A stretch of 23,027 nt of DNA from Chiloscyllium plagiosum (GCF_004010195.1 NC_057718.1:64485637-64508663), one strand, 5' to 3'. Numbered from the stretch's first letter, positions 1-23,027 are shown. Notes: a model not told the origin generated them from the letters alone. Numbers and translations are program-made.

Positions 1-19
1 AGTTCACATCACCATCGCT

Positions 20-160
20 CCTCAGTTCTGAAGGGGAGTTATGTCAGATTCAAAACAATAATGATTTTTTTCTCTCCACAGATGCTGCTAGTTGTGTTGA
101 CTTTCTCTAGCACTTGTTGTATTTATTTAGATCCCCAGTAACCACACTATTTTACTTTTA
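20..160 (+). mobile_element. Degenerate Penelope-derived short repeat arm
   Basis: ttctgaag...aaaac followed by tctctccacagatgctgc; the same motif order as better-preserved copies at 3790-3935 and 12370-12435. Confidence 0.55.
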
Positions 161-598
161 TTTTATATTATTGAATAAATAAATCCTTTTGCCTATACAC
201 GTAATGGTGGATAGTAATTAACACTGCAACATAACTATATAAAGAAGTAGCAAGGAAATGAGAAAATTGCACTAAGATCAACCTCAAGGAGTTGGAATAC
301 ATTTGACAAGAAGAATCAAGCGACATTATTATTGTGGCCATAATTGTGGACTTCCTATGTGGAAGTTTACAACTGTAACTTGGGTACTTTATGAAGACAA
401 GGCTTACGTCATGGAGACCTTAGGATAATTTCCATGATCTAATTTGTGTAATAGAAGTGAACTAGAGAAATTTCAACCTCTATGTCTAATGTTCACAATG
501 CCTTTGATACCATTATTGGGAAGGAAGAGTAATCATTGATGATGCAAAAACATTACATAATCATCTCCAAGTTCCCACCAAGTCATGCATCATCCTCC

Positions 599-806
599 GG
601 GGTTTCCTCCGGGGGCTCCGGTTTCCTCCCACAGTCCAAAGATGTGCAAGTCAGGTGAATTGGCCATGCTAAATTGCACGTAGTGTTAGGTAAAGGGGTA
701 AATGTAGGGGTATGGGTGGGTTACGCTTCGGCGGGTCGGTGTGGACTTGTTGGGCCGAAGGGCCTGTTTCCACACTGTAAGTAATCTAATCTAATCTAAT
801 CTAATC
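599..806 (+). mobile_element. 5'-truncated HE1-like V-SINE with (TAATC)n tail
   Basis: V-domain ggtttcctccgg.gctccggtttcctcccac; CR1-like 3' end ggacttgttgggccgaagggcctgtttccacactgta; tandem TAATC tail at ~782-806; tRNA-derived head absent. Confidence 0.9.
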
Positions 807-835
807 CTGATTTGTAAACATGTCACTGTTCTTTC

Positions 836-1062
836 TGAAATAACTCCACAGAGGCAAGTATCCTGTCACCAAGCCACCCTTTATTGACAAGTGAAGAATC
901 CTTGACACTGATTCAGTTCCCTCAGAGCCAGCTCTTAGAGCAACAGGATGTCTGATACTCCAGTTCATATCTGTCAGTCAGGGCTCCTTGACTGTATCAG
1001 ATTAACAGCCTGAATCGGGGAACTCATATTCTGTGGAGGTCCACCTGGCTAATCTTGTTACA
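836..1062 (-). mobile_element. Solo LTR (short, ~227 bp)
   Basis: Minus strand starts TGTAACA and ends TTATTTCA (TG...CA), with an internal AATAAA near the 3' end; resembles a common shark LTR from memory. No clear TSD. Confidence 0.7.
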
Positions 1063-1159
1063 ATTAGTACGCTTTCAATGCCACTGCATCAAGGCACTCC
1101 CTATCTAATAGCAGTGTGGACATACCTTTGTCACACACTGCAATGGTTTTTTAAGGTAC

Positions 1160-1212
1160 CTGCTGTGAAACTGTCCTGGCGAAGGACAGTAAATGCTAAC
1201 AATGACGACTTC
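1160..1212 (-). other. Candidate 53-nt internal exon (coding status unknown)
   Basis: Minus-strand acceptor gttatttcttttcttttattgctttacag| and donor CAG|gtacct; two open frames (EVVIVSIYCPSPGQFHS or KSSLLAFTVLRQDSFTA). Confidence 0.3.
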
Positions 1213-1736
1213 CTGTAAAGCAATAAAAGAAAAGAAATAACATGGAACAAAGCTGCCTGCTTGTTTTCTTTTCCTTTAGGGTTTTCTCACAGCTACATTG
1301 CAATGGCTTAAACTAAGCATCTCTGCCAATTGTGGATAGTTTGTAAGATTTTCAACCTCTGAAGACAGAGGTTAGATAAGACTACTATTCAATGATGATT
1401 TAAATTGTGTAATTGAGTTTTTGAATCAACCTGGCATTTGGAGATAACCACTAACCTAAGCAAACAAAAGAAAAACAGTCATGCTAAACTGTCATAGCCG
1501 AAAATAACTAAACAGGAGGTTAAAAATACCAAATTGAATATGAGAATTAAACCAAGATCAGTAGATGAAATCAAGCTAAATATTCTAGATAGTCATTCAC
1601 AGTGCACATTCAAACCAGGATATCAAAAGCCACATTAGAAAGGATAATATGGGAATAAAAGATAATCTGTTTGGGACCAAGTGACCTTAAGTTAAAGGTA
1701 AAGCTGTGTATTAAGTTCATTTGCCTTAGTTTCAGC

Positions 1737-1908
1737 TAAAAATCACACAACACCAGGTTATAGTCCAACAGGTTTATCTGGAAACACTAACTTTCAGAGC
1801 GCTGCTGACGAAGGAGCATCAACAGATAAACCTGTTGGACTGTAACCTAGTGTTGTGTGATTTTTAACTTTGTCCACCCGAGTCGAACATCAGCTCCTCC
1901 ACATCATG
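1737..1908 (+). mobile_element. Penelope-derived inverted-repeat element
   Basis: 44-bp inverted arms 1737-1780 and 1823-1866 (2 mismatches), 3' extension to ~1908, CTGACGA hammerhead-core remnant at 1805-1811, degenerate flanking repeat ttagtttcag/ttagcttcaa. Confidence 0.75.
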
Positions 1909-1948
1909 TGTTAGCTTCAATTTACCTTTTTAGTACTTGCTGCTAAAA

Positions 1949-2212
1949 TCATAGAAGATAGAACATAGAACAATACAGCACAGAACAGGCCCTTCGGCCC
2001 ACGATGTTGTGCCGAACATTTGTCCTAGCTTAAGCACCCATCCATGTACCTATCCAATTGCCACTTAAAGTTCGCCAATGATTCTGACTCTGCCACTCCC
2101 ACAGGCAGCGCATTCCATGCCCCCACCACTCTCTGGGTAAAGAACCTAACCCTGACATCTCCCCTGTACCTTCTACCCTTCACCTTAAATTTATGTCCCC
2201 TTGTAACACTCT
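1949..2212 (-). mobile_element. CR1 LINE 3' end, 5'-truncated
   Basis: Minus ORF contains TRGHKFKVKGRRYRGDVRVRFFTQRVVGAWNALP (CR1 ORF2 C-terminus); 3'UTR gggccgaagggcctgttctgtgctgta; TTCTA(TG)-type tail. Confidence 0.93.
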
Positions 2213-2636
2213 GTTGCATCAGTATCAGAAATGTTAAGCATGCATTGTCCAATATTAGTATTCCTCACCTTGATGCGAAAAAGTCTGAAATTAGACCAGG
2301 TATACAAATCAAAACAGCAGTTTTTTTGTTTTCAAATTAGCTATTCAAAATAAATGGTTTATCAATGTTCGGTAATGATGTTAATTCGTAAGAAATTGAA
2401 TTGGCACTGCTAAAGTTCTAATAAGGCATAAATGTCATAAACCACAGTTACCACCATTTCATTTGTTGTTCTATCCAATTTCAACACATTTGATTTGTTT
2501 GAAATATTATCCTTCACAGATTTCAGTTCTAAGGTAGGAATATTGTGCATTCATGTTTTCAGGACATAATGAAATTGGTTAAAAACCGAAAGTTCCAAAT
2601 TCATTTATCTGTCTTGTTGCTTGTTCTTTCTTTTAG

Positions 2637-2687
2637 GAAGTAGAGTTGTTGAATCAGAAACTGCAGTTTTTGAATCAAAGAATGCAA
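2637..2687 (+). CDS. Probable internal coding exon (phase 0/0), coiled-coil peptide EVELLNQKLQFLNQRMQ
   Basis: Acceptor gtcttgttgcttgttctttcttttag|, consensus donor |gtaagt, 51 nt open frame with heptad-spaced L/M, non-repetitive flanks. Gene not recognised. Confidence 0.7.
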
Positions 2688-2954
2688 GTAAGTGATTCAC
2701 CCACAGGCAATATGTTGAAAATATTAGCAACAAGTGTCTTCTGAGGAAGCAATTGCAACCACCGAAATGGACATAGGAATTGCAATACACGAATAAACCA
2801 TGCCCACTCGTTGTATTACAGGCAGTACATAAAATTGGTACTGCCTCTTCTTTAAAATGATTGTTGCATGTTCTTCATTAGGTAAAGTATGGTGAGTAGT
2901 TAACACAAATTGAAATCAACCATACACCTCTGAAAAGAGGAGGCATGTATTGTG

Positions 2955-3052
2955 GCAGCAAAAAATGTTCAGGAAACTCATCAGGTCTACTAATATTTGT
3001 GAAGGGAGAAACAGAGTTAATATTTCAAGACCAGTACAAATTCTTTGAAACC
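2955..3052 (-). mobile_element. Degenerate Penelope-derived arm (inverted partner of 3790-3935)
   Basis: ggaaactcatcaggtct...ggagaaacagagttaatatttcaag is the approximate reverse complement of the arm at 3790-3935. Confidence 0.55.
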
Positions 3053-3099
3053 GAAGAAAGTGTAGATAAAGAAATGTTAGACAGAATCTTATGAGGTCT

Positions 3100-3780
3100 G
3101 AGTGAGATGGGCTGTCGAGAGATTTGTGACAGAATCGGATGAGAAACCCAGTGAGGCCGATCTTAATGTCAGGAGCATCTTGCTCCATCCTTTATGCTGT
3201 GGACTTGTGGTGGGCAGCAGCAAGTTGACGATTAAGGAGGCTTATAGCTTGTGAAAAGCCTTATTAACGGCCCAACTTGCCTCATTAATATTCAGCTTCC
3301 TATCATATCAAAAACTCCAAACAAGCAGGATGTTTAGAAATCTTGACATGGAAATCAGAGCCTGGTGACTCCAGCTGACCACTGGCTGTGACCAGCCTTA
3401 ATGTTGCTGAGGACCAAACAGCATCTTGGGCTACAGTCCTTAAGCACTGGCTACGTGAACCCCTTGATGACAGATATTGGCATTTACCAATGCATCAAAT
3501 CTGTCATGGCATCTCTCTGACACACTGGATGCTCAGAAAGCACAGAGTGATATTGCAGGTCACACTGGCAACTAGCATTGAAAAGCTGCTGCAGGCACAT
3601 TTAATGCACAGGGATATGGACCCAGCGTGTGGATTGGACCAGGCTCAATCTCAGCTCCGCTCACTTGCTGTGCTTATGCCCCCTCACTTAACACATTTAA
3701 CAGCATCCTTACACCATCCGTCTGTTAGCAATAGTCACAAAACCCTGCCTTGCTGCTCGGCAGTCCACGGTTGAATGGCA
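3100..3780 (+). mobile_element. Possible decayed PIF/Harbinger-type DNA transposon fragment
   Basis: Loose resemblance to the 11610-12030 segment and to remembered shark Harbinger internal sequence; no diagnostic motif seen. Confidence 0.25.
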
Positions 3781-3789
3781 TATATCTTG

Positions 3790-3938
3790 CTGAAGAATTC
3801 TGAAGCAGATGTATATTGGACACAAAACACTAACTCAGTTTAACTCTGTACAGATGCTGCCAGTCTTGCTGAGTTTCTCGTGCACATTCTGTTTTTATTT
3901 CAGATTTCCAGTATCTACAGTATTTTGCTTTTATTTTG
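3790..3938 (+). mobile_element. Degenerate Penelope-derived arm
   Basis: ttctgaag...aaaacac then acagatgctgccagtcttgctgagtttctc...tttttatttcagatttccagtatctacagtattttgctttt. Confidence 0.7.
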
Positions 3939-4076
3939 GTATGCACATCCTGCTGTACAACAGAGTGCTACATAAAACTCATTGCTGCACAATGTGCTAG
4001 CAGCTTGTGTTGCAAACTCATTGCATGTGCAACAAGCAAACATGCCTTAAAGTATTCGAGGAGTAAGCCTCACTGA

Positions 4077-4327
4077 AGTCACAGAGTCACAGAGATGTAC
4101 AGCATGGAAACAGACTCTTTGGTCCAACTTATCCATGCCGACCAGGTATCCTATATTAATCGAGTCGCAATTGCCAGCGTTTGGCCCATATCCCTTCAAA
4201 CCTTCCGATTCATTACCCTATCCAGATACTTTTTAAGTGTTGTAATTGTACCAGCCTCCACCACTTCCTCTGATAGCTCATTCCAACATGCACCCCCCTC
4301 TGTGTGAAAAAGTTGCCTCTTAGGTCC
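4077..4327 (-). mobile_element. CR1 (HER1-like) LINE 3' end
   Basis: Reverse complement of the same 3' end seen at 13560-13811; (CTCTGTGA)-type tail at the left. Confidence 0.9.
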
Positions 4328-4643
4328 ATGGATCTCCTGCAGTCAGGGGGTCTTTACAGGGAATCAGTAGTAGCTCCTAATTCCAGTCCAGGGAATTGGC
4401 TGTGGTCCAGTCAGCATCTTATCGATTGGGCTTGCATACCTATGCTATTCGGGGAGTGGGTCACAATCAATCCTGTGGTTTCATAGTGGATAGTCTGGGG
4501 GTGAGGTAGGACCAACATGGTTGGGGAGCTATACAACCACCAGTCTGGGATCTGTGCACTGGTTGATCAGGGCTACAGGTTGGATTAGATCAATTGAGGG
4601 GTCAGTTTGTCAGATCTGTCCACAGAAGTTAAGAGCAAAGGTC

Positions 4644-4677
4644 GGGGGTGGGGGGGGGGGGGGGAGGGGGGGGGAGG
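4644..4677 (+). repeat. Poly-G tract (G-quadruplex-capable)
   Basis: G5-T-G15-A-G9-A-G2 read directly. Confidence 0.9.
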
Positions 4678-4949
4678 TTTAGAGGACCACTAATGCTGGA
4701 AGATGACTTGGGATCCTATTTTTCAGGATTGGGGGCTGCAAGCTAGGGCAAGACGGGATGATGATTGAGATAGGGGGAAATAGTACCTACAAAGAGGAAG
4801 TTTTGTTAGGGGACAATGCGGGAGAGGCGTTCATCCAGTCATGGTCAAGAGAACCTTGGCTTCTAGTGGGATGATCTGCTAGGAACTTGGCGGGAGGATG
4901 GTGGAGGTGCAATGGTTTAAGGCTCATGTAGTTGTTTTGGGTAGGGACT

Positions 4950-5310
4950 TGCGGAAATGCAAAGCCTCTGGGATCTGAATGTTGGGGCCTCACCAGTATG
5001 TAGATATGGAGGTTAAACACCACTGGCCTTGTTCTCCAACAAATCAGGAGTACTGCTGGGCTTGTGACTTTCTGTAGCAAGAATGTGCTGTCTTCTCTCA
5101 GGATGACAACATTCCGCTCTAACTCTTACTACCCTGCCAATGCCAGGATGGCTGATTATAGTTAGTTGTCTCAGTTTGCTGAGGCATAGGCTGAGACAGT
5201 GCAGGGTGAAGCTGTTCCTAGGCCCAGAGTTTCACAAGGACATCTGACTAGGTCACCTTGCAGTTAACAGCCATCCACCATTCATGGTGTGGTCCCTGAG
5301 GAAGCACCTT
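4950..5310 (-). mobile_element. Possible decayed Harbinger transposase C-terminal fragment
   Basis: Minus-strand nucleotide resemblance to HDSFIL..SQVP and SGGALQYSP..V regions of HARBI1-type transposases; frames broken. Confidence 0.3.
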
Positions 5311-5424
5311 GTAAGAGCACTCAGATAAACAAAGGTACATGGACGACAGGCAGTAAGGGAATGAACATTGCTGATTGCATTATTTTTGTGCTTATCATAT
5401 CATCAGTAAACTTGAGACAACTAT

Positions 5425-5550
5425 CTCAATGATCTAACCAATCTGAAATATTAACTGTATCCATCCTACAGATGCTGTAAGATGTACTGAGAGTGCTAGT
5501 ATTTTTTTTCGTTTTTATTTAAGATTTCTAGCATTGGCAGTATTTTGTTC
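5425..5550 (+). mobile_element. Degenerate Penelope-derived arm
   Basis: tctgaaatattaactg...cctacagatgctg...gtttttatttaagatttctagcattggcagtattttg, matching the 3790-3938 arm. Confidence 0.55.
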
Positions 5551-5666
5551 ACATATAATTGGTCCTTTCTGCTTAAAAAACAATGTGTAATTTCTTTATT
5601 GTTGCTGACTCTCAATCACAAAGTCTCAGGTAACTCCATGTTTACTGTTCATAGATACTATATAGG

Positions 5667-5800
5667 TCTCAGCCATGGTTTAGTCAGTAGTACCTTTGCC
5701 AGTGAGTTAAAAGGTTGTGGTTTCAAATCTCATTTCAGAACCTGATATTCTCATGGATTATGGAGGGAGCGTTGGAGAGTACACTTTTGCTCCCCTTTAA
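5667..5800 (+). mobile_element. tRNA-derived SINE 5' fragment (SacSINE1/DeuSINE-like)
   Basis: Box A-like tggtttagtcagt and box B-like ggtttcaaatct at tRNA-type spacing; decayed. Confidence 0.55.
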
Positions 5801-5957
5801 ACCAAGAGACCATTATGCTGCAATTTCTGCCCTGCAGCTTATCAACCTCATTTACCATTCACCATGCACCTAAATTAGATCTTAGACTAACCCTATTTGG
5901 CACCTAATGTTAATGCAAAGTGCTACAGATATGGGGCGGGGGAGGTGGGGAGGGCAT

Positions 5958-6450
5958 CAAAACAAGGACAACATGTGTTAAACAAAGTCAACAGGGTGGG
6001 CAGCATCTGTGGAGAGAGAAACAAGGTTAACTTTGCAATTCCAATATTACTGTTCTTTGGAATTGAATAGGGCTAGAAAGGTAATGGTTTTTGTGCTGCT
6101 ATAAGGGATAGAGGGGAAGAATGATGAGTAAATGGAACAGGTGAGGTCAATACCTCACAGCAAAAGCCAAAGGGAGTGCTAATAACAGTAGAGATGATAC
6201 ATTGATACAAAAGAGGAGTTAATGGAATGTATAAATATCAGAGAACAGGTCAGTTATGCTGAGAGCAAATCATGCAAACAAGTGGTGGTGAAGGAGGTGG
6301 GTAGGGAAGCTGGTTTTGTGAGGGTAATCAAGATGTATGATGGTGACAGTAGTCTGAAGCTGTTGAACTCAATATTGAATCCTGAGGCTGTAAAATGCTT
6401 GAATGGAAAATGAGGTGCTCTTCCTCAAGGTTACGTTGAGCTCAGCGGAA
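5958..6450 (-). mobile_element. Penelope-like element 3' part (ORF C-terminus plus terminal repeat)
   Basis: Minus strand ~6350-6450 encodes QRNLEEEHLIFHSSILQPQ / GFNIEFNSFR-like sequence (GIY-YIG-adjacent C-terminus, cf. QRKLEEQHLIFRLGTLQP.GLNIEF); followed by the tctctccacagatgctgcc repeat, linking the short arms to a Penelope ORF. Confidence 0.75.
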
Positions 6451-6556
6451 TGGTTTTCATTCAACTCATAAGAAATCAAAACCTTGGAACTTTACCTCCA
6501 TTTGAACCCTGCCTTCTAATGTACCTGTGAGTAGTGACATTAATGTGTTTTGACAG

Positions 6557-6770
6557 GAAGAGTAGAGTCAAGCCACCTTAGGATCAGCCAGATCAAGACT
6601 GATAGCACGCATCAAGTTAACAAGATGCCATGGTAGATAAACCAGCAATTTTACCAGTTTTTGTCCACATTTAGCTAAGTCCAAATTGGGAAAGCAGCAT
6701 TTTACAGATATTCCTCGATTGACCATTTTATATTCATTAATGTTAATAAATTTGATTAGTCTGAAAGTGG
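6557..6770 (+). CDS. Candidate terminal exon: EE-stop (6557-6565) if joined directly to 2637-2687, or RVESSHLRISQIKTDSTHQVNKMPW-stop (to 6636) if phase 1; then 3'UTR
   Basis: Acceptor taatgtgttttgacag|, AATAAA at 6745-6750, T/GT-rich stretch at 6781-6802, non-repetitive sequence. The end coordinate is the approximate cleavage site. Confidence 0.4.
6745..6750 (+). promoter_or_regulatory. Candidate polyadenylation signal
   Basis: AATAAA with downstream U/GU-rich element after the candidate stop codons. Confidence 0.4.
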
Positions 6771-7174
6771 AGATCATTATCTTGATTTTGATGTATTGAT
6801 TTACGCGAAAAAGGGTTTCTGATATTTCATTCATAAAATGAAGGTGGCGTGATGTTCAAAATTAGAAATTGCAACAAAACCAACAATTGAAGTTTCCTGG
6901 TAATTTTTTGTAGGTGTTCTGAAGAAGAGGGAATTCATAAAAAGGAAGCAATTGATTTAGAACTTATTTTTAAAATACAATACACATGTTTTAAATGGTG
7001 AATGCTTAATGAAAGATTGATTCTGTGTATGTGAGGTAATTTAATGGGCTCACCTTCCTTTGAAACACTAGCCATTTGAAAATAAGTCACTGCTATTTGG
7101 TCACTGTGACCTCAGGGAAAAACGAAAGGAGCTGATTGACCATGACTGATTCCAAATAATCTAAAGCAGCAGCT

Positions 7175-7415
7175 GTAACTACATGCATTGATATAATGCT
7201 TACAACACATTAAAACATCCTGAAATGCTTCACAGGAATGTTTGTGAGACAAACTTTGACACTAAATACTGAAGGAAATACTGCAGCAAATGACCAAAAG
7301 ATTCATGAAAAGGTTTGAGGAGCATCTGAAAGGAGGGATTAAGTAGCAGAGGAATTAAGAAAGGGGGATTCAAGGGAGTTAGGTCGCTGAGAAGGATATG
7401 TTGCTCACAGAACAA
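7175..7415 (-). mobile_element. L2-type LINE 3' end, decayed
   Basis: acatgcattgatataatgc...tgcttcacagga...gacaaactttgacact...tgaccaaaag matches the remembered reverse complement of a shark L2 tail. Confidence 0.55.
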
Positions 7416-7439
7416 GGAAGTTGTGTGGGAGAAGTCTGG

Positions 7440-7900
7440 TTCTCAGCAGGAGGCCTTATCCATATGTTTTATTCATGCAATATTCCTCTTACCTCAGCCT
7501 AAGTTGGGAGCATTTTGTGCATTATCTCAGTTTCTCTAAAGAGTTACTCAGAGTTATCTGAAATCTCTGGTAGCTGGTGCTACAAACCTAGAGAAGGGCA
7601 GGTGCTAAGGCATTATGCCAGTGGTTGTGGTAATGAATTTTCTCTTGTCAGGACTCTTCCAGGTTGGAGCAGGCAACAACTCTCACATTTCCCGGCTCAC
7701 AATCCATCATTGCATAAAGAAGGCAACTGATGCTGTGTATGCCAGAGAAAGTGTATGCCATTGTCTTCTGACTGGAGAGAATTAAATGAAGTGTGCGCAT
7801 GACTTTGCCAGGAAAGCAGACTGCCTGATGGTACAATGTGCTGTTGACTGTATGCACTTGGATCTGTGAACATAGAATCTAAATGAAAAGATGGACTGAG
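7440..7900 (+). mobile_element. PIF/Harbinger transposase pseudogene fragment
   Basis: 7798-7866 reads HDFARKADCLMVQCAVDCMHLDL (cf. FARIAGFP.VQGAIDCTH, first catalytic D); upstream remnants of MNF..SG.FQ.GAG and HCIKE.T.A.Y with frameshifts. Confidence 0.7.
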
Positions 7901-8085
7901 ACAGCAAAGAGCTCCAGCTCCTGAATGTGCTGTTTGTGGCTGGCTATGTTAAGTGTATGTGTAGGTGAATAGGCAGAATCCTTGCAGACGTCCTGACTTG
8001 TTACTCTGTGCCAGTTTGCTGTGCCCTCACGGTGAAATGGATAAATGCCTTTCTTCTGCCTTCACTATAGAGAATACAAAAAGCA

Positions 8086-8298
8086 GAGTCTAGATTAGAG
8101 TGGTGCTGGAAAAGCACAGCAGGTCAGGCAGCATCTAAGGAGCAGGAAAATCAATATTTTCGAGGAATCCTGATGAAGGGCTTTTGCCCGAAACGTTGAT
8201 TTTCCTGCTCCTTGGATGCTGCCTGACCTGCTGTGCTTTTCCAGCACCACTCTAATCTAGACTCTAATTTCCAACATCTGCAGTACTCACTTTTGCCC
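8086..8298 (+). mobile_element. Penelope-derived inverted-repeat element with 13-bp TSD
   Basis: 70-bp inverted arms 8085-8154 and 8196-8265 (1 mismatch), 33-nt 3' extension, exact duplication aatacaaaaagca at 8073-8085 and 8299-8311. Confidence 0.9.
8164..8205 (+). ncRNA. Minimal type-I hammerhead-ribozyme-like motif
   Basis: aatc-CTGATGA-A-GGGC-TTTT-GCCC-GAAAC-GTT-gatt: core boxes, 4-bp stem II, AATC/GATT stem I, palindromic ACGT helix III. Confidence 0.65.
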
Positions 8299-8555
8299 AA
8301 TACAAAAAGCATCCCAGTCATGCCAGTAAATTTGGAGGTGGAATGGAGAGAGCAATGTGTAAATTAACTTTTAAAAAAGGGAGGCAGAAAATAGTATAGA
8401 CTGGTTAGCTTGACTCCTGTTGTGGTGCAGGAGTTAGAACTAACCATGGAAGTACTTATAGCTGCAGAATAATTCAAGATTGTGCCTTGATAGTGTATGG
8501 TTTCATCAAAGGGAAATCATGGCTAACCATTTCATTGGAGTTTTTTGAAGGCTTA

Positions 8556-9155
8556 TGTGATGATATTTGCCTTTAAGAGGGATTTGTTCTGTTCGGTTTC
8601 TCTAGAAGAGAGTTATTGTAAACTTGTACCAAGATGTCTGCTCCAAGGAAAGGAAAGTAAATAGCTTTTTTCAAAAATTAGACCAAAGAAACAGGAGCAA
8701 GTGGAATCAGGTTCAAACAGACCCAGGGTTTTAGTTTTGCTTTCAGTTGTTGAATTTGGGGTTTTGGAACTGAAACTGCTTGTTACAGTTTTCTCTCTCT
8801 CTCTCTTTCTCTTCCTCTCTTTGTGTGTGCTGCTAGATACACACGTTGAGCTTTTTTATCCAGGACTGGAAGAGATCACAAGTGAGGGAATTCTATTTTG
8901 CTGAATTTGCTTTTGCCAGGGGTGTTTATGGGATGCTGCTATATTCAAATAGTTGATCAGTAGTAGTTAAATAATATTATTTTAAGTATTTCAATATAGT
9001 TAAAGCTACACCAATTCTTCTTTCTTTCTTTGTAGTTTAACTGTAGTGTAAGAGTAAAGTGTGTTTTGCTTAAAGCTTACTAGTTAGACCAATCATTAGG
9101 GTCCAGGCTATCTCCTGGGAACATTTTGACCAGGTCTGGTCTGGTCTATAATACA
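8556..9155 (+). mobile_element. Solo LTR (~600 bp) inserted in old CR1
   Basis: Starts TGTGATG, ends ggtctataataca, internal CT microsatellite and AGTAAA signal variant; CR1 sequence resumes on both sides. Confidence 0.6.
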
Positions 9156-9426
9156 AAACATGCACTGTGGAAAACATACTATACTTGAGTTTCCAGAAGG
9201 CATTTGATATTGTGCTTTGATAATGGCCTACCCATGTTCCTACTTTCTGTTTTTTCATTGCTCTTTGGAAATGCATTGGAGGCGGTTCAGAGGGATTTAC
9301 TAACTTAATACTTGGAATGAGTGGGGTCTTGTGAGGATAAACTGAATTGGCTGGGCTTGTTTCTACCAGAGCTTAGAAGAACGAGGAGTAATTTGACTTG
9401 ATTGAATTGTATAAGATCCTGAATGG

Positions 9427-10101
9427 TCATAGAGTCATAGAAGTGTACAGCACGGAAATAGTTGGCCCAACTCTTCCATGCCAACCCCATATCCTAACTA
9501 ATCTAGTCCCATTTGCCTGCATTTGGCCCAATTCCCCCAAACCCTTCCTATTCCTATACCAATGCAGATGTCTTTTAAATGTTGTGATTGTCCCAGCCTC
9601 CACCACTCCCTCTGGCAGCTCATTCCATACACGCACCACCCTCTGCGTGAAAAAGTTGCCCCAGGTCTCTCTTAAATTTTTCCCCTCTCTCTATGCCCTC
9701 TAGTTCTGGACTCCCCCAGCCCAGGGAAAAGACCTTGGGGATTATTTACCCTATCCATGCCCCTCATAATTTTATAAACTTCTATAAGGTTACCCCTCAG
9801 CCTCTGATGCTCTAGGGAAAACAGCCCCAGCCTATTCAGCCTCTTCCTATAGCTCAAATCCTCCAACCCTGGCAATATCCTTGTAAATCTTTTCTTAATC
9901 CTTTCAAGTTTCACAACATCCTTCCAATAGGAGGGAGATGCCAGAATACTGGAAGTTGGCTAACGTGGTGCCACTATTTAAGAAAGGTGGTAAGGAAAAG
10001 CCAGGGAACCATAGACTGGTGAGCCTGATATCGGTGGTGGGTAAGTTGTTGGAAGGAATTCTAAGGGACAAGATTTACATGTAACTAGAAAGGCAAGGAC
10101 T
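9427..10101 (-). mobile_element. Younger CR1 (HER1-like) with inverted 5' segment
   Basis: 9427-9938 minus strand: KLERIKKRFTRILPGL...TRGH, WNELP and tail. 9939-10101 plus strand: WKLANVVPLFKKGGKEKPGNHRLVSLISVVGKLLEGILRDKI (RT N-terminus). Confidence 0.9.
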
Positions 10102-10671
10102 CTTGATAAAGTGAGTGTGAAGAGGATATTTTCTCTTGTGGGTCAATCCGGAACTAGAGGGGATGGTTTTAAAATTAGGTGTTACTCTTTTGGGACAGAG
10201 ATGTGAAGAATGGTTTTTCCTCTCAGAGGGTTTTAAGAATTTTGAACTGTTTGTCTCAGAGAGCAATGGAGAGCGGGCCTACTGAATATTATTAAAACCT
10301 TGCTGGATAGATTCTTGTTTGTTAGGAGACAAGGATTATTGGGAGCAGATGGGAATGTGGAATTTGAAACATTCAAATTGGATCAGGCTCGATTGGCCAA
10401 ATGGTCAATTTCTGTTCACATTTGAGCCAACATATCAAACCAGATGGTGATTGCTAGAAGACAAGGGCTATTCTTTGACCATGTGATTCCTAACTCTGAT
10501 GTCCAACCCAACCACTCCTGGCCCGTGGGCAGATAATGAATCTACTGCATATATTCGTATAAAGGTCAAATTGAAGACAGTTTTTTAAAACTGAAATTAG
10601 GGAGTCGACTAAAACACGAGGTATTGTTTTCGAGTGGGTGAAACTCATGCTTGGTATGAGTCACAAAATGG

Positions 10672-10770
10672 GGGTTTAGATCAGAGTGGTGCTGAAAAAG
10701 CACAGCAGGTCAGGCAGCATCCGAGGAGCAGGAAAATCGACGTTTCGGGCAAAAGCCCTTCATCAGGAAT
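10672..10770 (-). mobile_element. Penelope-derived single-arm element with hammerhead-like motif and 13-bp TSD
   Basis: Near-identical to the 8086 element arm; flanks agtcacaaaatgg (10659-10671) and agtcaaaaaatgg (10771-10783); minus strand CTGATGA-A-GGGCTTTTGCCC-GAAAC-GTC. Confidence 0.88.
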
Positions 10771-11609
10771 AGTCAAAAAATGGACAAACAAGAGCCAGAT
10801 CTCCAAATGAAATAATAAACAACAAAAGGAGAAAGAATTATGGCCATTATTGAATAGTTATCTACAAAATAACTGTCTCCATTCTGCCTCTGATGGTAGA
10901 ATGGTACGGTAATCTCCCGTACCTGTTGGGGATACTTTCCAAGTCCTACCGTGGAAGCATTCCTAAAGCTGTTCTGTGTATAAGTGGTATAATTTATACC
11001 ATATTGAACTTTTAGAACTAACTTGAGATGTAAGGTAATCCTAGGAATTTGGTAGTTGAGGCAGATATTGTTTGGCAGAAATACTTGCAATTAAATCAGT
11101 CATATGATGGTATGATGCTCTCAAATCTCTTGTACTTTTTGTATTGTTTGTGTTTCTTGGATATTAGCAAAGCTAAACAAAGACAAATGGCCCCAGTTTG
11201 TACAAAGTGCTAAAACAATTATAATACTATCATACTATATAGGTCAATATCTACAGGGTTGAATTTGGGACACATGGTGAAGAAAACAGTTTGTACTCAA
11301 GTCTTGATTGTCATTTGAATTTCATCTTCGTAAGTAAGTAGTAAGTAAGTTATTAAGTACTAGCGAGAGAAAGACAATCACAAACGTGATGAGGTTCTGA
11401 AAGAAGGATTCAGGGAGCTAGGAGAGAAGTTAAAGAGGAGGACCTCAAAGGTAGTGATCTCGGGATTACTAACAGTACCACGTGCTAGCCAGTGTAGAAA
11501 TGAAAAAATAGGCAGGATGGCTTGAGAGATGGTGTAGGAGGGAGTAAGAACGAATTGGCATTAACCTGTAAAAGCTTTTCTTCCTCTTACTTGCAGTTAA
11601 TTTCCTTCT

Positions 11610-12030
11610 CTTGTGCAGACATGAAAATCACTCAGTGGAAGTCTGTCCAGAAGCTACTAAAGACTCTCGACTCCACCTCCACTTCTAAGGAGAAAGCAGT
11701 TTCGAGTCTTTCATCTGCACCTTCCATCAGCTCACAGACTTTCACTTCATTCAGTTCTCTATCTAGATTAGAGTCAGGAAAACATTCCAGTGAGCATACC
11801 ACTGACATATCACTGCAGTTGGTTGAGGAAGAAATGCCCAAAGCTGCTGGCACTCAGAGGACTGTCAGAATCAGGCACTGGCTCAGCCCCAGACAGGAGA
11901 TGATCCCATGGTGTTGGACGTTAATGACTTTATCAAAATGCATGGAGAGGCACAGGAACAGCAGGCAGATGTATCAGAGACGGTCCACAACTGGATCAAA
12001 AGATGGAGGAGTTCTCCAACATTTTCAGTA
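11610..12030 (+). mobile_element. Possible decayed Harbinger accessory (Myb/SANT) gene exon
   Basis: Acceptor ttccttctcttgtgcag| then an S/T-rich open stretch (APSISSQTFTS...ESGKHSSEH...AAGTQRT) resembling remembered shark Harbinger internal sequence. Confidence 0.35.
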
Positions 12031-12064
12031 CAGTGCTCGCTCTCTGTGTGTTTGGCTGCCTCCA

Positions 12065-12435
12065 TGAACAGACTGTCTGCATCTGTGGAGAGAGAAAAAC
12101 AGAGTTAATGTTTCAAGTTCAATCTGACTCTTCTTCAGAACTGACAGGGCTGGAAAGTGAAAAGGAGGAGTGAGTGGAATAGATGGTGAGGGTTCCCACA
12201 GCAAAAGACAAAGGGACAAGGAACAATAGGTATGTTTTATGTTTGCTTATCTCCTCTACCTCCACTATTAACACTTTTTTTGTGTTTTGCTGTGGGCACC
12301 CCCATCATCTATTCCACTTGTTCCTCCTCCCCTTTGCCAACGCACAAAAAACATAATTTTCAAGCCCCCTTCAGTTCTGATCAGACTCAAAATGTTTCTC
12401 TCTCCACGGATGCTGCCAGACTTGCTGAGTTTTTG
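12065..12435. mobile_element. Decayed Penelope-derived long inverted element
   Basis: Nested complementary blocks gcatctgtggagagagaaa/tttctctctccacggatgc, tcagaactga/tcagttctga, ggaggagtgagtggaatagatggtg/catcatctattccacttgttcctcc, cccacagcaaaa/ttttgctgtggg. Confidence 0.75.
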
Positions 12436-12734
12436 AATGCAGGGACCTGTGCTCTACCACTCATTACCAGAGGCAAGGTGAGTGGAGGATGAAGGATCTC
12501 AATCTCACTCCATGTGCCCCTTTCTCTCAGATAGACATGGTGGTGCCATTAGGCAGCCAGAGGCAGAAGGAGAAGGCACACACAGGATCAGCCCTTCCAC
12601 CTCCATCTTGTCTGTGATGCCAAAACCGGCATAATTCCAAGCTGAGGAGGGTGAGCCTGATTCTGGGTGTGATACTGTCAACAGGCCTGGACCCTCTAGC
12701 TCTAAATATGGTCAAGTCTTCCAAGCCAATAGGC

Positions 12735-12845
12735 CCAGAACTGAAGAAGTCATACCAGATTCAAAACTTTACTTTTACCTGTCTCTCCATAAGTGAAGCC
12801 AGACTCGCTCGGTTTCTCTGGCATTCTTTGTGTTTATTTTAGGCC
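12735..12845 (+). mobile_element. Degenerate Penelope-derived arm
   Basis: ctgaagaagtcataccagattcaaaac...tctctccata...gccagactcgctcggtttctctggcattctttgtgtttatttt. Confidence 0.55.
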
Positions 12846-13132
12846 CAAATACAGACCAGGGCTATCTCTATTCCGGCTTCTGGCATTGCAACTGCATTTA
12901 GACATTAAGAGAGACAAGGAATGATAAATCAACCTGAGGGCAGATAGGTGGCATATATTATAAATTACAAATCAATGTAAAGTTTCTTACATGTTTGTAA
13001 ATATATGCATCTGCATTCTTAAAATGTCTCCTGTCGTGCTTTTGTCACTGCCACTGTTACTAATTAAGTTGCATCGGCAAGATGAGCAGCTCTTCAGGTA
13101 CTCTAAGGATGAAAGAATTTGTAATGGCCAAG

Positions 13133-13811
13133 TGTTGTCTACATGGACTTTAGCAAGGACTTCGAGAAAGTTCCGCATGGTCACCTTTATTAGTCAGAGT
13201 ATTGAGTACAGGAGTTGGGAGGTCATGTTGCAGTTGTATAGGACATTGGTTAGGCATGGTATATTGCATGGAATTGTGGTCTCCTTCCTATTAGAAAGAT
13301 GTTGTGAAACTTTAAAGGGTTCAGAAAAGATTTACAAGGATGTTGCCAGGGTTGGAGGATTTGAGCTACAGAGAGAGATTGAATAGGCTGAGCTGTTTTC
13401 CCCGGAGCATCGGAGACTGAGGGGTGACCTTATAGAGGTTTCTAAAATCATGAGGGGCATGGATAGGATAAATAGACAAAGTCTCTTCCCTGGGGTGGGG
13501 GAATCCAGAACTAGAGGGCATAGGTTTAGGGTGAGAGAGGAAAGACATAAAAGAGACCTAAGGGGCTACCTTTTCACGCAGTGGGTGGCATGTGCATTGA
13601 ATGAGCTGCCAGGGAAGTAGTGGAGGCTAATACGATTGCAACACTTAAAAGGCATCTGGATGTGTATATGAATAGGAAGGGTTTGGAGGGATATGGGCTG
13701 GGTACAGGCAGGTGGGACTAGACTGGGTTGGGATATCTGGTCGGCATGGACAAGTTGGATGGAAGGGTCTGTTTCTGTGCTGTACATCTCTATGACTCTA
13801 TGACTCTATGA
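13133..13811 (+). mobile_element. CR1 (HER1-like) 3' part with internal deletion and (CTCTATGA)3 tail
   Basis: VVYMDFSKDFEKVPHG jumps directly to FISQSIEYRSWEVMLQLYRTLVR; C-terminal TRGH and 3'UTR; tail at 13788-13811. Confidence 0.93.
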
Positions 13812-14089
13812 GGGAGGGGTTCAGATTTGTTGGACATTGGGACCGGTTCTGGGGAAGGTGGGACTATTACAAAATGGACGGTCTACATCTGAACCAGACC
13901 GGAACCAATGTCCTTGGGGGAGTTTTTGCTACTGCTGTTGGGGAGGTTTTAAACTAATGTGGCAGGGGACTGGGAACCCGAAGAGAAAACAAGTAGGAGC
14001 GACGCAGAGACTGAAGACTGTAAGAATCATGAAGATAGCATTAATAAAAGGAAGAGTAGGCAGAGAGCAGATGAGCACAAAAGAACTGG

Positions 14090-15830
14090 AGGCTTGAAAT
14101 GCATCTACTTTAATGCAAAGAGTATAGTATGTAAGGCAGATGAACTTATGGCTTGGATTGGTGCCTGGGATTATGACGTTATTACAATCACAGAGACTTG
14201 GTTGAAGGAAGGGCATGATGATTGGCAACTGAATGTTCCAGGATATAGATGTTTCAGACAGGGCAGGGAGGGAAGTAAAAGGGAGGGGTGGAGTTGCATT
14301 GCTGGTCAGGGACGATATCACGGCTGTGCGAAAGGAGCACACTATGATGGTCTTGGGTAGTGAGGCATTATGGGTGGAGCTGAGAAATAAGAAGGATGCA
14401 CTTACATTGTTGGGGCTGTATTACAGGCCTCCCAACAGTGAGCGTGAGGTAGAAGAACAAATAGGTAAACAGATTATGAATAGATGTAGAGGCAACAGGG
14501 TAGTGGTGATGGGAGATTTTAATTTTCCCAACATTGACTGGGATACACTTAGCGTCAGAGATCTGGATGGGGTAGAATTTGTAAGAAGTGTCCAGGAGAG
14601 TTTTCGAGAACAGTATGTCAATAGTCCGACGAGGGAAGGGGCCATATTAGACCTGGTATTGGGGAATGAGCCAGGACAGGTGGTAGAAGTTGCGGTGGGG
14701 GATTTCTTTAGGAACAGTGACCACAATTCTGTAAGTTTTAGAATACTCGTAGATAAAGAAGAGAGTGATCCTAAGGGAAGAGTACTAAACTGGGCCAAGG
14801 CCAGTTATATCAAAATTAGGCAGGAGCTCAGAAATGTGGATTGGACACAGCTATTTGAAGGGAAGTCCACATTTGAGATGGGGTAGGCTTTCAAAGATAG
14901 TGCAGGATAAGCATGTCCCGTTGAAGGCAAAGGATAGGAAGGGCAAGATTCGTGAACCGTGGATGACAGGAGAAATTGTACGACTAGCCAAGAGGAAAAG
15001 GGAAGCGTACATAAGGTCTAGGTATCTAAGAACAGAACGAGCCCTGGAGGAATATTGGAAGAGTAGGACAAGTCTTAAACGAGGAATCAAGTGGGCTAAA
15101 AGGGGTCATGAAATAGCTTTAGCAAGCAGAATTAAGGAAAATCACAAAGCATTTTATTCTTATATAAGAAGCAAGCAGGTAACTAGAGAAAGGATTGGTC
15201 CATTAAAGGATAATGAAGGACGGCTGTGTGTCAAACCTGAGCGAATGGCTGAGATTCTGAATGATTACTTTGCATCAGTGCTCACTGAGGAGAGGGACAT
15301 GATGAATCCTGAGATTAGAGATAGAAGTTTGATTAGTCTGAATCATGTTGACATAAATAGGGAAGGTGTGTTGGGTAGGCTAGAGGTTATTAAGATGGAC
15401 AAATCTCCAGGACCAGATGGGATCTATCCCAGATTGCTGAGGGAGGCAAGAGATGAAATAGCTGGGGCCCTGACAGATAGCTTTGTCAGGGTGTTGCCTG
15501 GTATGGAAGGTGCTAGCTATGAAGAGAGGTTGAGTAGGTTAGGTTTATTTTCATTAGAAAAAAGGAGATTGAGGGGGGACCTGATTGAGGTTTACAAAAT
15601 CATGAAGGGTATAGACAGGGTGGATAGAGACAATCTTTTTCCCCAGGGTGAAGGATTCAATAATGAGAGGTCACGCTTTCAAGGTGAGAGGTGGAAAGTT
15701 TAAGGGGGATACATCCGGCAAGTACTTCACACAGAGGGTGGTGGGTGTTTGGAACGCATTGCCAGCAGAGGTGGTAGAGGCAGGTAGATTCATTTAAGAT
15801 GGGTCTGGACAGATGCATGAGTAGGTGGGG
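14090..15830 (+). pseudogene. CR1 ORF2 pseudogene (APE endonuclease, linker, C-terminus)
   Basis: LKCIYFNAKS, ITETWL, GGGVALLV, YYRPPN, MGDFNFPNIDW, ILDLV, SDHN, KSPGPDGIYP across three frames; TAG at 14884-14886; RT core missing at ~15485. Confidence 0.93.
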
Positions 15831-16429
15831 AGCAGAGGGATATAGATGCTTAGGAGTTGACCGACAGGTTTAGACAGTACATTTGGATCTGCTCAGGCCG
15901 AAGGGCCTGTTCCTGGGCTGTAAATTTTCTTTGTTCTTTGTTCTTTGTAAGTCAATATCCATATGGTCGTTTAAATTGGGCAGTTTACCTTCCAACCAGC
16001 CCCCGGTCCTGGGTTCTGGAATGTTCCCTGTAATATGTTTGGGCCACGGTAAAACGCGGGAAACTGAAACTGCGGAAACCGATTCTGCGGATTACAGTAA
16101 TTCTGAAAACCTGGAGTGGAGCGTGGCAGCTGACGGATTGGAAGATCCAAGCAGAGTGGTACAGCCAGCAGAATGGAAAGCCGGAGCAGAGTGCAACGGG
16201 CAGGCACACTGACTCATAAATGTTGATCTGTAACTGTGAAGAACTAGGGTAGGCTTACACATGAAATATATCGAAAATACAAGATTTTTTGGCCAAAGTA
16301 AGGGGTCACCTTACACACGAGATCAACCTATACATGAGTATATATGGTAATTTGCCACAGGAAAATCTGTAAATCAGTGCTCTGCAACAAAACTGAAATG
16401 TGACCTTGTCAACCAGAGGCTGACAATAG

Positions 16430-17075
16430 TTCAACCTTGTCCCTTTACCTGACTAGAGGCTGTTAGTGCCTGGTGCCACATCACCTACCAGTTTGTGTTG
16501 TGCTACCTGCTGAAGATCACTTATTGCCTGTATCTGAGCTGTGAGTGTGAGATGAGCCACATGTTTCCTTATCATTAGACTCTTGCTCTGCTTGGACATC
16601 ACACTTTCCACCAGCACCTGGCTAGTTGTTGACTATCTGAAAGCAGAAAGGTAGAACACCAAGGTGATGAGAGAAATGGGGAAAAAGCAATATTGTGTGC
16701 AGCTTGTAAATCAGAAGAAGGGGACATGAGAAAGTAGATTACTTGTCGACACAGAAAAAGTGAGGATTGCAGATGCTGGAGAGTCAAAGTTGAAAACTGT
16801 TTGCTGGAAAAGCACAGCAGGTCAGGCAGCATCCGAGGAGCAGGAAAGTCGACATTTCGGACATGAGCCCCTCATCAGGAATGTGGAAGGAGAATGGGGC
16901 TGAGCGATAAATGTTGACAGAGTGGAGCAGTCTTGACATTCTTCCCACAGTGCTGAGTCTTGAGTTCCTCCAGACAACTGAGGCTGTACTGACCAGGCTG
17001 GCATCCTTGAACCACACTAATGTGCCTTGAGACATTGTCTCGAATGCTTTGGGTTTGATTGACATCTTTTAGCCC
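16430..17075 (-). mobile_element. Decayed Harbinger-type Myb/SANT gene remnant, interrupted by the 16753-16883 element
   Basis: Minus ORF has WFKDASLVSTASVVWRNSRLSTVGRMSRLLHS (cf. W..VA..VS.....R...QC.KRM.DL trihelix pattern); downstream acceptor ttctacctttctgctttcag. Confidence 0.4.
16753..16883 (-). mobile_element. Penelope-derived single-arm element with hammerhead-like motif
   Basis: Same family as 8086; minus strand attc-CTGATGA-G-GGGC-TCAT-GTCC-GAAAT-GTC. Confidence 0.85.
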
Positions 17076-17670
17076 CAATATTTAAAGACCGACGAGGTCC
17101 CTCTCTGGCTGTGGTGGGGTCTGTAATGCTACTGAAGTTAAGATACTGCAATTTGAGGCTGCTAACCCCATTCACTCTATTTTAACCCTTTCTTCAGATC
17201 GTTCCCACTAGTTGGGCAATGGTTTTGAAGTGAACAATTGACTCTGAACCTTCTATCTTTTTCATGAAATAGCTGCTGCAACTAGTGGTCATTTTAAAAG
17301 TAAACGCAACAATGCAAAGTCATGGTTGTGACCTTGGACATAAAAAGGAACTTTGACAAATGATCGATACGCAACAATGATGGTGTTTCCAGGTAATCAA
17401 AACCATACTTAGAATTTCCCTAAGATATGGGAATTGTGCCATTATTATGCAAATGACAGTCCCGAGAAAACTATTCAGGTAGGTGTGATCCTGTGAATGG
17501 ATGAGCCCTCATGCTAGTGAACCACAACAATAATCTAGTCAAGTGCAAATCCTGGCCCACTTCTGGACCTGGTGAAACTCTGCTGCTGAATTTGCATACA
17601 TTCCACACATTTCCCAGTACTGAAATAAGAAATAGTGGAAATGTTCAGCAGATTCACCTGCATCTCCAAA

Positions 17671-17841
17671 GAGAAATTACCGTCACCATTTAGGGCGTCA
17701 ACCTCTCCTCAGTTCACGGTATTTTTCTGACAGGTTAAAACCTGAAGCATTAACCTGGTTAATGCTTCAGGTTTTAACCTGTCAGAAAAATACCGTGAAC
17801 TGAGGAGAGGTTGACGCCCTAAATGGTGACGGTAATTTCTC
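17671..17841. repeat. Perfect palindrome: 85-bp arms with a 1-nt spacer
   Basis: 17671-17755 is the exact reverse complement of 17757-17841, checked base by base; centre T at 17756. Confidence 0.97.
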
Positions 17842-18596
17842 ACTCAGATGTTGATAGATTCCCTTTGTTTCTACAACTCTTTATATTTAGCATTCTAGTA
17901 GTTCATTATTTTCCACCACTTCTTTGAATTACTTACTCCCTGAGCCCTATGTATGCATTGCCTTCATGTGCATCTGATCTATTTGCTTACTTAGTGTAAC
18001 TTATTTTACACTAATGATGAGATATAGTTTACCATAGGATGGGGTTTACTATAGTTGGAACATAAGATATATAATCTGTTTTTCCCTTTAATTTCCCGAG
18101 TAAGCTTTGAGTTCTTAAATGCCTCTGAACTCACACTGGTTTCAAATCTGCTTTGGAAATGCAAGATGATGAAAGGTTTATACTACCCAGATCACAGATG
18201 GGGGAACTGAAGTTGAGGCTGTTTTTCCTGCTCCCAAGGTTCCTGCTTCTTGGTGCTGATGTTCTCCCTGGAGTGTGTTTGAGAGACCCTCTGATTTGAG
18301 AGGCTTCTTTTAACTAGTTGTCCATGTCATTCCCAAGGACAGTGGCTTAATAGTAGTTTGATGTGATAATGTAATTAGCATAATTCATTTACTCCATGTA
18401 AATTGAGTTTCTGTCCCATGAGGGGGTTACAAAAGACTGTACTGGATATCACAATTTTTCTGTTGATTGAGCTGTCCCTAGGAACTGGGCTTTCTTAAAA
18501 ACTGTTCTACTGAACTTCAGATCTATTATTTCACATGAAACCTTACAGCATTGTCTCATCAACACCTATTCAAAAGTCAGAAGTCACACAGCTTTC

Positions 18597-18724
18597 AGGA
18601 GAAAGTGAGGTCTGCAGATGCTGGAGATCAGAGCTGAAAATGTGTCGCTGGAAAAGTGGAGCAGGTCAGGCAGCATCCAGGGAACAGGAGAATCGACGTT
18701 TCGGGCATAAGCCCTTCCTGAAGA
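18597..18724 (-). mobile_element. Penelope-derived arm, truncated at the inversion junction
   Basis: aaagtgaggtctgcagatgctggag...gcaggtcaggcagcatcc...aatcgacgtttcgggcataagcccttc|ctgaaga. Confidence 0.85.
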
Positions 18725-19654
18725 TGGCTTGTGTATTTATTGGGTGTTTGATATAATTTGACAGTGAATGCTGCAAGCTTCCTGGCTCAGTATCTCAGTT
18801 CCACTGTCTCATTAACACCTATTCAATATAATCAATCAAGGGAACTGGTTTGCATATGTGTTTGTGTGGCCTGATCCAATTCCCAGCACACTATTCAGTT
18901 GGCCAGTTTTTCCAGCACGGTGTTCAGTTGGCCAATGCTGTTAGTGTCCCAAAAGTGGGGAGAGAATATATATGTTTCAGGTACTTTCCTTAAGACCTGT
19001 GGAATGGGGACAACAGGCAATTAGACAGGAAAGAAATCTGGCAATTGGGGAGCCTTGGGTGTTGTGAAGAGACACAAAACCAGGAGAAGGAGGAAAGCCA
19101 GTACATGCTTTGGAACGAGTGAACACAGGGAGAGTAGGGAGAGGAGAGACTGGAGATAAGCACTTTGCTGAGGGGAAGATTTATAAACAAATACATCATA
19201 AAGTCTTTTTTTTGGGGGGGGTTGTGGTTCTCTGCAATCACATTGTTGGGAATTGAAGAATGTCCATGATCAGCAGCAGAAGGAACATTCTAAATTGAAA
19301 GAATAAGTTGCATCGAAGACTAAGGAACAAATGTTACAATTTGAAAACAATGCTTGCAATCAGCTTTCTGTAATTTTATAAAAATATAACTGTTATATCA
19401 ATGAAAAGGCTTATGTTTGTAATGTCCTATTTTGTTATTTCTTCTCAAGGTATTTTACTGTTGTAAGATATAGAGAGATTTTTATCTCTCCCTCTTTCTC
19501 TCTAGATTGCAGATTCCACAGTTTGGAAAGGCATGTTTAAACGTCCTCCACTATGGTGAATCAGTGACTAGATGCAGACACCTAGCAATCTTGTATTTAA
19601 CTGAAACTTCCAGAATAACAGCTGAAGCCCTATGTAAAAGATTTACTTATGATA

Positions 19655-19784
19655 TTAGATTATTGCCTCAGTAGGAGATTCTTTATTGCTTTCAAAAAAT
19701 ACTTGGATGCCATTCTCAAGAGAAGTTGCTTGCCTCTTCATAGGTAAAGATGAACTTTGAAATGTTGTTTTGTACATATTTATG
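19655..19784 (-). CDS. Probable terminal coding exon (phase 2): INMYKTTFQSSSLPMKRQATSLENGIQVFFESNKESPTEAII-stop
   Basis: Minus-strand acceptor tcattttatctccactttgttgtttatattgttcag|, open frame to TAA, AT-rich non-repetitive downstream region resembling a 3'UTR. Gene not recognised. Confidence 0.45.
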
Positions 19785-19949
19785 CTGAACAATATAAACA
19801 ACAAAGTGGAGATAAAATGACTGTGTATGAAAAGCCTGACACCGGAATTGTTATGTATTCTGTTGTGGCTCAACACATTATTCTTTTTCTTCTTTGGAGT
19901 TATCTGCTTGAAGGCAGATCTGACTCACAGTGACAAAATCTCTGTTGCA

Positions 19950-20048
19950 GGCAGGCCCCAAATCCAACCCAGCGAAACGGCCAATGCTGTTGGCACCAAT
20001 CTGATCCACACCAGTCATCTAACTAACTGAGCCATTGATCCCCCAAAC
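19950..20048 (-). mobile_element. Possible tRNA-derived SINE head fragment
   Basis: Minus strand tggctcagttagttagatgactgg...tgccaacagc (box A-like); box B not preserved. Confidence 0.35.
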
Positions 20049-20142
20049 AGTTCGTGTTACTGTGGCAATGTTGCAATATTCTACCTGTGTATATTCACCT
20101 GCAGCCAAGCGGTATGATGGTTGAGGCTCCAAATCCCTTCTC

Positions 20143-21305
20143 ATCACAGAGTCATAGAGTTATACAGAATGGAAACAGCCCCTTTGATCCAACTCATCCA
20201 TGTTGACCAGATATCCTATTTGTCAGGATTTGGCCTATATCCCTCTAAACCATTCCTATTCGTGTATCCATCCAGATGCCATTTAAATGTCGTAATTGTA
20301 CCAGCCTCCACCTCTTCCTCTGGCAGCTCAATCCATACACACACGACTAACTGCCCTTTAGATCCTTTTTAAATCTTTCCCCTCTCGCCTTAAAACTATG
20401 CTGTCTAGTTTTGGACTCCCCTACGCTGGGAAAAATATCTTGGCTACTCACCCTGTCCCCATGATTTTATAAACCTTTATAAAGTCACCCCTCAGCCTCC
20501 AGTGTTCTAGGGAAAATAGCTCCAGCTTTTTCAGTCTCTCGCTAAAGTTCAAACTCTCCAACCCTCACAACATCCTTGTAAATGTTTCTGAACCCTTTCA
20601 AGTTTCACAATATCTTTCCTACAGAGGGAGACCAGAATTGAATGCCTTATTCTAAAGTGGCCTAACCAATGTCCTATACAGCTGCAACATGACCTCCCAA
20701 CCCCTATGCTCATACAGTGACCAATGAAGGCAAGCATGCCAAATGCCTTCTTCATCACGCTGTCTGCTTGCAATTCCATTTTCATGGAACAATGCCACTT
20801 GCACCCCTAGTTCTTTCATCAGCAACACTCCCCAGGACCCTATCTATAAGTGTGTAAGTCCTGCCCTGGTTTGCTCTACCAAAATGCAGCACCTCACATT
20901 TATCTAAATTAAACTCCATATGCTATTCCTCAGCCTATTGGCCCATCTGATCAAAGTCCCATTGTACTCACAGTTAACCTCCTTTACTGTCTACTACACC
21001 ATCAATTTTGGTGTTATCTCCAAACTTACTAATTATATTCTTATTTTCATATCCAAATCATTTATATAAATGACAAAAAGCAGCAGACCCAGCACCCATC
21101 ATTGCAACGCACCGCTGGTCACAAGCCTCTAGTCTGAAAATCAGCCCTCCAATGACCACCTTCTGTCTCCTACTTTCAAGCCATTTTTTTTGTCCAAATG
21201 GCCAGTCTACCCTCCAGAACCTTGTCGAACAACTTGCTAAAGTTCATATAGACAACGTCCACTGCCTTACCTTCATCAACTGCCTTTGTCATCTCTTCAA
21301 AAAAC
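20143..21305 (-). mobile_element. CR1 (HER1-like) LINE, RT to 3' end, with deletions
   Basis: Tail at left; KKAFGMLAFIG, KDIVKLERVQK, VYMNFSK.FDK remnants colinear on the minus strand. Confidence 0.92.
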
Positions 21306-21334
21306 CAACTTTCCCACTCTCACCACTGCCATTG

Positions 21335-22686
21335 ACGTGTGTTGCAACCCAGAGCTGGGTAGCCCTGAGGCACTGGGTTTATCAGCAGTGGTAGAGTTGT
21401 ATTCAAACCTAACATATAACTACATGGTCCAGCGTAGCCCTATTCTAGCATTAGTATCAAGCCGGACTTTTAGCCTGGTTCAATGAAGTGTGCAGGATGC
21501 ATGCCAGAAACAGCATCAAGCGTATCTTACAAAAAGAGGTATGATGCTAGTGATGCTCCAACATAGGGCAATCTGCTTGTCAAACGTCAGAACGATAAAC
21601 ACAGCTAAGTGATGCCACACCAATAGATCAAATCTAAGTTCTACAGTTCTGCCAGATTTACTCATGAATGGCTACAAGGGGGGTGATCCATTTTAATATC
21701 CCAATTCTTAACAAAGGGGAGCCCAGCACATTAGTGGCTGTTCCATCTTGACATCCTCATGTGGACTCCAACATCACAATATCAATCTTCAACCAATTTG
21801 TTTCACTCCATGTGACATTATGATGAAGGTGTGCTATTTATATATATTTTACTATCATTTAGTTTAAAGTTTGGATTTTCAACCTGTATTATGTGGATTT
21901 TGGTTTGTGTGTTTGAGGTGGTCTGATTTTCTGGAGCCTGAAGTTTTTTGTAAACCAGTATGAGAGACAGAGAGAGAGAGTGTTCCTGGGGTGATAATGG
22001 AAATTTTTCACTTTGAGATATTGAAGAATATAAGTTTGGTGTCACTGAGAAGAATCCGTAATTGATTTGTTTGAAGGTCAGTTGAGTGGCTACTCAAGAA
22101 AAACAGCTATCAAATACACAAGAATGGAAATGGAAAGAAATGTTAAAGACAAACTTGTAAATGTGATACAACTCAAAATTCTCTCTGGTATTTCAGTACA
22201 ATACAGTAATCTGATGATGTTGGGAAAAATGGGACTATACTTTTACTGTGTGTTTTTAAATCTTTCAAATTGTGTTCTTTATAAATACTGTAGCCTGGTT
22301 AAATCTATTGATATTTTGTTTGGTGTAATAAACAGCTTTCTGTTAAAAGCAGATCTGCAGTATTGTGTGTGTGTTTCAGTGAACAATCACATAGATTACT
22401 TTGCTAAAAATGTAATTATCAAGCTAGATTTTAATCTGGAATCTGACTTAACTAATTATAATGACAGCTGTGATTATAAGGATATCAAGAAACAGCTGAA
22501 TACATTGGATGTTGTAAGGCTAGGGGCCCTGACAATATTCCAGCAAAAGTATTAATGTCTTATACTCCAGAATACATTGTGCCCCGAGTCAAGCATTTTC
22601 AGTGCAGCTACAATGCTAGCATCTATCCAACAATATGACAAGTCTATTTTCCACAAAAAGCAGGACAAAACCACCTCAGCCAATTA
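21335..22686 (+). mobile_element. Old CR1/L2-clade LINE ORF2 fragment split by an LTR
   Basis: cctggttcaatgaa (PWFNE-like), ttcactcca|gatatcaagaaacagctg, GPDNIPAKVL, HKKQDK...ANY remnants on both sides of the LTR. Confidence 0.7.
21811..22480 (+). mobile_element. Solo LTR (~670 bp)
   Basis: Starts TGTGACA, AATAAA at ~22327, ends cagctgtgattataag (decayed ...ataaca); LINE sequence is contiguous across it. Confidence 0.65.
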
Positions 22687-22699
22687 AATCATGGTGAGG

Positions 22700-23027
22700 A
22701 CAATGCAGGAGAGAGAGAGAGAACCTGCACAGTTTCCACCTTTGCTGTTTGATTTCGTGTATTATTGGACATCGGGAGTGCATCTGAGAAAATTAACAAA
22801 CAGTGAAATTCACAACTAATCTTGGAGGAACTGTTGGGCGAAGTTCACAGCACAGAATCAGATAAGTTAATTGTTGTTTTAAGTCTGTCCAAGAGAAAGG
22901 CTGCAGTAGTGAGTATAGTGGATTCTTTCTTGATTATATGTTTTTGGAGATAAGTCTCTTGGTTAAACTAAACATATTAGCCATAGCTATTAATTTAACC
23001 TGGGGCAGTGTTTGTAGAGGAATAAGA
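22700..23027 (+). mobile_element. Probable 5'UTR of a CR1 element running off the window
   Basis: Abruptly truncates the older LINE; resembles the remembered sequence upstream of shark CR1 ORF1. No ORF inside the window to confirm. Confidence 0.4.

What the first reader, a model, noticed from the sequence alone, without database searches (positions are those of the whole stretch)
11538..13816. Candidate CR1-mediated 5' transduction: ~1.6 kb of old genomic DNA carried in front of a CR1 tail
Seen: the host CR1 ORF1 breaks at WCRRE (11544) and resumes at GFRF (13817); gagggag is duplicated at 11538-11544 and 13810-13816; the insert ends exactly in a CR1 (CTCTATGA)n tail, but its first 1588 bp (11545-13132) are not CR1 and hold heavily decayed repeats plus an unspliced acceptor. 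Inference: the cargo looks older than the host CR1 it sits in, so it was probably copied from another locus on a read-through RNA ending in a defective CR1 3' end and mobilised in trans. Transduction is well known for L1 and SVA; I do not know of it being well documented for CR1.
Basis: partly seen in the sequence, partly recalled or inferred. Interest (0 to 1): 0.72.

Follow-up and report, generated by a model that had tools for sequence, protein, structure and literature searches.

The report
Genomic DNA carried by shark CR1
A 1.6-kb piece of old, single-copy shark DNA sits in front of the tail of a CR1 jumping gene inside another CR1 copy; it was probably carried there by CR1's copying machinery, but the source copy is missing in this species and a related shark has the same piece next to different DNA.

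Summary
A 2,265-bp block splits a host CR1 ORF1, is flanked by an exact 7-bp duplication, and ends in three perfect CR1 tail repeats; the host reads in frame without it. Public contigs bridge the left junction in another sample of this species (A) and in a sister species (B), so it is no assembly error. Best reading (0.42): an old cargo+CR1 block was retro-copied on a read-through RNA in the A/B ancestor, C keeps the source arrangement, and A/B lost the source. Rivals: an older template-switch capture with a later deletion in C (0.30), or a DNA-level move (0.18). It works like SVA/L1 5' transduction; eight literature searches showed no CR1 case. It is one non-genic event with an unsettled mechanism.

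The parts
10907..11385 (+). left part of a non-autonomous DNA-transposon-like repeat (Tc1/mariner, Tigger-like by recalled resemblance) into which the host CR1 inserted
   Evidence: up to 17 diverged contigs per site in one run, several running to 11383-11385; end is an inverted repeat of 16035-16104, score 27 against at most 24 in 500 shuffles, TA on both sides
11388..11544 (+). host CR1, left half of the ORF1 esterase region
   Evidence: only PDB hit 4c1b_A 69-106, E 1.4; CR1 paralogue contigs lie on 11388-11544
11538..11544 (+). left copy of the 7-bp target duplication
11545..11560 (+). 16 nt not matched by the species C contig; possible 5' filler or clipped alignment end
   Evidence: X14 record 14 is laid from 11561; no source found in the window, best other match 12 of 16
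11561..12068 (+). cargo part 1: decayed coding-like repeat with an unspliced acceptor-like tract (AG 11595-11596); resembles the Myb/SANT-type second gene of Harbinger elements (recalled, not confirmed by Pfam)
   Evidence: one hit, a whale-shark predicted protein, 38%, E 6e-5; no Pfam family for it
12069..12434 (.). old palindromic repeat nested in the cargo (high-copy family; Penelope-like by recall)
   Evidence: arm alignment score 100 against at most 42 in 300 shuffles; 74-85% to other window copies; hundreds of loose ends at 12393 and 12432
12435..13132 (+). cargo part 2: decayed sequence, a short repeat remnant at about 12736-12843, and an AT-rich stretch seen as one contig per run
13133..13787 (+). 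guest CR1: about 49 nt of RT (13133-13181), a skip of about 172 codons, then the 3' end from 13184; 3' hairpin decayed at 13757-13769
   Evidence: tblastn with P0002: residues 597-614 then about 785-950; family loose ends at 13184; folds
13788..13811 (+). guest tail, three perfect 8-nt units; last 2 nt overlap the duplication
13810..13816 (+). right copy of the 7-bp target duplication
13817..15948 (+). host CR1, rest: end of ORF1, ORF2 endonuclease and linker, skip of about 340 codons near 15481, 3' end with intact hairpin and (TTCTTTG)n tail; another subfamily than the guest (38% apart at the 3' end)
   Evidence: 4c1b_A 130-161; Pfam PF03372 and PF14529 above cut-off; tblastn; alignment and fold
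15949..16097 (+). right part of the DNA-transposon-like repeat (inferred continuation of 10907-11385)

Best explanation
At another locus an old CR1 3' piece (the guest) already sat behind old repeat-laden DNA. A read-through, unspliced RNA crossing both ended in the CR1 tail. An active CR1 of the guest's family nicked the host CR1, primed on the tail (2-nt match to the target), copied 2.25 kb and joined the 5' end with about 16 extra bases, leaving a 5-7-bp duplication. This happened after species C split off and before A and B split; C keeps the source arrangement, and the source was later lost in the A/B line. Shown: nesting, duplication, tail, junctions in A and B, other upstream neighbour in C, single copy in contigs. 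Inferred: the RNA, the trans-acting CR1, C as outgroup and source, the loss of the donor.
For: Insert ends exactly at the tail with a short duplication; CR1/L2 duplications peak at 3-5 bp and about half of zebrafish ZfL2-2 inserts carry extra 5' bases (PMC4245944, passages). In C the cargo-guest junction is present (contig to 13162) while record 14 (1,211 nt) matches only 11561-12112 and runs 660 nt further left on other DNA; record coordinates run in the record's own direction, as records 5 and 21 of the same table show. A young high-copy insertion in C would be expected to break that contig (inference). C is further from A (75 of 1,627 differences) than B is (29 of 1,000). The guest (40 of 475 private differences, 8.4%) is no younger than its host (22-23 differences in 157 nt to two paralogues, about 7% per copy), while its tail (24 of 24) and duplication (7 of 7) are unmutated, about 5 times likelier at 2% age than at 7-8%.
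Against: No second cargo copy in X1, X15 or X5: one contig per run at 11660 and 12847-12874; X15 has exactly one contig over 12917-13080; two copies 3-5% apart shared a 31-mer in 4,000 of 4,000 simulations and would have broken the 617-nt contig. A copy mechanism therefore needs a separate loss of the donor on a short branch. The guest's hairpin does not form in the fold although CR1 is thought to need it (PMC8665684, PMC5729268, passages). The 660 nt in C were not shown and may be window DNA upstream of 10785, i.e. a deletion in C; C shows none of the window's letter at 10 listed sites of the left flank (B lacks it at 8), on a list biased towards such sites. No RNA evidence.
Confidence: 0.42

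Rival explanations
1. Older one-step capture: a fresh guest CR1 inserted into the host soon after the host arrived; its reverse transcriptase skipped 0.5 kb, then jumped to an unrelated RNA or DNA and copied the cargo. The donor has since been lost or has diverged; C later lost the DNA left of 11561 by a deletion.
For: Jumps look routine here: the host (1.0-kb skip), the guest (0.5-kb skip) and the copy at 9426-10105 (inversion with loss) are discontinuous, 3 of the 4 copies with over 500 nt of ORF2 match. Guest and host are of similar age. Needs no trans-use of a decayed hairpin. A donor 15% apart need not break contigs (59% of simulations). Template switching by CR1 RT is proposed in PMC5729268 and PMC6740152 (passages).
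Against: Needs both a lost donor and a deletion of 600 nt or more in C ending within 16 bp of the junction. Paralogues down to about 81% were laid elsewhere in the stretch, yet none on the unique cargo parts. Tail and duplication are unmutated.
Confidence: 0.3
2. DNA-level move: the segment cargo+guest was cut from its old place and captured at a staggered break in the host CR1 in the A/B ancestor (insertional translocation), with no RNA step.
For: Explains in one event why each species shows one copy and why C has another neighbour; needs no working hairpin; the acceptor-like tract is unspliced.
Against: The break would have to fall within about 2 nt of the tail's end, by my rough estimate a chance well under 1 in 100 for a random break; a 5-7-bp duplication with a 2-nt tail/target match is the usual CR1/L2 signature (PMC4245944).
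Confidence: 0.18
3. The insert was originally longer and old; C keeps the long form and the A/B ancestor lost 660 nt or more just inside the left end; or the block built up by several nested insertions.
For: 16 nt at the left end are not matched in C; one extra short contig of depth 5.4 covers 11620 in X14 and is unexplained.
Against: Again needs a breakpoint within 16 bp of the junction, on a shorter branch, plus a lost donor; the cargo's repeats are far more decayed (74-85% to window copies) than the host, so they are not younger insertions.
Confidence: 0.08
4. Assembly error, or resident DNA around which a CR1 was split.
For: The right junction was not tested with outside data.
Against: Left junction bridged in another study's sample and in species B; the host lies between the two inverted ends of one DNA-transposon-like repeat, so what is inside it came from elsewhere.
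Confidence: 0.02

Closest known systems
SVA 5' transduction by L1 proteins in trans (PMC3287187, passages read)
   Same: non-autonomous 3' part mobilised in trans, upstream genomic sequence carried along, short target duplication
   Different: L1 is a relaxed, poly(A)-binding system while CR1/L2 are stringent; here no donor is seen in the same species, the cargo is unspliced, and there is one copy, not a subfamily
CR1-tailed SINEs and template-switch chimeras (TguSINE1/PittSINE, PMC5729268; SINE/LINE pairs incl. shark HE1/HER1, PMC3747384; passages read)
   Same: foreign sequence in front of a CR1 3' end moved by CR1 reverse transcriptase
   Different: heads there are short Pol III RNAs that found multi-copy families; here the head is 1.6 kb of decayed genomic DNA seen once
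5' extra nucleotides of ZfL2 inserts (PMC4245944, PMC4760211; passages read)
   Same: non-LINE bases at the 5' junction, short duplication, 1-2-nt microhomology
   Different: those are a few bases mostly copied from the flanks; that fits the 16-nt piece in size, not the 1.57-kb cargo
Short internally deleted CR1-group elements (SIDEs, PMC6740152; passages read)
   Same: internally deleted CR1 derivative without its own RT
   Different: SIDEs are amplified families; no amplification of this cargo+CR1 unit was seen

Membership tests
CR1-group LINE (host and guest) | ORF1 esterase and ORF2 with apurinic-type endonuclease and RT | tested here: met
   the ORF1 hits are weak singly (E 1.4, 0.034) but are the only hits and are collinear; RT core deleted in both copies
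CR1-group LINE (host and guest) | 3' hairpin followed by a short-repeat tail | tested here: met
   host hairpin folds; guest has the 8-nt tail and aligns with its family, but its hairpin is decayed
CR1-group LINE (host and guest) | placement in the CR1 clade rather than L2 by an RT tree | not tested
   the clade name rests on the 3' structure and on recall
5' transduction (SVA/L1 type) | insert ends in the element's own tail and is flanked by a target duplication | tested here: met
5' transduction (SVA/L1 type) | extra 5' sequence is genomic DNA that is not part of the element | tested here: met
5' transduction (SVA/L1 type) | source locus with the same cargo-element junction in the same genome | tested here: not met
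   not seen in contigs of 2 runs of A and 1 of B at 80% likeness; contigs cannot prove absence and no whole genome was held
5' transduction (SVA/L1 type) | cargo-element junction older than the insertion | tested here: inconclusive
   C has the junction (30 nt into the guest) and another upstream neighbour, but that may be a deletion in C
5' transduction (SVA/L1 type) | read-through transcript from an upstream promoter | not tested
   the run search was for DNA; none of its 23 rows was on record as RNA
template-switch chimera | both junctions arise together and the donor lacks the LINE piece | tested here: inconclusive
   C has one junction without the other; no donor to inspect
non-autonomous CR1-derived family (SINE or SIDE) | many copies of the same head-plus-tail unit | tested here: not met
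   one contig per place over the unique cargo in 4 of 4 runs
Harbinger/PIF element (cargo part 1) | Myb/SANT domain gene, transposase, terminal inverted repeats, 3-bp duplication | tested here: inconclusive
   only a 38% hit to an unnamed whale-shark protein without a Pfam family; the Harbinger label is recalled

The most novel reading that the evidence does not exclude
CR1 activity moved rather than copied a 2.3-kb genomic segment: the segment left its old site, where species C still has it, and entered a new site with the hallmarks of target-primed reverse transcription, so a stringent LINE can relocate single-copy DNA that lies upstream of a dead, RT-less copy without raising its copy number.
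Probability: 0.1. Interest if true: 0.78.

Novelty: new variant of a known kind. Interest (0 to 1): 0.42.

Why it matters
CR1 is held to copy only RNAs that end in its own 3' structure, which is the stated reason why CR1-rich genomes have few retrocopies (PMC5470649, passage). If any read-through RNA that ends in an old CR1 tail can be copied, then in sharks and rays, where CR1-group elements cover 22-34% of the genome (PMC13343379, passage), a large share of the genome lies upstream of a usable handle and could be shuffled this way. This locus has a dated, three-species pattern that one assembly comparison can settle. As it stands it is a single event in non-coding DNA with no known effect.

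Tried and rejected
No whole genome is held, so the BLAST for a donor could not be run; public contigs were used instead. Rfam: 0 matches in the window. Pfam on 11 frames: only the endonuclease passed its cut-off. Protein word searches with the cargo frame and with the right ORF1 half found nothing; the Atlas gave only scores under 0.85. An exact 25-nt cargo pattern had 0 matches in JGI metagenomes. Contig depth as a copy number: cargo against flank-family contigs gave 1.12 (X1), 1.44 (X15), 1.37 (X5), 0.90 (X14); the tool says depth is no copy number, so I do not use it either way, but the higher values in X15 and X5 are noted. My first idea that GTAAGT is the host's target duplication was dropped when paralogue contigs ran on to 11385. 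My starting idea that the cargo is resident DNA was dropped because the host lies inside one DNA-transposon-like repeat. No source for the 16 nt was found near the junctions. PMC12016303 gave nothing on templated capture. X5 record 26 was left out of the A-B distance because it lies in the flank repeat.

Full report
1. The observation. The 7-mer at 11538-11544 recurs at 13810-13816 and the match stops at 7. Its first two bases on the right are also the end of the last tail unit, so the duplication is 5-7 bp with a 2-nt tail/target match. Without the insert the host frame is open across the site. The two halves each hit only PDB chain 4c1b_A, a LINE ORF1 protein, at residues 69-106 and 130-161 (E 1.4 and 0.034, weak singly, collinear together). 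The tail is three perfect 8-nt units at 13788-13811.

2. Anatomy. Paralogue contigs show that 10.9-11.39 kb is itself a repeat that runs to 11385, and CR1 paralogues begin at 11388. Its left end is an inverted repeat of 16035-16104 (score 27; 0 of 500 shuffles reached it) with TA outside both ends. So the order is: DNA-transposon-like repeat, host CR1 inside it, block inside the host. The host has ORF1, an endonuclease above Pfam cut-off, a skip of about 340 codons near 15481 and its own tail. The guest is another subfamily (175 of 462 differences at the 3' end): 49 nt of RT, a skip of about 172 codons that removes the catalytic motif, then the 3' end. The cargo holds a coding-like remnant whose only hit among 1.84 billion representatives is a whale-shark predicted protein (38%, E 6e-5), an acceptor-like tract, a palindromic repeat (arm score 100 against at most 42 in 300 shuffles) and a second remnant; its repeats match other window copies at about 74-85% over the longer hits. 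The names Harbinger, Penelope and Tigger are recalled resemblances, not tool results.

3. Outside data. No genome is held. The run search listed 23 runs, 18 holding part of 10780-13130, of organisms A (best share 0.76), B (0.20-0.28) and C (0.20-0.21). I laid 4 of them on 10785-13235 at 80% likeness. Left junction: bridged in X15 (A, another study than the best holder; 617 nt, 1 difference) and X5 (B; 168 nt, 4 differences). Cargo-guest junction: bridged in X1, X15 and X5; in X14 (C) a contig runs 30 nt into the guest. Differences from the window: B 29 of 1,000, C 75 of 1,627, so C is probably the outgroup (inference from distance only).

4. No donor in A or B. At the listed unique sites each run shows one contig: 11660 and 12847-12874 in all four; X15 has a flat 15.6 over 12917-13080, equal to its single contig. 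Paralogues down to about 81% were laid on the flank, so the method sees diverged copies. Two copies 3% or 5% apart shared a 31-mer within 546 nt in 4,000 of 4,000 simulations, 8% apart in 98%, 15% apart in 41%; a shared 31-mer with different upstream flanks should break a contig (my inference on how such assemblers work), and X15's does not break. Against this: contigs show presence, not absence; X1 and X15 both show two letters at 12668 and 12724, the second being the B/C letter; X5 has extra short contigs in 12949-13077; X14 has a second short contig at 11620. I read these as alleles or short paralogue matches, unproven.

5. Species C. Record 14 of X14 is 1,211 nt; its positions 1-551 lie on 12112-11561 (13 differences). 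Records 5 and 21, the same paralogue on opposite strands, show that positions count in the record's own direction, so the other 660 nt extend left of 11561. No second piece of this record is listed, though a piece of that length would be among the longest. The letters were not printed. So C has cargo plus guest, with another neighbour from 16 bp inside the insert's left end. A young, high-copy insertion would probably have broken the contig, which leaves a source locus, a deletion in C reaching beyond 10785, or a longer ancestral insert.

6. Ages. The guest has 40 private differences in 475 columns against two window paralogues and 19 in 213 against three; the host's left piece differs from two paralogues at 22-23 of 157, about 7% per copy. 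These are crude, but the guest is not younger than the copy it interrupts. Its tail and the duplication are unmutated: expected 0.57-0.70 and 0.72-0.81 at 1.5-2.3% age, 0.12-0.18 and 0.27-0.35 at 7-8.5%. The guest's hairpin does not fold, whereas the host's does; two other aged copies of the guest's family have also lost it and one keeps a looser stem.

7. Mechanism. The tail-exact end and short duplication point to target-primed reverse transcription (about 0.75 over the two RNA readings). Between them, C's pattern and the fresh-looking tail favour a recent copy of an old cargo+CR1 unit on a read-through RNA (0.42); the cost is a lost donor on a short branch and a decayed hairpin. An older template-switch capture (0.30) fits the frequent skips in this window's CR1 copies (3 of 4 long copies) but needs a lost donor and a deletion in C ending by chance at the junction. 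A DNA-level move (0.18) explains single copy and C at once but not the tail-exact end. These weights are my judgement from rough rates, not computed posteriors.

8. What is known. 5' and 3' transductions are described for SVA under L1 (PMC3287187, passages). CR1 and L2 are described as stringent, needing their 3' end (PMC4245944, PMC3747384, PMC5470649, passages), with a hairpin proposed as the recognition site (PMC8665684, PMC5729268). CR1-tailed chimeras by template switch and internally deleted CR1 derivatives are known; 5' extras of ZfL2 are short and mostly from the flanks. Eight searches (listings and abstract starts) showed no report of CR1 5' transduction, and the word stem does not occur in two CR1 surveys. 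The library lacks most subscription papers and cannot search the prime sign, so this is weak evidence of novelty. The locus works like a 5' transduction but fails the test of a donor in the same genome, so I do not file it as a member.

9. Earlier notes of this scan: none near this place or by sequence. One note in the same genome describes unspliced intron RNA ending in a SINE tail; notes from other genomes describe a 7SK-CR1 chimera and a Harbinger family that favours CR1 tails. They are leads, not checked here.

10. Verdict. Real, well-formed and shared by two species; mechanism open between three readings, one assembly comparison away from being settled. New variant of a known kind; interest 0.42.

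Noticed in passing
window 9426-10105: CR1 copy with a 5' inversion: ORF2 residues 819-950 on the minus strand abut residues 502-561 on the plus strand, about 0.77 kb lost; it interrupts an older CR1 (about 9150-10420). Looks like twin priming, which I recall mainly from L1.
   Followed up: partly
window 13181/13184, 15481, 9937: Three of four long CR1 copies in the window have internal skips or inversions that remove the RT core; the copy at 20144-21310 is nearly continuous.
   Followed up: partly
window 17671-17841: Near-perfect 171-bp palindrome (99.4%), much younger-looking than the other palindromes; a recent fold-back duplication or an assembly artefact.
   Followed up: no
window 1734-1869, 8085-8265, 12069-12434, about 5990-6190: Several palindromic repeats made of inverted copies of high-copy short elements.
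   Followed up: partly
window 12637-13210: Two sequence types about 1.7% apart in species A; the second shares letters with B and C, and both A samples show both letters at 12668 and 12724. Old alleles or a hidden partial copy.
   Followed up: partly
window about 11605-11630, run X14: A second short contig (depth 5.4) covers 11620 in species C only; it could be a paralogue or a junction contig.
   Followed up: no
P0002: A 966-residue protein filed under a bacterium is 79% identical to the host's endonuclease region and is a near-whole CR1-type ORF2; probably animal DNA in a bacterial assembly.
   Followed up: no
window 2625-2830, 6555-6625, 19505-19690: Short exon-like stretches with splice-like borders; not assigned to a gene.
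   Followed up: no
window 3290-3780 and 4330-5340: Further decayed coding-like repeats that by eye resemble the cargo's first part; no DNA-level match to the cargo at E below 1.
   Followed up: partly
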